DNA of 64,000 nt, taken from assembly GCF_021028975.2 (NCBI RefSeq), contig NC_059432.1, positions 72,540,001 through 72,604,000 on the forward strand, in the 5' to 3' direction. This DNA is from Sphaerodactylus townsendi. Lineage: Eukaryota. Below the pieces are notes generated by a model that was given only the letters and a program-made list of their open reading frames with translations, did no database searches and had not been told where the DNA came from. This document shows positions 1 through 64,000 of the stretch, piece by piece. The stretch's first letter is position 1; the number at the start of each line of letters is the position of its first letter. A program made the position numbers and the translations under genes.

Positions 1-3000
1 ACATCTCTCCATATATTGGCAGAGATTTAAAAAAAATTTCAAGGCCTCTGTTCTGAAAGGTCTGCCTCTACCTTTCCATGTATTTACTGATTTTGAAAAT
101 ATATATATGGCCTCTCCAGAGACCTGCTTGATTTAGTGGACTCGCTGCTTTTATAACTTCTCTTAGTTGCTTCCAGTTCACTATTTAGTTCCTGTATTCC
201 TCCATTAAAGCAAAATACTTTATTATCTAATATGTTACATTTTTTGTTTGTAGAATGCTATGCATGGTTTTGCTCTAAACTAAAGATAACGTGGATTCTC
301 CCTCTTGGATTGTACTTCAAATAAACATATAATCTTGCCTCTGTTGAAACTTCCCAGTGCTGTTTCAAAGGCACATTTAAAAGTCACCATTTAATCTACT
401 TGGGTTATTTAAGAGTGAGTTCCTTTTTTACAAACCACACAAAAGGAGCATCATTCGTATGGAAATTCCCTCCTCTGACTTCCCATTGCTCCAGTAAGAC
501 ATGGTTGGGTTTTCCCACATTTTGGAATGTATGAAGAAGTTCTGAAAAGCTGAGGAATTTGTAGTTTTAATGCTAGTATAATCATGTGAGGTTATGGATC
601 ATAGTCTGACCTGTATAGTTTATGCCCATTTATTCCACCAATGTTGTATTGAACTAAAGTATGTCAGACACTCAGCTTTGATTTGAAGGTTAACCTGAGG
701 AATATGCCCATCTCTTGAGAAGTAGGTTCCCAAATCTTTAATCTTTTAATCACCATTGTTCCCTTAGCTGAGTTCAACTGCAAGCAATTCAATAACGTTC
801 AGGCAATGCAGTTATATAAATGTTTTTAAAAATGAGTTCAATTTATCTGGTTATCTTCGATAGCTGTGTAGGGATGCCAAGGAAGTGTAGTGTGTGACTC
901 ATGTTTCTGTGTTGAACTGAACAGCCTTTTATCTATTCAGTTTCTTACACTATAAGAAGAAATAAAGATGCTTGCTCTTATTCTAAATTCAAGAAAGATT
1001 AGTAATATGCCAGTTAAAACAAAGGAAACAATAGTGTTTTTTTTTTAATTTATAGCCAGCATTCTCAGTTGATGGGGCACTTATTCCTGGTAGAGCAGAG
1101 TTAAAATCTTCTCAGCCATGAACTTACTGAGTGAGTAGCCTTGGACCAAGTTAACTGTTGTCAGCTTAAGATGGAAAGTTAAACTGTATACTGCAAAGGG
1201 CTGTAGAAAATGCGGCTCTCTATACTGACACTTCTTCCAGTGCTTCATAAATGTTAATTTTTCCTTTTGCCCTTTTTATGGAGCTGAAGCAGAGCTTGAT
1301 TAAACTGTAGGGTCTGGATGGAAAGCAGAAGTTTATCCTGTAATATTTTTATGTCTTCTTTGGAGATGACGATTTGAGCTAATGTGGAGTCCATACTTCA
1401 TAAGCTAAACCTGTAACAAAAATTGGGCAAGTAATTTTTTGTATTGGTCAGTAATGCAGTAGCAATCAACACAGAAACTCAGAGTTCTTTTAAAATAAGA
1501 TGAGGGTATTTACGCTGTAATTTTGAACCGTTTGCTTTCAAGTAAATGTGCTAAGGATTGGGGATGCTAAAGAGCTTTGTTTTGCAAGAGCTGAGCAAGT
1601 TGCACTGATGCTAAACTAGGTGCCTGAATGAAAGAAACAAGATGAACCCTTGATCTGTTCCTTGTACATGTCCTTTAGAAAAAGCTACATCAGAATTCGC
1701 AAGTTGAGCTAACAAAAATCAGAAGTAAATTTTACTAACAGGCCCATTATGCATGGAACACTTACCTCAAGCCTGTTCTCTGCACAGTGGCTCATCGTGT
1801 GCTCTCCTCATATTTCTCTGTTTATATGTGAAAAGGCAGCCTGCAGCGCCGTTTGTCTGCTGAACTCTGCTGGGCCTCTGCTTTTCCTGAAATGAAAGTG
1901 GGGCTCCAGAAAATACAAGAAATCTTGCTGTGGCAAAAACTGACCTCCGTTACGCAGCAAAGACCTTGTACATAATCGGGTTTTTCTGACAGAAGTTGCT
2001 TTTTAATGTTTAGTTTCTAAAAGGCGAAACCCCAACTGCTGTTTAAAGGTATAGTACGTTTGTAGGCCTGTATCAAACTGTTCAGTTCTGAAGATAAAGA
2101 GGCTTTACATTTTCTTATGGGTGGGGGGGGGGGGGAGCAATTTCTGCCAATCTGCACGCACATTCACACATACACACACTTTAGATCCAATTTTGCCCCT
2201 TACGTTGTTCCTGAGAGTTCCCTAACCTCCAGGAACAAAATGTCAGGGGTCTCCTTGGTTCTATAACTTGTAGCTGAACTAGCACACAATGTGCAGTACA
2301 GTCCTAAAGACAGCTACTCAAGTCCAAGGCCATTCATTTCATCTCTATAGGATTGCACTGTTAATGCTACAAAAATGGAAGTATAGCGTCGAGTTAAATT
2401 TTAGTCAAAGCAGCTGCAGCAGATTAGCCAAAGGTATCTCCTTTTTACAAAGAAATTTGATATTTTGCTTTCATTGTACATTTTGTATTGCAGCATTCTT
2501 TGTATATTGTTACTTTTACTACTACTTTTTCATACGTAATGCTGTATTCAAAATGATTGTAAAACCCACCAACACAGATGAATATAGATTCAAGAAGAAA
2601 CTGTAAGGCTAAGAAATATGAGAATCAGTAACAAAATTTCAACACGGAAACAGCTTTGTCCAGCCCCCTAAAATGATGTTTTCATGACGACAAATTAATA
2701 CCAAATAATATCCTCTTGGAATCAAAAGGCCATGAACATTACATTTATTTTAGAAGGATGCGCTTCCTTTAAAAGTTATTCTTTTCCTGTAGGAAAAGTA
2801 AATCAGGGTAGACTGTAACCAGAATCTCAGTTCAGTCTTCACTGGTATGCACAGTTCTGTGTGATCCAGCTACACACACCAAGGCCTTCTCTTTCACTCA
2901 CAGCATAACAAAAATTATGGGATTGGATTTTTAAGTGTATCAAGCCTTTAAAATTGAACCCTTTAAAAATTATGTGTTAATTAAATGCTATTAAAGGGTT

Positions 3001-3934
3001 AGTGGTCCTTAATGATCCTCATTACTAATGGAGTGCTCTTCAGTTTAGGTGCTCATTCAGCAACCGGCAGATCGCATACTTCACTTTAAAAAGTGGATCG
3101 TTTCCCCTAAGGAGCAGACCCAGCAAATGCAAACTCATAAGCAAAGTTGCTTTTAAGAAATTCCGTTCACTCTTTCCTATTTATTCAGGAAATATGAGCT
3201 TACGAATTTTTGATATAGCACTCTTTCTTTCAACAGGTATGACAATTCAGCGATCAGAATTACATTCTTGATCAATCTCCTACATTAACTTGCAACCAAC
3301 CAGTCAGGCAATGCCAGCTTTGTGACTCAAACCAGTAAGATCTCTTCCTGCAACTTCAAACCCTCCCACTTCCCCCACTTGCAGTCTGAATGGTCATCGG
3401 AAAATGACTCTTGATTTTCCAGTAGCATAAAAAAAAAAATAGAATGAAGAAAATTGGAGAGAATGAATAGCAGAACAAGAAAACACAAGTTTATCAATAA
3501 TGCTGACCTTATTTGCCGAATGAGAATTCGCCGCAACTTTGCTCTTGAATCAGCTGGTCTGTCTTGCAGCCAGATCAATATGACTCATTTCATGTTCTTC
3601 TTAAAACTAAATGTATTACTCGGAAGAGGCCCCCCCCCCCGGCTTTTTAAAAAGAAGCTTTCTTCCCCATTCTTGTGCTAGGCACATCAACACTCACCAA
3701 TCTGAGATTACCAAATTGTGATCCTTGTTATGACAAGTAGATTGGCAGAGTCATCTAACCCTGCATACTGTTTGTCAGTGTTGTTTGCAAATGAACCTTT
3801 TTTTAGTACTGACTGTACCTTCCAGTGTGAAGAGTAAAGCCTGGCATATAATAAGTAGAAGCCATCATTGCTGGCATTGTTTCTGCTGGATTTTCATTTT
3901 TGATAGATGTTCCTTATGTTCTCTTTGTCTCCAG

Positions 3935-4081
3935 GCCAAGGAGTGTGGTCAGATACAGAACAAATGGCTCATGATTAACATACAGAACGTCCAGGATTTT
4001 GCCTGTCAGTGTCTCAATCGCGATGTTTGGAGCAATGAGGCTGTGAAAAATATTATCCGGGAACACTTCATTTTTTGGCAG
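3935..4081 (+). CDS. UBXN7: UBXN7 internal exon, UAS domain (AKECGQIQNKWLMINIQNVQDFACQCLNRDVWSNEAVKNIIREHFIFWQ); upstream exons lie outside the window
   Basis: ctccAG acceptor and CAG|GTAGG donor, 147 nt, phase 0/0; peptide matches the recalled UBXN7 UAS domain. Confidence 0.96.
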
Positions 4082-4402
4082 GTAGGAAGACTTTTTACAT
4101 AAGCGATTGAAAGATTAGCTATTAAAGTCAGTACTTTGAAGAAAGATGAAGTACCACCCAGTACATATTTGAAGGAATTAGGGAAAGTGAAGAGGAGATA
4201 ATTAGGTAAAACAAAGCTGTGATGCTTGCAGGGCAATCCTGAGTAGAGTTACATCCTTTTTCAGCCAGTTGATTTCAGTTGATTGAGAAGGATGTAACTT
4301 TGTTAGGATTTTGCTGCTAGTTAAGGTATAATAAAAAAGTTAAAGTCCCTTTAATTCTGGACTCTTCTCAAGTATTAATATTTTGTGTTTGCTAATATGT
4401 AG

Positions 4403-4493
4403 GTATATCATGACAGTGAGGAAGGACAAAGATATATACAGTTCTACAAACTAGCAGACTTCCCTTATGTCTCTATCCTGGATCCTAGGACAG
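4403..4493 (+). CDS. UBXN7: UBXN7 exon (VYHDSEEGQRYIQFYKLADFPYVSILDPRT-G)
   Basis: tgtAG acceptor, G|GTAAG donor, 91 nt; frame continues from the previous exon. Confidence 0.95.
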
Positions 4494-5735
4494 GTAAGAG
4501 GGCAAGTAATTACTTGGGAAATCAGAAAAGTACCTGAATCCTTAGTTTTGTTTTCTGTCACTGGGGGCTTGCAGTCTCTCTCAAGAGTGCCTTGCCTCAA
4601 GTGCATCAACCTATTTTTTTTGTGCTGTAACTAAAGGAGGGTTGCTGCTGTGATACATAATTCTTTATTTACAGCTGTTTGTTCTCAGTCCAAAGGTATA
4701 TTCTAACTTTTAAAAACAACACCTGTGAGAAGTCATCTAGGATGGCACAGCTGATGTCCACTTTCCATCTCATGCAGAATGAGAGCAAGCTCTTCAAGAA
4801 AGAAACTTGTGTGCTAAGGGGTCCACAACTTTTGTTTTGGTTTCCTAACAAGCGATTATATTTGATCCTTGCTGGCTACTGCCTTCCCCCATACACTCTG
4901 TGCATGTCGGAGGACGTCCAGAACAAAGATGAGCATTTTCCATGGACTGCTGCAGATGACCTAAGTGGCACAAGAGATTCTTTTTGCCTTTTGCAGACGT
5001 CTACACAAAATGCAGTGAGATCCATCTCTACACTCTGAATTTTGTGGCACACTCAAAGGACTTGAAAGAGCAGGGTCTTCTTTCAACATGCAGGTGTGGA
5101 GCAGGGAGTCTTGAATGACTCATAGAGCTCCAATTATGGCCTCCGAGCCTGTTAAATGGGGGCATAGAGATCTTCATATCCCTCCTATCTGCTCTCCCTT
5201 ATCCCCATCCACAGTCTCAAGAGATCTCCAGGTCTCAGAGGGCTGGGGAGAGCATGTCTGCTGCTGACAAGGCCAGTGGTCCCTGCCTTATATTAGGCAT
5301 CCACATGGGATCATATTTGGGTTTTTGAGACAGCCAAGGATTTATCTCATGTGAATATCCAAGCTCTGTCACTTTTCCTTTGCTAGCTGCCAGTGTGGTC
5401 TGATAGATCCAGTGGTAGTGGTAATGGGGATTTCACTGCATAACAGGACTTCAAAGAAGGCAAGAAGTGAAACTTCTTCCCTTTCCTCAGTGCCTCTGAA
5501 GGCATTCAAGACGGAGAAACAGTGGAGGGAATTTGTGTTACATCCTCTCTTCTCCAAAGCCTCATGTACGTGACCCCTCCCATTCCTCCCCCAATCTTTA
5601 GAGCATGTCCCCAGACTCTCAAGAAACATACGTCTCGTCTCTTTTCTTGCTATCTTTTATGAAAGGTGTGATGCTTTGTGTTTGCGTCATTCTTCTGTTT
5701 CTGAAGCAGGGTTTCTCATAACTGTTTTCAAACAG

Positions 5736-5863
5736 GGCAAAAGCTAGTGGAGTGGCGCCAGCTAGATGTCACTTCCTTTTTGGACCAAGTGACTGGCTTC
5801 CTGGGAGAGCACGGGCAACTGGACGGACATTCTACCAGCCCTCCCCAAAAACGCACTCGTTCT
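5736..5863 (+). CDS. UBXN7: UBXN7 exon (QKLVEWRQLDVTSFLDQVTGFLGEHGQLDGHSTSPPQKRTRS)
   Basis: aacAG acceptor, TCT|GTAAGT donor, 128 nt, phase 1/0. Confidence 0.95.
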
Positions 5864-6108
5864 GTAAGTCAAAAAATTTATTGGAGAGGTGTATTAATGC
5901 TTTTATGGTGGTATTGTCAGTTGATGTAGAATCTGTGTCTTACAAGATGTTGTGGTTATCCAGGTTAACATCCAAAAATTAAACTGCACTGATGCGAAAC
6001 ATGTTTGAGAACCTCAAGTTTTGTAAATTGTTTTTGTTTTGAGCATACTGGTTGAAAGAATTGACTGATGCTTTTCCCTCCCACTTGCTTTATGTTCGCT
6101 TTGAGCAG

Positions 6109-6499
6109 GAGAGCCTTATTGACGCAAGCGAAGACAGCCAGCTAGAAGCTGCCATCAGAGCCTCACTGCAGGAGACACATTTTGAATCTACCCAAGTCAA
6201 GCAGGACAGCAGATCCGATGAAGAGTCTGAGTCTGAGCTTTTCTCTGGAAGTGAGGAGTTTATTTCAGTTTGTGGCTCTGATGATGATGAACCAGACAGT
6301 ACCGCCAAGTCCAGGAAGTCTCCACACAAGGACCTGGTGTGTAGGAAAGAGGAGGTCAGAAGGCCTCCACCTGAGCCTACAGTAAGGACTGAACCTGAGG
6401 TGGTAACAAACCATCGAGGACTATCTTACATAGATTCAGAAGTGCTAGAGGAATCTCCGGTGAAGCCAGAAGCTGCGGTGAAGGAGCTGAGCGTGAATG
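6109..6499 (+). CDS. UBXN7: UBXN7 exon with UIM (SEDSQLEAAIRASLQE) and acidic linker
   Basis: gagcAG acceptor, G|GTAAG donor, 391 nt; lies within ORF 6052..6537. Confidence 0.95.
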
Positions 6500-8119
6500 G
6501 TAAGCTTGATGTTTTAAACGTTTTCCTAAAGCTTTGAAGTTGTCCAGACTCACTGTAGCATAAGTCTGGTTGGGTTTTCTGTTCGTCTGACACCACAGCT
6601 GTCCTGGCAGAAGCCTATTTTAGACAAAGAGTATATCAGAAAGTAGGCTGGAGATGAATGAACTGTAGGGTCAGAGATGAGCTACATGCATTACAGGACC
6701 CTGCCCAGACAGATTACAATCTGGGCAGATGAATTAAAAAATGCAAACATGGGAAGGACAGTAAGGGCAGCAAAATGTCTTATAAAAGTACATCTCCTTA
6801 GAATAGTGCAGTTAGCATATTATAAACTTCATATTACAAAAGATAGCTGGAACTACTGCTTAAAATCTTTAAAAAGAGGACGTGAGGTAAAGAGCCTCTT
6901 AAAATAAAAAAAGCAAGGATTCATAGATATTGGCAGGAAAAGCCTTTTGCGTGATCATTAAATAGCCATATAAGATATATCAGCAGAGTTTAAAGTGGAG
7001 TCACTCTGGTAAGATGAGAAGAATAATAGTCTTCTTGCACTCACTGCAACCTCCTACCTCTCTTGGAAAAGAATATTCTCCATGCAAGATGTTCTTTCCA
7101 TAGGAAGGTTTTACTTTTGCAGTTGCAAGGTTACACAAGTCTATTCTATACAAGACTATATTACTATACAGAACTCTTCAGCAGTAACAAAAGTTGAACA
7201 CATACAGAACTTAACTCAGTCTCTATCTCAACTTAGCATAGCATATACAATGCATACATCAGGAATACTTTCCCCTGCCCATACAACAGCCTCTCATTGG
7301 TCTAGAATTACACCAATCATGTTAAAGGTCAGTCTTTGCTACTTTTGCCCCTAGACAGACTGTCTCCATCCTCTGGGTTTTGCAAACTTCTGCTAACTTA
7401 GAAGATGACCTTTTTGTGAACTTTTACTCTTCTTTTTATATATCATGACAAGATAGGCAGTATTATCCTCTTATTTCAGGTGGGGAGGGGAATGGAGGTT
7501 GGCAAAGTGGCTTGCCTTATATCATCATGAGAGTTGGTGTTCAAGTAAAAACTTGAACTGACAGACTTGTAAATTGCATCCCATTGTGTTACCCATTACA
7601 CTACACCAACTCCTAAATAAAGAAAGAAATATTAAGAGACCTATCAGGAAAAAAGGGTGGTAGAATATAGTAGGAGTTCAGAGACAGTGAGTGTGGAGAA
7701 CCAAACTGTTGAGGGCTTTAGATGCATGAAGCCCTAATTCAAATGACATATAAAATGTGGAGTCTCCAAGTAGTGGTGTGGCCAATGCGATATACAGATA
7801 GTTGATGCAACACAGTTCTAAATGAACTGGAAAAATGTGCTCTGTTTTAATGACATTGGAATAACACAGAACACGTCAGACATTTGTTAGAAGGCTAACC
7901 TTTAGTTAAAATACTGAATCCCTATATTACCGAATTTCTCCTGTGGAGGTAGAGAATGGTCATGAAAAGAACAATTAGCTGACAGTTCTGCAAAAGGAAA
8001 ATTTGGACATGTCACCTCTAGAATATGATTTCTGCCTCTATACTTTTGTTCGCTGCCTTTTCTTTTTTAGTAGAGTGAATTAAGGTGCCTCTACTTAGTT
8101 TTTAACTTTCTTCTTCTAG

Positions 8120-8199
8120 GACCAAAGGCACAACTCATGCTAAGGTATCCAGATGGAAAGAGGGAACAGATTTCACTGCCTGAACAAGCTAAGCTTCTG
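8120..8199 (+). CDS. UBXN7: UBXN7 exon, start of UBX domain (PKAQLMLRYPDGKREQISLPEQAKLL)
   Basis: ttctAG acceptor, CTG|GTGAGT donor, 80 nt; UBX RYPDG motif. Confidence 0.95.
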
Positions 8200-8567
8200 G
8201 TGAGTCAAAATGATGGAGCAGGAGTGCCATTGCTGCTTTCGTCTTAATGTCATTGACGATACTAGTTTAAAGGATTGATACTGTCTTTTAAAAAAAATAA
8301 AAAATAAAAATACCTTTTTAACTGTTTTTGATCAAGATTTGATGTCCACTTCTAGGAGTATGTCCAAGATTACTAGAGAATTTATCTCAGATTTACTAGC
8401 TAATTTTGAATCTTGCTTCTTTCCAAACAAAATTGAACTCTTTGTGCTAGAAGCTGAATTTTTTTGCTTATGATATACTACATGACTGCCAGGAGATCTG
8501 TGCAATTCTGGAGTACTGAGACACCTTACTTTGACATCCCCCGGTGGCAAGCATTGTATATCTAGAT

Positions 8568-8699
8568 CAGGGGTCTGCAACCTGCAGCTCTCCAGATGTT
8601 CATGGACTACAAATCCCATCAGCTCCATGCCATGCTGGCAGAGGCTGATGGGAATTGTAGTCCATGAACATCTGGAGAGCCGCAGGTTGCAGACCCCTG
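8568..8699. mobile_element. Short palindromic non-autonomous hAT (Charlie-type) MITE
   Basis: TIRs CAGGGGTCTGCAACCTGC; whole element folds back; 8-bp TSD atctagat/atctagag. Confidence 0.9.
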
Positions 8700-9220
8700 A
8701 TCTAGAGAAAAGAATTTGGAAATGCCATAGCAAAAACTGGCTGATTTTGAAGATCTGAAACAATGAAGATTATAAAAATGAAACAAATTGATCACATTTC
8801 TTACAGTCCAGTTTTTGAGAGTTCATTCATTAGAACCTGCTGCATAGTCTTAATTCACTGCCTTTGCTCTCACTCTTTCAGCTTAATGAAAAAAGTGTGA
8901 ATTTAAGACTCTGTGGCACCATCACATGATTAGACAGCATGACACCTTTTGTACCACTTGCATGTTCCATGTGGGTCCCTGAATTCTGCCTCTTCACGGT
9001 GTAAATGGACAGGAATAAGTGAGAAATCACTAGTGCATATGAACTGCAGGTGTTGGTTTATCTGTGCAAATGTACCCATGACACCCTGTCAGGTTTTCAG
9101 TAGCTAACTGAAGCTTCTCATGCTGATATAGTCTTCAGCAGTGTACAGGTGACATCTAGTCGGCTGTGTTTTTAAAAAATCCCTGATGCTTAAAGACACT
9201 TGTCTTTTCTCTCTCTGCAG

Positions 9221-9382
9221 GCTCTCATCAAACATGTACAGTCAAAAGGCTACCCCAATGAACGTTTTGAACTCCTCACCAACTTTCCACGGAGAAAACT
9301 TTCCCATCTGGACTATGACATTACATTACAAGAGGCTGGTCTTTGTCCTCAAGAGACTGTCTTTGTGCAGGAAAGGAATTAG
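9221..9382 (+). CDS. UBXN7: UBXN7 last coding exon, end of UBX domain (ALIKHVQSKGYPNERFELLTNFPRR...VFVQERN*)
   Basis: polypyrimidine tract + cAG acceptor; FPR loop of UBX; TAG at 9380-9382. Confidence 0.96.
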   Translation, partial: ALIKHVQSKGYPNERFELLTNFPRRKLSHLDYDITLQEAGLCPQETVFVQERN

Positions 9383-12300
9383 CTCTTCCAATCTTCCTGT
9401 CATGTCATTTTGCCTACAGTACTATTCCCCAAGTATGCAGTTGGCTTCGTGAGACTGCAGAGCTGAAATCAGGCAGTCATTTGCCGACTTTTCTCCTTCC
9501 CTCCTTTGTGTTACTATTGACTAGTCAGTCATATAAAAGCAGCAGGATAGGTTTACTTGGCTTTGGTGCTGGGGGAAAGTATGTCTGTTTCAGTGGTTTG
9601 TTGCCATTTCCGAATAGTAAGGGCTGTCTATATATCTAGCATGCTGGGGACACGGAGCAGCCAGAGCGTTTCTCTCTCCACTCAGAAAAACAAAATCTGT
9701 TTTTTAATATCTTTAAATTTTCAAGAAGTCAAGTGACCAGCCATTAAGGGCTTCTTTACACCTCCATCTAAGCATGTAGTGGCTGCACAAAAACAGTGCG
9801 GGATGTCGTTTTCAGCATGGCAAGCATGGCTTTTTCCTGAGATGCCATTCTGTGCTGAAAGCTGAGTCCTGCAGGTAATTAGTGGATGCAGCCTATTTGT
9901 TTTCCATGTGTTGGGAGCCACTACACACAGGCTTTTCAAGGAACAAACATGTGTCCAGATGGTTGTTAAAGAGGCCCCAAGTCTTGCCCACATGTGAAGA
10001 AAATGTGCAGAGGTGCAGATCTGTAGCACTTTGAGTCACAGCAAGCACAGTTCCAGGAAGGACATAGAATCACCAACATTTGAACAACATTTGTATGGAT
10101 TGATTGTATCATGTATTCACCTCATTTTTTATGGATGGAATTACTTGCTCTAAAGGAAGGTAATATAGTCGGTAGATCTAGTACTACCTAACCTTCATCA
10201 TCTAACCCTTCCAGCTCATCTAGAGGCGTTAAAATTATGGAAATTAGGGATGGCTTCTCATTTTCTACCTAGAATTTATCAACAATGGAATATTGCAAGA
10301 TACTGACTCTGAATGTAAATCATTAAACCTGTTCTGTCATACCTTAAAGCTGTTTTAATTTACAGTGCTGGACTTGAATTCAGTCAACGTTGAGTCTTAG
10401 TGTATTTGCACTGGTGCCAGGTTCCTAGAGAAAGCAATGTATTATATTTTGTTTGGTTAATTTTAAAATACTCTAACACAGTGACATCCTAAAAACAGAA
10501 GGTTTTGGACTGTTCACATCTGTAATTCTGAACTTCAGCTGCCAAAACAGCTGTTTGTCACATTGTTTTCTAATCGGTCAGGAACACATGAATCATCCCA
10601 GGCGTGAGGTGGGTCACTTGAGTTTGGCAATTCTTAGCCCCAAAACACTGCAAGCCACAGTATGGTCATATTCTCACCATACATTTTTCCATCTGTCTGA
10701 GCAGTGTTTGTATTTTATTGTAGAATGGAAGTATTTAACTTAACCCTTTCCTTTTCTTCCTTCCAGTATGCCAGTAACAAATGTAAGGTGTCTTTTACAG
10801 CTGAGAGGTTTCTTTGTGTGACCTTCAATTATGGTGATGAATGGACTTATTTTTTTAAAAAAAAAATCAGAGCTGAGTTTATATTAAACTACACAACTGG
10901 CAATATGTGGAGTCCAGATCAGCTTGCTGATCAAATTAATATGTTGTAAGGAATCCAGCTTTAGAAATCTGTATCAAGACCCAGAGGCTTCAGTTCTTGA
11001 AAACTGATGCCATAAAACATTTTGAATTGTGTATCTGAACAAACTAAATTATAAATGTCTAATCTTGATTAAAGCTAAACTAGACTTCTACAGTCAAGGA
11101 GCTAACTTTTTAGTTACCAATATATTCATCCACATCTCTCTCTGTTGCTGCCACCTCCATCCTTTTCCTCAAGCTGCCTCCTATTCTTTAGTTGGATTCT
11201 CATTTCTTTATCTACTGTTTCCCTTTGAACTCTCTGCCCCATCTTTTTTATCTTTAGGCATCTTTATCTAGTCTCCTGCCTCCCCATAAATCTACTTCTG
11301 TCTTATAGCATCTGTGCGAGGTTTTGACCCAACAGGTAACTTTTTCTCCCCATTTTGACACCTTTGTTCCCTGTCCTTCAGCACTTGTAATTTTTGTAAA
11401 CATTCCATGCTATCATATCAGCTTAGCAAATTGGTGTCAAAGGCTTTACTGCCACAGCACGAATGAGTATATATGGTATCTTCTGTTACCACTATATTAA
11501 TATGAGGGTAATTCAGTATAATTACTTGATGCCATTTGTCCTTGAGGTAGTGAAAACCTTATCCGTATAAACTAACAATCTCAAATGCCTTCAGTCTTGA
11601 CAACCCGTTGTTGCATAGGTCTTGCTAGCAGATTTCCAACTGCTTCATGCTAGCTTGAGAGGTCTAGAAGATTTAATGTTGAAGTGGAGATGCTGATGCT
11701 GCTCTTAGTAATGCTAACCAGACTACGACATTCAGCTGTGAAGAGAGAATTTGTTAGTTCATTCAAAGCTTGTCTGTTTACCCCAGTAAAATAACTCACA
11801 CTGTCAGAATTTTTGTGTTCTGAATGGTCTCTTAAAGCAGTTTTGAGTAGATGCTTTTGAATAGGTCCATTAAATATCCTTTACATTATTTACAGTTCAA
11901 GGTAGCTGTTTCATTGTGTATGTGTGTGTACACAGTTCACACAAGATCTTCAAAGGTACTTAAGTGAGTAGCATAACTAGAACGATTATTTCTTCCAGAT
12001 GGATTATGATGCCCAGTAGAAAGGCAGGCCTGAGAAAGCTCTGCGATGCTTAATCTACACAACAGACTGTGTAAAGATCAGGATTTAATTTTTTAATTAT
12101 TTTTGTTTGGCTGGTGCAGGGAGCAATAAATGGTCAAACCCTGAAAGTGTCTTCTGGAGAAATGCTGTACATTCATGCCTTGTTGGGATTGTCCTCAGCA
12201 GCTTAAAGACTTAAAATGATCCCTTCTGTGTTAACTAGAATAGTTTTCTCTGTGCCATTGTTTCTGAAGTGGCAGTCTTAACTAAGTTTTCATGTAGATC

Positions 12301-12930
12301 ATGTGGGAATGTTTGAATTTGTTTGGATTTGTTTTGCTATTTTTGAAGCTTATGGCTGGAACTATGAGCACTCCAAGTCTTTCCTTGTTCCTGCAACTGA
12401 TCAGTGTGGCCTCACAAGACAAATGATTCCCAAAAGGTGGATTGGGGCGGGGGGGAGCCTTTGGTACAGCACAGTGTGGCAAATGGTGAAGAACTGTGAC
12501 ACTTCTTCTAGCAAAAGAAACGCCCCACAAGGTTCAAAGCTGCAGAGGTGACAAGCCAGCCTCTCACACTGGAGGAGACAAGATGTTATCTAACTGGGAA
12601 TATATAATTTGGATGTAATCAAAAATATGGTACCCTTTAGGATATTAAGTTAACTTTAAAGTTGGATTGCCTTCTTAAATGGATAATGTTTTATAGCTGT
12701 ACAAACCTGTGACTTGCTACATTTTTAGTAGAAGTTATTTCCTTTTTAATTATAAGAATTGTAAGGTAGGTGGGGGAAGAGTGGATTTCAGCTTGCTGTG
12801 ATGGGAAGGACCAAGTTCAAGGCAACCTCTATACATACCAAGTACTGCATTTTTTATAAATATGTGTAAATGTCCTTCCTATTGTAATATTTTGAGCCTG
12901 AAAATAAAGCAGACCTTTTCACTAATTCTT
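9383..12930 (+). other. UBXN7: Probable long UBXN7 3' UTR ending near AATAAA at 12903-12908 (another AATAAA at 12125-12130)
   Basis: AU-rich, largely repeat-free stretch ending in UTR-like TGTA motifs and AATAAA; exact end inferred. Confidence 0.55.
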
Positions 12931-14008
12931 AACCTGTTGATTGTAGAAGCTCTCTCCTGGAACACAAAAGGAAAAAAGTTTTATGCGGAGACAAAATTGC
13001 AGAGACCAGGAGTTTAGCTATACCACTTCCTGGCAGCACTTTCCTTTTCAGTTTACCATACTGCAAAAACCTGAGAAAGTGGCGTATCATACTGGTCCAT
13101 AGTGGAACCTTAGCATGTTTTAGTAATTCACCCCGGTTTCAAAGTTAAACTCTGCTTCCCATGATCATACTTCCTACAGTTCGCAATTTTCCTAAAACAA
13201 CTTTTAAAGAGTCATCATGATGAGGAAGAGCTTGGGAAAAAGAAACATGATTGTGGTCTCTGGGTGCACTAAATCTTGTGCAACTCTTACCAGATGTATT
13301 TTTTAAACCGGAAGACTTGAAGACATGCATGAGTTGGGGTGGGTTATTGATATGGGAGTGCTGAAATTATCAAGGGACAGGCTTGTGTTTCATGGCAAAT
13401 GGGTTTTTAAGAGCGAACTTCTGTCCTTAGGGAAAGTAGGATTGACTGACACATCATTATCAGAGTTTGGGCAGAGGAACAGAACAGTTGGTCTGCCAGC
13501 TGCATCTTCTCCTGATCCCTGCATGTCCAGTTCAGTGATGAGACTATATTTGTATCTGTCCAAATCTCATGGTTGATAACATGGCACAATCTTTGTCTGC
13601 ATTGCCTACAGGAGCATTAGTGCCATTAGCACTAATGAAGTTTTACATGTAGTTTATTTTTATAAGGATATTTTTACTTTTTATAAAATATAGCTGTCAA
13701 GGCTGGGATTTTGAACAATCACATCTTTGAAGGAAATCAGATATAATTGGTAGAGTACCTAAAATAGAGACCAGTTAAAGAAAATTAGATGTACAATCTC
13801 TGAAATAGAGACCACTTAATTAGTCTTAAAGGTGTAATAAAAACAAAAGTGAGACTTATGGCATCTTAAGGACTAATGGATTTATTCTTATGTAAGAGTC
13901 TGGTTCATCAGATGCATGTGTCAGAGAGAGGGAAAGTTGTGGATCATGAGATTAAAATGTGCATTTGTTAATTCCACTGTACACAATTTCTTCCCCTCTG
14001 TGATCTAG

Positions 14009-14846
14009 GATGGATTCCATACAAGATAAATATAATGTCTTTAGGATGTTATAAAAACATGCAGTTTGCCATTTTGTGTTCCCATAGCATGGAAGAATGC
14101 AAGCATTGCCAGCAAAAATAGACCTTTTCCCCCACCTGCTGCATAGACCTCTTGTCAGTTTCACAGTTGTGTACACAATTTTGTGTACTGCAGAGGATTT
14201 TCTGTGAAGATTTCCCACAGTTTCCTCTGCTTGCAGTTCATCCATTTGCTATTTCACCGTAAAAAACAGATGAATAAAGTTTGTTTTGTCTAGCATGTGT
14301 TGTTTTTCCTTTTTTTTTGTTTTGAGAGCAATATCTGCAAAGATACAGTGACACAATTAGAGAAGCTGCAATATGTGCATATTTGTGTCACTGTAGCTTC
14401 ACAGACAATACCCTCAAAACAAAAAAGGAAAAATGGCACATGTACAGGATTGCTAGGCAAATCAAACTTTATTCATCTACTTTTTACACCGAAATTGCTC
14501 GCAGGTGAGCTGCAAGCACAGAAAATCTCCTTGGGAAATCTTCATGAAGAATCTGTTGCAGCACATAAAATAGCAGGTGCAAGTGGTAAAAATGAAAGTA
14601 AGAGGTTTGGGCAAGATAAATAAAGTGTTTCCTGCCTTCTTGTGTTCACTTAGCAGGCAGAAAACATCTTCAACCCAGGTTGTGGGGAAAATATTGCTAG
14701 TTCAGCTATTTTTAAAAAAAATGGGTTGAGAGGAATATAATGGGCTGAAGTCATTTTGGGATAGAGAGGGCTCTGCAAAGTTCTTCCCCCCCAAAGTTTT
14801 TATAACATCCTGAAGATATTATATTTCATGCTGTGCGGAATCCATC
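14009..14846. mobile_element. About 840-bp foldback (inverted-repeat) element, probably a PIF/Harbinger-type MITE
   Basis: Ends GATGGATTCC...GGAATCCATC; arms are imperfect reverse complements over most of the length; flanks tag/aag. Confidence 0.7.
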
Positions 14847-15322
14847 AAGAGCTGGAAATGTTTGGAGGTTGGAGCCTAGGGAGGACATGGTTTGGGGAAG
14901 GGGAGGGACCTCAGCAGGTTGTAATGCTATAGAGTCCGCCTTCTAAAGCAGCCATGTTCTGCAGGGGACCTGATCCCTTGAAAGCTCATGCTGCAATAAA
15001 GCTGTTAGTCTTTAGGAGGGCACAAAAGTCTGGTTTCTTGTTGTGACAACAGACTAACATGTATGCCACCCACTCAAATCAGCAATAGGGTTTATTCTGA
15101 GCATATGGTATGTTGCAACCTTCCTTTGAATACAACCACCCCCTAAACCCAGTTCCTCATGGAAGCAGCTTACTCATTTCCTTGTGTGCTATTTTCCACT
15201 CAAACTGAGTTGTTGAAATTGCCAGTCAGAGAGACGGGACATGTGATGAATGTGTAAAACAGGATAGTCAGTGAATGTGACCATCTAGGGAGAAAGCAAG
15301 TGGGTTGCTGCAGCTCAAAAAT

Positions 15323-15464
15323 TATAAATAGTCATAAATGTTTGCAGCCTTACCTACAGACATCTCGATAGGTTGAAGGAATGTCAACATTGCCAACCCA
15401 GGCCTTGTCGTAGGTGGTACCACAGGCTCCTTTCACCTCCATTACTGAATTGCATATCTCAAAG
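15323..15464 (+). promoter_or_regulatory. TM4SF19: Candidate TATA box and non-coding first exon of TM4SF19
   Basis: TATAAATA at 15323-15330, consensus AAG|GTAAGT donor at 15465; the first coding exon has an acceptor (18120-18121) upstream of its ATG, implying an upstream exon. Confidence 0.45.
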
Positions 15465-16232
15465 GTAAGTGGAAATGGTGAAGAATGGTTTTCCATTGAA
15501 GAATAATTCTAGCACAGGAATATCCAAGAAGGTCAAAGATGTACCTGCAGCAATTGTCCTGCTGAGCTGTAACCATTATGTGCAGACAGGTTCTTGAGTT
15601 TCTGATGCATGTACAGTGCTAAAGGAAAAAACCAATTAAAAATTGCCTAGGCAAGTCCTTTATTCTAAAACTTGGAATGTTTTACAAGTGGTAGCACAAA
15701 AATAGTCCTCAGGACACACCTAGCAATAATCTATAGTAGTTTAATGCAGCATTTGATATGTAAAAAGAAGATGCTCCAAAAGGACTCTGGCTTCCCTCTA
15801 TAGGAAGATATATATTTGTAAGAAGATTAGTTCTGGAATTTAGGATGTTGCCAACATCTAAGGGATGTTGCCAGCAAATGTAGTAGCTGTTTTGTAGGTG
15901 TGGGCCCATAGGTCAGTGGTAGAGTATCTGATTTGTGTTCAGGTTCAATCCCCAGCACCTCCTGTTAAAAGAATCAGGTTGCAAATGTTGTGAAAGACCT
16001 CTCTACCTGTTTTCTCTGAAGATATCAGTTTTATAATGTTGAGATCTAATGAGATAGAGTTGATGGGAACTTATTTCTTATTTGAGGTTGAATCAATCAT
16101 GTAAGAATAATAGTAACAGTAAGAACATTAATTTGTTAATGATTAACATACAAGAAACTGCTTATTATTGATGCTTTAGAGCCATTGCCAGAAGGCAGTG
16201 AATTTTAAAACTGTGTAATGTTCTCTCTAATC

Positions 16233-16877
16233 CAGGGGTCCCCAAACTTTTTAAACAGGGGGCCAGTTCACTGTCCCTCAGACTGTTGGAGGGCCGGACT
16301 AAAAAAAACTATGAACAAATTCCTATGCACAAATGATTGCAAAATGTTTGATTTCACCTTTCAGCCTTTCTGTCATGGTCTATTTTTAGAACAGTGACCA
16401 AAGTATGTCAAGTACAGGGTGGGCTCCAAATATTGTTGGGGAGGCTGTGGAATACCTTCCCCTGTAAAAAAAAGCAGAACTTTCCCAATGAAGCATTCCA
16501 TCTAACCCAGGATCAGGTATTTTCCTGGGTTCTTTCCTCCCTCTAGCCAACCAAATAGCGATTAGCCAGCCTGGCTGATGACCAATGGGAGTGAGAGAAG
16601 CGGAACAGAAAGCCTGAGAGCAACACATGGAGTAGCCGAGAGGGAAGGGTGGAGCAGGAGTTGCCACGTGTAAGGTTTCCAACTCTGGGTCAGAAAATTC
16701 ATGGAGATTTGGGGGTGCCATCATGTAATTGCAATCAACAGCCGTTGGGGCCGGTTCCTCCTCTCGCTCGAGCCCCCACTGCACATGAATGGAGCCATCA
16801 CCGCCATGCCTGGCGGGCCGGATAAATGCCTTCAGGGGGCCACATTTGGCCCCCGGGCCGTAGTTTGGGGACCCCTG
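16233..16877. mobile_element. Non-autonomous hAT element resembling OposCharlie1 (OC1)
   Basis: TIR CAGGGGTCCCCAAACT, perfect 8-bp TSD ctctaatc; subterminal sequence matches OC1 ends as I recall them. Confidence 0.85.
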
Positions 16878-16923
16878 CTCTAATCATATCAATTTTGTAA
16901 TATTGAGATCCAATGTGCTAGAG

Positions 16924-17070
16924 CAGGGGTCTGCAACCTGCAGCTCTCCAGATGTTCATAGACTACAAATCCCTTCAGCTCCTGCCAGCCCCTGAATTGG
17001 CCATGCTGGCAGGGGCTGATGGGATTTGTAGTCCATGAACATCTGGAGAGCCACAGGTTGAAGACCCCTG
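16924..17070. mobile_element. Second copy of the short palindromic hAT MITE seen at 8568
   Basis: Same TIR and internal sequence; ctagag-containing flanks on both sides. Confidence 0.88.
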
Positions 17071-18136
17071 TCTAGAGTTAATACTCATACAGTTCCTGGG
17101 TAGCTGTATTATTTTTCTTTTTTTCCCTGATCTATACTTTTTTTGTCTGTCAATTTTAATGAGAAAATTAATAAAAATATTATTTTAAAAAGTATATCTA
17201 GCTGAGACTCCAAACCCCAGTGATGCCTCTCAGAGTAGACACTACTGGTAACAGCATAGTCCTAAACAGAGTTACACCTTTCTTTGCCTATTCTCAGAGA
17301 AGGGTATATTTTATTTAGGATTACACTGTAAGGGTTTGCCTTAGTATAACTCATTATCATGTGTACAAGTCATGTAACTTTAAATCCAAATACACATTTT
17401 TTCCCTCAGACGAGACACACTGCCTTGATGGTGCAGTGCAGTAGATTATGAGAAGTTCCTAAACTCAAATGCTGCCTGAGTCCTTCTACAATTACTGTGC
17501 CAGTCAGTAGCAGATGAGAAGTTGCAAATAGTTAAGTAAATTATACAAGCATAGGGGAAAATAAGTCATACTGGATCGCATTGGACTAAACATCACAGAT
17601 TTTGGAGCTCTTGTTTTAAAAAATCAGTGGTGCTATGGGACTTTGTAAGAAATGGATGACTAAGCATTATGCATTATCAGAGTCTTTCTTCTGGCAGGAG
17701 GAAAAATAGCAAAAAATAGAAAGCCTCTTCTATGAGGTTTTAGTAAAAGTCTAGTTAGAAGTATTTGAATAGGAAGTGGTTATGCATTCCTAGCCCTTTT
17801 GAGGCTGAAGGGGTACACAGCCCACATAGGACAAATCAATGGTTTGGATCTATCGGAGTGTTTTTGCAGATTTCCACCTGTAGGACATAATGTTCTCCCT
17901 TTCCCCCTCCTACTGCAGCCTGAAATGCCCCCTTAAAATATAGAATTTTGGAGGAGTTATTAGTGGCTGGCTGCAGAGTATGTGGGGAGGTAAGAAAGCT
18001 GAACTCTGCAGAAGAAGATCCAAGCTATTGTTTCTCATGTGAGATTAACTCAAGTCAGACTGGATTGAAACCACATGAAGAACACAATAACACTTCTTCC
18101 TTTCTTCACTCAATTTTGCAGGGCTGTCTGCTGGTG

Positions 18137-18313
18137 ATGTGTGTGGGGACGTGCAGTCGAATTTTAGGCCCATGTCTCTTTACCTTGAGTATGCTTTCCA
18201 TCGTTGCTAACATTTTCCTACTCTTCCCCAGCTGGGAATGGCAATATCTTACAATGGGACGCATCACTAAAAATGCTATTATAATACCAGGAGTGTGGGG
18301 AAGTGGACTACTG
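18137..18313 (+). CDS. TM4SF19: TM4SF19 (L6 family) coding exon 1 (MCVGTCSRILGPCL...GVWGSGLL)
   Basis: L6-family MCxGxC start, ANIFLLFP, GxWGSGLL; CTG|GTAAGT donor; same orientation downstream of UBXN7 as in human. Confidence 0.9.
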
Positions 18314-19917
18314 GTAAGTGGACATGTCAAGTATTTATCCACCCATTTTCCCGATTTATTTAGATTACACTACTTGCTGGACAATCCTGATCCTTCTCTG
18401 TATGATAGTGGCAGACTTTCTTCTGGAAATTACTAAATGCCAGTAGATTTCCTTCCACTTAACATTTATTTCCTGTACTGTATATGTTTTTTAATCAGTT
18501 TTTTACTATTGTTGTACTGTTGTCCATGCCAATAAAGGCTTGCTGATTGATTGGTATCCACCCATTTTTTAATCTTGCATTCCTAATAGGGAACTCAGGA
18601 TGGCATACATAATTCTCTGTCGCTTTTTAATTTTCTCAACTACTCTTGGCTCAGGGTCATCTGATGAGCTTCACCGTTGAGAGGGGATTTAAACTTCAGT
18701 GGCCCTAAGACTAGTTTGATACTCCAGTCTATTACTACACAATATTATCAACTTCATGCTTAAAAGAGGCTGCTTAGCAGATATTTCTTCTCAGGGAACC
18801 CTTGGAACAGTAGTTTTGTGAAGGGAGCTTGGGTTTTCTAACAGCACGTACTTGAAGTTTACATTGGTAGAAAGCTAACATAATTGTTCAATGTAGATAA
18901 ACATTGCATAATTAACCTCTTAAACTCTTCCCACACTATTATGCAAAGTGTACTCCAACTTCACTTTAGCTATTGTGCAAGTGGTATTCCAATTCCAAAA
19001 AAAAAAAAAAATCCACTCTTACTGTTTTTGACACTCAGGGTGGAAAATAATCTGGGGGAGGGGGAATCTCTCTGCCACTCTCTAAATCACCTGACTGGGT
19101 GTACGTGTAATATAAGTTGAGAGTGTTATAAAACACTCTTTTAAAAGAGTGTTATAAGTTATAGAGTGTTATAAAACAGCATGTGATTGGATTGGGGGCA
19201 GAGAAATTAACTTTATTGCTCATCAGTCATTATTTTGCCAACTGTATTCATCAAGGGGTAGAATGTTATTTCGCAGTGCAGTTACAATGAAGGATCTGAA
19301 GAAAGCATCACAAATTTACAGTTATTTTTTATGGTGGTGGTTTTTTGCTTTCATAAGCCACCTTTCAGACAAAAGACAAATAAGAACAAAATATTAACAA
19401 TAATTAATGAACATAAAACCAATAAAATTGAAAATATGATTACAAAATACAGTTACATATTGTTAATAAAGCTAATTCTGAATATGTCCCCATCTGTGGA
19501 TACTTAAATTTAGAGACTAGTACTATGTATAGACAAGCCAGGTCTTTCAATAAACCTGAGAACTCCAGAAAAATTTGGGGAAAAATAGTATGTTGGGGAT
19601 AAGCCCCCTTTCCAAATGACAAAAGCAGAGCATGTAGCTTTGAGATATGGGTGCCCTCTGAGATCTCAGTATCTAATGTAGGGGTTGCTGGAAAAACATA
19701 TAAATATTACCAGCCTTCAAGTCTTGGTTGTGGAAAGGGCCTTTTCCGTTATTGTTTTGGCCTTCCAGTCTATGTCTGCTCCCTTCTCTCCTGCCCTGAA
19801 GGGAGATCTCTTTAAGGTCATACTTGGCAGCAACCACCAGGTGACACATTGCATTCATCCAGGCTCAGCCATATTCACTTGGCAACCCACTACTATTCAA
19901 CAGCAGCCTCCACATGC

Positions 19918-20138
19918 AAGCCAGTGTGGTGGAGTAAGAGTATCAGACTAAGATCTGACAAACCCAGATCTGAATTCCTGTTCTGCTAGGAATGGGTGAT
20001 TTTGAGCCAGTCTCACTTAAGCTCTGCATAACCTCATAAGACTGTAGTGAGAAGGAAATGGAGTAGAGGAAAATGATATGAACTGGTCTGGGTCCTCACT
20101 GGGGAGAAAGGCAGAGTATAAATGAATTCAATAAATAA
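19918..20138 (+). mobile_element. Degenerate tRNA-derived SINE
   Basis: tRNA-like A/B-box head and (AATA)n tail; similar to the copies at 34094 and 44105. Confidence 0.6.
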
Positions 20139-20569
20139 TAGATAAAGCTGAAGACTAGGGTGGTATGGAGGATTTAATGTACTGGAAGGAGAGAAGGAAA
20201 TAGTGAAAGCAATGATAAAGGAGGTGCCAAGAGAAAGGAAAGAAGAAATGGGATAGGAAGGGAGATACAGGGGAAAATGAGATGTGGATCCTTATATCTG
20301 GAGACTGGGGCCTGTACAGAGAAAACAGACTTTTCTACAGTCTTACCCCACCCAGGTTTGCAGTAAAAAAGAGGAAAGCCTCTTTCCCTGAGATTTCTCC
20401 TCTCCAGTGAGTTCCTTGTGGGTTCCCTGCTTGAGGTAATGAAATTTAGTATTTATGCTGATTTCAGAACTGCAATATCCACACCCCCAACTGTATCAAT
20501 GTCATAAAAGAGTATTTTGAAACTGGGCTTTACAAATAGTAAACATATATGCATTTAATGCCCATCTCC

Positions 20570-21237
20570 AGCTTGGACTACTATCACCTCCATATTGGAT
20601 TACTATAACTTGCCCTGTGCAAGGCTGCCCTTGAGATTGATTTGGAAACTCCAACTAGACCAAAATGCAGCTACATGGGTCCTTATGTGTGACAAGCATA
20701 TATCCATCTAGTGTCCATCAACTGCACTGGCTTCTGGTAGAGGTTTTTGGTATTAACCCTTAAAGTCATAAGCAGTCTGGAGCCTTCGTATCTGCAGGAC
20801 TGCCTTTCCAAATACACTCTCCAGAGAGCACTTTGCTCCATGAAGTGGTCCCTGGCCCAAAAAATAGCTGGCTGTCCTTGTCCAGGGCTAGAGCCTTTTC
20901 AGATCTGACCCCAACTTGGTGGAATGCTCTGTCAAATTAGACTCAAACCCTGCAGGATCTATTACAGTTCCACAGAGCCTGCAAGACAGAACTGTTCGAT
21001 CAGGTCTATGGTTGAGGGCAGCAACCATGTCCAACATGGCTGGCTTCCTTTTCCCTTCTTTTCCACTCCTTCTCCTTCCCTTTCCCCTTTAATTCATTTC
21101 CATTAGTTAATTATTGGTCATTCTGGTGCCACAGTACTGATTGGAACTGGGTTGTTTTAATTATAAATCTATTGTTGTAAGCCACCCCTGAGCCTGTCTG
21201 AGGGAATGGCAGCCTATAAATAGAATTATAAATAAAT
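20570..21237 (+). mobile_element. Old L2 LINE 3' fragment in the TM4SF19 intron
   Basis: Decayed LDYxN...GLPL...KLQLxQNAA coding trace; tail tgtaagccacccctgagcc...ataaataaat. Confidence 0.75.
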
Positions 21238-21354
21238 GATGAGGAAAGAGAACTCCACTTTTTGATTTTAAAAAGTAAGAGGGACCCTTCAGGAGCTCTA
21301 ACCATGATTCCTGGAGAAGATGGCCACTAATTTTGAATCTCTTCTCTTTTACAG

Positions 21355-21432
21355 GTCCTCCCTGGCGCCATTCACATCACAGCTGTTGGGTGGAGATGGA
21401 ACAGTGTCCGCAACTCTGGAACTTGTCAAAGT
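21355..21432 (+). CDS. TM4SF19: TM4SF19 coding exon 2 (VLPGAIHITAVGWRWNSVRNSGTCQS)
   Basis: ttttacAG acceptor, AGT|GTAAG donor, 78 nt, phase 0/0. Confidence 0.85.
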
Positions 21433-22434
21433 GTAAGATTGTGGCTCATCCCACTGATGAAAGGTTTAATAGCAGGGTTTAACTGTCTGATTTGTGTGAC
21501 CTTTGAACTCTGTGCCATTCAGAACTTTGCCGGTTTTCATGTTACAGCAAAAGTGACAGTAAAAAGACACTGAAGAATTCATCATTTTAAAAGCAAGCGA
21601 AAAGTGTCTGGCAATTGGCAGGGAAAAAGCTGTACATATATTTTTCTTGAACTTCAAAGCAAAGAAGCTTTCTAAGAACAAGGATGTATTGATAAGCATA
21701 GCTTTTTTCATTCCCTGGTCTGGAATGAAAGACAACAAATAATGCTGAACTATTACAATGCCTCCAATATGGCCAATGGAAATGTCAGCCCTTGTACCAA
21801 TGATATGAGGTGTATTAAACCATTTCTTCAGACTAGGCAAGAACCAAACCTGAGTCTGCTAAGTAATGACTGAAAGATCTGAGGACAAAGGATTTTTATT
21901 GTTCCCATAAAAGTCAGAACAGGACAAAGTACAGCTTTCTCAGTCATAGACAAATCATGAAACATGATCCAAAGGAGTTTTGTTGTGGTTGTTGGGTTGG
22001 AGGGGGAAGAGGAATACAAATTCAGTTTGGTAAAAATCGTAGCTGTAAAAATAGCCAAAAAACCCTTAAAAGTGGAAACAAATATTTTTGATAAAAGAGT
22101 ATTGCCTCTCAATTGAAGAATTTGAGGCACAAGATTCCAGTTATGGTTTCCTTTGGATTGTAAGTTTATCATATTTTGATCAAAATCAGTTGAAGCTACA
22201 TTGAAAAAATTATGGAAACCTTTCCCCAGATGAGACTTGAAAGAAGGGCAGGGCGGACTTTGTATGAGGACAGTGTTCTTACTTTTCTTCCAAATGGTTC
22301 CCCTGACCAGTTGTTGAGTCATAATTACTGTATTTGCCAGTCTGTGATACATTGCTAGAGAAATGAGGTTAAATGGTACAACTGAAGAGGTCTCACATGA
22401 TCGAGATTCATTTCTGTGTCTCTTTTGCCCACAG

Positions 22435-22616
22435 ATGTTTCTCTCCATTGTATTGTCAGCACTGGCTTTGCTGGGATCAGCTGCTTGCTTTGTTTTGAGC
22501 GGTGTAGGTGTAACAGAAGGACCGCTCTGTCTCTATAATTCCACCTACAATCAAAGGAAGATTCAGCAGTGGGATTATCCATTCCGCATTATGGACACTG
22601 CAGACCTGAGTAGCAG
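22435..22616 (+). CDS. TM4SF19: TM4SF19 coding exon 3 (MFLSIVLSALALLGSAACFVLSGVGVTEGPLCLY...WDYPF...)
   Basis: acAG acceptor, AG|GTAAG donor; GPLC and WxYPF motifs of the L6 family. Confidence 0.92.
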
Positions 22617-23558
22617 GTAAGGAGACTCAGAATTCTTGGGCCAGCGCCCAGCTTATATCAGAGCCCAAATGGAAATTCAAAGAGTGATCACTTTTTCGTC
22701 AGTTATGAAACACTGGAATAATCTTCCATAGCAGTAAAAAGGATCTGTGAATGGTGTCTTCATGTAAACCAAGAAGCAAGGATATCCATATAAGGAAGAG
22801 GGAAAAATTAGACCACCAAACTGGCAATCTTTTTAAGCCTGAGCTGGCCCAGAAGAACGAACCTGTGGCATGAGCCTCCTGTTCACAATGGTTTTTGTTT
22901 TCATTTTAAGTTATTGTTAAACTGCTTTGAATCCCCACTGTTTAAGTGTTCAGATGGATCAATAAGATACAGGAGCACTGCTACAGTCAGGGGAAGTTTG
23001 CCCCTTCATCATACTGGGAAGAGTCCTGACAAGTTGCTGCCCAGGTGGCCTCCTTACCCACTGTTCAAACTCTGTCATAAACTGCCATAATGGTGTGTCA
23101 TCCCATCCTCAGGACCACCTGGTTCAAATGCAAGCAGGAGGAGGATATGATGGGTAAACTATTATCACTAGGGACCAGGTCTGAACCTAGCAGGCCCTGA
23201 AGGACTGTTCAGTTCAGTCTGCCCTAGCTAGATCTAGTCTATAATCCCCTTTTCCTACAGTGACCAATGTATAGGCCAAAATGTCACAGAAGGCCTATAA
23301 ACAGAGACAGAGGCCAAAGCATTCCCCTGTTGTTGCATCCCAGGAAGTGAATTTCAGAGGTACTAAAGTTCCAATAATCTGTCATTAGTATGGGAAGGCC
23401 ATATCTGATAGTAAAACCAGTAAAGCAGTAGATAGCACTTTATGTCCATCTCCCCAGGAAATTCAACTACCTTTTGTTTTAAATGCATGCACAAGGAACA
23501 TCTCCCTGTTGATCTTTTTCCTTTATAGCATTGTTCATTCAAAATCTGTTTCTTTAAG

Positions 23559-23748
23559 GGCTCAGAATTACTTGTACGATCCTACCCTTTGGAACTCAGT
23601 TTGCATCGAGCCCCACAATGTGGTAGCCTGGAATGTTTATTTCTTCTTCACCCTTCTAATCATCAGCATGGTTGAGATGGTCCTGGCTGCTCTTCAGATC
23701 ATCAATGGGTTTTTTGGATGTATCTGTGGCTTTTGTGACAAAAAATAG
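23559..23748 (+). CDS. TM4SF19: TM4SF19 coding exon 4 (AQNYLYDPTLWNSVCIEPHNVVAWN...GCICGFCDKK*)
   Basis: phase-2 acceptor; YLxDxxLW, CxEPxxVVxWN and QIINGxxGxxCG motifs; joined ORF is 208 aa. Confidence 0.92.
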
Positions 23749-26700
23749 GTAATATGATTCAGAAGCGTTTCTTGTTGTCTACCTTTCTCTTGCTGATCCT
23801 TTGCTAGATGCATGGTCCATTTTCTCCATCCATGATCCATCAAGAGTATACTGAAGTAAATGGTAGTTCTAATTATAGCTTGGTTGCTAAAATTCCTTCT
23901 TCTTTTGTAGTCATATTAAGGAAGAATAACCAAAACAGAATGACCAAAACAGACTTTGTCTTGATAAATTAGTGGGAGAGGTCCAAGATGGGAAAGAATA
24001 TGAATCATTGAAGGTCCATTGCTGCTGAGATGACCTGGAAAGGTTTTGTACTAACTAAAGGTTTTGTACTCCACTTCCATGGAGAAAGCAACAAAAAATC
24101 AAATAGAAAATGTCATAATTTAAACAAACTCCTGCTGTTGTGTTTAGAACTGTGAAAAAGGCTGATGAGAAGTACTATGAAACTCAAAAGCTTACCTGCT
24201 CAGTTGGTGCAATATAAAAAATATGATTTTACCTATTTTTATATTTCCTGTTCTTTTGGATGAACATGGCAACCACTGTTTTATACATCTCTCTCTATAT
24301 GAACCTATAAAGAATGATCTATGTTTGTAATCAGTGGCTTTTGTTGTTGCAGGTTGTTCCATATCTGGTTCTTGTGTTGACTGTGAAGAATAAAATGGTG
24401 CTTCCCAGGATGTAATCAGCTATCACTCATCCTTCAATGGAACATATAACATTATCTTCCACAGGAACCTATAAGTCAGCCACTGACAGCTAACCGCTGC
24501 CACCAAGATAGATGTCACTGTGGCATTGAGCTGTAGGCAGGAGATGGGATTCTTAAGTCATGATGAGTTGAACCCTACCATTCTGATCAGCTACTCAGAA
24601 TATTCTTGTGGTATAACAATCCTTTCCAGAGTAATAGGATGCAATTCAATGTTTTTAAAATTAAGTATTCTGATATGTATTTATTTATTTAAACACACTG
24701 AAATTCCTCTACACACCCTTGATTCTTGTACTAAAATGGCAACTGTTATTTCTTTTCTAATCCCCAAAACTCCTGCTAGATGACATCAAGGTACAAAGTA
24801 TCTCTGATACAGGAGACACTGACAGGAGGATTTGGCATGACGTCCAGGCTGTATCAGGCTCTCTAATGGGGCATCCTACCCTTCACGTAGCCCCCTACAG
24901 TTAGAAGGTCAACTCTGGTGAGTTCATGCTGCTTATGGACAAGCCCATGCTGTGGTTTTGCAAGTGGAAAGAAGATCCCATGCAGCTTCAGTACATTAGT
25001 TTGAGGGAGGACCCAAGTTGCATTCTTCAGAGCCAGGGAAGCTAGAAACACACAGAACTTTCCCAGCAAAAAATCAAGCCTGATGAGGGGCAACACCTCT
25101 TTCATTCACATGTGAGATGCTTGAGTTATCCTGATAGACTCCGGAAAAGGGAATTGTCTTCCTTAATGGTTTTCTATTGTCAAAGACAGGCTGATATGGC
25201 AGGAAAAATAAAAATATGGATGAAACAGGATATGGGACCAGCATGATCTTCTCCTCTACTGAAAGAGCCAAGCAGAATATCTCTTGAATATTTAGTTATT
25301 TATTCACAAAATGATGGATTGTAACCTAACTGCATTAGTGCAAAGGCATGCCACTCAAGGCAGATATGTTCACTCCTGTCTTTATATCACCTGTACACAT
25401 GCTGATGGTTCCTAGGCAGCAACCAAGAAAATGTACTTGTAAATACCCTAATTAAGCTTTGCTCCTACCTCAAAACATTAATACTGATGACCACTACTTT
25501 CCACCAATTACAATATTTTCTTCACATTTGCTGAAGTTGAAGGGCAAGTCGTTGCACTTCATTTTTTCAGCAGTAGATTTAAGCGCACATGCTTTCCAAT
25601 ACACTGTAATTGTGATAAGCATGTGCTATGCTTCTTCCTATATGATATTCCAAGGCATGACAGAAAACGGTCACTCCCTCAAATCATTGTTTGTGTAGTT
25701 GAGGATGGTATGGTTGTTGAAGTCCACTGTGAAAGCAAAGAGGATGAATTTAAACTGTTGAACTTTCATGTGCCAAAATATCAAATAAAGTTATTTATTT
25801 TTCTTAAAAAAGGAAATTCAGTGAATGATATTGTTCTAAAATGATATTGTTCTAAAAATGATGTGTTCTAAGACTTCCAGAAGCCACATGCTTCCACACT
25901 ACCTGTTTTTTCTGGGATTTATGCCATTCAGTCACTCATTTATTCCTGAGAGTCCAAACAATATTAATCCCAAACCCATTCATCATCATTCCTGTTTCTC
26001 CCATTCTTACCTCATTTTTCCCAAATGCTGATTTCCTATGATTTTGTGAGCTTCTATCCTAATTGCAACATAATCCTCTTTTCGCTCTTGTTCTCAGAGG
26101 CGTAGCTAGGGAAAATGGAGCCCGGGGGAAACCTGAGTTTTCTGCCTTCCGTACAGGCAGATGCCCTCTCCCACCATTACCAAACAAAGTCACCATCAAA
26201 TTATAGAATATGCCCCAACTCACAAATCTGGGTAAAAGCGAGATACAGGTGATTTTCAACAAATTTTCACAAAGTCATATGATTTTTGCATTGGAATGAA
26301 ATGAAACCACCATGGTTAAAACACACAGATCCTTATGGATCCTCCTGATTTTTGCACTTGGTCACCCCAAAATCACCAGCACATCACAGCTGAAGCCCCT
26401 GGCAACATGTCTGAACACAACAATCACACATCCCATGCTCCATAGCATTGCAGTGGTGCAAAAACCTGCTTGAAAAATATGGATCCTCATGATTTTTTCA
26501 CTGTCACCCCAAAATCACCAGCTGAGCTAGGGGTGGGGGGAGCGAGGCATGGGTTGGGTAGGGATTGGAGAAGGTGGCAAGGAATGTCTAGGAGTGGGGG
26601 AGATGGGGGAAGTGGGGGAAGACACCCGCACAGCAGGGCTGTGAAAAAAAATAAACCAAAATGGCAACCAAGGAATTGTGAAAGGAGGGAAGATGTGCAG

Positions 26701-27229
26701 AAATTTGGTGCTTGAACCGATTCTGATTCAAGCACATCGTAGCAAACCTTTTAAGCTCGGCATATCAACAATTTGAAAAATGCCTAATGTCTCTGCTGCC
26801 ATGGCATCACCCAACCCCAAACAAAAGAGAAACAATTCTTTACATAGTTATTTTTAAAAAATACAGCCCAGTCATGTGTGGTTCTATGTATGATCGAAAG
26901 GAATGCCAAATAATTACAAAAATGAAATATGAGTAAAACAAATTCATTTGTTGTGAGGTGTTGGTGAACGGGCCTGTCACCCAAAAGGTCACTATGTGTC
27001 GCCTTTAACATGCATGTTATACTTTGCCACCACTGGTCTAGAGGATCAACAGCTAAGTGAAGGTCCTTGGGAAAAAAATCCTTTCTCAGGAAAAACCCTC
27101 ATTGCACTATGGTAGGAATTACCTCTGAGTAAAATATGCATAGCATTGAGACTGCAGGGCTGCTAAATTCAATGGTAAATTCTCAAAAACACAAGTTCTG
27201 TATTTTTTTAAATTAGGCCTAACCACTTT

Positions 27230-27383
27230 GGGTTGCCAGCTCTGGGTTGGGAAATTTGTGGAGATTTTGGGACTGGAGCCTGGGGAAGGCAAAGTTTGAG
27301 AAGGGGGAGGGACTTCAGCAGAGTATAATGCCATAGACTCCACCCTCCAAAGCAGATTTTCTCCATCTGGAGGTTGGCAACCT
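27230..27383. mobile_element. MITE with GGGTTGCCA/TGGCAACC ends (hAT-Blackjack-like); related pieces at about 14850-14970 and 54300-54480
   Basis: Inverted termini and shared internal sequence among the copies. Confidence 0.6.
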
Positions 27384-27632
27384 TACAGTGCACAAGCTTT
27401 TGAGCATAATTTCTAAATAGAGCCTCCATGTTCAGAGGCAGTGTATCCCCACTTGAGGGAGAGATAAAAATTTCTCATGATCTCAAAAGTCTACAAAATG
27501 GGATAAAAAAAGAGAAATTATGAAGGATCAAATCTCATCCGTCATCCGTAATATCTCAACAAACCCTCCTTGTTCATAGGCAGTGTATCTGTAAATACCA
27601 GTTGCCGGAGAGGGGAAAAGGCGGTGAGGTAA

Positions 27633-27815
27633 NNNNNNNNNNNNNNNNNNNNNNNNNNNNNNNNNNNNNNNNNNNNNNNNNNNNNNNNNNNNNNNNNNNN
27701 NNNNNNNNNNNNNNNNNNNNNNNNNNNNNNNNNNNNNNNNNNNNNNNNNNNNNNNNNNNNNNNNNNNNNNNNNNNNNNNNNNNNNNNNNNNNNNNNNNNN
27801 NNNNNNNNNNNNNNN
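27633..27815. other. Assembly gap (183 N)
   Basis: Run of N abutting the 3' tail of an L2 LINE. Confidence 1.
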
Positions 27816-29875
27816 CCGCCCTCCCCCTGAGGGCTCAGGGCGGTTCACAACAGGTTAAAACAAACATTAAAACATAATTTAAATATCAATTATATAAAAA
27901 CAGAACCCATTTTAAAATGTGGATGGCGTCTGACTACTCCCCTCCCCCCCTTGTGCCCACGGGAGGCCAGATGACATGGTAGATGTATTTTTTTTTAACC
28001 AGACTGGCCAAATGCCTGACAGAACAGGTCTGTCTTGCAGGCCCTGTGGAAACGCTGTAAGTCCTGCAAAGGCCCTGCCCCTCGTCGAGGCCAGCCTGAT
28101 CATTTTGGGACCAGGGATCACAAGTAGGGGAGGGGCCTACCAGGGCAATATGGGGAGAGGCGGTCCCTCAGGTATGCAGGTTCGAGACCGCGAACCGCTT
28201 TGAAGGTCAAAACCAACACTTTAAACATAATCCGGAACTCAATCAGCAGCCAGTGCAGATGGTATAGGATCAATGTAATTTGATCCCTGCTCAAACTGCC
28301 AGTAAGCAGCCTGGCTGCTACATTCTGAATGAGTTTTAATTTCCGGATCATGGCCAAAGGCAAGCCCGCGTAGTGCGAGTTGCAGTAGTCTAACCTGGAG
28401 GTGACCGTTGCATGGATCACCGTTGCTAGATCAGAACGGGCCAGTTGCCGCGGATGGTAAAAAGCCATCTGGGCCACCCGGGTGACCTGGGCCTTCAACG
28501 ACAAAGCCGGATCCAGGATCACCCCATGGCTTTTGGCCGATGAGGCAAGCTGAAGCGCCTCACCATGCAGCATAGGCAGGCCAAAGGACTCCGGACACTC
28601 TCCCCAACCCAGCCACAGGACCTCCGTCTTTGTAGGATTTAACTTCAGCCAACTCGCACTCAACCAACCAGCAACAGTGTCTAAACAACGCTGGAGAGCA
28701 TCAAGGGCCAAAGACGGGTGGCCCTCCATCATGAACATGAGCTGTGTGTCATCTGCATATTGATGGCACTGCAGCCCAAAACTCCGGACTAAACCTGCCA
28801 GGGGTGCATGTAGATGTTAAAGAGCATCGGGGAGAGGATCGCCCCCTGCGGCACCCCATAAATCCCCCTGACGCCACCTGCAGTCCCCGGTCTTGGAGAA
28901 ATGAAGTCAGCCAACACAAGGTTGACCCCTGCACTCCAATACCAGTGAGGCGGTGGACCAAAAGGTCATGATCTACCACATTGAACCCTGCAGTGAGATC
29001 TAATAACACCAGCAGGGCCGAACCACCTCTGTCCAAGTGAAGCCGAGTTCGTCCATGATGGCAACCAACACCGTCTCAGTCCCATGACCAGCGCGGAAGC
29101 TGGATTGGAAGGGATCCAATATGTTTGCATCATCCAGGAACCGCTGGAACTGCTCCGCCACTGCTCACTCAATTACCTTACCCAGAAACGGAAGATTAGA
29201 AACTGGGCGGTAATTGGCCGGATCCCGAGGATCTAACAGCGGTCTTTTCAGGAGCGGGCAGACCACTGCCTCTTTAAGTCGACCTGGGAAAACTCCTTGC
29301 TCAAGGGAGTTGTTGACAATATCCAACAGGTGGCTCCATAGCTCCTCCCTGCTAGCTTTCACCAACCAGGAAGGGCATGGGTCAAAAGGACAAGTGGTAG
29401 ATCGTACAGCATCCAGTATCCTGTCCACATCCGTCGGGTCAAGTGGGCTGAAGTGGTCCAAACAAGGACCCAAAGATGGCCAAGGGGCCTCCAGTTCACT
29501 TACTGTGTCAATTGTAGCGGGAAGGGATTGGTGGAGAGGCAGAACTTTGTGTGTGAAGTAGTCCGCAAATGCCTCACAGCTTAATGCCAGTTCATTTCTT
29601 TTAGGACCTATGGATGAGGTTGTAAGTATCTGAATTACATTGAACAATTGTGCCGGGCGCGAACTAGCCGTAGCGATAGTGGAAGCGAAATATGTCCGCT
29701 TCGCATCCTTCACTGCACTCTCATAAGACCTCATAAACAATCTATACAAGTGTCGAAACTCCTCGTCAAGTAACCGCCGCCACCCTCGCTCTAGCCGTCT
29801 CAGATCCCGCTTCATCCTTCTCAGCTCCTCAGTATACCAGGGAGCTGGGTTGGCACGGGTACGGAGAGGGCGCCT
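27816..29875 (-). mobile_element. 5'-truncated L2-clade LINE, ORF2 reverse transcriptase with frameshifts
   Basis: ORF pieces with NYRPVSNLPFLGKVIE, LVLLDLTAGF, QYADDTQL (about 28742-28765), LKLNPTKTE, TSRLDYCNS; L2-type 3' tail at the gap. Confidence 0.93.
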
Positions 29876-31199
29876 ATGGTCCAGTGGCTGCTTTCATTGT
29901 GATACCTGAAGTTCTGGCAGTGTGTTGTGTTGTCCTATCTCTGCCACTATTTCCTCTTTTCTTCCACTGTGGGCAAATCAAGTGGAGTTTGACTCTTTCA
30001 TGCATTGAGAAGGCAAAATCAAAACAAAAAAAACAGCCCTCTCTTGGATGGATCAGGTGGGATCTGAACAACCTTTGAAAGATTCCTGATGCCTTTGGCT
30101 GCCTGTTCCTTGACTAGTGCATACAGCTTGTTGTGCATTCTGTACGCAGATAATGAGTCCAAAGCAACAAGCTTGCAAACCATACTCGCCTTTTAATTGT
30201 CTCCCTTGCCTTTTTGGCACCTGTGGCTACGAAGTGTCTCTGTGTAATAATGAGGTTTGCTGGGACAGTCTTCAAGTTTTCTGCTCCCCCCATGGCCCCC
30301 ACACCACCACCCTGTGACCCATTTACCCTAGCCAGGGGTGGGGTCTGGTGCGGCAGGGCTGGGCAGGGACGGATGCATTGGCCTCCGCCACCCTGGTGTG
30401 GCAGGGGTGTGTGCAGTGGCCTCCATCAGCTCTGGTGGGGTGGGGCTGGGTGAGGCTGCCCCGGCAGTGACCTCTACTGGGCCTGGTGGGGCAAGGCGAG
30501 GGGGAGGAGGAGGGGTGTGGGGGTGATTTTCTGCCCCCCACATGACCCTAATGGTGGCTGCCCGGGGCATCTGTCCCCATTCTGCCCTGCGGAAGCTACG
30601 CCACTGGTTGCCAGTCTTGAAGGGACGTCACAGGAAAGTGCAATGAAGAGGAATACAACCAGCATTTCCAAGAGCGAAGGAAAGAGCCCAAGTGGGGATA
30701 CGCAACCAATATATACCCCCAAATGGGTCCTGAGGTAGTATGAGGTAAGCTTTCAGAAAACCCATACACAAGGAATTGATTACTTTTCTGGGGTTTCAAC
30801 AAAAAGATAGGAGAGCCTTGATGAGTCCTCAGGACCCAAGAAGATGCCTGTACTATTCCCTTTAATACTGTCTGATTGATGGGATGGGTGGAAATAAGGT
30901 AAGACATCCTAAGTATGGGGGAAAGGGATCTTGGAGTCAAACGCTGCACAACTTCTTCCCCAAGATGTTCGCAGGACACCTTATTCTGCTCGAGCCGTCC
31001 TATTTTGAGGATGCAAAATTATCACACACACACCCCTCCAAATCATCTGCAAGTCATCTCCTCTTGCTTTGCAGAGCTCAGAAGATGAGGAGACGTCTTA
31101 TTTTTCCCACCTATTTGTGTCGTGCAGAGTGGACCACTATTGGATTGCCATAAATCAGCTGTGACTTGATGGCACATTATACACATATCACACATGTAG

Positions 31200-31460
31200 A
31201 CAGCCAGTATGGTGTAGCGGTTAAGATGCCAGACTAGGATCCGGTTCAAACCCCCCTTGCTGAGTCAACAAAGTGCCCTTGGCCAAGTCACATACTCTCT
31301 GCCTCAATCCTGGCAAGTATTTGCATGGGAGACCTCCAAGGAATATCAGGGGTATGATGCAGAAACAGGCAATGGCAAACCACAACAGAAAGTCTGTCAT
31401 TTTAAAAACCCTAGAGTTCACCATACGTCAGCTGTGACTTGACAGCAAAACACACACAAA
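31200..31460 (+). mobile_element. SINE with tRNA-like head, 5S box-C-like segment and RTE-like tail
   Basis: ggtgtagcggttaag...ggttcaaaccc head; agtatttgcatgggagacc; cagctgtgacttgac + (AC)n tail. Confidence 0.6.
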
Positions 31461-32046
31461 CTTGTACTAATTCATTTTATCCTAAGTGTATTTGTGGCTT
31501 GGTTGCTTGAGACATGCTAGACTTTTCTTTATGGTGTCTGCTTTCTTCTGAATCTTGCTGAACTTTCCCTCTGGCCTTGGTCCACCAAGGCATGTTGGGC
31601 ATATTGTTATCGAAACATCATCTTTGATTGCTCCTCAGATTCACTGCCTCCTTTCATTGTTACCTGTACACCCTCCTGTTTGCTGAGGCCTTACTGTAAT
31701 TAGGCAGTACTGGCAATAAGGTTTAGGTTGCAGAAATCCATAGCAAACAACACTGAGTTAATTTTAATGGAGTTGGGTTGTTGTTGCTCTTACAGCCTAA
31801 ATTCAGAGCCAGCATTTTCTGTATGTTGTCTTTACGAGGATGAAGATGAAAAAATAAATTAGGAAACTTTCACTGCATTTCAGGTAAAAAGGAAGTTAAA
31901 TGATTGGGAATTTCCCATTTGAGCCTCACAAACACTTTGGGTCTTCTCATTCATGCCAGCTAGCAGAACTTAGTGAATCTGAAGCCAAAATGAAATTCTT
32001 CCTGTAATGGGCTGGCGAGAAGGGAGGGATTGAGCCAGCAGCAGCT

Positions 32047-32260
32047 ATTGGGAAACAAGGAAGGGCAAACACAGTTGGGTCATTGCTTCTGCTAACATTG
32101 CAGAATCCACTGTCTATAAAAGGCATCGTTGTTGAGGCAAAAGCTGTCACAGACACTGGGGAGCAGTCTGTGACAGACACCTCGGCAACACCTGTGTGAA
32201 AGCCTAAGGAGGAAAAGATGAAACTGGTCTTCCAAGTCACAGTTGGGCTGCTGGGTAAGA
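32047..32260 (+). promoter_or_regulatory. Orphan TATA promoter with a candidate 37-nt leader exon (MKLVFQVTVGLL-, phase 1)
   Basis: ATTGG 32047-32051, TATAAAAG 32115-32122, first downstream ATG at 32218 with A at -3, G|GTAAGA donor at 32255. Confidence 0.4.
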
Positions 32261-32468
32261 AACTTCAGACTTGAACGATTGAAGTGGGAAGTCAAAAGAA
32301 CTTGCAAGACAGAATTAGAGAGCGAACTTTTCAAATGGGCTTTCAGGGAAAGGCAAATCTGTGAAGCAGTGCTGTGAATACAGCACTCCTTTTTAAAGGA
32401 CGAAAGGAAAAGACAGAGCCACTGACAGCAAACCTTTAAAATACGCAAACCTACAATTTCTTCTAGAG

Positions 32469-33047
32469 CAGGGGTAGGGAACCTTTAACACTCAAAGAGC
32501 CATTTGGACCCGTTTTCCACGGGAAAAGAAAACACTTGGAGCCGCAAATAATTTTTGACATTTAAAATAAAGATAACACTGTATATATTGGGTTTTTTTA
32601 CCTTTTACTCCACTCATTCTGAGAAGCGCATGGATGCGCCCGCCCTGCTGTCTGCAGGGCAGGCAAGGATGGGGCCAGCGGCTTGGCCTTGCCGGCCGCC
32701 GGGAAAGTGCCCGCCTCGCTCGAACGGGGTGGGCGAGAGGGGAAGCCCACGGCACTGCCCAGCTGGCCACGTGCAATTGGTGCACCTGCCCTGCTCCCTG
32801 CAGGGCAGGCAAGGATGAAGCCAGCGGCTCGGCCTTGCCGGCCACCGGGAAAGCGCCCACCCCGCTCCAATGGAGCAGGCGAGAGGGGAAGCCTGCGGCG
32901 CGGCCCAGCCATCCGCGGGCAGTTGGTGCGCCCGCCCTGCTGCCTGCAGGGCAGGCAAGGATGAAGCCGGCGGCTCGGCTCGTGGAGCCGCAGTGCAAGG
33001 GCAGAAAAGCTGCATGCGGCTCTCGAGCCGCAGGTTCCCTACCCCTG
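32469..33047. mobile_element. Young non-autonomous hAT element with an internal 146-bp GC-rich tandem repeat
   Basis: Perfect 16-bp TIR CAGGGGTAGGGAACCT, perfect TSD ttctagag; repeat anchor ctgcagggcaggcaaggatg at 32652, 32798 and 32944. Confidence 0.92.
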
Positions 33048-34093
33048 TTCTAGAGACTTCAGTTGGTTAAGATGTCATTTTAACTAGCATCACAGCAATT
33101 GCTATCTTTATTGGGAGGTTGGCTTGATCCCAGAAGTCTGCTGCCCTTCATGCATGTGCTTATTGGGGCCCACATCAAGAAGGCTGAGTTTAAACAAATG
33201 CTGACCTTTAAACCCAGGTCTCTTTCTCCGAACGTACTATATGCTTACTTAACTATATGCTTAAAGTGAATAGCAGGATAGGGGCTGAATGAGTATTTGC
33301 TGCAGGTAATTCAAGAAAGGACAATTTTGCCGTCATGCTCTTTAACTAGGAAAAGCTGGTGTGGCACAAGTAAGTTTTCTGCTCATTGTTTGTCAAATTA
33401 ATGCACATGCAGGGTGAAAAGTATTTGTAGGGAAGAATTGGCAGAGAGAGCTGGGTTGTCTAACCCTTGTTGGATCAGTTAATTTTGCTCTGACAATATA
33501 CCTCACCAGTTTCTACACCTGGGATCAAAATGGTTTGTGAATAATCCCCTGTAATCCCTGCCCAAACTTCTGCTTTAGCACTATGAGGAAAACATGTTGT
33601 TCTCAGACGAACTGTGCTGAGTCAGCTCTCGTTCTATTTGAGTGTTAGGATTTGAGTCTTGGAAACATGCTGGAGCCATGAGCCAGCATCTTCCCTCTGA
33701 TACAGAAATACTGAGGAATGTCAGATTAACCCCTTATATTTGAACAGCTTGGTTAAGTTTTTGCTTTCCTAAATAGACTAAGAGCCATTCACATGCTTCT
33801 TTCAACCTGGAAAGATTCCGTTTTCAGATGATGACTTTCAGGCTGAGGTAGGGGGATGCATGCTGTGTTGTGCGGCCAGCATGGACTGGCTTCTGATACT
33901 TGATCACGAAGTCATCCCCACCAGTAGACTTTGGGTTGCATTAAAAGCAGCGGACACGGACCTATCAGTTCTCAAGCCCCACTAAAATGAGCTGGATTTG
34001 TGCAAGATCGCAGGGCTCTTGTTCAGTCTTATTTCATTGGTGAGCATTTGTGTGCGTGGGAGAGCCATCTGGATTTTCTGTTCCAAGCTCCAA

Positions 34094-34383
34094 AGCAGTG
34101 GTGTAGTGGTTAAGAGCAGGTGCACTGTAATCTGGAGAACCGGGTTTGATTCCCTGCTCTGCCACTTGAGCTGTAGAGGCTTATCTGGGGAACTAGATTA
34201 GCTTGTGCACTCCAACACATGCCAGCTGGGTGACCTTGGGCTAGTCACAGCTCTTTGGAGCTCTCTCAGCCCCACCCACCTCACAGGGTGCTTGTTGGAG
34301 GGAAAGGAAAGGAGATTGTAAGCCCCTTTGAGTCTCCTTACAGGAGGGAAAGAGTGGGGGGTTATAAATCCAAACTCTTCTTC
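34094..34383 (+). mobile_element. tRNA-derived SINE with L2-like tail
   Basis: A box ggtgtagtggttaag, B box gggtttgattccc, tail tgtaagcccctttgag...ataaatccaaactcttcttc. Confidence 0.85.
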
Positions 34384-34586
34384 AAAATATGTTAAGAGTG
34401 TCCCTCCTTGTTTATAACTACTGTTTTGGTGGATTTGTGACTGATGGTGCAATCCTAAACAGAGCCGGTACCCCTCCATGGTTAGCCCATTGACTTCAAT
34501 GGACTGAGAGGGTATAACTGTGCACAGGATTGGACTGTGAGTGTCAAAAAGGAGTATGCTGCTGATAGTATGTGCCATCTGTGGTC

Positions 34587-34810
34587 AGAAGTCGATCTAT
34601 GGCTACCAATCTTGATCTGCCTTGATCTCAGATTGCAAATGCCTTAGCAGACCAGGTGCTCAAGAGCAGCAGCAGCAGAAGGCCATTGCTTTCACCTCCT
34701 GCATGTGAGCTCCCAAAGGCACCTAGTGGGCCACTGCGAGTAGCAGAGTGCTGGACTAGATGGACTCTGGTCTGATCCAGCAGGCTAGTTCTTATGTTCT
34801 TATGTTCTTA
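34587..34810 (+). mobile_element. CR1 LINE 3' end
   Basis: ctggactagatggac...tctgatccagca followed by a (GTTCTTAT)n tail. Confidence 0.8.
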
Positions 34811-35828
34811 TATAGTTGGCTTTGGTTGTGGTAGAAGAGCTGGAAGTCATCACAGACTGAAGAAAAGCTTCAGTTATCATGATGGACTGAAACAGGCATG
34901 TGCATTGACCCTAAATAGTAAAACAGTCTAAAATATGAAATATGCACAATAGTAATATAAATAGGGGCCCATATGTGCAAGACCCCAGGCCACACTGCAG
35001 TTGTTGAGTGAAAGCACCAAATTTTAGTAGACAAAGTCTGAAGTCAAATGATGCAGCAGCCTTGCAGAAGCTCAGCAGGTAAAGGTCTGGTCAATGTCTA
35101 CATGGCCTGAAGATCCTACGACATCACCTTGACTTTCATGGGGAAAGGATGGGATGGAAACAGAATGAACTACCCAAAGAGAAAAAGCTAATCTGACAAG
35201 ATAACTGTAATTTAAAAATACATATCTGGTTATGTAGCTATGCTATGTAGACATATAGCGATGGCTCACACTTTGGAATCTTATCTTAACAGCAGTGATT
35301 TTTGTGGCCAGAGAGTGCGTTTGTGTTCCACCCAGTTTTGCCATAAATCTTAGTCAAAACAATGCAAAGTAATCTAGCTGTGTAAGAATCTGAGGAACTG
35401 AAACTTGAATTCCCAGCAATTTTTCCTAGCAGAAGCAGATATTAGTAGATAACGCAGTTATCTCTCCAACTTACAATCTGTTAAGGGCCTTTAAAGGTGG
35501 CCAGTTTTTTAGCACGACATTCATACAGTTATTTCATTGCTACACAGTTCTATCAGTTGTCTACTTTGGGATAATGCAGTCTCCTCTGCAAAAGAATATT
35601 CATGGCTGTGATACTGGGGAAAATTTGATTGTCTAAACACCATGGCTGCTTAGTGACAATTCCCTGTGATGTCATTTGTGGCAGCAGCATAACTTTCCCC
35701 CTTTGCATCATTTACTTGATGTACATCACTCTCTGCCCATGGGGAAAAACATATAGTCACCTTTTTCTTTAAACTTAGCTTTATAGGGGGATAGAACAAT
35801 GGGAGAAAAAGGAGGTGGAAGCAGGAAA

Positions 35829-36410
35829 ATGGCAACGGTAGGGACGACGTCGGTGGCACTAACGACAGCGGCAAGACGAGGCGATGGTGGCAGCAGCAGG
35901 GTGAGGCAGTGCATGACTTCGGTGACTCGGTGGCCTGTGCTTTTGCTGGTGGCGACTCTTAGTCTGTTCCAAGTGTCAGCTATGGAAATCTACACACCAC
36001 CGGAGCTCTCTGTGGAGAATGGGACAGAGGCAAAACTGGAGTGCACGTTCACATCAACAGAAGTGATCAGCAGTGCAGCTTCTGTTGCCTGGAGCTTTCA
36101 AGCAGAGGGAGCACCTTCTCCTGTATCATTCTTTTATTATTCCAATGGAAGGGCATATCCTGGGAAATATATACCATTTAAAAACAGAATCAGCTGGTCT
36201 GGAGATCTTAACAAGAAAGATGCATCTATCAGTATAGCAAACACGCGGTTTCAGGACAGTGGCATTTATATCTGTGATGTGAAGAACCCTCCAGATATAG
36301 TTGTCACTCCAGGAGAAATCAGACTCAGAGTTGTGGAGGAAGATGTTAGTTTCTCTGTATTTGAAATGTTTAGTCTATTAAAAATTTTCCTAAGTGTGTG
36401 CTTTGGATAG
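35829..36410 (+). CDS. Intronless MPZL1 (PZR)-derived retrocopy: signal peptide + Ig-V domain + 22-aa hydrophobic tail (193 aa; in-frame upstream ATG at 35799)
   Basis: Close match to recalled MPZL1 (EIYTP..NGTEAKLEC, WSFQ.EGA, RISWSGDLNKKDASI, YICDVKNPPDIVV.PG.IRL.VVE); no introns; AATAAA at 36468-36473. A copy, not the parent locus, so no symbol is given. Confidence 0.88.
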   Translation: MATVGTTSVALTTAARRGDGGSSRVRQCMTSVTRWPVLLLVATLSLFQVSAMEIYTPPELSVENGTEAKLECTFTSTEVISSAASVAWSFQAEGAPSPVSFFYYSNGRAYPGKYIPFKNRISWSGDLNKKDASISIANTRFQDSGIYICDVKNPPDIVVTPGEIRLRVVEEDVSFSVFEMFSLLKIFLSVCFG

Positions 36411-38296
36411 TTTCTGCTGCATTTTGTTAACTGTAATTTCAGATTTCTTTTGTCAGAAAGCAAGTGAAATAAAACCTTTGTGTTAACGAAATTTTTAAGA
36501 CTAATGAGCTAGTTCAAGCCTGCTGGAACGGAATTCTATAGTTGTGGAGTGGTCACTGAAAGGCCTACTTTGTAGATATTTACAGACTGAATTGACGTAA
36601 TGCCATCTTGATCCTTGAAGAGATCATCCATAGGCCCTAATATAAATGTATCACTTCATATCAACATTGTCCTGACTGTAGTTTTATCATCTTATGTGGA
36701 ATGGAGCATAGTTATTGGTGATATTGTTTGTTGTATTATATAATAATTCCCTCTTTTCATCCTCTGAATTCCAGTACAGCTCACCCCTGCCAGTCCTAGT
36801 TTTTTAAAGTAATTGGTGACTGACATTGTATTGTAACAGCAAGTCCAGAGCAACTAGAGCCCCCCCCCACCCCGCCAACATATCCTATAGAGGTAGATGG
36901 AAGCCTTGCTTAGTGTTAATGTCTTTATGCTGCTTTGTAAGTCACCCTAAGGCCAACCTATGGCGCTCCAGATATTCATGGACTACAATTCCCATCAGCC
37001 CCTGCCAGCATGGCCAATTGGATGTCACCTCCCTGCCCTAAGGCTTCAGTTGCTACAAAAATCTCTGAACCAAAAATTTTGGGCTCTAACATAATGTCCT
37101 TTTTAAAAGTGAGCTTCAAAATAAGTTACATTTTTATTATTTTGTAACTGAGCCTGAAAACAATTTTCTTTAGAATGTTATGATTATAATCTGCAGTTTT
37201 TAGAATTCTCTTTTGGGAATTCTGCCCCATAGTAAGTAAAAACTATTCCATATTTTGGTGAAGTCAGGAGTGGGTCTCCAAAGAATTTTCAGCCAGTCCT
37301 TTCTTCACTTTTATAAATATGTTATTTGGGTGAAAAGATACTACTGAAGGGAAAAATCAGGAGGGGCAAATATACTTTCCAGAAAACATTTTTTTAAAAA
37401 AGAAAAGAATAGCTGTAGAAAAATGCCATATAATCTTATTCCTGGTCAAGAAGTTGAAATTCAATAAGGATCAATTAAGAATTAATGACACACTTAAAAC
37501 ACTATGATTATATCATGGTCACAAAACCCTTGATTCCTTATGATCCCACTCATATTCTCATTTTCAGTATTGGTTCCCTGGTAGATGTAAAGATTAGGCA
37601 CTATCCAGTAGGTAGCAGGCCCCAGCTAGCAATGTTTTGAATTCTCATAAAAACTTCACAAGACCTCTAAACACATTATCCATCAGAAGTAGGTACAGTG
37701 AAGGGATACTTTTCCATGCTTGGTATGTTTTTAAAAATAAATGTAGGAATTTTGGTCTGTTTGAAATGGAAATTGAATGAGCCTATGATAATTTTGGTAT
37801 TTTTGTTCTCTATTTGACTTCTGAGGGGGGGAAATCCAAGAATAAAAACCAGACAAGACTACAGGGAACAGAATTGTGGAAGTTCAACTATTCTGATGAC
37901 TCTACTTGTATTATTGTACAAATGTTATCATGGGGACTCCTAAGCAAAGTATTGCATGATGAAATCTCTATAATCACATGAAATGGTGTCTGGCATGTTC
38001 TATAGTTCATGAAGTACTTCTTCAACTTGATCATGGATGCAGTTGAGTGCAGTTGAGTATGCACAAGCTTGATTCCTTTAGTTGGAGGACATTTAGTGAG
38101 GCCATGAACTTGTAAACCACCCCTGAGTGCTGTATGTAGATTATGAAAGCTGTAAGGTCAAAGTACATGTCTTTTTCAGTAATGCTGCTCCAACCTATCT
38201 GTAAATCTGCTGTTAGAGATATGGCACCATTTTAATTTTGCCAGGTTTTTTCATCTGCTATAATTTTTAATGAAAATATATTCACAGTCTTGAGCT

Positions 38297-39369
38297 TTAA
38301 GAGATGTCACAGGTCTTCCACCAACTCTTCTTGCCATCTGATGGATGTTTTGAGCCTAAGGAAGAAGTTGTCAGAGGGATGTTCTGAAGAACTTCATGCA
38401 GTGTGAACATGCTGAAAGAGATTTGCTCATAAGGGGACCGTACCCCATTCTCATATAGGCAGGCAAAGCCTATGGCTGGGATCCCAGTTATTGAGAACTC
38501 TGAGTAAGGCAGTTCGATGTAAGCCAGGTCTGAGTAGGCACTGGGGCCTTCATAAATAACCCAGGGCTCAGTCCAGGTGTCAGCTTCCCTGGGAAAAGTG
38601 CTGAGGTAAATTCCTAGGTTGACTCGGGATCTGGAGCTTGTTGGATGGGAATAGAGCACCCAAGTTGGGATTTGAAAATTAAAATCTGATTTTGAAATAG
38701 TTCCTGTATTGTGTTGCTTGTGTTCTGTATGTACATCACCTGAGGACCTAAGACCAAGAAAATTGCTGTGATGGCCACTAGAAGTTCTGCACAATGTAAG
38801 ACTTTCCTGCTGGTAGAAGAGAGACTGGCTGCAGAGAGAAACCCAAGGTACAGAACCAGCAGCAGGAGGAGGACATTGGTATCTTTTCTCTGTACTAGGC
38901 TGTGGCAAGAAATCTGAGCTGTTAACAGACCTTGTTTCTCTCTGAACCATGTGATGCATGTAGTAAAGAGGAGCTTGGAACCCAATGATGCTGCCATGGC
39001 AACCATGAGGGGGCTCCACAAGCCTTTGCACCAACTGCCCTGGTTGAAACACGGCTCCATCGTCCACGCTAAGTGCCTGCACCCGGAAGCCCAGGGGACT
39101 ACGGGCATTACAGTACAACACATTGCTCCCATCCTCCTCGTCCACAGACACCATCTGACACTCAACAGTCTGCAGGTTTGGGATGAATTCACCAAAGTCC
39201 CAGCTCTGTCCATGGTCGTCACTGTAGAAGGTAAACGCATGTGGGGTCGTTTTACAGAGTTTTCCAAAGCATTCTTTGCAGTCAATGTGGTAAGCATAGG
39301 CTGGAAGGAGTAAACGGCCTGACTTGAGTTGAATGCCATGCCCAGGACCTAGTGCAAAAGTGGCCCAAT
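38297..39369 (-). CDS. NEU4: NEU4 sialidase last coding exon
   Basis: acAG acceptor (phase 1); WATFALGPGHG, Asp boxes SDDHGQSW and SVDDGAVF, CNARS, SAYSDL, ACLYENG; open to the stop at 38297-38299. Confidence 0.95.
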
Positions 39370-39464
39370 CTGTATCAAAAGGAAAACAATTGTGTCAGGA
39401 TGAGTCTGCTATCGGGGGCTCCATGCTCTTCCTACACCCTACAATTGGTTTCTGCATCTCCTAC

Positions 39465-39720
39465 CTTCAATGGTCCTGCCAATAACTTGTTGGGTAAGGT
39501 CAGTCACATGGCTCCAGCTGATGCCCTGGTCTGAGCTAGACACATAGCAGAGACGTGCAGCGTTTTGACCTGTGATGATCTGAAAGGCTTCTGGGGTCCT
39601 GCCCAGCACAGCAATGAAAAACAGGAACACCACACCAGTGAGCTCGTCATAGATAGGGCAAGGGTTCATGGACCGATGGTGGGCTAGAGTTGCAGTTTCA
39701 AGGGCTCGCATATCTTCCCA
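39465..39720 (-). CDS. NEU4: NEU4 middle coding exon (WEDMRAL...HRSMNPCPIYD...SSDQGISW...)
   Basis: 256 nt, AG/GT flanked, phase 0/1; MNPCP motif and Asp box. Confidence 0.95.
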
Positions 39721-40757
39721 CTAGCAAAGAAAGATGAAGAAAGGGTTTAGAGGATCTCACTCATATTCTGACTCGGTTTTCTGTTTGGGGTTTGTTTCTT
39801 ACACAATCATTTATTTTAAAATAATAACTTACTGCCACATCTGAGAAATATGGCCATTAATATGGCAATTAGTTATTCATGGTGTTCAGAAGTGGATGTC
39901 AAGAGGAACACATCCTTTTTTTAACTTGAGGTTTAATTTTAAAAGTTTAAAAATGTTCTAGTTTAAAATACATTAGTTGAATTACATGCAAAATTGTTCA
40001 TTATATTTCTAGAAAACCTCAAAATGGCAATATTATAAAAATAAGAGAATATTTGAAGATAGCATTCGAAAGCATTCATTTATTCATTGGCGTTTCATTC
40101 ATTGGACTGCAGCACGGAGAGCATTAACAGCCTGAGGTCATTGAGATATAGAGTTCATTCATGGGAGTTTCTTTCAGTGAACTGCAGCATAGAAAGCAAT
40201 AACAGCCTGAGGGCATTGAGATACAGACTCTGTTTTTCCTTCTATTCATTCATGGTTGCAATAGTACTTGGTGGAAAGGCTTTCACATAGTGATGTTTCA
40301 TTCAGAACTTATGTATTAGGACCAATATTGTATGAAATAAGATTGGACTATGAGAAGTGATACATTTTGCTATTATAATTTTGAAGCACTATTTCTGTTA
40401 CGGTTACAATAAGCCTACTTGATTTATTCATGATATATGGATGTTAAATGAATGATTTCTGTTTAAAAGAATTGCGTAGAAGAATGTGAATAAGAATTCA
40501 TATGATGATTTAATATGAAATTTGAATAATAATAATAATATATAGTTATTTCATCAGCCAGCCAGTGTACTACGCGTTTTGTCATTTGTGTTTTATTTGT
40601 TAGCTGGCATGAACATGATTCTGAAGAGGTGGCACAGATCTATTCTAAATAATAAATAAACAACTAAAGGAGGAACACACAGTAGTATAGAGACTGATTT
40701 GATGTTGAGAATTCCTCCCTTCCTTTTGCTTTCTGATTACCACATCCCATTGCTTTA

Positions 40758-41024
<267 letters not shown>

Positions 41025-42730
41025 CTATGGGTTGAAGAATAATTCCTTCAGGGAGCAAAAATTTTGTAAGCAGGGGCAGGCATCCTCAATAGAATTTTCA
41101 GCAGCTGATCAGTCTTGCTGATATAAGCTAAGACTCTGGGGGCAAACATATGAGCATAGTAAAATGTGAAGCAGAACAACTGGGAATGGCTAATAAAATT
41201 AAAAATTTGGAAACTGAGCTCAAGAAATCTAAAAAAAATCTCTGGAAGAGGCAAAGACTCCAAAAGTTTTGACTGTTATGAAAAAATAGGGCAAAGTGAG
41301 CCAGAATGCTGTCAAGAAATGTAGTTGTATCAGAGTAATCTCATGAAAACATTAGACTGGGACATACACATCTTATTTTGCTACATAATATAGCTCAGAT
41401 AAGCAAGTCAATGAAGGTACAGATAATGTTCTAAAACAACTTTTGCAGGAACTCTGACCCAAAATTAATGGATTAATTGTTTTGATACCACAAATAAATT
41501 GAAAAATCATAAAGCCTTCAGTAGGGATGTTTACCCAGTTGACTTCCAAATACCAAATGAATGCCCTAATACCCCCTATCAAGTTGTTGAACTCAGTCTT
41601 ACAAATAACAGGCATTCCAGAAAATGGAAAGAGGCAGAGGCAGAGGCCAATTACACACAGGTGTTTGCTGCATGGTGGAGGTGAGATTTCTTGTATGGAT
41701 GTATTTCCTCTACCCACGCTTTCACTTTCCACACTCTCCATGGCAAGCAAATCCACTTATAGCACGATTTTAATTTTGCTTCACGGCCAAAGCAGGACAG
41801 ATTTGCCATTGGGTTCAGCTTTGCCCAGACCTGTTCCTTCCATCTGCAGTCAGCCTGCCTAGTCTTACCCGCTCCCCACGCCCTCACACTGCTTTGCACC
41901 CTTCCCCCTCACCCTCCTCCCTGCTGCCAACTACTTCCCGCTTCTTGTCCTGCCCTGTCATTTCTGTTACCCATGGCCTCCCCACTCCTGCATATCTTTT
42001 AAATCTTTAGGTTAAAGAAAGAATAACCATATTGATAAGACTGATAAATCGATACTAACACTTTAAAAAGTAAAAATAATAAGACTAGACAAGCAGTCCA
42101 AACACCCGATTTGCTCCGGCATTGGTCAACAAACTGGGACGTCTCCAGCCTTGTAATTTTATACTCAAGCAATCAGTGATTCCAGACCACACCGGGAAAG
42201 CCCGTCGGTCTTGATGCATGGGTTTACAACACATCAAGAGACGGACAATTTCCAGCATAAAAGATAATCAGTGTTTGGGCAAAGTGTACAGATGCCATAT
42301 TCAAGACTTTTCACCTTTTTTAAACTTTTTGTCTGTTGATATATTAGATCTATGAATAGATTGATAGATTGATGTATCAATCTATTGATAAGATGAAAGA
42401 TAAAAATTAAAGATTATGTTAAAAATTGAAGCATGCATGTGTGATACACAACTCATGTGTGATACACAACAATGCATGTGTGATACACAACAAAACATCA
42501 CACACAGACCCCGGACACAAACAAAAAGCTATCTGATCAGTAATGCCTGCCCCACTGCAAACAGGGCAGTGGGCAATAATGCTGAACATGCCCCGAAACA
42601 AAGACTCCCCAGCCAATTCTCTTTGAGGTTGCAGGAACCTTGCTGGACGTAATTGGCCATAAGCCTCCAATCTTGTTCCTGAATCAACATACAAAATCTT
42701 TACTTCACTATGGGCAACCCTCAAAAAACC

Positions 42731-42783
42731 AGCAAGCCAGCCAGCCAGCCAGCCAACCAACCAACCAACCAACCAACCAACCA
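42731..42783. repeat. Compound (CCAG)n(CCAA)n microsatellite
   Basis: Directly visible. Confidence 0.9.
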
Positions 42784-43479
42784 TAGGAGCATGTATTTAT
42801 ATAGTTGTTATCCTGGGTTACATTTCAGAGGTCTGCAGTCTGATGAAAAGCACTTCAGTTCTAGGAAGCTTAGACTGTGAAACTCTTCTTGGTCTCTAAG
42901 GTACTTCCAGACTCAGATCTAACTATCCTTTTAAAAGAAACTTGTGAGCATCAGTCTGTCCCACATATTAATCCCCCTTAACAACTCCAGCCAAGTCCTC
43001 TCAATGGGCTCTAAAGACTGTAGCCACTAATTGGACTGGGCCAGTGTAGAAAGGAAAGAGGAGGTTTAACCCTTCAATTCCCACTCAGTTTTTTTCTAAT
43101 CTGAATCAGAATCTCATAGCTGTTAAAGGGAAAAAGACAGGTTTTGAAAGGACACGTCTTTTCCCCCCTTTGGAATGGCTAACGGCATTGGTCGTCCTTA
43201 TAACAATCCTGTGTTAAAGGTTAGTGTGAGACTGTGTGACTGGCTGAAGGTCATCTAGCAAGCTTCTGGGGTAGAGTGGGAATTCACATCTGGTCTCCCT
43301 GATCCTAGTCCAATGTTCTGGCTCATTTTAAGGACAATCCTGAGAGCAGCCCATGCTGCAATTTTGATCGTCCCAGGAGTTTACGCTCTCTTTTCCCCCA
43401 TCCAAGAAAATGAAGACTGCATCATCTATTATGGACAATGTTTGTTTGGGCCAGGAAAGCTCTTCTTGGCAACTGTGTA

Positions 43480-43672
43480 AAGTGCAGTCAATTGTAGCTG
43501 ACTTACGACAACCCCGTAAGGTTTTCAAGGCACGAGATTAACAAAGGTAGTTTGCCACCACCTTTCTCTGCATAGCAGCCCTAGAATTCCTTGGTGGTCT
43601 CCCATCCAAATACTGATCATGGCTGACCCTGCTAAGCTTCTGAGATCTGACAAGATCAGGCTAGTCTGGGCC
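43480..43672 (-). mobile_element. 5S-rRNA-derived SINE (SINE3-like) with RTE-like tail
   Basis: Minus strand reads cctgatcttgtcagatctcagaagcttagcagggtc...agtatttggatgggagacc (5S internal promoter), then non-5S sequence. Confidence 0.8.
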
Positions 43673-44104
43673 AAATAGATAAGGGCCTTGGCAAGTGTTA
43701 GGGGGTGGTATTAAACAAGTTATTTAGGAGGACCTTTGAAGGAGATGGGCAACCCCATCCAGAGTTCCTGGCAGCCAGGGATGGTGTCACTGCCACGCTG
43801 CCCCACCTCCAGAGCGCTTTCCAGCATAGGAAAGCAGAAAAAGCTGAACAAAACCTCTGCTGCTGGAAAGCCCTCCACATGGCTTAATGGACTTATGCCA
43901 CTAAAAGGGTGGTGTAAGTCCAGGACCAAGGCCGTGACAAAAGTAGCCACAAACCCAGGTTAGATACCAATTAATGTTGACTCCACCCCTAGGAATGCCC
44001 GAGCCTGCCCCTCTCACACAAGCATCCAATCAGGATGCCAGCGCAGCTCTGCAGCAGCCCAGACCTCTTCCACTGGATGCAATTTACATGTAATAGATAT
44101 AATA

Positions 44105-44403
44105 GAGAGTCAGCGAGGCATAGTGGATAAGAGCAAGTGGACTCTAATCTGGAGAACTGGGTTTGATCCCACATTCCTCCACATGAGTGGTGAAATATTA
44201 CCTGGTGAACCAGATTTGCTTTTGCATTGCTACATTCCTGCTGGGTGACCTTGAACCAGTCACAGTTCTTCAGATCTCTCTTAGCCCCCCTACTTCACAA
44301 GGTGTCTGTTGTGGGCAGGGGAAGGGAAAGGAGTTTGTAAGCCTCTTTGAGTTTCCTTACAGGAGAGAAAAGGGGGTATAAATGCAAATTCTTCAAAATC
44401 TTC
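44105..44403 (+). mobile_element. tRNA-derived SINE, same family as 34094
   Basis: Shared head, ctgggtgaccttg core and tail. Confidence 0.8.
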
Positions 44404-45959
44404 TAGATTGGGTAGGGAGAAATAGCCCTGTTGCAGGCACAAAAATCTGCTTCAGTAGGAGAGAGGAAAAAGGAAAAGCAGAAAGACTAAAAAGAATGTT
44501 TAAATACTCAACAAAATGTTCATAAAACAACAGAGCATTGAGATGGATGGTTAGTCTTGCTTCCAAAATAGTATAGACAGACAGACAGACAGACAGGCGC
44601 TTGAATTATATCCTACGACAAACATTTTTAAAGCCTTGGCTAGATTGACAATATATAGCTCAGAGTGATGGTGGGCAGGAACTGTTTTACTCATTAATAG
44701 TTACATGGACACAACTAAATTCCATATTGCAACAACAGCAGTAATAAATGCACTAATTGAAGGGGGTGTTGAGCGGCAAAGGAGGGCAGCAGAGGTACTC
44801 AGCACAATTACTTCTCAGTCAGAAAAAAAATAAAGGGAACATTTAAGTTGTTGGAATGAAGAAGTGTGATAAATGAATAAAGAAACTACCAACCTGTTCC
44901 TCCTTTTCGGCTGCCCTCTCCTTTCTTTTTGGTTCTCAGAGTCACTGATAGTTACTTATGCGGCTCTTTGTCCATCAGAACCTTATACCCATTTAAAAAA
45001 ATATGGCATTCCTGGTGGATGCAGTCTCAGTTGCTTCCTTTTCTTCTTCCATGTGTCATGTTCCAGTTCTCAAGCCCCCTCCCCTTCTGACCCACTGGGT
45101 TCTTTAGATATTCCATGACTGGGGGGAAAGCCCTGAGCCAGCAGCTCAATCAGCAAAAGGAGGACAAAGGCCTCATTGTCTGAACACAGTGAGGACACTG
45201 TCAGCAGTGTCCATGCGCAGGTACCCGTTGCCATCATTTTTCTTTTTGTTTATTTATTTAACTAGCTGGGAGAGCACTCTGTGCAGGGATCTGTCATAGG
45301 GCAAGCTTGCTAAGATACACTGAGAACTTCTTTAGCTACACATGTCCAGAAACAAAACTGAAGTTAGTGAAGCCCCAGCTTCACCAAAGCTGCAGAGCTC
45401 TCCCTCACTAGGGCTTTTTCTGTTGCGAAAATCTCACTGGCCTCTGTGGTCTGTAACCAAGAACAAATGGAAAGAGGCCAGACTCAAAAGTTTGAGATGA
45501 GAGTCAAAACGCTTCCACTGGATTCAACCGGTGGCTGCATATTGTGTCTTCCTTCTAGAAACTTGGAATGTGTGCAGAGATTTAACAGCATAGCATCCAG
45601 CCCAGCACAGTCTATACCAGGTGTAGGCAACCATTTCGGGCTGAGTGCTAAAAAAAGCCACGTCTGCCTCTGAAGAGGCTGGTGTGCCAGCAAGCAAAAC
45701 AAAGAGGTCAGGCATTGAGGACTGTACTTGGCAAGATAGACTGGGAGACAGCTGAGAACCAGCAGTACTGCCAGCATCCAAAAGGACCTGATGGTAGGCT
45801 GCATGGGTTCAGGAGACGCCGCACAACCAAAATAAAATGTTTTGAAGCAGGAAATAAAACATTTCCTCTGTGAAGTTCCACACTGCTTTTACCCCCTTAT
45901 GTTTTGAAAACGTTTCGTTTGCAGCCTCAAATCATTCTTTTACAACAATTCTTTTTTCA

Positions 45960-47228
45960 GCATGAACAACCTGCCTCATTCATCATTGTGAAGAGTTCCT
46001 TCAGTTCCAGGGTGGTGGGAGCTGGGGGTAATAGCCCCTCGTCCACTCCAAACCGCGTGGCTATCATTATTGGGGGGGGGGGAATGTTCCTGTTTTCCCT
46101 GACAATCCTTTTGAGCTGCTCATAGAAGGGTCAGGTATCCCTGTTGTGTTGCACAACACGCTTTTATTCTCACTGCTGTATCTTGGTCTTGATGCGGCAT
46201 TCGATGGCAGTCCTGCAGGGACTCCAACTCATCTCCGCAGCCACCTTCTTGAAAACATCAATGTTGCTATGGCTCTTGGTAAGGGCACGCTGGACCACCT
46301 GTTTGCCCCAGATCCCAATCAAGTCCCTGGTTTCTGCCTCCTTCCAGGCGACACCTCTCCCTGTTCCCTTGGCAGAGCTCCTGCCATAGACCCCGACAAC
46401 AGCATCACCACTTGTGCCAGCCATAGTCATCCATACATGCCAATCACTCAAAACCACACCTGTAGTGCTGCTGACCCCTCCTTAATACTGAACTCAAACT
46501 GGCTGTTTCCCACTCAAGGTCCATTTTGGGCCGTTGCCGCCCCCATAAAAAGGCTGAGCTTCTGACAGGTTGACCCACAGCGAGTGAGGGGGGGAAGCCC
46601 CCCTTTTCCAGTTCTGGATAGGGCTCAACATGGCAAGTGGCAGCAAAAAACAACGGGGCACAGCATCACTTCACATTCCCACTCATGTTCTCACATTCTT
46701 GTGGAAAACAAGAGACTCCCACCATGATATGCCCACTAACATTCAGTCAAAAGTGCACATCTCCCTAGCTATGCTGTCCGAACAACCAGTACATGTGCAG
46801 AAAAGAAAATGGGGACATTTTAGGACTCCACTCCTGATTAAACCAGGCAAAATGGTGCCCGGTTGATACCATGAGCAGAAAACGTGCTTGGAGGCTGCAA
46901 TGGTCGGCGGCTCAGCAGAGTTGAAAACTGACGACGCATAGTGATGTCAGGTAGGGGAGATCGAGGGGAGCAGAGTGGTCAGAGGGAGATTAATGAAAAA
47001 ATAAAACTGAGTTCTCTGCTTCAAAACGTCGTGGTGTTTGCACAGTAGTGGGTTCACTGCAGGATTTTTGAAAAGTGTCGCCAAATTGGTGATTTTTGAA
47101 AATCCTGGGATGAGGGAAATATCATGGGACAAATCTGATTTTGGACCAGGAACCATGTGAATGTCTTGGCCAGATCAGGATATTTCCCTTGCTCAACCCA
47201 GGATATTTGGACCGTGCAGAAACGACCC
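45960..47228 (-). mobile_element. Decayed PIF/Harbinger transposon fragment carrying a Myb/SANT (trihelix) ORF remnant
   Basis: RGVAWKEAETRDLIGIWG...RTAIECRIKTK then stops, later PFYEQL; terminus ...gtgcagaaacgaccc at 47228; left boundary approximate. Confidence 0.75.
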
Positions 47229-47580
47229 TACTTCTGTTGCATTGTTACTGGAGGATTTGTCCTGTCTGATGGAATTGTTTCCCCAATTTTGCAATCTGCC
47301 CTGAGTCTCAGTGGGGAGGAGGGTATAAATGAAGTAAATAAATGGAGTCCACCACACTTTGGTTCTGTAACGCACCCTATTGCCTCCGAGGAAATTGTGC
47401 TACCATGTAGCTCCCTCTTTTCCTGAATCCAAGCAATTGTTGATGTCATAATGTCTTATGCATGCATTTGCACTTTTTATTTATATCTCAGGAAATAGAA
47501 CCTTGATCTCCCCAAAGCCCAGTCTGTGTGTACATTCATACCATATACTCAATATTGCAGCTTCACAATCACTAAACACA

Positions 47581-47733
47581 GGGTCCTTCCGCACATGCAG
47601 AATAATGCACTTTCAAACTGCTTTCAGTGCTCTTTGAAGCTGTGTGGAATAATGCAAAGAGCTCCACTTGCAGAACTAGTTGTAGAAAGTGGTTTTGAAC
47701 GCATTATTATTACTGCATTATGACGGAAGGGCC
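47581..47733. mobile_element. Short Harbinger-type MITE
   Basis: Imperfect TIRs gggtccttccg.../...cggaagggcc; 3-bp flanks aca/aca. Confidence 0.7.
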
Positions 47734-49309
47734 ACAGATTCAAGTTACCTCGTTTGGGGAGTATCACCGGTGTGTGTGTGTAGTGTTATTATTGTCTTGG
47801 CGTGTGTGTGTGTGTAAAGCATAGTTACTTCCTCAGAATCTGGGAGAGAGTTGTGAGAATCCAATCGAAACTCTTGGTGTCTGTGAAACTGTAGTTTATT
47901 TACAAATGTACAATGGAGAAGAAAATTATAAGGACATAGTAATGCTCACAAACAGCCTCCAGATGCAACAAGCATTTGCTGTTGAAGCCTCCTTTCCAAC
48001 TTTGAATGCAGGGTCCAAGCCAGCTTTTATTTATGGGGGCAAGATAAGTGCAGGCACATACGCATGCCAGTGCATGAAGGGGCCTAAAGCTTTATCAGGG
48101 CTTCTTTATCTGACCATGTTAGGATCAGGCAATTGGCAGGAAGGAGCCAGTTATATTTTTATATATGCTCTGGCCTTCTTTAGATGACCCAGTATGCCTC
48201 CAGTTGTTTCCTTTCCTTTTTCCTCTCTACCAACCTTGGCCTGTAGCAGGAGTGGGGGGGAAGCTACAGACACTTCCTTAGATGTGTTCTGCAGGATGAC
48301 TCTCCTCCTGCTGCAGTTTTGCTCCATCTACACCTGGGCAGGTCTGAGCTTGCAAAACAGGCTGCCCTGCTTGGATATACAGAGCGCATTATTGCCAGGA
48401 CATGGCCAGCTGCACCATGACTACCCAGACTTCAAGTGGCGCTGGCACATTTTACCTTTTGCATGATGGCACTTAGATTCTGGCTGCAGAAAGCCCGTGT
48501 CTGTGGCGAGCCTTCAGCTCTTATCTGCTCACAGTCGCTTTCAAGGGAAAGAATCATGACAACTGTGAGCATAATCCTGTCCACTATTCATGCATTTAGA
48601 AAGCAAATGATTATTTTTTTTTACAGAGGCATTTTGGGCACAAAAAACAAGTGAACCAAAAGTGCACAGCACATACTGCTTAACATCCATCTCATACACA
48701 GAGTCACCTGTTTGTGTAAATAGGACAGTATATTTTTTACCTTGTGTGTACAGCTTCAGTATGCACATGTGTAACCTTAAAATCCAGTGTTAACATTCTT
48801 GTGTACCAAAGGCATGTGTACCAAAGGTATGTGTTTTGTCCTGTTCACACAAAATGGTGACCTCAAGTACTAGGAAGAAAAGTTGCGAGTAGCACAAGCT
48901 CCCATTATATGCAGCTGGTGCACCAAAATGAACATCTGAAAAGGTCTACCAGTACAGGTCAATGGGTTGAAACTTGATTTTTTGGGGCAGTAGTTTAGCA
49001 GTAGTGAAGGGCCAGGGTCTCTTCCACCACTGAGACTTGAAACTTGATTGGTGGGTTCCCTCAGTGTATGCCAGCATGTAATATATTCACTGAGAATCTA
49101 TCTAAACACCCACTATCATCTCACACGAATGAAGTATGTTCTGTGTCTGAGTAAAGGGTTTTTGAATGGGTCCTGGAGTGCTGTTGAATCACCCAAGCAA
49201 AAGAGCAAGCAAGCCCTTGCCTTTATATATAAGGTGGTCCTCAGCTTTCTATGATATGACAACATGTTATATGGCTCTTATTGGTAAACATATCAGCTGA
49301 ACAGGGAAA

Positions 49310-50969
49310 TCAGTCTGTAGGTTTTCCTGTCTTATGAGGAAACTGTTGTCTGTACAAGTGTGACACATACTGGACCTCAGGCATGATCATCCTTCGGCAG
49401 ATTTTTATTGTCATATTGTCTAAATCTTGTTTGAGATTGTAGCCCAAGATATTGGCAACCCCTGATTGATAGGGTTTCAATGTTTTGTCTTTAATTTTGC
49501 TTTTATCAACTGCTGTTTTCTCAAAAAGGGCATGTTTCCATCAGTTCCTGCTGCCTCTTCTGCAGAAGTTTCACTTCCTGGTACAAGGATGGTAGGCTCA
49601 TCATGTTATGAATCTTAATCCAAAAGGTATTGTTGAAATGTTTGTAAAGTTTCCAATCAAGTGCACACCAGTCTTTCACCTTTTCCTGACTCTCTGGGCC
49701 ACTCCCCACTCACCATAAGCCACGGGGTCACCTCTTTAAAAGACACGAGGAGGATGGACGTTCCCCACATCACCAGCGCCCACTGCGCAGCTGCCCTTAA
49801 TTTGCCGCTCTCCCACCTCCTTGTCGCGCGGCAAATTAGGTCCTCTGAAAAGAGCAACATTTTCAAAAACCCCGCAGGTGCCGCAGGGGGGTGGGGAACC
49901 TCGGCTGTTTACGCAGGCGGCTGCCGATTTTGTGCTCTGGCCAGCTGGGCAGCTTCCGGCCAATCAGGAAACAAGGAACCCCATTTGCTGTTGTTTAGGG
50001 AGGGTGTCCTGTCAGAAAGTGCTTTCCCGGAAACTGAGACGTTATTGCGCAACAAGGCGATGCGCAGCGACATTGCTCTTTTTTGCTGCTTTTTTTTTGC
50101 TCGAGCTCCACTGTTTTGCGAAAGCTTGGCGAAAGTGCCGCTGAAGCCGCGGGGTTGTCGGGCGGTGTAGAACCCGGAAACTGATAATTTACTTTCATTT
50201 TTCTGCCTCAAGCAATTTGCAACAGGTAGTGACGTCAGCATGTGCAGGCGATCTCTAAAAAACAATGCGTTCAGGCTTATCCAAAGCCGAACTTTTCGGG
50301 TCAGCCAATCAAAATGGAGCCCCGCCTTCGGCTGGCTGCAACTCCCACGTGTAAATGGTGCACACGCGTGCCAGCCAATCAGAACGCTCGATTGCCTCTT
50401 TGACTCTTGATGTGGAACCCCGCGCTATTTCCTGAATGGAAAATGAGTGGGGAACAAATGTCTCCGTTGTCAAAAACCACGGAGGCTTTTCTATGAGGGG
50501 TCACTGCTGGGTTGCACTCAGACGAGGTAAGTGGGGAGTGGCCCTCTGGAGTCAAGGTCTGAACACTTTCTAGGCTCCTGGTGTTCAGCTTGAAATAAAC
50601 CACACCATCCAAATCCCAACACAAAGTGTTCTGCAGAAGGATCATGGACTCATCGAAGTAATTAGCAATCAGTATCAGATGGAAATTCTGCTCAATGTTC
50701 TGTATGATGGATTGGACATAGTAATCGTCATCCTCTGCATTGTTGTCATAGCCAAAGTCAAACCACATGTTGTTCCTTGCGTGGATGTTATAGATCTTTA
50801 CATTCAGATCGTAGTATGTCCATGGAGACGACAGAAATTCATTCACATTGCTGGAGTTTTTAAACGCTGGTGAATAGTTTTTGTAATAAACGTAGGAGGA
50901 TTCCAGCGATAAAATTGGATCCCTCAGGATAGTAAAATAGAAGGTATCTTTTGGCATTACCTTCCTTAC
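49310..50969 (-). pseudogene. GAL3ST2: GAL3ST2 last exon, interrupted by a MITE and a frameshift
   Basis: VRKVMPKDTFYFTILRDP...RNNMWFDFG...YFDES...KLN; resumes after the insert with ESQEKVKDWCALDWKLYKHFN; frameshift near 49522-49530; then KPYQSGVANILGYNL...CRRMIMPEVQY; native stop 49310-49312. Confidence 0.92.
49696..50544. mobile_element. 849-bp CpG-rich PIF/Harbinger-type MITE inside the GAL3ST2 coding exon
   Basis: 19-bp TIR GGGCCACTCCCCACT(C/T)ACC (18/19 match), 3-bp TSD TCT; removing the element plus one TSD restores in-frame LTPESQEK. Confidence 0.93.
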
Positions 50970-52689
50970 CTGTTTAATAAAAGACAGACAAATGTGAGCA
51001 TTGTCTTAGCTGTTACTTGGCTTTTCAAAATATTGGTTTAGGCTTTGGAACCAGTAAAATTATGGAAGGCTTCTCTCTGGGAATTTAACTTACAGTTTCA
51101 AGAGAGATAAGGAATGGAATGGAGTCAAACACTGGTGCAGATGGGGGCCAGGAGCTTTAAGGCCAGGGAATTTTGTCCTTGCATTCTATCTCATTAGGGC
51201 AAGGAAGAAGTGGGGAGGGGGCTGCTTGATTCTGAGCACATACTGGCTCAAAGTGGTCACGTAATCAGCAACCAGTATCAGCTGCTGGCAGTTTGGCATA
51301 AAGCAAGATCCTTTGTTCTAGTTTGTACCATTTGGTCAACCCCTTGTGGATTACTGTCCTTTGGGTCATCCTTCTGTCTGGGTTGTGCCTTACATGGCCA
51401 GAATATCTGCTCTTGGACTTTGCACTTTCAAAAGTTTAGCTGGATTCTATGTTTCAGTCTGGTCAGGCAACATCTGGATCAGAGGACCAAAAAGCCTACC
51501 TAAGTATTTTAATTTAGCTAATTATATTTTATTGTTTTCTTCCTTTCCCTTCTATTTGGATACTTTTTGCACATTTATTTTAATAAGCATTATTAACTAT
51601 ACTTCTGTGATGCTGTTTAGGTTTGGGGGCTTCAATCTAAATCCAGTGTCTTGGCATACATCGGCTACAATTACCACAGTAATTGTTTTTGGTGGCTTAT
51701 TATCCTGGGCAGTGAGGATTGACTCCCAATGTTGTGTTTTGTTTTGCCCTAAGCTGTTACTACCACTTGAAAGGTGCGCCAGATGTTCTTGGCATGTCAA
51801 GGCAGACCACAGAGGTCCAGTTTTGTCATCTCCATATAGGGTCAGACATTTTGTAAAGAATTTATTTTTATTGTTTAATTTATATTTGCATGTATTAGCT
51901 GCCCTAGACCACAGTCTCAGGGCAGATTACAATAAAACATGCAACATTAAAATCATGACAACAAAAACACAATTAAACCCAATTTTAAAAAATCACAATA
52001 AAACTCCATTTTAGGAAACACAATAAAACCCCATTCTAAAAACCCAGACACAATCTAAAATCTCACATGAGAAGAAGGGTTGATATACCATAAGAAACTT
52101 GTGCTAAAATGAAGAATGAAATTGTATATAGTGATATCCATTGGTTGAAGTGGACAGAAATGGACAAATTATTGGCAAATGTTTCCTCAATGAACATAAT
52201 TACAACAAAACCTGTTACCCACTATTATTGGCTAAGGTGGTTATATTTTCACAGAAGGCTTAATTAGTACTAGGATAAATGGTTTATGCAGGCCGAACAA
52301 TGTTTAATTGAACAATTTGGTTAACAACAAACCTGAATTTTATTTTCCATGTTTATTTTCCATGTTTAGAATTTATAAATATATAGCCTTACTGAGCCAC
52401 GGGCTGGATTTCATGATCATTTCACAGATTATACAGAGGCAAACCCAAATTTCCCATTAAGGCTCCTGGAATCTCCTCTGATAGCTTACCCTGTGTTAGA
52501 AAACTGCTGGTAGTTTGGCATAAAGCAAGATCCTTTGTCCTAATTTGTACCTTTTGGTCAGTCCTTTTCCTCCTGGCATTGTGACCACTTGAAAGAGAAC
52601 CTAAACCAATGTTTGAATACTGACCCACGGTTTAGAGAACCTTTGCTCTAAACAACAGCAATTATGAAGGATTTCTTTTGTGTTCTTAC

Positions 52690-52960
52690 CCTTGGCAAAT
52701 TAAATCTCAAGTGGTTGCCCATGATGTTGAAGTTTTGGCCAATAGTTTTGAACTCCTCAACAAAAGCTGTTTTGAAGAGGCTAGGATACCCCAGATTGAC
52801 ATGAGGTGCATGCGCAAGGGCCACAGTGAGATTGTGTTTCTCTGAGAAGTTGAAGAGGATATTCAAGACTGTGCTGCTAGCAGTTTTGTGTGTCTTCAGG
52901 TACATGACATTTGTTGTGGGTAGACAGTGTGTGATGTCCTGGGTAAAGGTAGGCCACAGC
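52690..52960 (-). pseudogene. GAL3ST2: GAL3ST2 exon with 5'-PAPS-binding motif ([16 protein letters not shown])
   Basis: 271 nt, AG/GT flanked, phase 2/0, open; located between NEU4 and D2HGDH. Confidence 0.92.
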
Positions 52961-53274
52961 CTGCACCAATATAAAATAGAACAAACATGAGGAAGATGGT
53001 TCATTTTAATCTTCTTTCAAAAACTACCTTTCCCACTACTTGCTACCACAACATTTTTCTCTGTTCTGTTTTGCACTTCTTCGTGGATATGATGGCCAGC
53101 CTTTAATATGATCTGCTTTAATATGACCTGTGATGGAATACTACTGTAAAACCTAGCAGCATCACACCTACATGGTAAAAAGGAACTTTGATCAAATGGA
53201 CTTTGATCTGCCAGATGGGGAAACCAAAAGGCCATGGAAATGTTCCCAGGAGATGCCCAAATAACGCACTTGTC

Positions 53275-53646
53275 TGTCACAACCAGTCATGAAAGTGTTA
53301 ACTATGTGTTTATAAACAGGATGTTGAGGTCACATTCTGATGAGCTGACCTATTGATTAGCTATTGGCCAGCTTGATAGCCATTGCTTACATGTTTGTGA
53401 GCATGTATACCTGCAGTTATAAAGTTAACTTTCTTTCTTTGTTCTCATACTCTCAGTTCTTGCCATGTGCTGAGACAATTGTAAACATTGTAAATCTGTA
53501 CATCTCGGTACAGTATAGTATTTATTGTTTTTTTCCATGTTACCCTACCCTTTTAGCTAGTAAACCTTTTTACTGAGCAGTTCACTAGTATCTGGGTCTT
53601 TATGGGTATCTGCTAAACTCTGCTAATAATGTATACCCACCAACAC
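53275..53646 (+). mobile_element. Possible solo LTR
   Basis: Starts TGTCAC; contains TATAAA and AGTAAA; ends near ...caaca; no clear TSD. Confidence 0.35.
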
Positions 53647-54859
53647 AACCTCTTCCCTCCCCTCCCTTGCATGCCACCCCTCCCTCCCCTCCTCCCTCCC
53701 TTCCCTTACATGCCACTCCTCCCTCCCTCCCTCTCCCTCCCTTCCCTCTCCCTTCACTAGGGTGGGTGGGCCATGTCCAGAAGCCGGGCCCCCTCCCTCC
53801 CCTCCCTTGCATGCCACCTCTCACTTCCTCCCTGAACGCATCCGATTTAAATTGGTTCCCCACTTCTACTGTAGCTATTAGAGAAAGTAGACCTACTTGA
53901 TCAACTTTTCATCCATTTGAAGGAATCCTGCTAGGAAAACAAATCCCAGCCAAAAAGAAAGACACATAATTTTTTTTAATACCTGGAATAGAACCAAGAT
54001 ATAGTCAGTATTTTCTAATATGATCATATATTTTAAAATGTTGGAACACAAACTTACATAGATTTTATACCAGCTAACTGATTAAAGATAATGGTTTTCC
54101 CCAAAGAATCCTGGGAATGTAGCTGGCTTCTCCAGCAGAATTTCCTACTGCCTTCCACAGAAAAATAGTTTCAAAGGAGAAAGGAAATAATCATAAACTC
54201 ATCTGTGGCAAACATATGCCTGAGGTTATATTTAAAATAGTCACTGATATGCAGGCCTTAGAATCACCAGGATCCAGGTAGGATCAAGAGTTCTCCAAGA
54301 ATTACAACTGATTTCCAGATTACAGAGATCAGTTGTCCTGGAAGAAATGGCAGATTAAGAAGGCAGAATCTAGAATATCACCAGCCCACTGTACTCTTTC
54401 CCCTCCCCAATCTTCAGCATATCCAAGCCTTCCCTTCCATCAATCTCCAGGAACTTCCCAAGCTGGAGATGGCAACCCTAAATACATTTGAAACAAAATG
54501 GAAGAGATGAAGCCTGAGAAAAGTCATAGACCTTTATATGCAAAGTAGGAAAATAAAACACTAAGATTATTCATTGCAATCCTTTGGAGGGTTACACCCT
54601 TCTAAACCTATTACCACCCAGATCAGTGCATGGACCATGCCAAGGCCTTGAATCTACCAGAGGATTTCTGTGGATGAAAGAATTGTGCCTATGGGATGCC
54701 CCCCCTCACCACCTGCAGCCCCAGATATTCCCTTCCTGTTATTGATGTGTGCTCCTTCATCTCAACTACACATAGATTTTGGTCCTGTGACATTCAGAGA
54801 CAGGAAAAACTAGCCAAAGTATATGCCTCCTTTATGCTTTTTTCATAGCATTAACTCAC

Positions 54860-54925
54860 CTCTGAATGAACAGAATCAGTAGTAATCACATAGGGAAAAC
54901 TGCAAGGAATGTGACTACTTGAAGG
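54860..54925 (-). pseudogene. GAL3ST2: Probable GAL3ST2 transmembrane exon with in-frame TGA (LQVVTFLAVFPM*LLLILFIQ-R)
   Basis: 66 nt, ttAG acceptor, AG|GTGAGT donor, phase 2/2 compatible with the next exon; hydrophobic; stop at 54886-54888. Confidence 0.7.
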
Positions 54926-57859
54926 CTAACATACAATTGATTCTAGCTGAAACAATAGTTGGTGGCACCCTTTCCCTTTGCAGCAACAATGACGTGGCCA
55001 TTAATGTCTTTTTCCTTTTTTTATAAACCTAATTGCACAATTATGATCATGCAAAAACTAGCTCCCTCCTCCCTGCTCCTCTTATCAAACACTTGTATTG
55101 CCACGCAACAAGCAACAGCAGTCTCAACTCACCCACAAGGAGTGGCTGATGCCTGGACCTCAGGCAGCAGCAGACGGTACAGTGACTGTCATTATTCAGC
55201 AGTGGAGGGAAAGGGTGAGCGCGTGAGAGTAACAGCCACACTCCACTCTTTTATTTTTACCTGTTCTGTGTAAGCCCTGCCTCAAAGCAGTGTGGTGATT
55301 GCCTTGAAGTGAGTAATGCTAAAACTCAAGTTTTAAAACTCAAGAGGAGGAGGGAGCTAGTGGCACAGGACTGAGGGTTAGGAAAGGTGAAGGGGTTGTC
55401 CCCTTAGGAGGGTGCTATTAACCCTTGCATGCTGAGGCAGGCATCTGGAAAGAGGAGCAGGATGAGGAGGGAGATGATGATGCAGGGCCAAGGAGGAAGG
55501 AAAGGCAGGAGGGGTTTGCTGCTAACCTTCCAACAGTTTTCTAGAGCCCATTGTATTTGTTCGTACAATGGGCTTTACTTCTAGAGGAAAAAAATGTTTT
55601 TTGCCACTCCATGAGAAAAAAAACAAAAAGAAGTAGCACCTTAAAGAATAACAGATTTACTGAAGAACAAACCTCAGTGGGCTGGAGTTCACTTTGACAG
55701 ATACTTGAAATTAACACTTATATGTCTTGTACAAAAAAATCACAAATTATACCTCTTGCACAACATTGCCATTTTACCTACATCACAACCCACTGTGAGG
55801 ACTCCATGGGCTCTTCCAGCCAAGGCTTCTTAGTAGAGTTCCCCTCTTATTTTGGACTTGGTTGTTTTGTTAATTACCCTCTTTTATGGCCAGAGGTTCT
55901 GCAAGTTGGCGAGCCTCATAAAGGCACCTGGGTCGAGTCATGACACTGGAATTCCCAGGAATGAAGTGTGTTGCTGCAAGGAAAGCAGAACAAGTGCAAT
56001 CTCCCTCAGCTAGATGGCATGTCACCCTCAATAACAAAAGACGTTTCAACACTGGAGACACCGTCCAGTATTCTGACAAACCCCAGAGGAGTCTGCCCAG
56101 CCCAAGGATGTTGTTGGTTCATCAATCAAACCCTGGATCCTCTTCCTCCTTTTTTTAAACTTCACCAAGATGGACACTCAAGTAATTCATTTGCCCTACA
56201 TCCAATTTCAGGAGTTAGGTGACCTCATCAAGGCTTTTGCATTCATGTAGATCTAGCTCACTTTAACGTAACTAAATGTTGTTAATCATTCAGGCTCTTT
56301 GTGCCCATACAGATTTGACTCACAATAGCCTAATCAAGATATTTTCCCCTCACAGATGTTTGACAGCAATTAACTTTCAACCAGCCAGTGAGATTTAAAC
56401 TTTTTATCTTGATTCAATCGAAAATTGGAATGATTTTTTTTACCACATGATCAGTAATTAATGAAGTATAGAAAAGTTTTGCAAGAGTGAGAGGTGGCTG
56501 TTGGGGGGCCTGGTGTTTTGAACACATGGATAATGAATTTTGAACATGTCTGGAAGAAAGATAAGGGATGTGGGGGAAGCAGCTTTGGTCAAGTGCTTCA
56601 GACATTTAACATCCTGATCATACAGATCAGTGGTAGAAAATAGAATCTCTGCAGTCATAGGCTACTGGATCATACCACCCAGAAAAATTCCTCAGACCTA
56701 ATTCTGTGGGAGGACAGGCAAGTGATTTAAACATACATTTTCTGCCTTAAACAAATGTATTCAATTGGGCCAAAAATCTGTTGAAAATCACTTTCATCAT
56801 ACTTCAGAATGTTCACTTTCTCTCTTTGTACATCTTGAAATATACATACTTGCTCTAAAAAAAGGCTTGCTAATAGACTTGCTGCTGAATAATATAAGAA
56901 TTAGAATCATATGCTGGTTTTATTCAAAGGAAGTATGACTTGATTGGCATCACAGGCTAGCTGTCATATATTTGAGAAAGAACCTTTCAAACTGACTAGA
57001 AATGGAAACCACCCATATATCAAAATGCTCCATTTAATCTTATTCATATGACTGAAAAGTAGCTTAACACACATTTCCATCTTCAACTTAAGCAAGGCAC
57101 TGTTGCTTCACAGAAATTCAAACTAAGGACTGTTATTAGTATTAATTTACTGACTTTAACATGCCATTTCTTGACAGACGTGAATCAGTTAGAAGCAGAA
57201 ACAGTACATAACAACTATTATTTGTTATAACAAAAGCACACTCCAGGACTTCATACTACATTTGACAGTGTGAAGTTGAAGTTTCACACTATAAATCCAC
57301 AGACCCTCACACTTTCATTACAGAATCTGAATAACAACTCAGAATTCCATGCTGCCTAATTCACATTCCACACCATTTTGCTGCCTTCTTTCCACTGTAC
57401 GCTTAATAAGCACACAAGGGCTTTTCTAGAGTTAATGACTGCAGATCAGAATGTGAATGAAACCATCAATTTGAAACATGTGAGATTCCAATTTTAAGAA
57501 TAATGTAGAAGTAGATTTGCTGGATCCAAATTCTAAAAAAACCAAGTGACACTCCTGACCCACAGCACTGGTTTCCTGCATCCTGGCCAGTTCCTACTTC
57601 TACAGGGGTGTGACAGCCTGTACCTGCTCAGAAATGCATGGACACAAATTTAATGTTGTCATTACTATCACCACTGTTCATCCTCCAAACCACACTATTT
57701 CAAGCAACCAACCTTTATCTATAGGATTCATACGCATTCCTTACCAAGGAATTTTTAGGTCAAGAGCTGGCTATATTTGACCCTTGCCTTGTGCATCACA
57801 GAATTCTACCCTGTTGCCTAGGTGAGACAATCAGGATGGACTCTGTTGCCTTGGAAACC

Positions 57860-58146
57860 CTGATGGCAGGGACTCTCAAGGCACAGATAGCTTTAAAAGG
57901 GCATTTGACAGATTAATGGAAGACAGGGTCTATCAGCAGCTGCAAGTCATGGTGACTAAAGGGAACCTCCACATCAGAAGCAGTAAAACTCTGAATGCCA
58001 GTGCCAGGAAGCAACACCAGAGGAAGGTCAACCCCTATGCCCTGTTGTTGGACCCTCCAGAGTAACTGATTGATCACTATGTGAAACAGGAAGCTGGATT
58101 AAAGGGACCACTGGTCTGATCCAGCAGGGCTTTTCTTCTGTTCTTA
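57860..58146 (+). mobile_element. Older CR1 LINE 3' fragment
   Basis: gatagctttaaaagggcatttgacagattaatgga...ggtctgatccagcagggcttttcttctgttctta. Confidence 0.75.
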
Positions 58147-58439
58147 ATGACTATCTAAACTAACAACTATTCCATAGTCATTTAAAGGTTATTGCCTGTT
58201 ATTGCATATTCTGCTTTTTTGACCTCATTTTGCATTTAAGCAAATACTAATAGCCATCTCTGTATTATGGTGAGCAGCAGTATCAGAATTTCTCCATTCC
58301 CAACAAGATCAGTCCACCTTCTGCACGGAATCTTAAATATTGTCTTAAGTTCCTAAACATTGATACAATGCATATAATGCAATATGTCAAAGACTATACT
58401 GCAATAGTAATCAAACAGGTAAACATTTTTTTATCTGCA

Positions 58440-59636
58440 CCTTATCTAAAATTTATAATTTCTAAGTTATTTGAAATTGTTACTACTATCTCAACAATGC
58501 ACAGGAAAAACCCTGAAATGAAATGAAAAAATGGTAAAATGGGCACAAGACCAAGAAATATTGATAGAGCAATGGACTGAATACGGGGCGAGCATATTCA
58601 GATATACTCAAAACATGAAACTATGGGAGAATAATCTCAAGTTATTTTATAGAAGCTATATTACACCAGTTAGTGTTGTCAAAAATAAATAAGAACAGCT
58701 CACCATTATGCTGGAAGTACAAGAAATGTGAACTAATTAATAAATACTGGGAGATGATCCATTCCCAGATTTTGAGTATTATTGGGGCACAATTCCCACG
58801 TCAACCCATGGTTTATCTGCTAGGTCCTGTGTTCTCCCACAGTGAGGCAGTACAGAAACATTCACACCTGATTCTTTCATCTGACAACTGCGGCTAGGAT
58901 AGTACTTGCTACCATGTTTCCCCGAAAATAAGACAGTGTCTTATATTAATTTTTGCTCCCAAAGATGTGCTATGTCTTATTTTCAGGAAATGTCTTATTT
59001 TTCTGTGTTCTGTTCATCGGGCATGCTTTCAAACAAAAACTTTGCTACGTCTTACTTTCAGGGATGCCTTATATTTTGCACTTCAGCAAAACCTCTACTA
59101 CTTCTTATTTTCAGGGGATGTCTTATATTGGGGGGAACAGGGTATGTTATGGGAGTCAGAAAAAATACCAACCCAGGGTGAATGGATAGACAAGGTAAAT
59201 CAACTTTATACAATTGACAGAATGGCACATTGGTTAAGGAATCAAACTGATGACAAATATAATTGGTCATTGTGGAAGAAATACATTAGTTCGAGTTACA
59301 CTGTAAATAAAGTAAATAGTACAAATACTTTTTTAACAGAAGGAATTTGGTGATCTAGACTGCATTGTTGGTGATGTGTACCGAATTGAGTGTTAACTGT
59401 ACACCATTATATGAGGATTTGCAATTTTATAATATGCAACAAAAGAATGTTAAATTGGTTACTAAAATTAGAGGTATTTTTTCCTGATATAAGATGTTTG
59501 AATATGTAATATATGACAGATAAAATGAAGTTCAGCTATATTTTCTGTGGCAGGAGATAACACATTCTTATGTTCTATGGTTGAATTTATTGTGATATTT
59601 TTGATTTGAATAAAATAAAACTTTATTAAAAAAAGA
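58440..59636 (+). mobile_element. L1-like LINE 3' fragment (ORF2 C-terminus and A-rich tail), split by a MITE
   Basis: CWK..KC, WEMIH..I, YLLG, TAARIVLA|MLW....PT..EWI.KV; aataaaataaaa...aaaaaaa tail; left boundary approximate. Confidence 0.7.
58912..59142. mobile_element. Tc1/mariner-superfamily (pogo/Tc2-like) MITE nested in the L1 fragment
   Basis: TIR ccatgtttccccgaaaataagac with imperfect counterpart; TA duplication; excision restores the L1 frame; internal tcttattttcaggg repeats. Confidence 0.85.
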
Positions 59637-61643
59637 TTTTTAGGGTTAGTAGTCAAACGAGTGGTGTCACAGCACCCTCTAGTGGCAGAAGTCAGGCTCT
59701 ATTTTCCTGAGAAGTGAGATCTGACTTTAAAAAGCTTATGCCAGAATGTTAGTCTTCAAGGTGCCACCAGATTTCTTCGACCCCCCCCCCCCACCAAGTC
59801 TTTCACCTTCATTCATATTTTTATCAAGTGCACTTATTGTCTGTAGCCCACCATCTACCTGTGTCTCATTGATGAAATACTGTTTCAAGGACATTTAATA
59901 TGCAGTCCAAAGGAAGGAGCTAAGCTACATTGGAAGCGGTGGTTGGGTTCCGTTGGCGTCAGTGCCACCAGCACTGTGCAAGATTAGTGCTTGCTTCTTT
60001 TCACCACTACACCACACTGGCTCTCAGCTAGGTCAGGGCACACAAAGAAAGCTTATGTCACAGTAATTGGCTGTTCTTTAAGGTGCCACAAGACTGTTAC
60101 CACCAATAGTGTATTTAATTTCCAAATATCAGAAGTTGATTCAGGAGGGAATGTAGTGGGGGAGTGGAAGAACAGCTACATGCATCCAACTGTCTTGCCA
60201 TAGCTGGGAGAGCAAGTACCTGCTTACATGAGGGGGCTACATGAAACACAACCCTTCTTGTCTAACCAACCTTAAGTACCAAAAAATGTTTAATGATATT
60301 GTAAAACTGGGGAAAAAAAGCACTGAAGAACTGTGGGCTGCTATGACTTCTTTCTGTGGAAGCCGGAAATCAAGAGCAGAGCAAGGTTCCACTGTTAACA
60401 CAACAGGCTCATAGGATCCAACTTCTAGAAACCATGAGCTTGAAAACACACGGAGGCAAAATCCATGAGGGGTAATGCAGGATGCCAAGAAAATGTTTTG
60501 TACACCTTTTCTCTGCCTGAATGTTCTCCCATGGAACTACCTCTCCCATCATTTTTCTCACAGTAGGGGTTGCTTCCATTTATAAGCCTTATATAGTGGG
60601 GACTGGTTCAGGGAATATGGTGGCTGGATCTTTGGTGCCATCTAGCCTGGTACTGTGTACTACTCTAACAGCAGCTCTCCAGAGTCCCAGTGACAGGAGG
60701 ACCCTTCCCACCGCCAAAGATCCTTTATCTGGACTTGGCTTGGATTGAAACTGGAACCTTCTGCACATGTTCTAGAGCTGCATGCCCTCTCCGCACTATG
60801 AAAATCTACTTGGAAGGATTCAGGGGAAAGTTCAGCAACCCGCTCTCACTCATTCATGCTGTGCTTTTAATTCACCACCACCACCCATTTACCTCAAAGG
60901 AAATAACCACCTATCAGTTTTAACATATGGGTCATCATGCCATAATGTCTACATTTTAGTCTGTGCTTAGGCAAGACGTTATTCATGAACATGTTTTTTT
61001 AAAAGGGCAAAGAATCAACCAAAACAGGCTGCACTGAAACACAAAAGCAAAACACAGTATTACTGCTTGAATTATCCGTTTTATTTTTTCCTTGAAGAAG
61101 TGAAACATTCATTGCTGATGTATAATTCAATGTACAAAATGATCACCATTCTTCTAGAACCCTGTGAAAACTTGCTGCCATTTTAATTTAGACAGCTGGG
61201 GAGACAAGAAGCTACTGCAAGCCATGTAAAAATATCTGTTTATTATTAAAAAGACTATGGCATTTTTTTCATCTGCACAGTGAGCCCTGACCTGACCTGA
61301 CACTAGAATAAACAGGCTCCCTTCAGAGGGAGGTGCTTCCAACAGAGCAGCTGGGTGAGTGGGGGTCTGGCAAAAGAACAAGGGAAGGAAGGGGATGAAG
61401 AGGGAGAAGCAGAGAGAGAAGAAACTAAGGAGTTTTTATCCTGAGGGATAGAACATTTCTAAACAGGAGGGTCCTGGATAGAAATGTTGTGAAGACAGAG
61501 AAAGGCAGCTGGCAGAAGAGTGGCCATCTTCTGACATAAATGTTCAATCCTGAGGGTTACTGGGACTTCTGCTGTGATTGTCAGAAAAAATGGCTTCTCG
61601 GTGGCTATGAGAACACAACCTGCCTATAGTTTGTGAGTCAGGA

Positions 61644-62161
61644 CAGTGACGTAGCTATAGATTTTTTATGGGGTGGTTTCGGGGGCATGGCCACATCCCC
61701 ACCACCCCTGGGTGTGTGGCCACACCTCCCCAAGCTCCGCCCCCTGCCTCAGTGCTCCAAGGCAGGGGATGGCAGTCTCCCCTACCCCCCCCCCCCCACC
61801 AGCTGGGAGCCCAGCTGGCAGCCGGCAGTCCCTTCTTCCCTTCCCTACAGGGAGAAGAGACTGCAGTCCCCAGTCTCAGAGAGCTACTTTTATAAGCAAT
61901 GAGGCCAGGGGGTGGGGCTTGGGAGACACGGCCACGCCCCAGGCGTGGGGGGGCATGGCCACATCTCCCAAGCCCCGCCTCAGGGCTTATAAAAGCAACT
62001 CTCCGAGGCCGGGGATTGCAGTCTCTTCTCCCCGGAGGAGAGGGAAGAAGGGACTGCTGGCTGGGAGCCCAACCAGTGGGGGGGGAGGGGGCAAAGGGGC
62101 AGAGCTTTGGACATGTAATGGGGGGGAGGTTTGAACCCGTAAAACCTTACCTACGTCCTTG
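61644..62161. mobile_element. GC-rich non-autonomous hAT (Tip100-like) element
   Basis: Imperfect TIRs CAGTGACGTAGCTA / CAAGGACGTAGGTA; perfect 8-bp TSD agtcagga. Confidence 0.85.
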
Positions 62162-62297
62162 AGTCAGGACCTAGAGATTAAGGAGACTTTCTTCTCTTTT
62201 CACACTGATTAAGACTGATTTATATAAATTTTATTTCCACTGTTTTGTTTGAAATTCCCACTGCATATTTCAATAAAAGTAATTTGTTTAAGTTTTG

Positions 62298-62502
62298 GTT
62301 GTGGTGGGTTTTCTGGACTGTGTGGCCGTGGTCTGGTGCATCTTGTTCCTAACGTTTCGCCTGCATCTGTGGCTGGCATCTTCAGAGGTGTATCACAGAG
62401 GGAAGTTACACACTGTGTCAAGATCCACCAGACCACGGCCACACAGCCCGGAATACACACCAGAACCAGTTGAATCCGGCCGTGAAAGCCTTCGACAATA
62501 CA
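62298..62502 (-). mobile_element. Short Penelope-like element end with inverted termini and a minimal hammerhead motif
   Basis: Inverted tgtgtggccgtggtctggtg/caccagaccacggccacaca; 14-bp direct flanks ttgtttaagttttg; hammerhead core on the minus strand. Confidence 0.8.
62348..62388 (-). ncRNA. Minimal type-I hammerhead ribozyme motif
   Basis: CCU-CUGAAGA-U-GCC...GGC-GAAAC-GUU-AGG: conserved core, 3-bp stems I and II, loopless palindromic stem III. Confidence 0.65.
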
Positions 62503-63005
62503 TTGTTTAAGTTTTGTTTGCGGGTATCCACAATTCTATGACTGCTTACCTGGCCCTTTTAAGGCTAAAGATGCTACATTTTGGGGAGGCCCTCTGTCAT
62601 AGGTGAAGTCACAGGATGGTACCCCTGTTGAAATCAGAATGGGCTGTATTATAACACTTGACGTACTCTGTGACACTGTCCAAATTCCTGGGACTTTTTT
62701 CCTCTAAATGCTCTGCTCTACCCTTTCTTGCTGCACAGCAGTCTTACGAGTGCATGGCTCAGAGCAAAATCCTCAGAACAAGGAGAAATTTAAACTTTGA
62801 AAATCAAATGGCTGAAGTGATACTCTTCCCAGTCTGTCCAAAACGTATGATGGCAGGCAAGATTGGAAGTGCAGCAATTCCTTTACCCAGGCAAAAGAAA
62901 TGCAAATCTCTGGATCAGTTGGTTCATGGCTAAGAACTAGAAAACAGAACACAGTACTAGAACACACCTGTCCAAACATTACAGATTCTTCCCCTGCAGG
63001 CAGAT

Positions 63006-63268
63006 TCATTCTGATTTGACTGGTAATGTCTTGTAAGGGTTTAGAATGCCTTTGGGGTCCAGCATGGCCTTGAACTGCTGCATGAGAAGAACAGCCTCCT
63101 GTGGCTTACTGTAGTGTATAAAATGCTTCTTCTTGAAGCCCAGCCCATGTTCTGCACTGATACTTCCACGATACTGGGATGTCCATTCGTACACATAGGG
63201 TTCAATGGCTTCCAGAAGGGAATGACTGTAAGATTCTGCTGTAATGTTCAGATGCAAGTTTCCATCTC
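63006..63268 (-). CDS. D2HGDH: D2HGDH last coding exon (DGNLHLN...[10 protein letters not shown]...[18 protein letters not shown])
   Basis: ggcAG acceptor, phase 1; GDGNLH and SAEHG motifs of the FAD-linked oxidase C-terminus. Confidence 0.97.
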
Positions 63269-63725
63269 CTGCCAAAGCAAACCAGACCTTGAAACTGGAT
63301 GGCTTCAAAAGAAGAACGTAAGCTAGCTGTGCTATGCAACAGTGCTTCATATTTCCACTCCATATTTCCAAGGGGTAGACTAGCTTTCTTCAGTCCTCAA
63401 GAATCTCACCTGCTTTCCAGTTAAAACCAGAAATTCCAGCACTAGTTCAGATTGCTCCTTAAATACTTAAAAGGTTATGAGCATTAGTTACAAAGCGACA
63501 GGGAAGAGAATACACATAAGTGAAGAACAGTTTCTATCCCATTTTTGGCTCACACTTTCTTCAAAAATGTCAGAGAAACAGCTACCCTCAGATCATGAGG
63601 TTGCTGTTATGTCTAGTTTGGCCCTACGGTGAGAAACAAGAGCTGAACCAAGTCAGTCTCTTAGCCACTATACTACCCTTAACCCAAAACAATAAAGGAT
63701 CTTTTTAACATCCTCTCCAACTCAC

Positions 63726-63891
63726 CAAGATGGCCATAGCCCACAACATTCTTGGCACTTCTGCCCAGCTTTGTCCTCATGTCAGTCACAAGATCATAAA
63801 TTTTCTCCACAGGAAGTGAAATGTCATATTTGTAAACATATCCCTCACACGTTAGGGCCTCTGTGATTCGCTCCCGTAAAGCCCACAGCAT
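63726..63891 (-). CDS. D2HGDH: D2HGDH penultimate exon ([13 protein letters not shown]...YKYDISLP...VVGYGHL-G); gene continues beyond the window
   Basis: 166 nt, AG/GT flanked, phase 0/1. Confidence 0.97.
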
Positions 63892-64000
63892 CTGCCATTA
63901 ATCAAAGCTGTAAATTAGATGGAATCAAAATGGATCGAATTTCTTCTTTTCATTCCCCATGAAATGGATGTACAAAAGGGGCCTGCTGCCTGTATGCTGC

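Follow-up and report, generated by a model that had tools for sequence, protein, structure and literature searches.

A partly processed MPZL1 retrocopy with a retained intron 3 start and an open ectodomain frame in Sphaerodactylus townsendi

Positions 35786-36670 of the window (the whole analysed stretch of 64,000 nucleotides from Sphaerodactylus townsendi, whose numbering is used throughout; all features described lie on the + strand) are a partly processed retrocopy of MPZL1, the gene of the receptor PZR, and its derivation from RNA is certain. The reading preferred here, which we regard as probable but not secure, is that of a lineage-specific, semi-processed and young copy, drifting or weakly constrained, with a possible but undemonstrated function.

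The parent MPZL1 is located on CM037617.2, adjoining MPC2, and the retrocopy on a different chromosome, CM037621.2. When compared with the S. townsendi MPZL1 locus by blastn, the copy matches exon 1 at 35787-35965 (72% identity), exon 2 at 35968-36127 (97%) and exon 3 followed by the start of intron 3 at 36129-36575 (88%), the divergence between copy and parent thus varying from 3 to 28% by segment. Neither intron 1 (18.4 kb) nor intron 2 (590 bp), both GT..AG in the parent, is present, and exons 1-3 are fused to the base. This agrees with the sequence-only reading, which had proposed that the exons are joined without introns and that the coding homology ends at the exon-3 boundary, as this end point is the exon-3 donor of the parent (G|GTATTAG in the parent, GATGTTAG in the copy). 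The old donor GT is mutated in the copy (36343 G>A) and a new GT is present at 36345; with the old donor destroyed, the read-through to a nearby stop became fixed. No homology to parent exons 4-6 was found within 35601-39000, and the copy carries no parental flank beyond approximately 13 nt of 5' UTR.

The exon-1-derived part (35786-35967) comprises these ~13 nt of 5' UTR and the start codon, followed by the long N-terminal stretch and the signal peptide. Its decay is severe: of the 19 changes that arose on the copy branch, 16 are G>A or C>T, and a GGC repeat has undergone one in-frame 9-bp deletion. It retains 18 bp that were later deleted from the parent. The strong decay affects what was formerly a CpG-rich part; G>A changes (12) outnumber C>T changes (4), and editing was considered, the strand being G-rich and the numbers small. 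The exon-2-derived part (35968-36128), exactly fused to its neighbours on both sides, encodes the first half of the V domain, and the exon-3-derived part (36129-36342) encodes the second half, ending at the old phase-1 donor.

Downstream of the exons, the copy retains approximately 330 bp from the start of parent intron 3 (36343-36670). The segment 36343-36575 aligns to the S. townsendi parent, while the following ~95 bp (36576-36670) align only to intron 3 of Gekko and Paroedura MPZL1, because the parent has deleted that stretch in the meantime; past 36670, no homology to intron 3 of these two geckos was detected (38/500 and 443/500 shuffles reach the score). The earlier prediction that 36342-36490 would match parent intron 3 was borne out by the blastn comparison with the parent locus, and the ~330 bp of intron found in the copy likewise uphold the proposed source transcript retaining intron 3. 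The AATAAA at 36468-36473, previously taken as the transcript end, has to be given up in that role, as the MPZL1 intron 3 homology extends for another ~200 bp, to ~36670. This hexamer, inherited from parent intron 3, is shared with the parent, Gekko and Paroedura, its conservation not exceeding that of introns 2 and 3 at large (~72-78% identity). A special conservation of the intron 3 start, which would be a sign of a conserved polyadenylated isoform, was also considered and rejected, because intron 2 is equally well-conserved (~72%). Read-through into MPZL1 intron 3 in Gekko and Paroedura would add 7 residues before a stop. Closer to the end of the copy, ~24 nt before it, the overlapping variant hexamers AATATA/TATAAA (36639-36646) are compatible with a candidate weak cleavage site.

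Regarding the insertion site, the copy lies between NEU4 and a TM4SF gene, and Gekko japonicus has an empty site in the orthologous interval, with an exact right junction. At the 3' junction (36672-36687), Gekko-homologous ancestral intergenic DNA resumes at 36672; the copy directly abuts this DNA at ~36670, with no poly(A) run at its 3' end, and the CTGAC found there is a 5-nt microhomology whose source may be either the intron or the target. The lack of a poly(A) tail had been noticed before and stands. A degenerate 13-bp repeat, ACT(G)TAG(C/T)TTTAT, abuts both junctions and is a possible target-site duplication. Its possible 5' copy is ACTTAGCTTTAT (35773-35784), abutting the 5' junction, and its possible 3' copy is ACTGTAGTTTTAT, within 36672-36687. 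The probability of this repeat by chance is ~0.01-0.03 when the search is restricted to the junctions and is not significant when unrestricted; exact searches (k>=7) and unrestricted local searches for a duplication gave nothing better than chance. On the left side, a lineage-specific block of 9.7 kb (26087-35772) hides the limit of the insertion, and the closest NEU4-bearing Logan contig (L005) ends 770 bp past the NEU4 stop, short of the insertion site. No long direct or inverted repeats flank the copy in 33500-37600, and its capture inside an LTR or other element was discarded on that basis. A run of N is present in the window at 27633-27815.

The copy and the S. townsendi parent have in common the derived states MEIYTP, SVAWSF and NGRAYPGK, which Euleptes, Gekko, Paroedura and Eublepharis do not have. 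Because of these common states and the empty site of Gekko, sequence comparison shows that the insertion took place on the line leading to Sphaerodactylus, once this had separated from those of Euleptes, Gekko and Paroedura. The copy is also present in its own contigs in four runs under two organism labels; these runs cover genic and intergenic bins alike and are therefore treated as WGS contigs. The 5' junction is spanned by one contig of organism B (X3) and the exon 1/2 fusion by contigs in three runs; no disruption is listed for the copy under the second organism label. Across the four runs, the ORF is not poorer in listed variants (4 silent, 4 replacements) than the flanks. Many apparent joints in the same contig comparison had sides of ~20 nt in SINE copies and were taken for repeat artefacts.

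As to the mode of origin, these data show that an MPZL1 pre-mRNA, from which introns 1 and 2 had been spliced out and in which intron 3 was kept, was reverse-transcribed, and that the product entered the genome between NEU4 and the TM4SF gene, on a chromosome other than that of the parent. Its 3' end, ~330 nt inside intron 3, is joined to the target at CTGAC without a tail, probably through internal priming of reverse transcription on a tailless RNA or through capture of a cDNA fragment where the DNA was broken. The usual retroposition route, from a polyadenylated mRNA, is unlikely. After insertion, the copy has changed in a near-neutral manner, with strong decay of exon 1 and the loss of an NGT sequon, the frame still being open. 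More speculatively, retroposition of unspliced RNA that is tailless and primed by microhomology might have occurred repeatedly in the S. townsendi genome.

The open reading frame extends over 203 codons (35799-36410), then TAG, without stop or frameshift, and its predicted protein consists of an N-terminal region, a signal peptide (~39-61), a V-set domain (~62-181) and a 22-aa intron-coded tail. The V-set Ig domain is recognized by Pfam PF07686 (1.2e-20), and among solved structures the protein is nearest to the ectodomain of human MPZL1 (6igo, 7.4e-48, residues 60-182), with P0 matching at 1e-24; the intact MPZL1-like frame announced by the sequence-only reading is real. The protein is 87% identical to S. 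townsendi MPZL1, and its domain ~92% identical to that of the parent. The copy retains its start-codon context, its signal peptide and the D-x-G-x-Y-x-C motif; in line with what had been stated, the two Ig cysteines are also present, together with the core Trp and the first NGT sequon. That statement does not extend to the second NGT sequon, just before the second Ig cysteine, which has been lost (DNGTY to DSGIY, by N154S and T156I) despite being conserved in the family (N in 94% and T in 98% of 119 orthologues). In addition, M149T and D124Y lead to residues found in 0/119 orthologues. The stop 22 codons into intron-derived sequence, together with the missing exon 4-6 homology, fits the expected ectodomain without TM segment or ITIMs. 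A clean soluble product is not supported, the tail being weakly hydrophobic, with a best 19-aa Kyte-Doolittle mean of 1.76, against 3.18 for the parent TM. If translated, the frame would yield the ectodomain of PZR ending in a short tail of weak hydrophobicity and devoid of ITIMs.

For the study of selection, codon changes were counted with exons 2 and 3 of the parent and outgroups joined. The copy branch has 14 changes (8 N, 6 S) and the parent branch 4, in 372 nt (P 0.03), so that the coding rate of the copy is 3.5 times that of the parent, whose coding sequence is strongly constrained (P 0.0001-0.005). The omega of the copy branch is ~0.45 (0.40-0.54), with P of 0.08-0.19 against 1, in selection tests that are underpowered. 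Within the copy, V-domain codons changed by 3.8% and the intron-derived part by 4.3-6.2%, a difference that is not significant (P 0.2-0.8). No frameshift occurs in 543 coding nt, the sole copy-branch indel being in frame, and the neutral expectation of an open frame, given 33 neutral substitutions, is ~0.36. Only 1/8 replacements falls in columns that are at least 95% conserved, which make up 47% of the columns (binomial ~0.05). The omega, the intact frame and the placing of the replacements are weak signals toward some constraint, as are the retained start-codon context and signal peptide, the loss of the old donor and the spliced 5' exon of the RefSeq model, none being decisive and some overlapping; on these counts, the copy has changed near its own neutral rate, with constraint at most weak.

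Concerning transcription, RefSeq models the 203-codon frame as XP_048362865.1 with a new 5' exon (coding part 35261-35314, MAHTLESYLNSSDFCGQR, GT donor at 35315), placed in DNA without counterpart in the Gekko interval. Its AG acceptor at 35784-35785 is exactly the 5' junction of the copy, and the candidate 5' target-site duplication overlaps the polypyrimidine/AG acceptor of this model. As the frame is open and is joined by RefSeq to a new upstream exon, the retrocopy is probably transcribed, according to that model. A second model, A0ACB8FA66 from UniProt/GenBank (188 aa), has a putative alternative last exon at 38006-38056, spliced from GAT|GT at 36344/36345. Exact-protein look-ups of the 203-aa ORF returned no match, and the 90% cluster of the copy has no Logan-derived member; since S. 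townsendi RNA is seemingly not covered there, these empty look-ups are not evidence of silence. The RefSeq name 'myelin protein zero-like protein 1' at this locus designates a truncated retrocopy and not a second MPZL1 gene.

The main alternative to the preferred reading is a functional retrogene that recruited an upstream exon and a promoter, with an ITIM-less, secreted or loosely membrane-associated PZR ectodomain competing with full-length PZR for its extracellular partners as a decoy or dominant-negative. The frame still open after ~4-6% neutral divergence, the omega of ~0.45 with replacements mostly outside invariant columns, the retention of the signal peptide, both cysteines, Trp and the D-x-G-x-Y-x-C motif, the spliced 5' exon of the RefSeq model and the undisrupted presence under a second organism label all speak for it, as does the human ITIM-less isoform PZRb, which behaves unlike PZR as far as PMC7290418 describes it. 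However, neutrality is rejected by no test, the coding rate is not below that of the intron-derived part of the copy and is well above that of the parent, and in the four WGS runs variants are about as dense in the ORF as in the flanks. Moreover, the family-wide sequon is lost, and M149T and D124Y are unprecedented. The tail, which arose by accident from reading into the intron, is marginally hydrophobic, and the product may therefore fail to be secreted. This alternative is thus considered possible but rather unlikely. Its most specific form, a Sphaerodactylus-specific retrogene with its own promoter and leader exon, arising as a decoy in one step and encoding a secreted or weakly anchored PZR ectodomain that would damp PZR-SHP-2 signalling, is more doubtful still. 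Between a functional decoy and a slowly decaying copy, decoy function is unproven at the level of the sequence.

A duplicate of MPZL1 made at the DNA level, with introns 1 and 2 lost afterwards, or else an artefact of assembly or contamination by cDNA, could account for the intron 3 sequence, of which a fully processed copy would have none, but it is effectively refuted, and given hardly any probability, by the two introns gone to the base, the lack of parental flank past ~13 nt of 5' UTR, the independent WGS contigs spanning the 5' junction and the exon 1/2 fusion, and the 3-28% divergence with ancestral bases missing from the parent. This divergence and these bases make recent cDNA contamination impossible.

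If functional, the retrocopy would represent a clear case of one retroposition event making, from a signalling receptor, a gene for its ectodomain without ITIMs, and a natural experiment on the function of the PZR ectodomain. Even if neutral, it is a dated molecular fossil, indicating that intron-3-retaining MPZL1 transcripts reached the germline and preserving ancestral exon 1 and intron 3 sequence since deleted in the parent. The mix of LINE families in squamates differs from the mammalian one, and the tailless microhomology 3' junction bears on how retrocopies are formed in squamate genomes.

Among known systems, rodent Ins1 (preproinsulin I) is a semi-processed retrogene from a partly spliced pre-mRNA that keeps one of two introns. 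Both cases are RNA-derived, with some introns exactly removed, one retained and a new chromosomal site; however, Ins1 has a complete spliceable intron, a whole coding sequence and a clear function, whereas the MPZL1 copy has the first 330 nt of an intron, no TM segment or ITIMs and a candidate function. With LINE-1-type processed pseudogenes, it shares the intron loss, the 5' truncation near the start codon, the location on another chromosome and the CpG decay of a former CpG-island exon, differing in its tailless, intronic 3' end without canonical poly(A) site, its 5-nt microhomology and its degenerate candidate target-site duplication. Soluble decoy receptors can also arise from intronic polyadenylation, as with sFLT1, and in these, too, the ectodomain leads into a few intron-coded residues and an early stop; their expression as isoforms of the parent locus is demonstrated, while an equivalent MPZL1 isoform is hypothetical here. 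Finally, human PZRb is described in PMC7290418, citing Zannettino et al. 2003, as an ITIM-less PZR isoform, and it resembles the product predicted here in having the same ectodomain without the SHP-2-docking ITIMs. As presented in that source, PZRb is a membrane-anchored splice isoform of the parent gene, whereas the MPZL1 retrocopy is a separate locus with no TM segment.

The open reading frame at 35799-36410 (+, 203 codons), in a window assigned to S. townsendi assembly GCA_021028975.2 (CM037621.2), encodes a V-set Ig domain (1.2e-20), with the human MPZL1 ectodomain 6igo as its best solved relative (7.4e-48) and the species' own MPZL1 (XP_048351571.1, P0121, 291 aa) as its top full-length protein match. 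That parent gene (L001) is located on a different chromosome, CM037617.2, adjoining an MPC-family gene. As compared by blastn, the window and L001 share three collinear blocks: 35787-35965, matching parent exon 1 (72%); 35968-36127, matching exon 2 (97%); and 36129-36575, matching exon 3 and the first ~237 nt of intron 3 (88%). Exactly where the copy runs on without a break, from AGTCTGT into TCCAAG and from GTATCA into TTCTTT, the parent is interrupted by GT..AG introns, 18.4 kb and 590 bp long. The parent intron phases are 1, 0 and 1, the last two as given by the sequence-only reading, and the third block bears out its expectation that the tail would match parent intron 3. Contigs of four WGS runs with two organism labels contain the copy; one of them spans the 5' junction, and the exon 1/2 fusion and exon 3/intron boundary are spanned by others, which rules out an assembly artefact or cDNA contamination. 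That this is a retrocopy is secure, and so are its source transcript and junctions. At window 36047, a G in the reference (ACG) stands against an A, the parental and ancestral state, in each of the four WGS runs, the contig of the copy itself included; this silent G is either private to the reference individual or an assembly error.

Regarding the 3' end, comparison with the Gekko japonicus (L003) and Paroedura picta (L004) MPZL1 genes extends the alignment of the copy with intron 3 to ~36670, ~95 bp past the end of the parent homology; beyond 36670, the copy has no homology to these two introns, which still align together. Parent intron 3, at L001 ~10038, is short by at least 700 bp compared to Paroedura and by ~6 kb compared to Gekko, the missing stretch having been lost from the parent after the copy arose. 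The AATAAA at 36468, previously read as the transcript end, is an inherited motif that all four sequences conserve, with the true end 200 nt further downstream, as the intron-3 homology continues. Variant hexamers (AATATA/TATAAA) are found ~24 nt before the copy end, and the absence of poly(A) noticed earlier holds, with no A-run there. The parent also lost 18 bp of in-frame exon 1 coding sequence (L001 29818/29819) after retroposition; part of both lost sequences survives in the retrocopy.

The copy and its parent share residues derived relative to Euleptes, Gekko, Paroedura and Eublepharis, indicating that the copy arose inside the Sphaerodactylus lineage. Of 211 sites in the intron-derived part, 9-13 show a change on the copy branch (4.3-6.2%) and 11-15 on the parent branch, and gecko introns at MPZL1 are ~72-78% identical. 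Assuming a Sphaerodactylidae-Gekkonidae split at ~90-100 My, the age of the copy is, very roughly, ~25-40 My.

The insertion site was compared with the Gekko NEU4 locus (L006), which shows an empty site: window 24162-26082 corresponds to L006 21136-19202 and window 36672-36947 to L006 19191-18909. These collinear blocks flank ~10.6 kb (26083-36671) without Gekko counterpart, with the copy as its rightmost component. At the 3' junction, the window reads CAACATTGTCCTGACTGTAG, the gecko intron 3 continues as CAACATC(C/T)TGACC and the Gekko target is GTGCACTGACTGTAG; since both match, CTGAC may derive from either the intron or the target side. A degenerate 13-bp repeat abuts both junctions (ACTTAGCTTTAT at 35773-35784 and ACTGTAGTTTTAT at 36675-36687). 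Confining the test to the junctions gives P ~0.014, or 0.03 if the Gekko target is used, and the unrestricted test is not significant. Instead of the classic poly(A)-primed retroposition of a polyadenylated mRNA proposed at first, the junction microhomology and missing A-run suggest that a tailless intron-retaining RNA may have been primed at internal microhomology, or a cDNA fragment captured.

The ~9.7 kb block left of the copy (26083-35772), to which nothing corresponds in the orthologous NEU4-TM4SF interval of Gekko, is either lineage-specific or lost in Gekko. Besides unique sequence, it holds an assembly gap (27633-27815), LINE reverse-transcriptase-like ORFs (28118-29815, -), a GC-rich stretch where ORFs overlap on both strands (32492-33053), a tRNA-like SINE (34095-34383) and a SINE with a (GTTCTTAT)n tail (34587-34810). 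A 71-bp repeat at 36951-37021, whose very high read depth indicates a dispersed short element, recurs several times, in either orientation, in the parent MPZL1 introns (L001 17931-18034, 27628-27759 and 38637-38694). The neighbouring genes are sialidase-4 (NEU4, 38297-40973, -), a galactose-3-O-sulfotransferase exon (50379-50957, -) and an L6/TM4SF exon (17948-18436, +), the NEU4-TM4SF order being the same in Gekko. In human 2q37.3, GAL3ST2, NEU4 and PDCD1 are presumably neighbours, which would place the V-set retrocopy at about the human position of PDCD1.

The start context and signal peptide (WPVLLLVATLSLFQVSA followed by MEIYTP) are kept in the copy. The old donor G/GT is now G/AT, and a new GT is present two bases downstream; consequently, the frame reads 22 intron-coded residues (DVSFSVFEMFSLLKIFLSVCFG) and then stops. 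Intron-3 read-through in Gekko and Paroedura would add 7 residues, and a 15-bp deletion aligned in both copy and parent removed that stop. The tail reaches 1.76 on a 19-residue Kyte-Doolittle window, compared to 3.18 for the parent TM, so secretion is not assured and the clean, soluble product first envisaged is not upheld. RefSeq XP_048362865.1 (P0123, 225 aa) covers the ORF plus an upstream coding exon at 35261-35314, with a GT donor at 35315 and an AG acceptor (35784-35785) that coincides exactly with the copy 5' junction; in a second model, A0ACB8FA66 (P0006, 188 aa), the splice joins 36344 to 38006. It is difficult to see how an upstream exon with no homologue in any MPZL1 could have been modelled unless spliced RNA-seq reads supported it, so transcription of the copy is likely, judging from the annotation model.

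Changes in 372 coding nt of exons 2-3, polarised with two outgroups, comprise 8 replacement and 6 silent on the copy branch and 2 and 2 on the parent branch (14 against 4, P 0.03). In the dN/dS check suggested by the sequence-only reading, the copy-branch omega of 0.40-0.54 (kappa 1-6) is not significantly below 1, so few replacements having a probability of 0.08-0.19 under neutrality. The copy coding rate is 3.8%, compared to 4.3-6.2% in its own intron-derived part (Fisher P 0.2-0.8), and that of the parent is clearly below its intron rate (P 0.0001-0.005). The chance that 181 codons stay stop-free after ~33 random substitutions is ~0.36. In the exon 1 part, the 18-bp "insertion" is ancestral, the deletion being the parent's, and the sole indel on the copy branch is a 9-bp loss within a GGC repeat. 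Only one of the eight replacements falls in columns at least 95% conserved (47% of columns; 119 orthologues), with a binomial probability of ~0.05. Of the NGT sequons, the first is kept and the conserved one just before the second Ig cysteine is destroyed by N154S and T156I, and Y124, T149 and E181 are seen in none of the 119 orthologues; the copy under the second organism label (organism B) retains M149. The ORF variants among those listed for the four runs are four silent and four replacement, with no stop and at a density similar to the flanks. Overall, the data are as compatible with weak or past constraint as with neutrality and do not discriminate between them. In the exon 1-derived part (35786-35967), 16 of 19 copy-branch changes are G>A or C>T (12 G>A), several outside CpG sites; the excess is probably due to decay of a CpG island on a G-rich strand, with deaminase editing of the cDNA as a candidate alternative.

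A full-text literature search for MPZL1 plus retrocopy terms gave no paper mentioning MPZL1 among the matches listed. A decoy function of the copy is a rather doubtful hypothesis. Older MPZL1-like paralogues also occur in geckos (P0040, P0043, P0090, P0046, P0082 and P0041): forms of ~212 aa (Gekko, Euleptes, Heteronotia) combine a different TM with a C-terminal, ITIM-like LLYQNV motif, and TM-less ones have the ectodomain and then a coiled-coil-like tail (Gekko P0082, Paroedura P0041). PZR-like ectodomains that lack the PZR tail may therefore be recurrent among geckos. The copy itself is a semi-processed retrocopy in the way it works, likened to the rodent Ins1 type, the textbook semi-processed retrogene. 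In its coding capacity, it resembles intron-terminated soluble receptors and ITIM-less PZR forms, such as PZRb (PMC7290418).

What the first reader, a model, noticed from the sequence alone, without database searches (positions are those of the whole stretch)
49696..50544. MITE built like a portable promoter: outward-facing splice donors in both TIRs around a motif-rich CpG core
Seen: each TIR contains a consensus donor reading out of the element (GAG|GTAAGT at 50527 on +, ATG|GTGAGT at 49713 on -). The interior is CpG-rich with CRE TGACGTCA (50230), CCAAT boxes (49960, 50305, 50375), E-box CACGTG (50346), CCGGAA ETS sites (50027, 50174) and a GC-box-like motif. Inference: transcripts starting inside could splice to neighbouring genes on either strand. 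On the - strand the next known acceptor precedes the NEU4 ATG (exon start 40978), so the element could supply an alternative first exon for NEU4 or create GAL3ST2-NEU4 chimeras.
Basis: partly seen in the sequence, partly recalled or inferred. Interest (0 to 1): 0.7.

Follow-up and report, generated by a model that had tools for sequence, protein, structure and literature searches.

The report
Harbinger mini-transposon inside a broken gene
This is one copy of a young, several-hundred-copy cut-and-paste mini-transposon that interrupts a sulfotransferase gene; its promoter-like motifs match the ends of protein-coding relatives and are likely leftover, methylated transposon promoters, so it is likely ordinary and not a new first exon for NEU4.

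Summary
The element is a real 849-bp Harbinger-type MITE: 19-bp TIRs, 3-bp target duplication, 634 exact TIR matches genome-wide. It is an internal-deletion derivative: the left ~490 bp and right ~310 bp match the ends of transposase- and Myb-coding elements, upstream of their inward-reading genes. Three CCAAT boxes and the CRE are real family features and likely those genes' promoters. The two + strand ETS sites and the GC box occur only in an insertion-riddled central patch that is likely assembly error. The two donors are one TIR motif seen twice, shared across the lineage and lost in a mobile sub-lineage. CpG transitions run 12.7-fold high, implying germline methylation. A NEU4 chimera would carry five upstream ATGs; a GAL3ST2 read-through stops 665 nt before the junction. 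Transcription is untested. Ordinary; interest 0.22.

The parts
49696..50544 (.). Non-autonomous Harbinger-type (PHIS) MITE, 849 bp as assembled; family consensus 798 bp
49693..49695 (+). Left copy of the 3-bp target site duplication (TCT), preceded by C
   Evidence: empty-site contigs skip 852 = 849 + 3 bases
50545..50547 (+). Right copy of the target site duplication (TCT), followed by G
49696..49714 (-). Left TIR; its inner bases read as a 5' splice-site consensus on the - strand (GT at 49713)
50526..50544 (+). Right TIR; the same bases read as a 5' splice-site consensus on the + strand (GT at 50527)
49696..50229 (+). Left arm: homologous (79-86%) to the end of coding Harbinger elements upstream of an inward-reading Myb/SANT gene; holds the CCAAT box at 49959-49966; likely the Myb-gene promoter
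50230..50544 (-). Right arm: homologous (77-82%) to the end upstream of the inward-reading transposase gene; holds CRE 50230-50237, CCAAT boxes 50304-50311 and 50374-50381, E-box 50346-50351; likely the transposase promoter
49915..50290 (.). Patch of about 28 small insertions, nearly all private, likely assembly error; creates CCGGAA at 50027 and 50174 and GGGCGG at 50160
50548..50975 (-). 5' part of the last coding exon of the GAL3ST2-like gene (PF06990); its frame runs into the element and stops at 50379-50381
49313..49695 (-). 3' part of the same exon beyond the element; a one-base frameshift near 49523 splits it into two frames
52690..52960 (-). Preceding coding exon of the GAL3ST2-like gene (PF06990), frame open
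40773..40978 (-).
41863..41980 (-). Candidate native upstream exon end of the sialidase gene (G-rich stretch, donor GT at 41868); untested

Best explanation
The element is a young non-autonomous Harbinger-type transposon made of the two ends of a larger transposase- and Myb-coding element, and its CCAAT/CRE core is likely the pair of inward-facing promoters that served those two genes, now likely methylated and without a role for NEU4. It was likely mobilised in trans by cut-and-paste into a C|NNN|G target and landed in the last coding exon of a GAL3ST2-like gene that is broken in other ways too. The outward 'donors' are part of the lineage's TIR, most likely kept as protein-binding sequence. 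The two + strand ETS sites and the GC box are likely long-read assembly errors.
For: SHOWN. 3-bp TSD in 24 of 30 copies and 40 of 52; flanking C and G in 67 of 80 strand-symmetrised sites each; 634 exact TIR matches, 0 for the reversed control. Empty site in runs X4 and X6. Two full coding relatives with matching TSDs (C14:48086312-48096208, GAG; C3:57274205-57288342, AAT) match the MITE over consensus 1-490 at their left end and about 555-798 at their right end; a third (L115) matches at the CRE, 27 of 28 bases. In them a Myb gene (PF13837, E 1e-17) starts 720 bp inside the left end and the transposase (PF13359) reads inward from the right end, a shared ATG 563-631 bp inside. The right-hand CCAAT pair is kept in all three, a CRE in two. 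CpG transitions 214 of 2955 against 54 of 9460 at other C/G, even across five regions, 0.072-0.083; the window copy outside the patch has 5 of 63 CpG against 2 of 410 other sites changed. 12 of 52 copies carry 8 or more insertion events, 246 of 309 private, against 43 deletions, while 37 carry 2 or fewer; at 50208 and 50275 all contig depth of X3, X4 and X5 lacks the window's extra base. INFERRED: promoter function of the motifs (position and conservation), methylation (decay), silence, error origin of the patch.
Against: CpG decay reports germline methylation over time, not the state in any tissue now; young methylated elements can be derepressed. The direct mobilising parent was not found: the relatives are 14-23% diverged while the copies are about 0.8% from consensus, and only 40 of 152 transposase matches were read as 10-kb stretches. 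The donor-like bases are well kept across the lineage (10 of 11 ends). CCAAT boxes were lost in 2 of 87 instances against 5.7 expected (P=0.07). On the patch: in X1 and X2 (one sample) about one single-copy depth (77.9 and 23.7) does not show the deletion at 50208, which may mean that this base is real in that individual.
Confidence: 0.76

Rival explanations
1. One reading: this copy acts as a promoter and supplies an alternative first exon to NEU4, or makes GAL3ST2-NEU4 chimeras that matter.
For: The transposase-side CCAAT/CRE cluster faces the intact left donor and NEU4 lies on that strand. A promoter-plus-donor cassette does this in bat HelibatN3 (PMC4778049, passages).
Against: CpG decay. 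Five ATGs on the - strand between CRE and donor in the consensus, six in the window copy; two open ORFs that overlap the NEU4 start out of frame. Six AATAAA lie between element and acceptor on that strand. Read-through from GAL3ST2 stops at 50379, 665 nt before the junction, a nonsense-mediated-decay substrate by the usual rule (recalled). Organisms B and D have no element here. A candidate native donor sits 0.9 kb from the acceptor.
Confidence: 0.06
2. The Harbinger lineage keeps outward 5' splice sites in its TIRs under selection (for example U1 binding that helps its own promoters), so internal deletion turns it into a two-way first-exon cassette.
For: G|GTRAG is present in 10 of 11 ends from coding and non-coding relatives; the position that equals donor +3 alternates only between A and G, and six right-type ends read AG|GT.
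Against: The outer TIR is as invariant (12 of 19 positions fixed) and positions 4, 6 and 10 vary by transitions in the same way. The 11 ends are related and were found partly through this motif. A sub-lineage without the left GT spread (9 of 100 listed).
Confidence: 0.1
3. A few of the several hundred copies give low-level spliced chimeric transcripts in demethylated cells as a neutral by-product (compatible with the best explanation).
For: 44 of 52 copies keep the left donor and 49 of 52 the right; promoter motifs are kept in most of 29 copies. Harbinger-Snek insertions enter mRNAs in sea kraits (PMC8437027, passages).
Against: Uniform CpG decay; the deletion junction falls at the CRE, so the transposase start site may have been deleted (inferred).
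Confidence: 0.35
4. The divergent centre of the window copy is real DNA (conversion from an unseen relative, or error-prone gap repair), so its ETS sites and GC box exist.
For: Both ETS sites sit in an identical 12-mer (family D10); residual single-copy depth without the deletion at 50208 in X1 and X2.
Against: Best other match to the centre is 84% among 40 scored of 395 candidates; 24 of 28 insertion events are shared with none of 51 other copies; different private patches occur in 11 other copies; contig loose ends at the patch edges continue as the family consensus (table 7; these may come from other copies).
Confidence: 0.12

Closest known systems
PIF/Harbinger (PHIS) transposons and their MITEs (PMC9179366 passages; PMC9392472 passages)
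   Same: TIRs, 3-bp TSD, relatives coding a DDE transposase and a Myb/SANT protein.
   Different: TIR is 19 bp, shorter than the 25-50 bp called usual there; the coding relatives carry two Myb-like frames, one at each side.
NuwaII group of PHIS (PMC4482050, section 8 and passages)
   Same: TIR starts GG and is within 13-46 bp; conserved C before and G after a 3-bp TSD; DDE plus Myb/SANT genes.
   Different: The core is not TNA (6 of 40 TSDs); no tree was built. NuwaII-like flanks, membership not shown.
Bat HelibatN3 promoter-plus-donor cassette (PMC4778049, passages)
   Same: A non-autonomous DNA element holding promoter motifs upstream of a splice donor that faces out of the element.
   Different: HelibatN3 captured a host promoter and its real donor, and splicing was shown. 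Here the motifs are the transposon's own, the donor is TIR sequence, CpGs decay and no splicing is shown.
Harbinger-Snek of sea kraits (PMC8437027, passages)
   Same: Recent reptile Harbinger expansion with short non-autonomous derivatives and insertions into exons.
   Different: Far larger expansion; mRNA contribution was checked with RNA-seq there.
Xenopus hAT/Harbinger/Kolobok MITEs at liver open chromatin (PMC12676858, abstract and outline only)
   Same: Vertebrate MITEs carrying transcription-factor motifs.
   Different: Open chromatin was measured there, and the elements were enhancer-like, not promoters; nothing comparable was measured here.

Membership tests
PIF/Harbinger (PHIS) MITE | Terminal inverted repeats starting GG | tested here: met
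   19-bp TIRs starting GGG
PIF/Harbinger (PHIS) MITE | 3-bp target site duplication | tested here: met
   24 of 30 exact at 3 bp, 0 of 30 at 4 bp; empty site skips 852 bases
PIF/Harbinger (PHIS) MITE | Ends shared with elements coding a DDE_Tnp_4 transposase and a Myb/SANT protein | tested here: met
PIF/Harbinger (PHIS) MITE | Short, non-coding, many near-identical dispersed copies | tested here: met
   798-bp consensus, 0.8% non-CpG divergence in 29 top-scoring copies; 634 TIR matches; the two internal frames scanned have no Pfam match
PIF/Harbinger (PHIS) MITE | Direct autonomous parent, near-identical at the ends | tested here: inconclusive
   closest relatives 77-86% identical; 40 of 152 transposase matches and 30 loci examined
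NuwaII group | C before and G after the TSD | tested here: met
   67 of 80 at each side, strand-symmetrised
NuwaII group | TNA core of the target | tested here: not met
   6 of 40 TSDs are TNA
NuwaII group | Transposase falls in the Nuwa clade | not tested
   no reference transposases were fetched and no tree was built
NuwaI group | CWG target duplication | tested here: not met
   4 of 40
Mobile promoter-plus-donor cassette (HelibatN3-like) | Promoter motifs upstream of an outward donor within the mobile unit | tested here: met
Mobile promoter-plus-donor cassette (HelibatN3-like) | Promoter and donor captured from a host gene | tested here: not met
   both arms are transposon ends
Mobile promoter-plus-donor cassette (HelibatN3-like) | Transcription starts inside and splices to host exons | not testable with these tools
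   needs RNA data of this organism
CpG-island promoter | GC above 50% and CpG o/e above 0.6 | tested here: met
   GC 54%, o/e 0.78-0.89
CpG-island promoter | CpGs protected from methylation-driven decay | tested here: not met
   12.7-fold excess of CpG transitions, even along the element

The most novel reading that the evidence does not exclude
This Harbinger lineage carries a working 5' splice site in each TIR, kept by selection. Deleting the interior brings its two convergent promoters (Myb side and transposase side) within about 500 bases of the opposite TIR donor, so each MITE copy is a ready-made first exon in both directions. Several hundred young copies, polymorphic between close relatives, would then be a natural test set for promoter donation by a cut-and-paste transposon in a reptile.
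Probability: 0.1. Interest if true: 0.65.

Novelty: new member of a known kind. Interest (0 to 1): 0.22.

Why it matters
As it stands it is an ordinary young MITE in a decaying gene copy. Its value is explanatory: it shows where a promoter-like MITE core comes from (the parent's two terminal promoters joined by deletion) and warns that 12 of 52 copies of this repeat examined are likely garbled in this assembly, which creates false motifs. If the TIR donors proved to be used, it would be a cut-and-paste counterpart of the bat Helitron promoter cassette, working in both orientations and testable by comparing close relatives with and without each insertion.

Tried and rejected
Cover of the central patch: at 95% likeness X2 had no depth in 3 of 30 bins (49971-50171), X3 and X4 in 2 (50038-50171), and no long single-copy piece of the centre was among those listed; the tool filters records and cuts its table, so these holes prove nothing and are not counted as evidence. 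X6 had almost no cover over the element at 85%, likewise not counted. Junction contigs of X1, X2, X3 and X5 reach only 23-26 bases into the element, short of the 31-base bridging rule, so presence of the insertion in those runs is suggested, not shown. A TIR-plus-TSD scan of 40 transposase stretches gave only chance-like pairs; the relatives were found by BLAST instead. The 2,044-bp copy L081 holds an unrelated 1.2-kb insert with no match among fetched loci. Searching for the GAL3ST2-like transmembrane exon with the paralogue's exon gave no significant match; a hydrophobic stretch near 53,900-53,980 is a candidate I did not confirm. A crude acceptor scan was not trusted. Donor strength was judged by match to the consensus only; no trained model was available. 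Literature searches listed no paper on splice donors in Harbinger TIRs; the library lacks most subscription journals and I read only listings for most hits. Look-ups of earlier findings by relatives and by words returned nothing.

Full report
1. Observation. The element and all listed motifs are at the stated places in the assembled window. The TIRs are 19 bp, 49696-49714 and 50526-50544. Because the donor-like bases lie inside the TIR, the two outward donors are one motif seen on both strands. GGTRAGT occurs 12 times in the window's two strands.

2. It is a young Harbinger-type MITE. A search of the own genome G000 (1.81 Gb) scored 40 of 964 candidates, 39 besides the window's own; 30 were fetched. 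They are 787-806 bp with the same ends; 24 of 30 have an exact 3-bp TSD, none a 4-bp one. The exact TIR occurs 634 times, the reversed control never, so there are roughly 300 or more elements (inferred). The 29 other copies differ from their 798-bp consensus by 0.8% at non-CpG sites; they were picked for similarity, so this is a lower bound. Targets have C before and G after the TSD in 67 of 80 symmetrised sites.

3. Where it landed. The - strand frame 51005-50379 matches PF06990 (E 8e-54), runs into the element and stops 55 codons inside. The rest of the exon resumes beyond the left TIR and aligns with an open paralogous exon about 200 kb away (L103). One contig of X4 (organism B) and one of X6 (organism D) join 49691 to 50544, the empty site. 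The gene has further lesions: the window has one extra base near 49523 that X4 lacks, and X4 has its own 4-base deletion at 50666. Three lesions in one exon on two branches whose flanks differ by under 1% suggest a gene copy already released from selection (inferred).

4. Where the motif core comes from. Of 152 DDE_Tnp_4 matches I read 40 as 10-kb stretches. Three end in sequence 77-82% identical to the MITE's right 100-250 bp, down to the TIR. Extending them gave left ends: two full elements with matching TSDs, 9,897 bp on C14 and 14,138 bp on C3. The C14 left end matches consensus 1-490 at 81-86%. A Myb/SANT gene (PF13837) starts 720 bp inside that end and reads inward; the transposase (PF13359) reads inward from the right end, with a shared ATG 563-631 bp inside, followed by a second Myb frame in the C3 and C4 elements. 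The right CCAAT pair is present in all three relatives and a CRE in two. So the MITE is the left ~490 bp joined at the CRE to the right ~310 bp (shown), and its core is most simply two convergent promoters of the parent's genes (inferred from position, conservation and the usual place of CCAAT boxes, recalled). These relatives are not the direct parent, which was not found.

5. Which motifs are real. Three GCCAATCA boxes are far above shuffles and kept in 27 of 29 copies; the CRE in 24 of 29; at least one CACGTG in 27 of 29, though that is not above chance. The + strand CCGGAA sites and GGGCGG are not in the consensus. They lie in 49915-50290, where the window has 28 insertion events, 24 shared with none of 51 other copies, and no better than 84% identity to any scored copy. 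Twelve of 52 copies have such patches in different places, with 309 insertions (246 private) to 43 deletions, while 37 have two or fewer. Contigs of X3, X4 and X5 lack the extra bases at 50208 and 50275 in all their depth. This pattern fits noisy long-read sequence inside repeats (inferred; about 85-90%). Against it, X1 and X2 keep about one single-copy depth without the 50208 deletion, and two ETS sites share a 12-mer.

6. Is it active? CpG sites show 214 transitions in 2955 against 54 in 9460 other C/G sites, 12.7-fold, evenly along the element in 36 clean copies. The window copy's clean arms show the same (5 of 63 against 2 of 410). CRE loss equals the unprotected expectation; CCAAT loss is lower than expected but not significantly. 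The family is therefore methylated in the germline (inferred); it is CpG-rich because it is young. This does not exclude activity in demethylated cells.

7. The donors. G|GTRAG is in 10 of 11 TIRs across the lineage, so it predates the MITE. The outer TIR is equally fixed. Among the first 100 of 182 left ends listed, 85 keep the full motif, 12 have lost the GT and 3 are weakened; 9 share one change, which points to a donor-less sub-lineage that still moved. Binding of the Myb-like protein to Harbinger TIRs is described in PMC9179366 (passage), the simplest reason for conservation. Selection for splicing is not excluded and is the novel case.

8. The NEU4 products. A transcript from the CRE to the left donor holds five ATGs in the consensus; the last is the ATG at the donor itself, and it and one other open frames that overlap the NEU4 start out of frame. 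The 8.7-kb intron would cross the remainder of the GAL3ST2-like exon and six AATAAA. A GAL3ST2 read-through stops 665 nt before the junction, so it gives no fusion protein and would likely be degraded (rule recalled). On the + strand I found no annotated gene to the right within the window: the Pfam-matched frames there are on the - strand.

9. Comparison. It is a member of the PHIS/Harbinger MITEs. It has NuwaII-like flanks but not the TNA core (6 of 40), so I do not file it as NuwaII (PMC4482050, section 8 and passages). In layout it resembles HelibatN3, where promoter and donor are host-derived and splicing was shown (PMC4778049, passages). TE promoter hijacking in general is reviewed in PMC13690279 (passages). 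PMC6446368 and the gap-closing papers were seen as listings only. No supplements were read.

10. Verdict. Real element, partly real motifs, ordinary origin; new member of a known kind. Best explanation 0.76; NEU4 first-exon role 0.06; selected TIR donors 0.10, worth 0.65 if true. Interest 0.22.

Noticed in passing
window 46104-46424 (-): Broken Myb/SANT frame (PF13837), 46% identical to the left Myb gene of the C14 element: an older Harbinger remnant between the MITE and the sialidase gene; 76% match over 1.3 kb to L152.
   Followed up: partly
window 49313-52960 (-) and G000:C8:72388746: The GAL3ST2-like copy is broken differently in organism A (MITE, one extra base near 49523) and organism B (4-base deletion at 50666), while a paralogue about 200 kb away has an open last exon. 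The contig of organism D shows no gap in 50544-51003. Possible recent pseudogenisation.
   Followed up: partly
L081-L113 and other family copies: 12 of 52 copies carry patches of private small insertions; repeat interiors in this assembly are likely unreliable for motif or frame reading.
   Followed up: partly
L094:8531-9518, L110, L082:711-1826: Sister non-coding families with the same TIR: a 988-bp element with 31-bp TIRs and three CCAAT boxes (72% at the ends), and a 1,116-bp element with a different GC-rich interior.
   Followed up: partly
L156:7813-10000 with L123; L115; L116: The coding relatives are long (9.9-16 kb) and appear to carry two Myb-like genes, one convergent and one in tandem with the transposase, unlike the usual two-gene layout.
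   Followed up: partly
window 35787-36410 (+): Single open frame with a signal-like N-terminus joined to a whole V-set domain; may be a processed copy of an MPZ-like gene (name recalled).
   Followed up: no
window 51282-51345 and 52504-52567: 64-nt direct repeat (89%) within the GAL3ST2-like intron, part of a common repeat by contig depth.
   Followed up: no
window 28118-29893 (-): Reverse-transcriptase-like frames of a LINE fragment (seen; family not tested).
   Followed up: no
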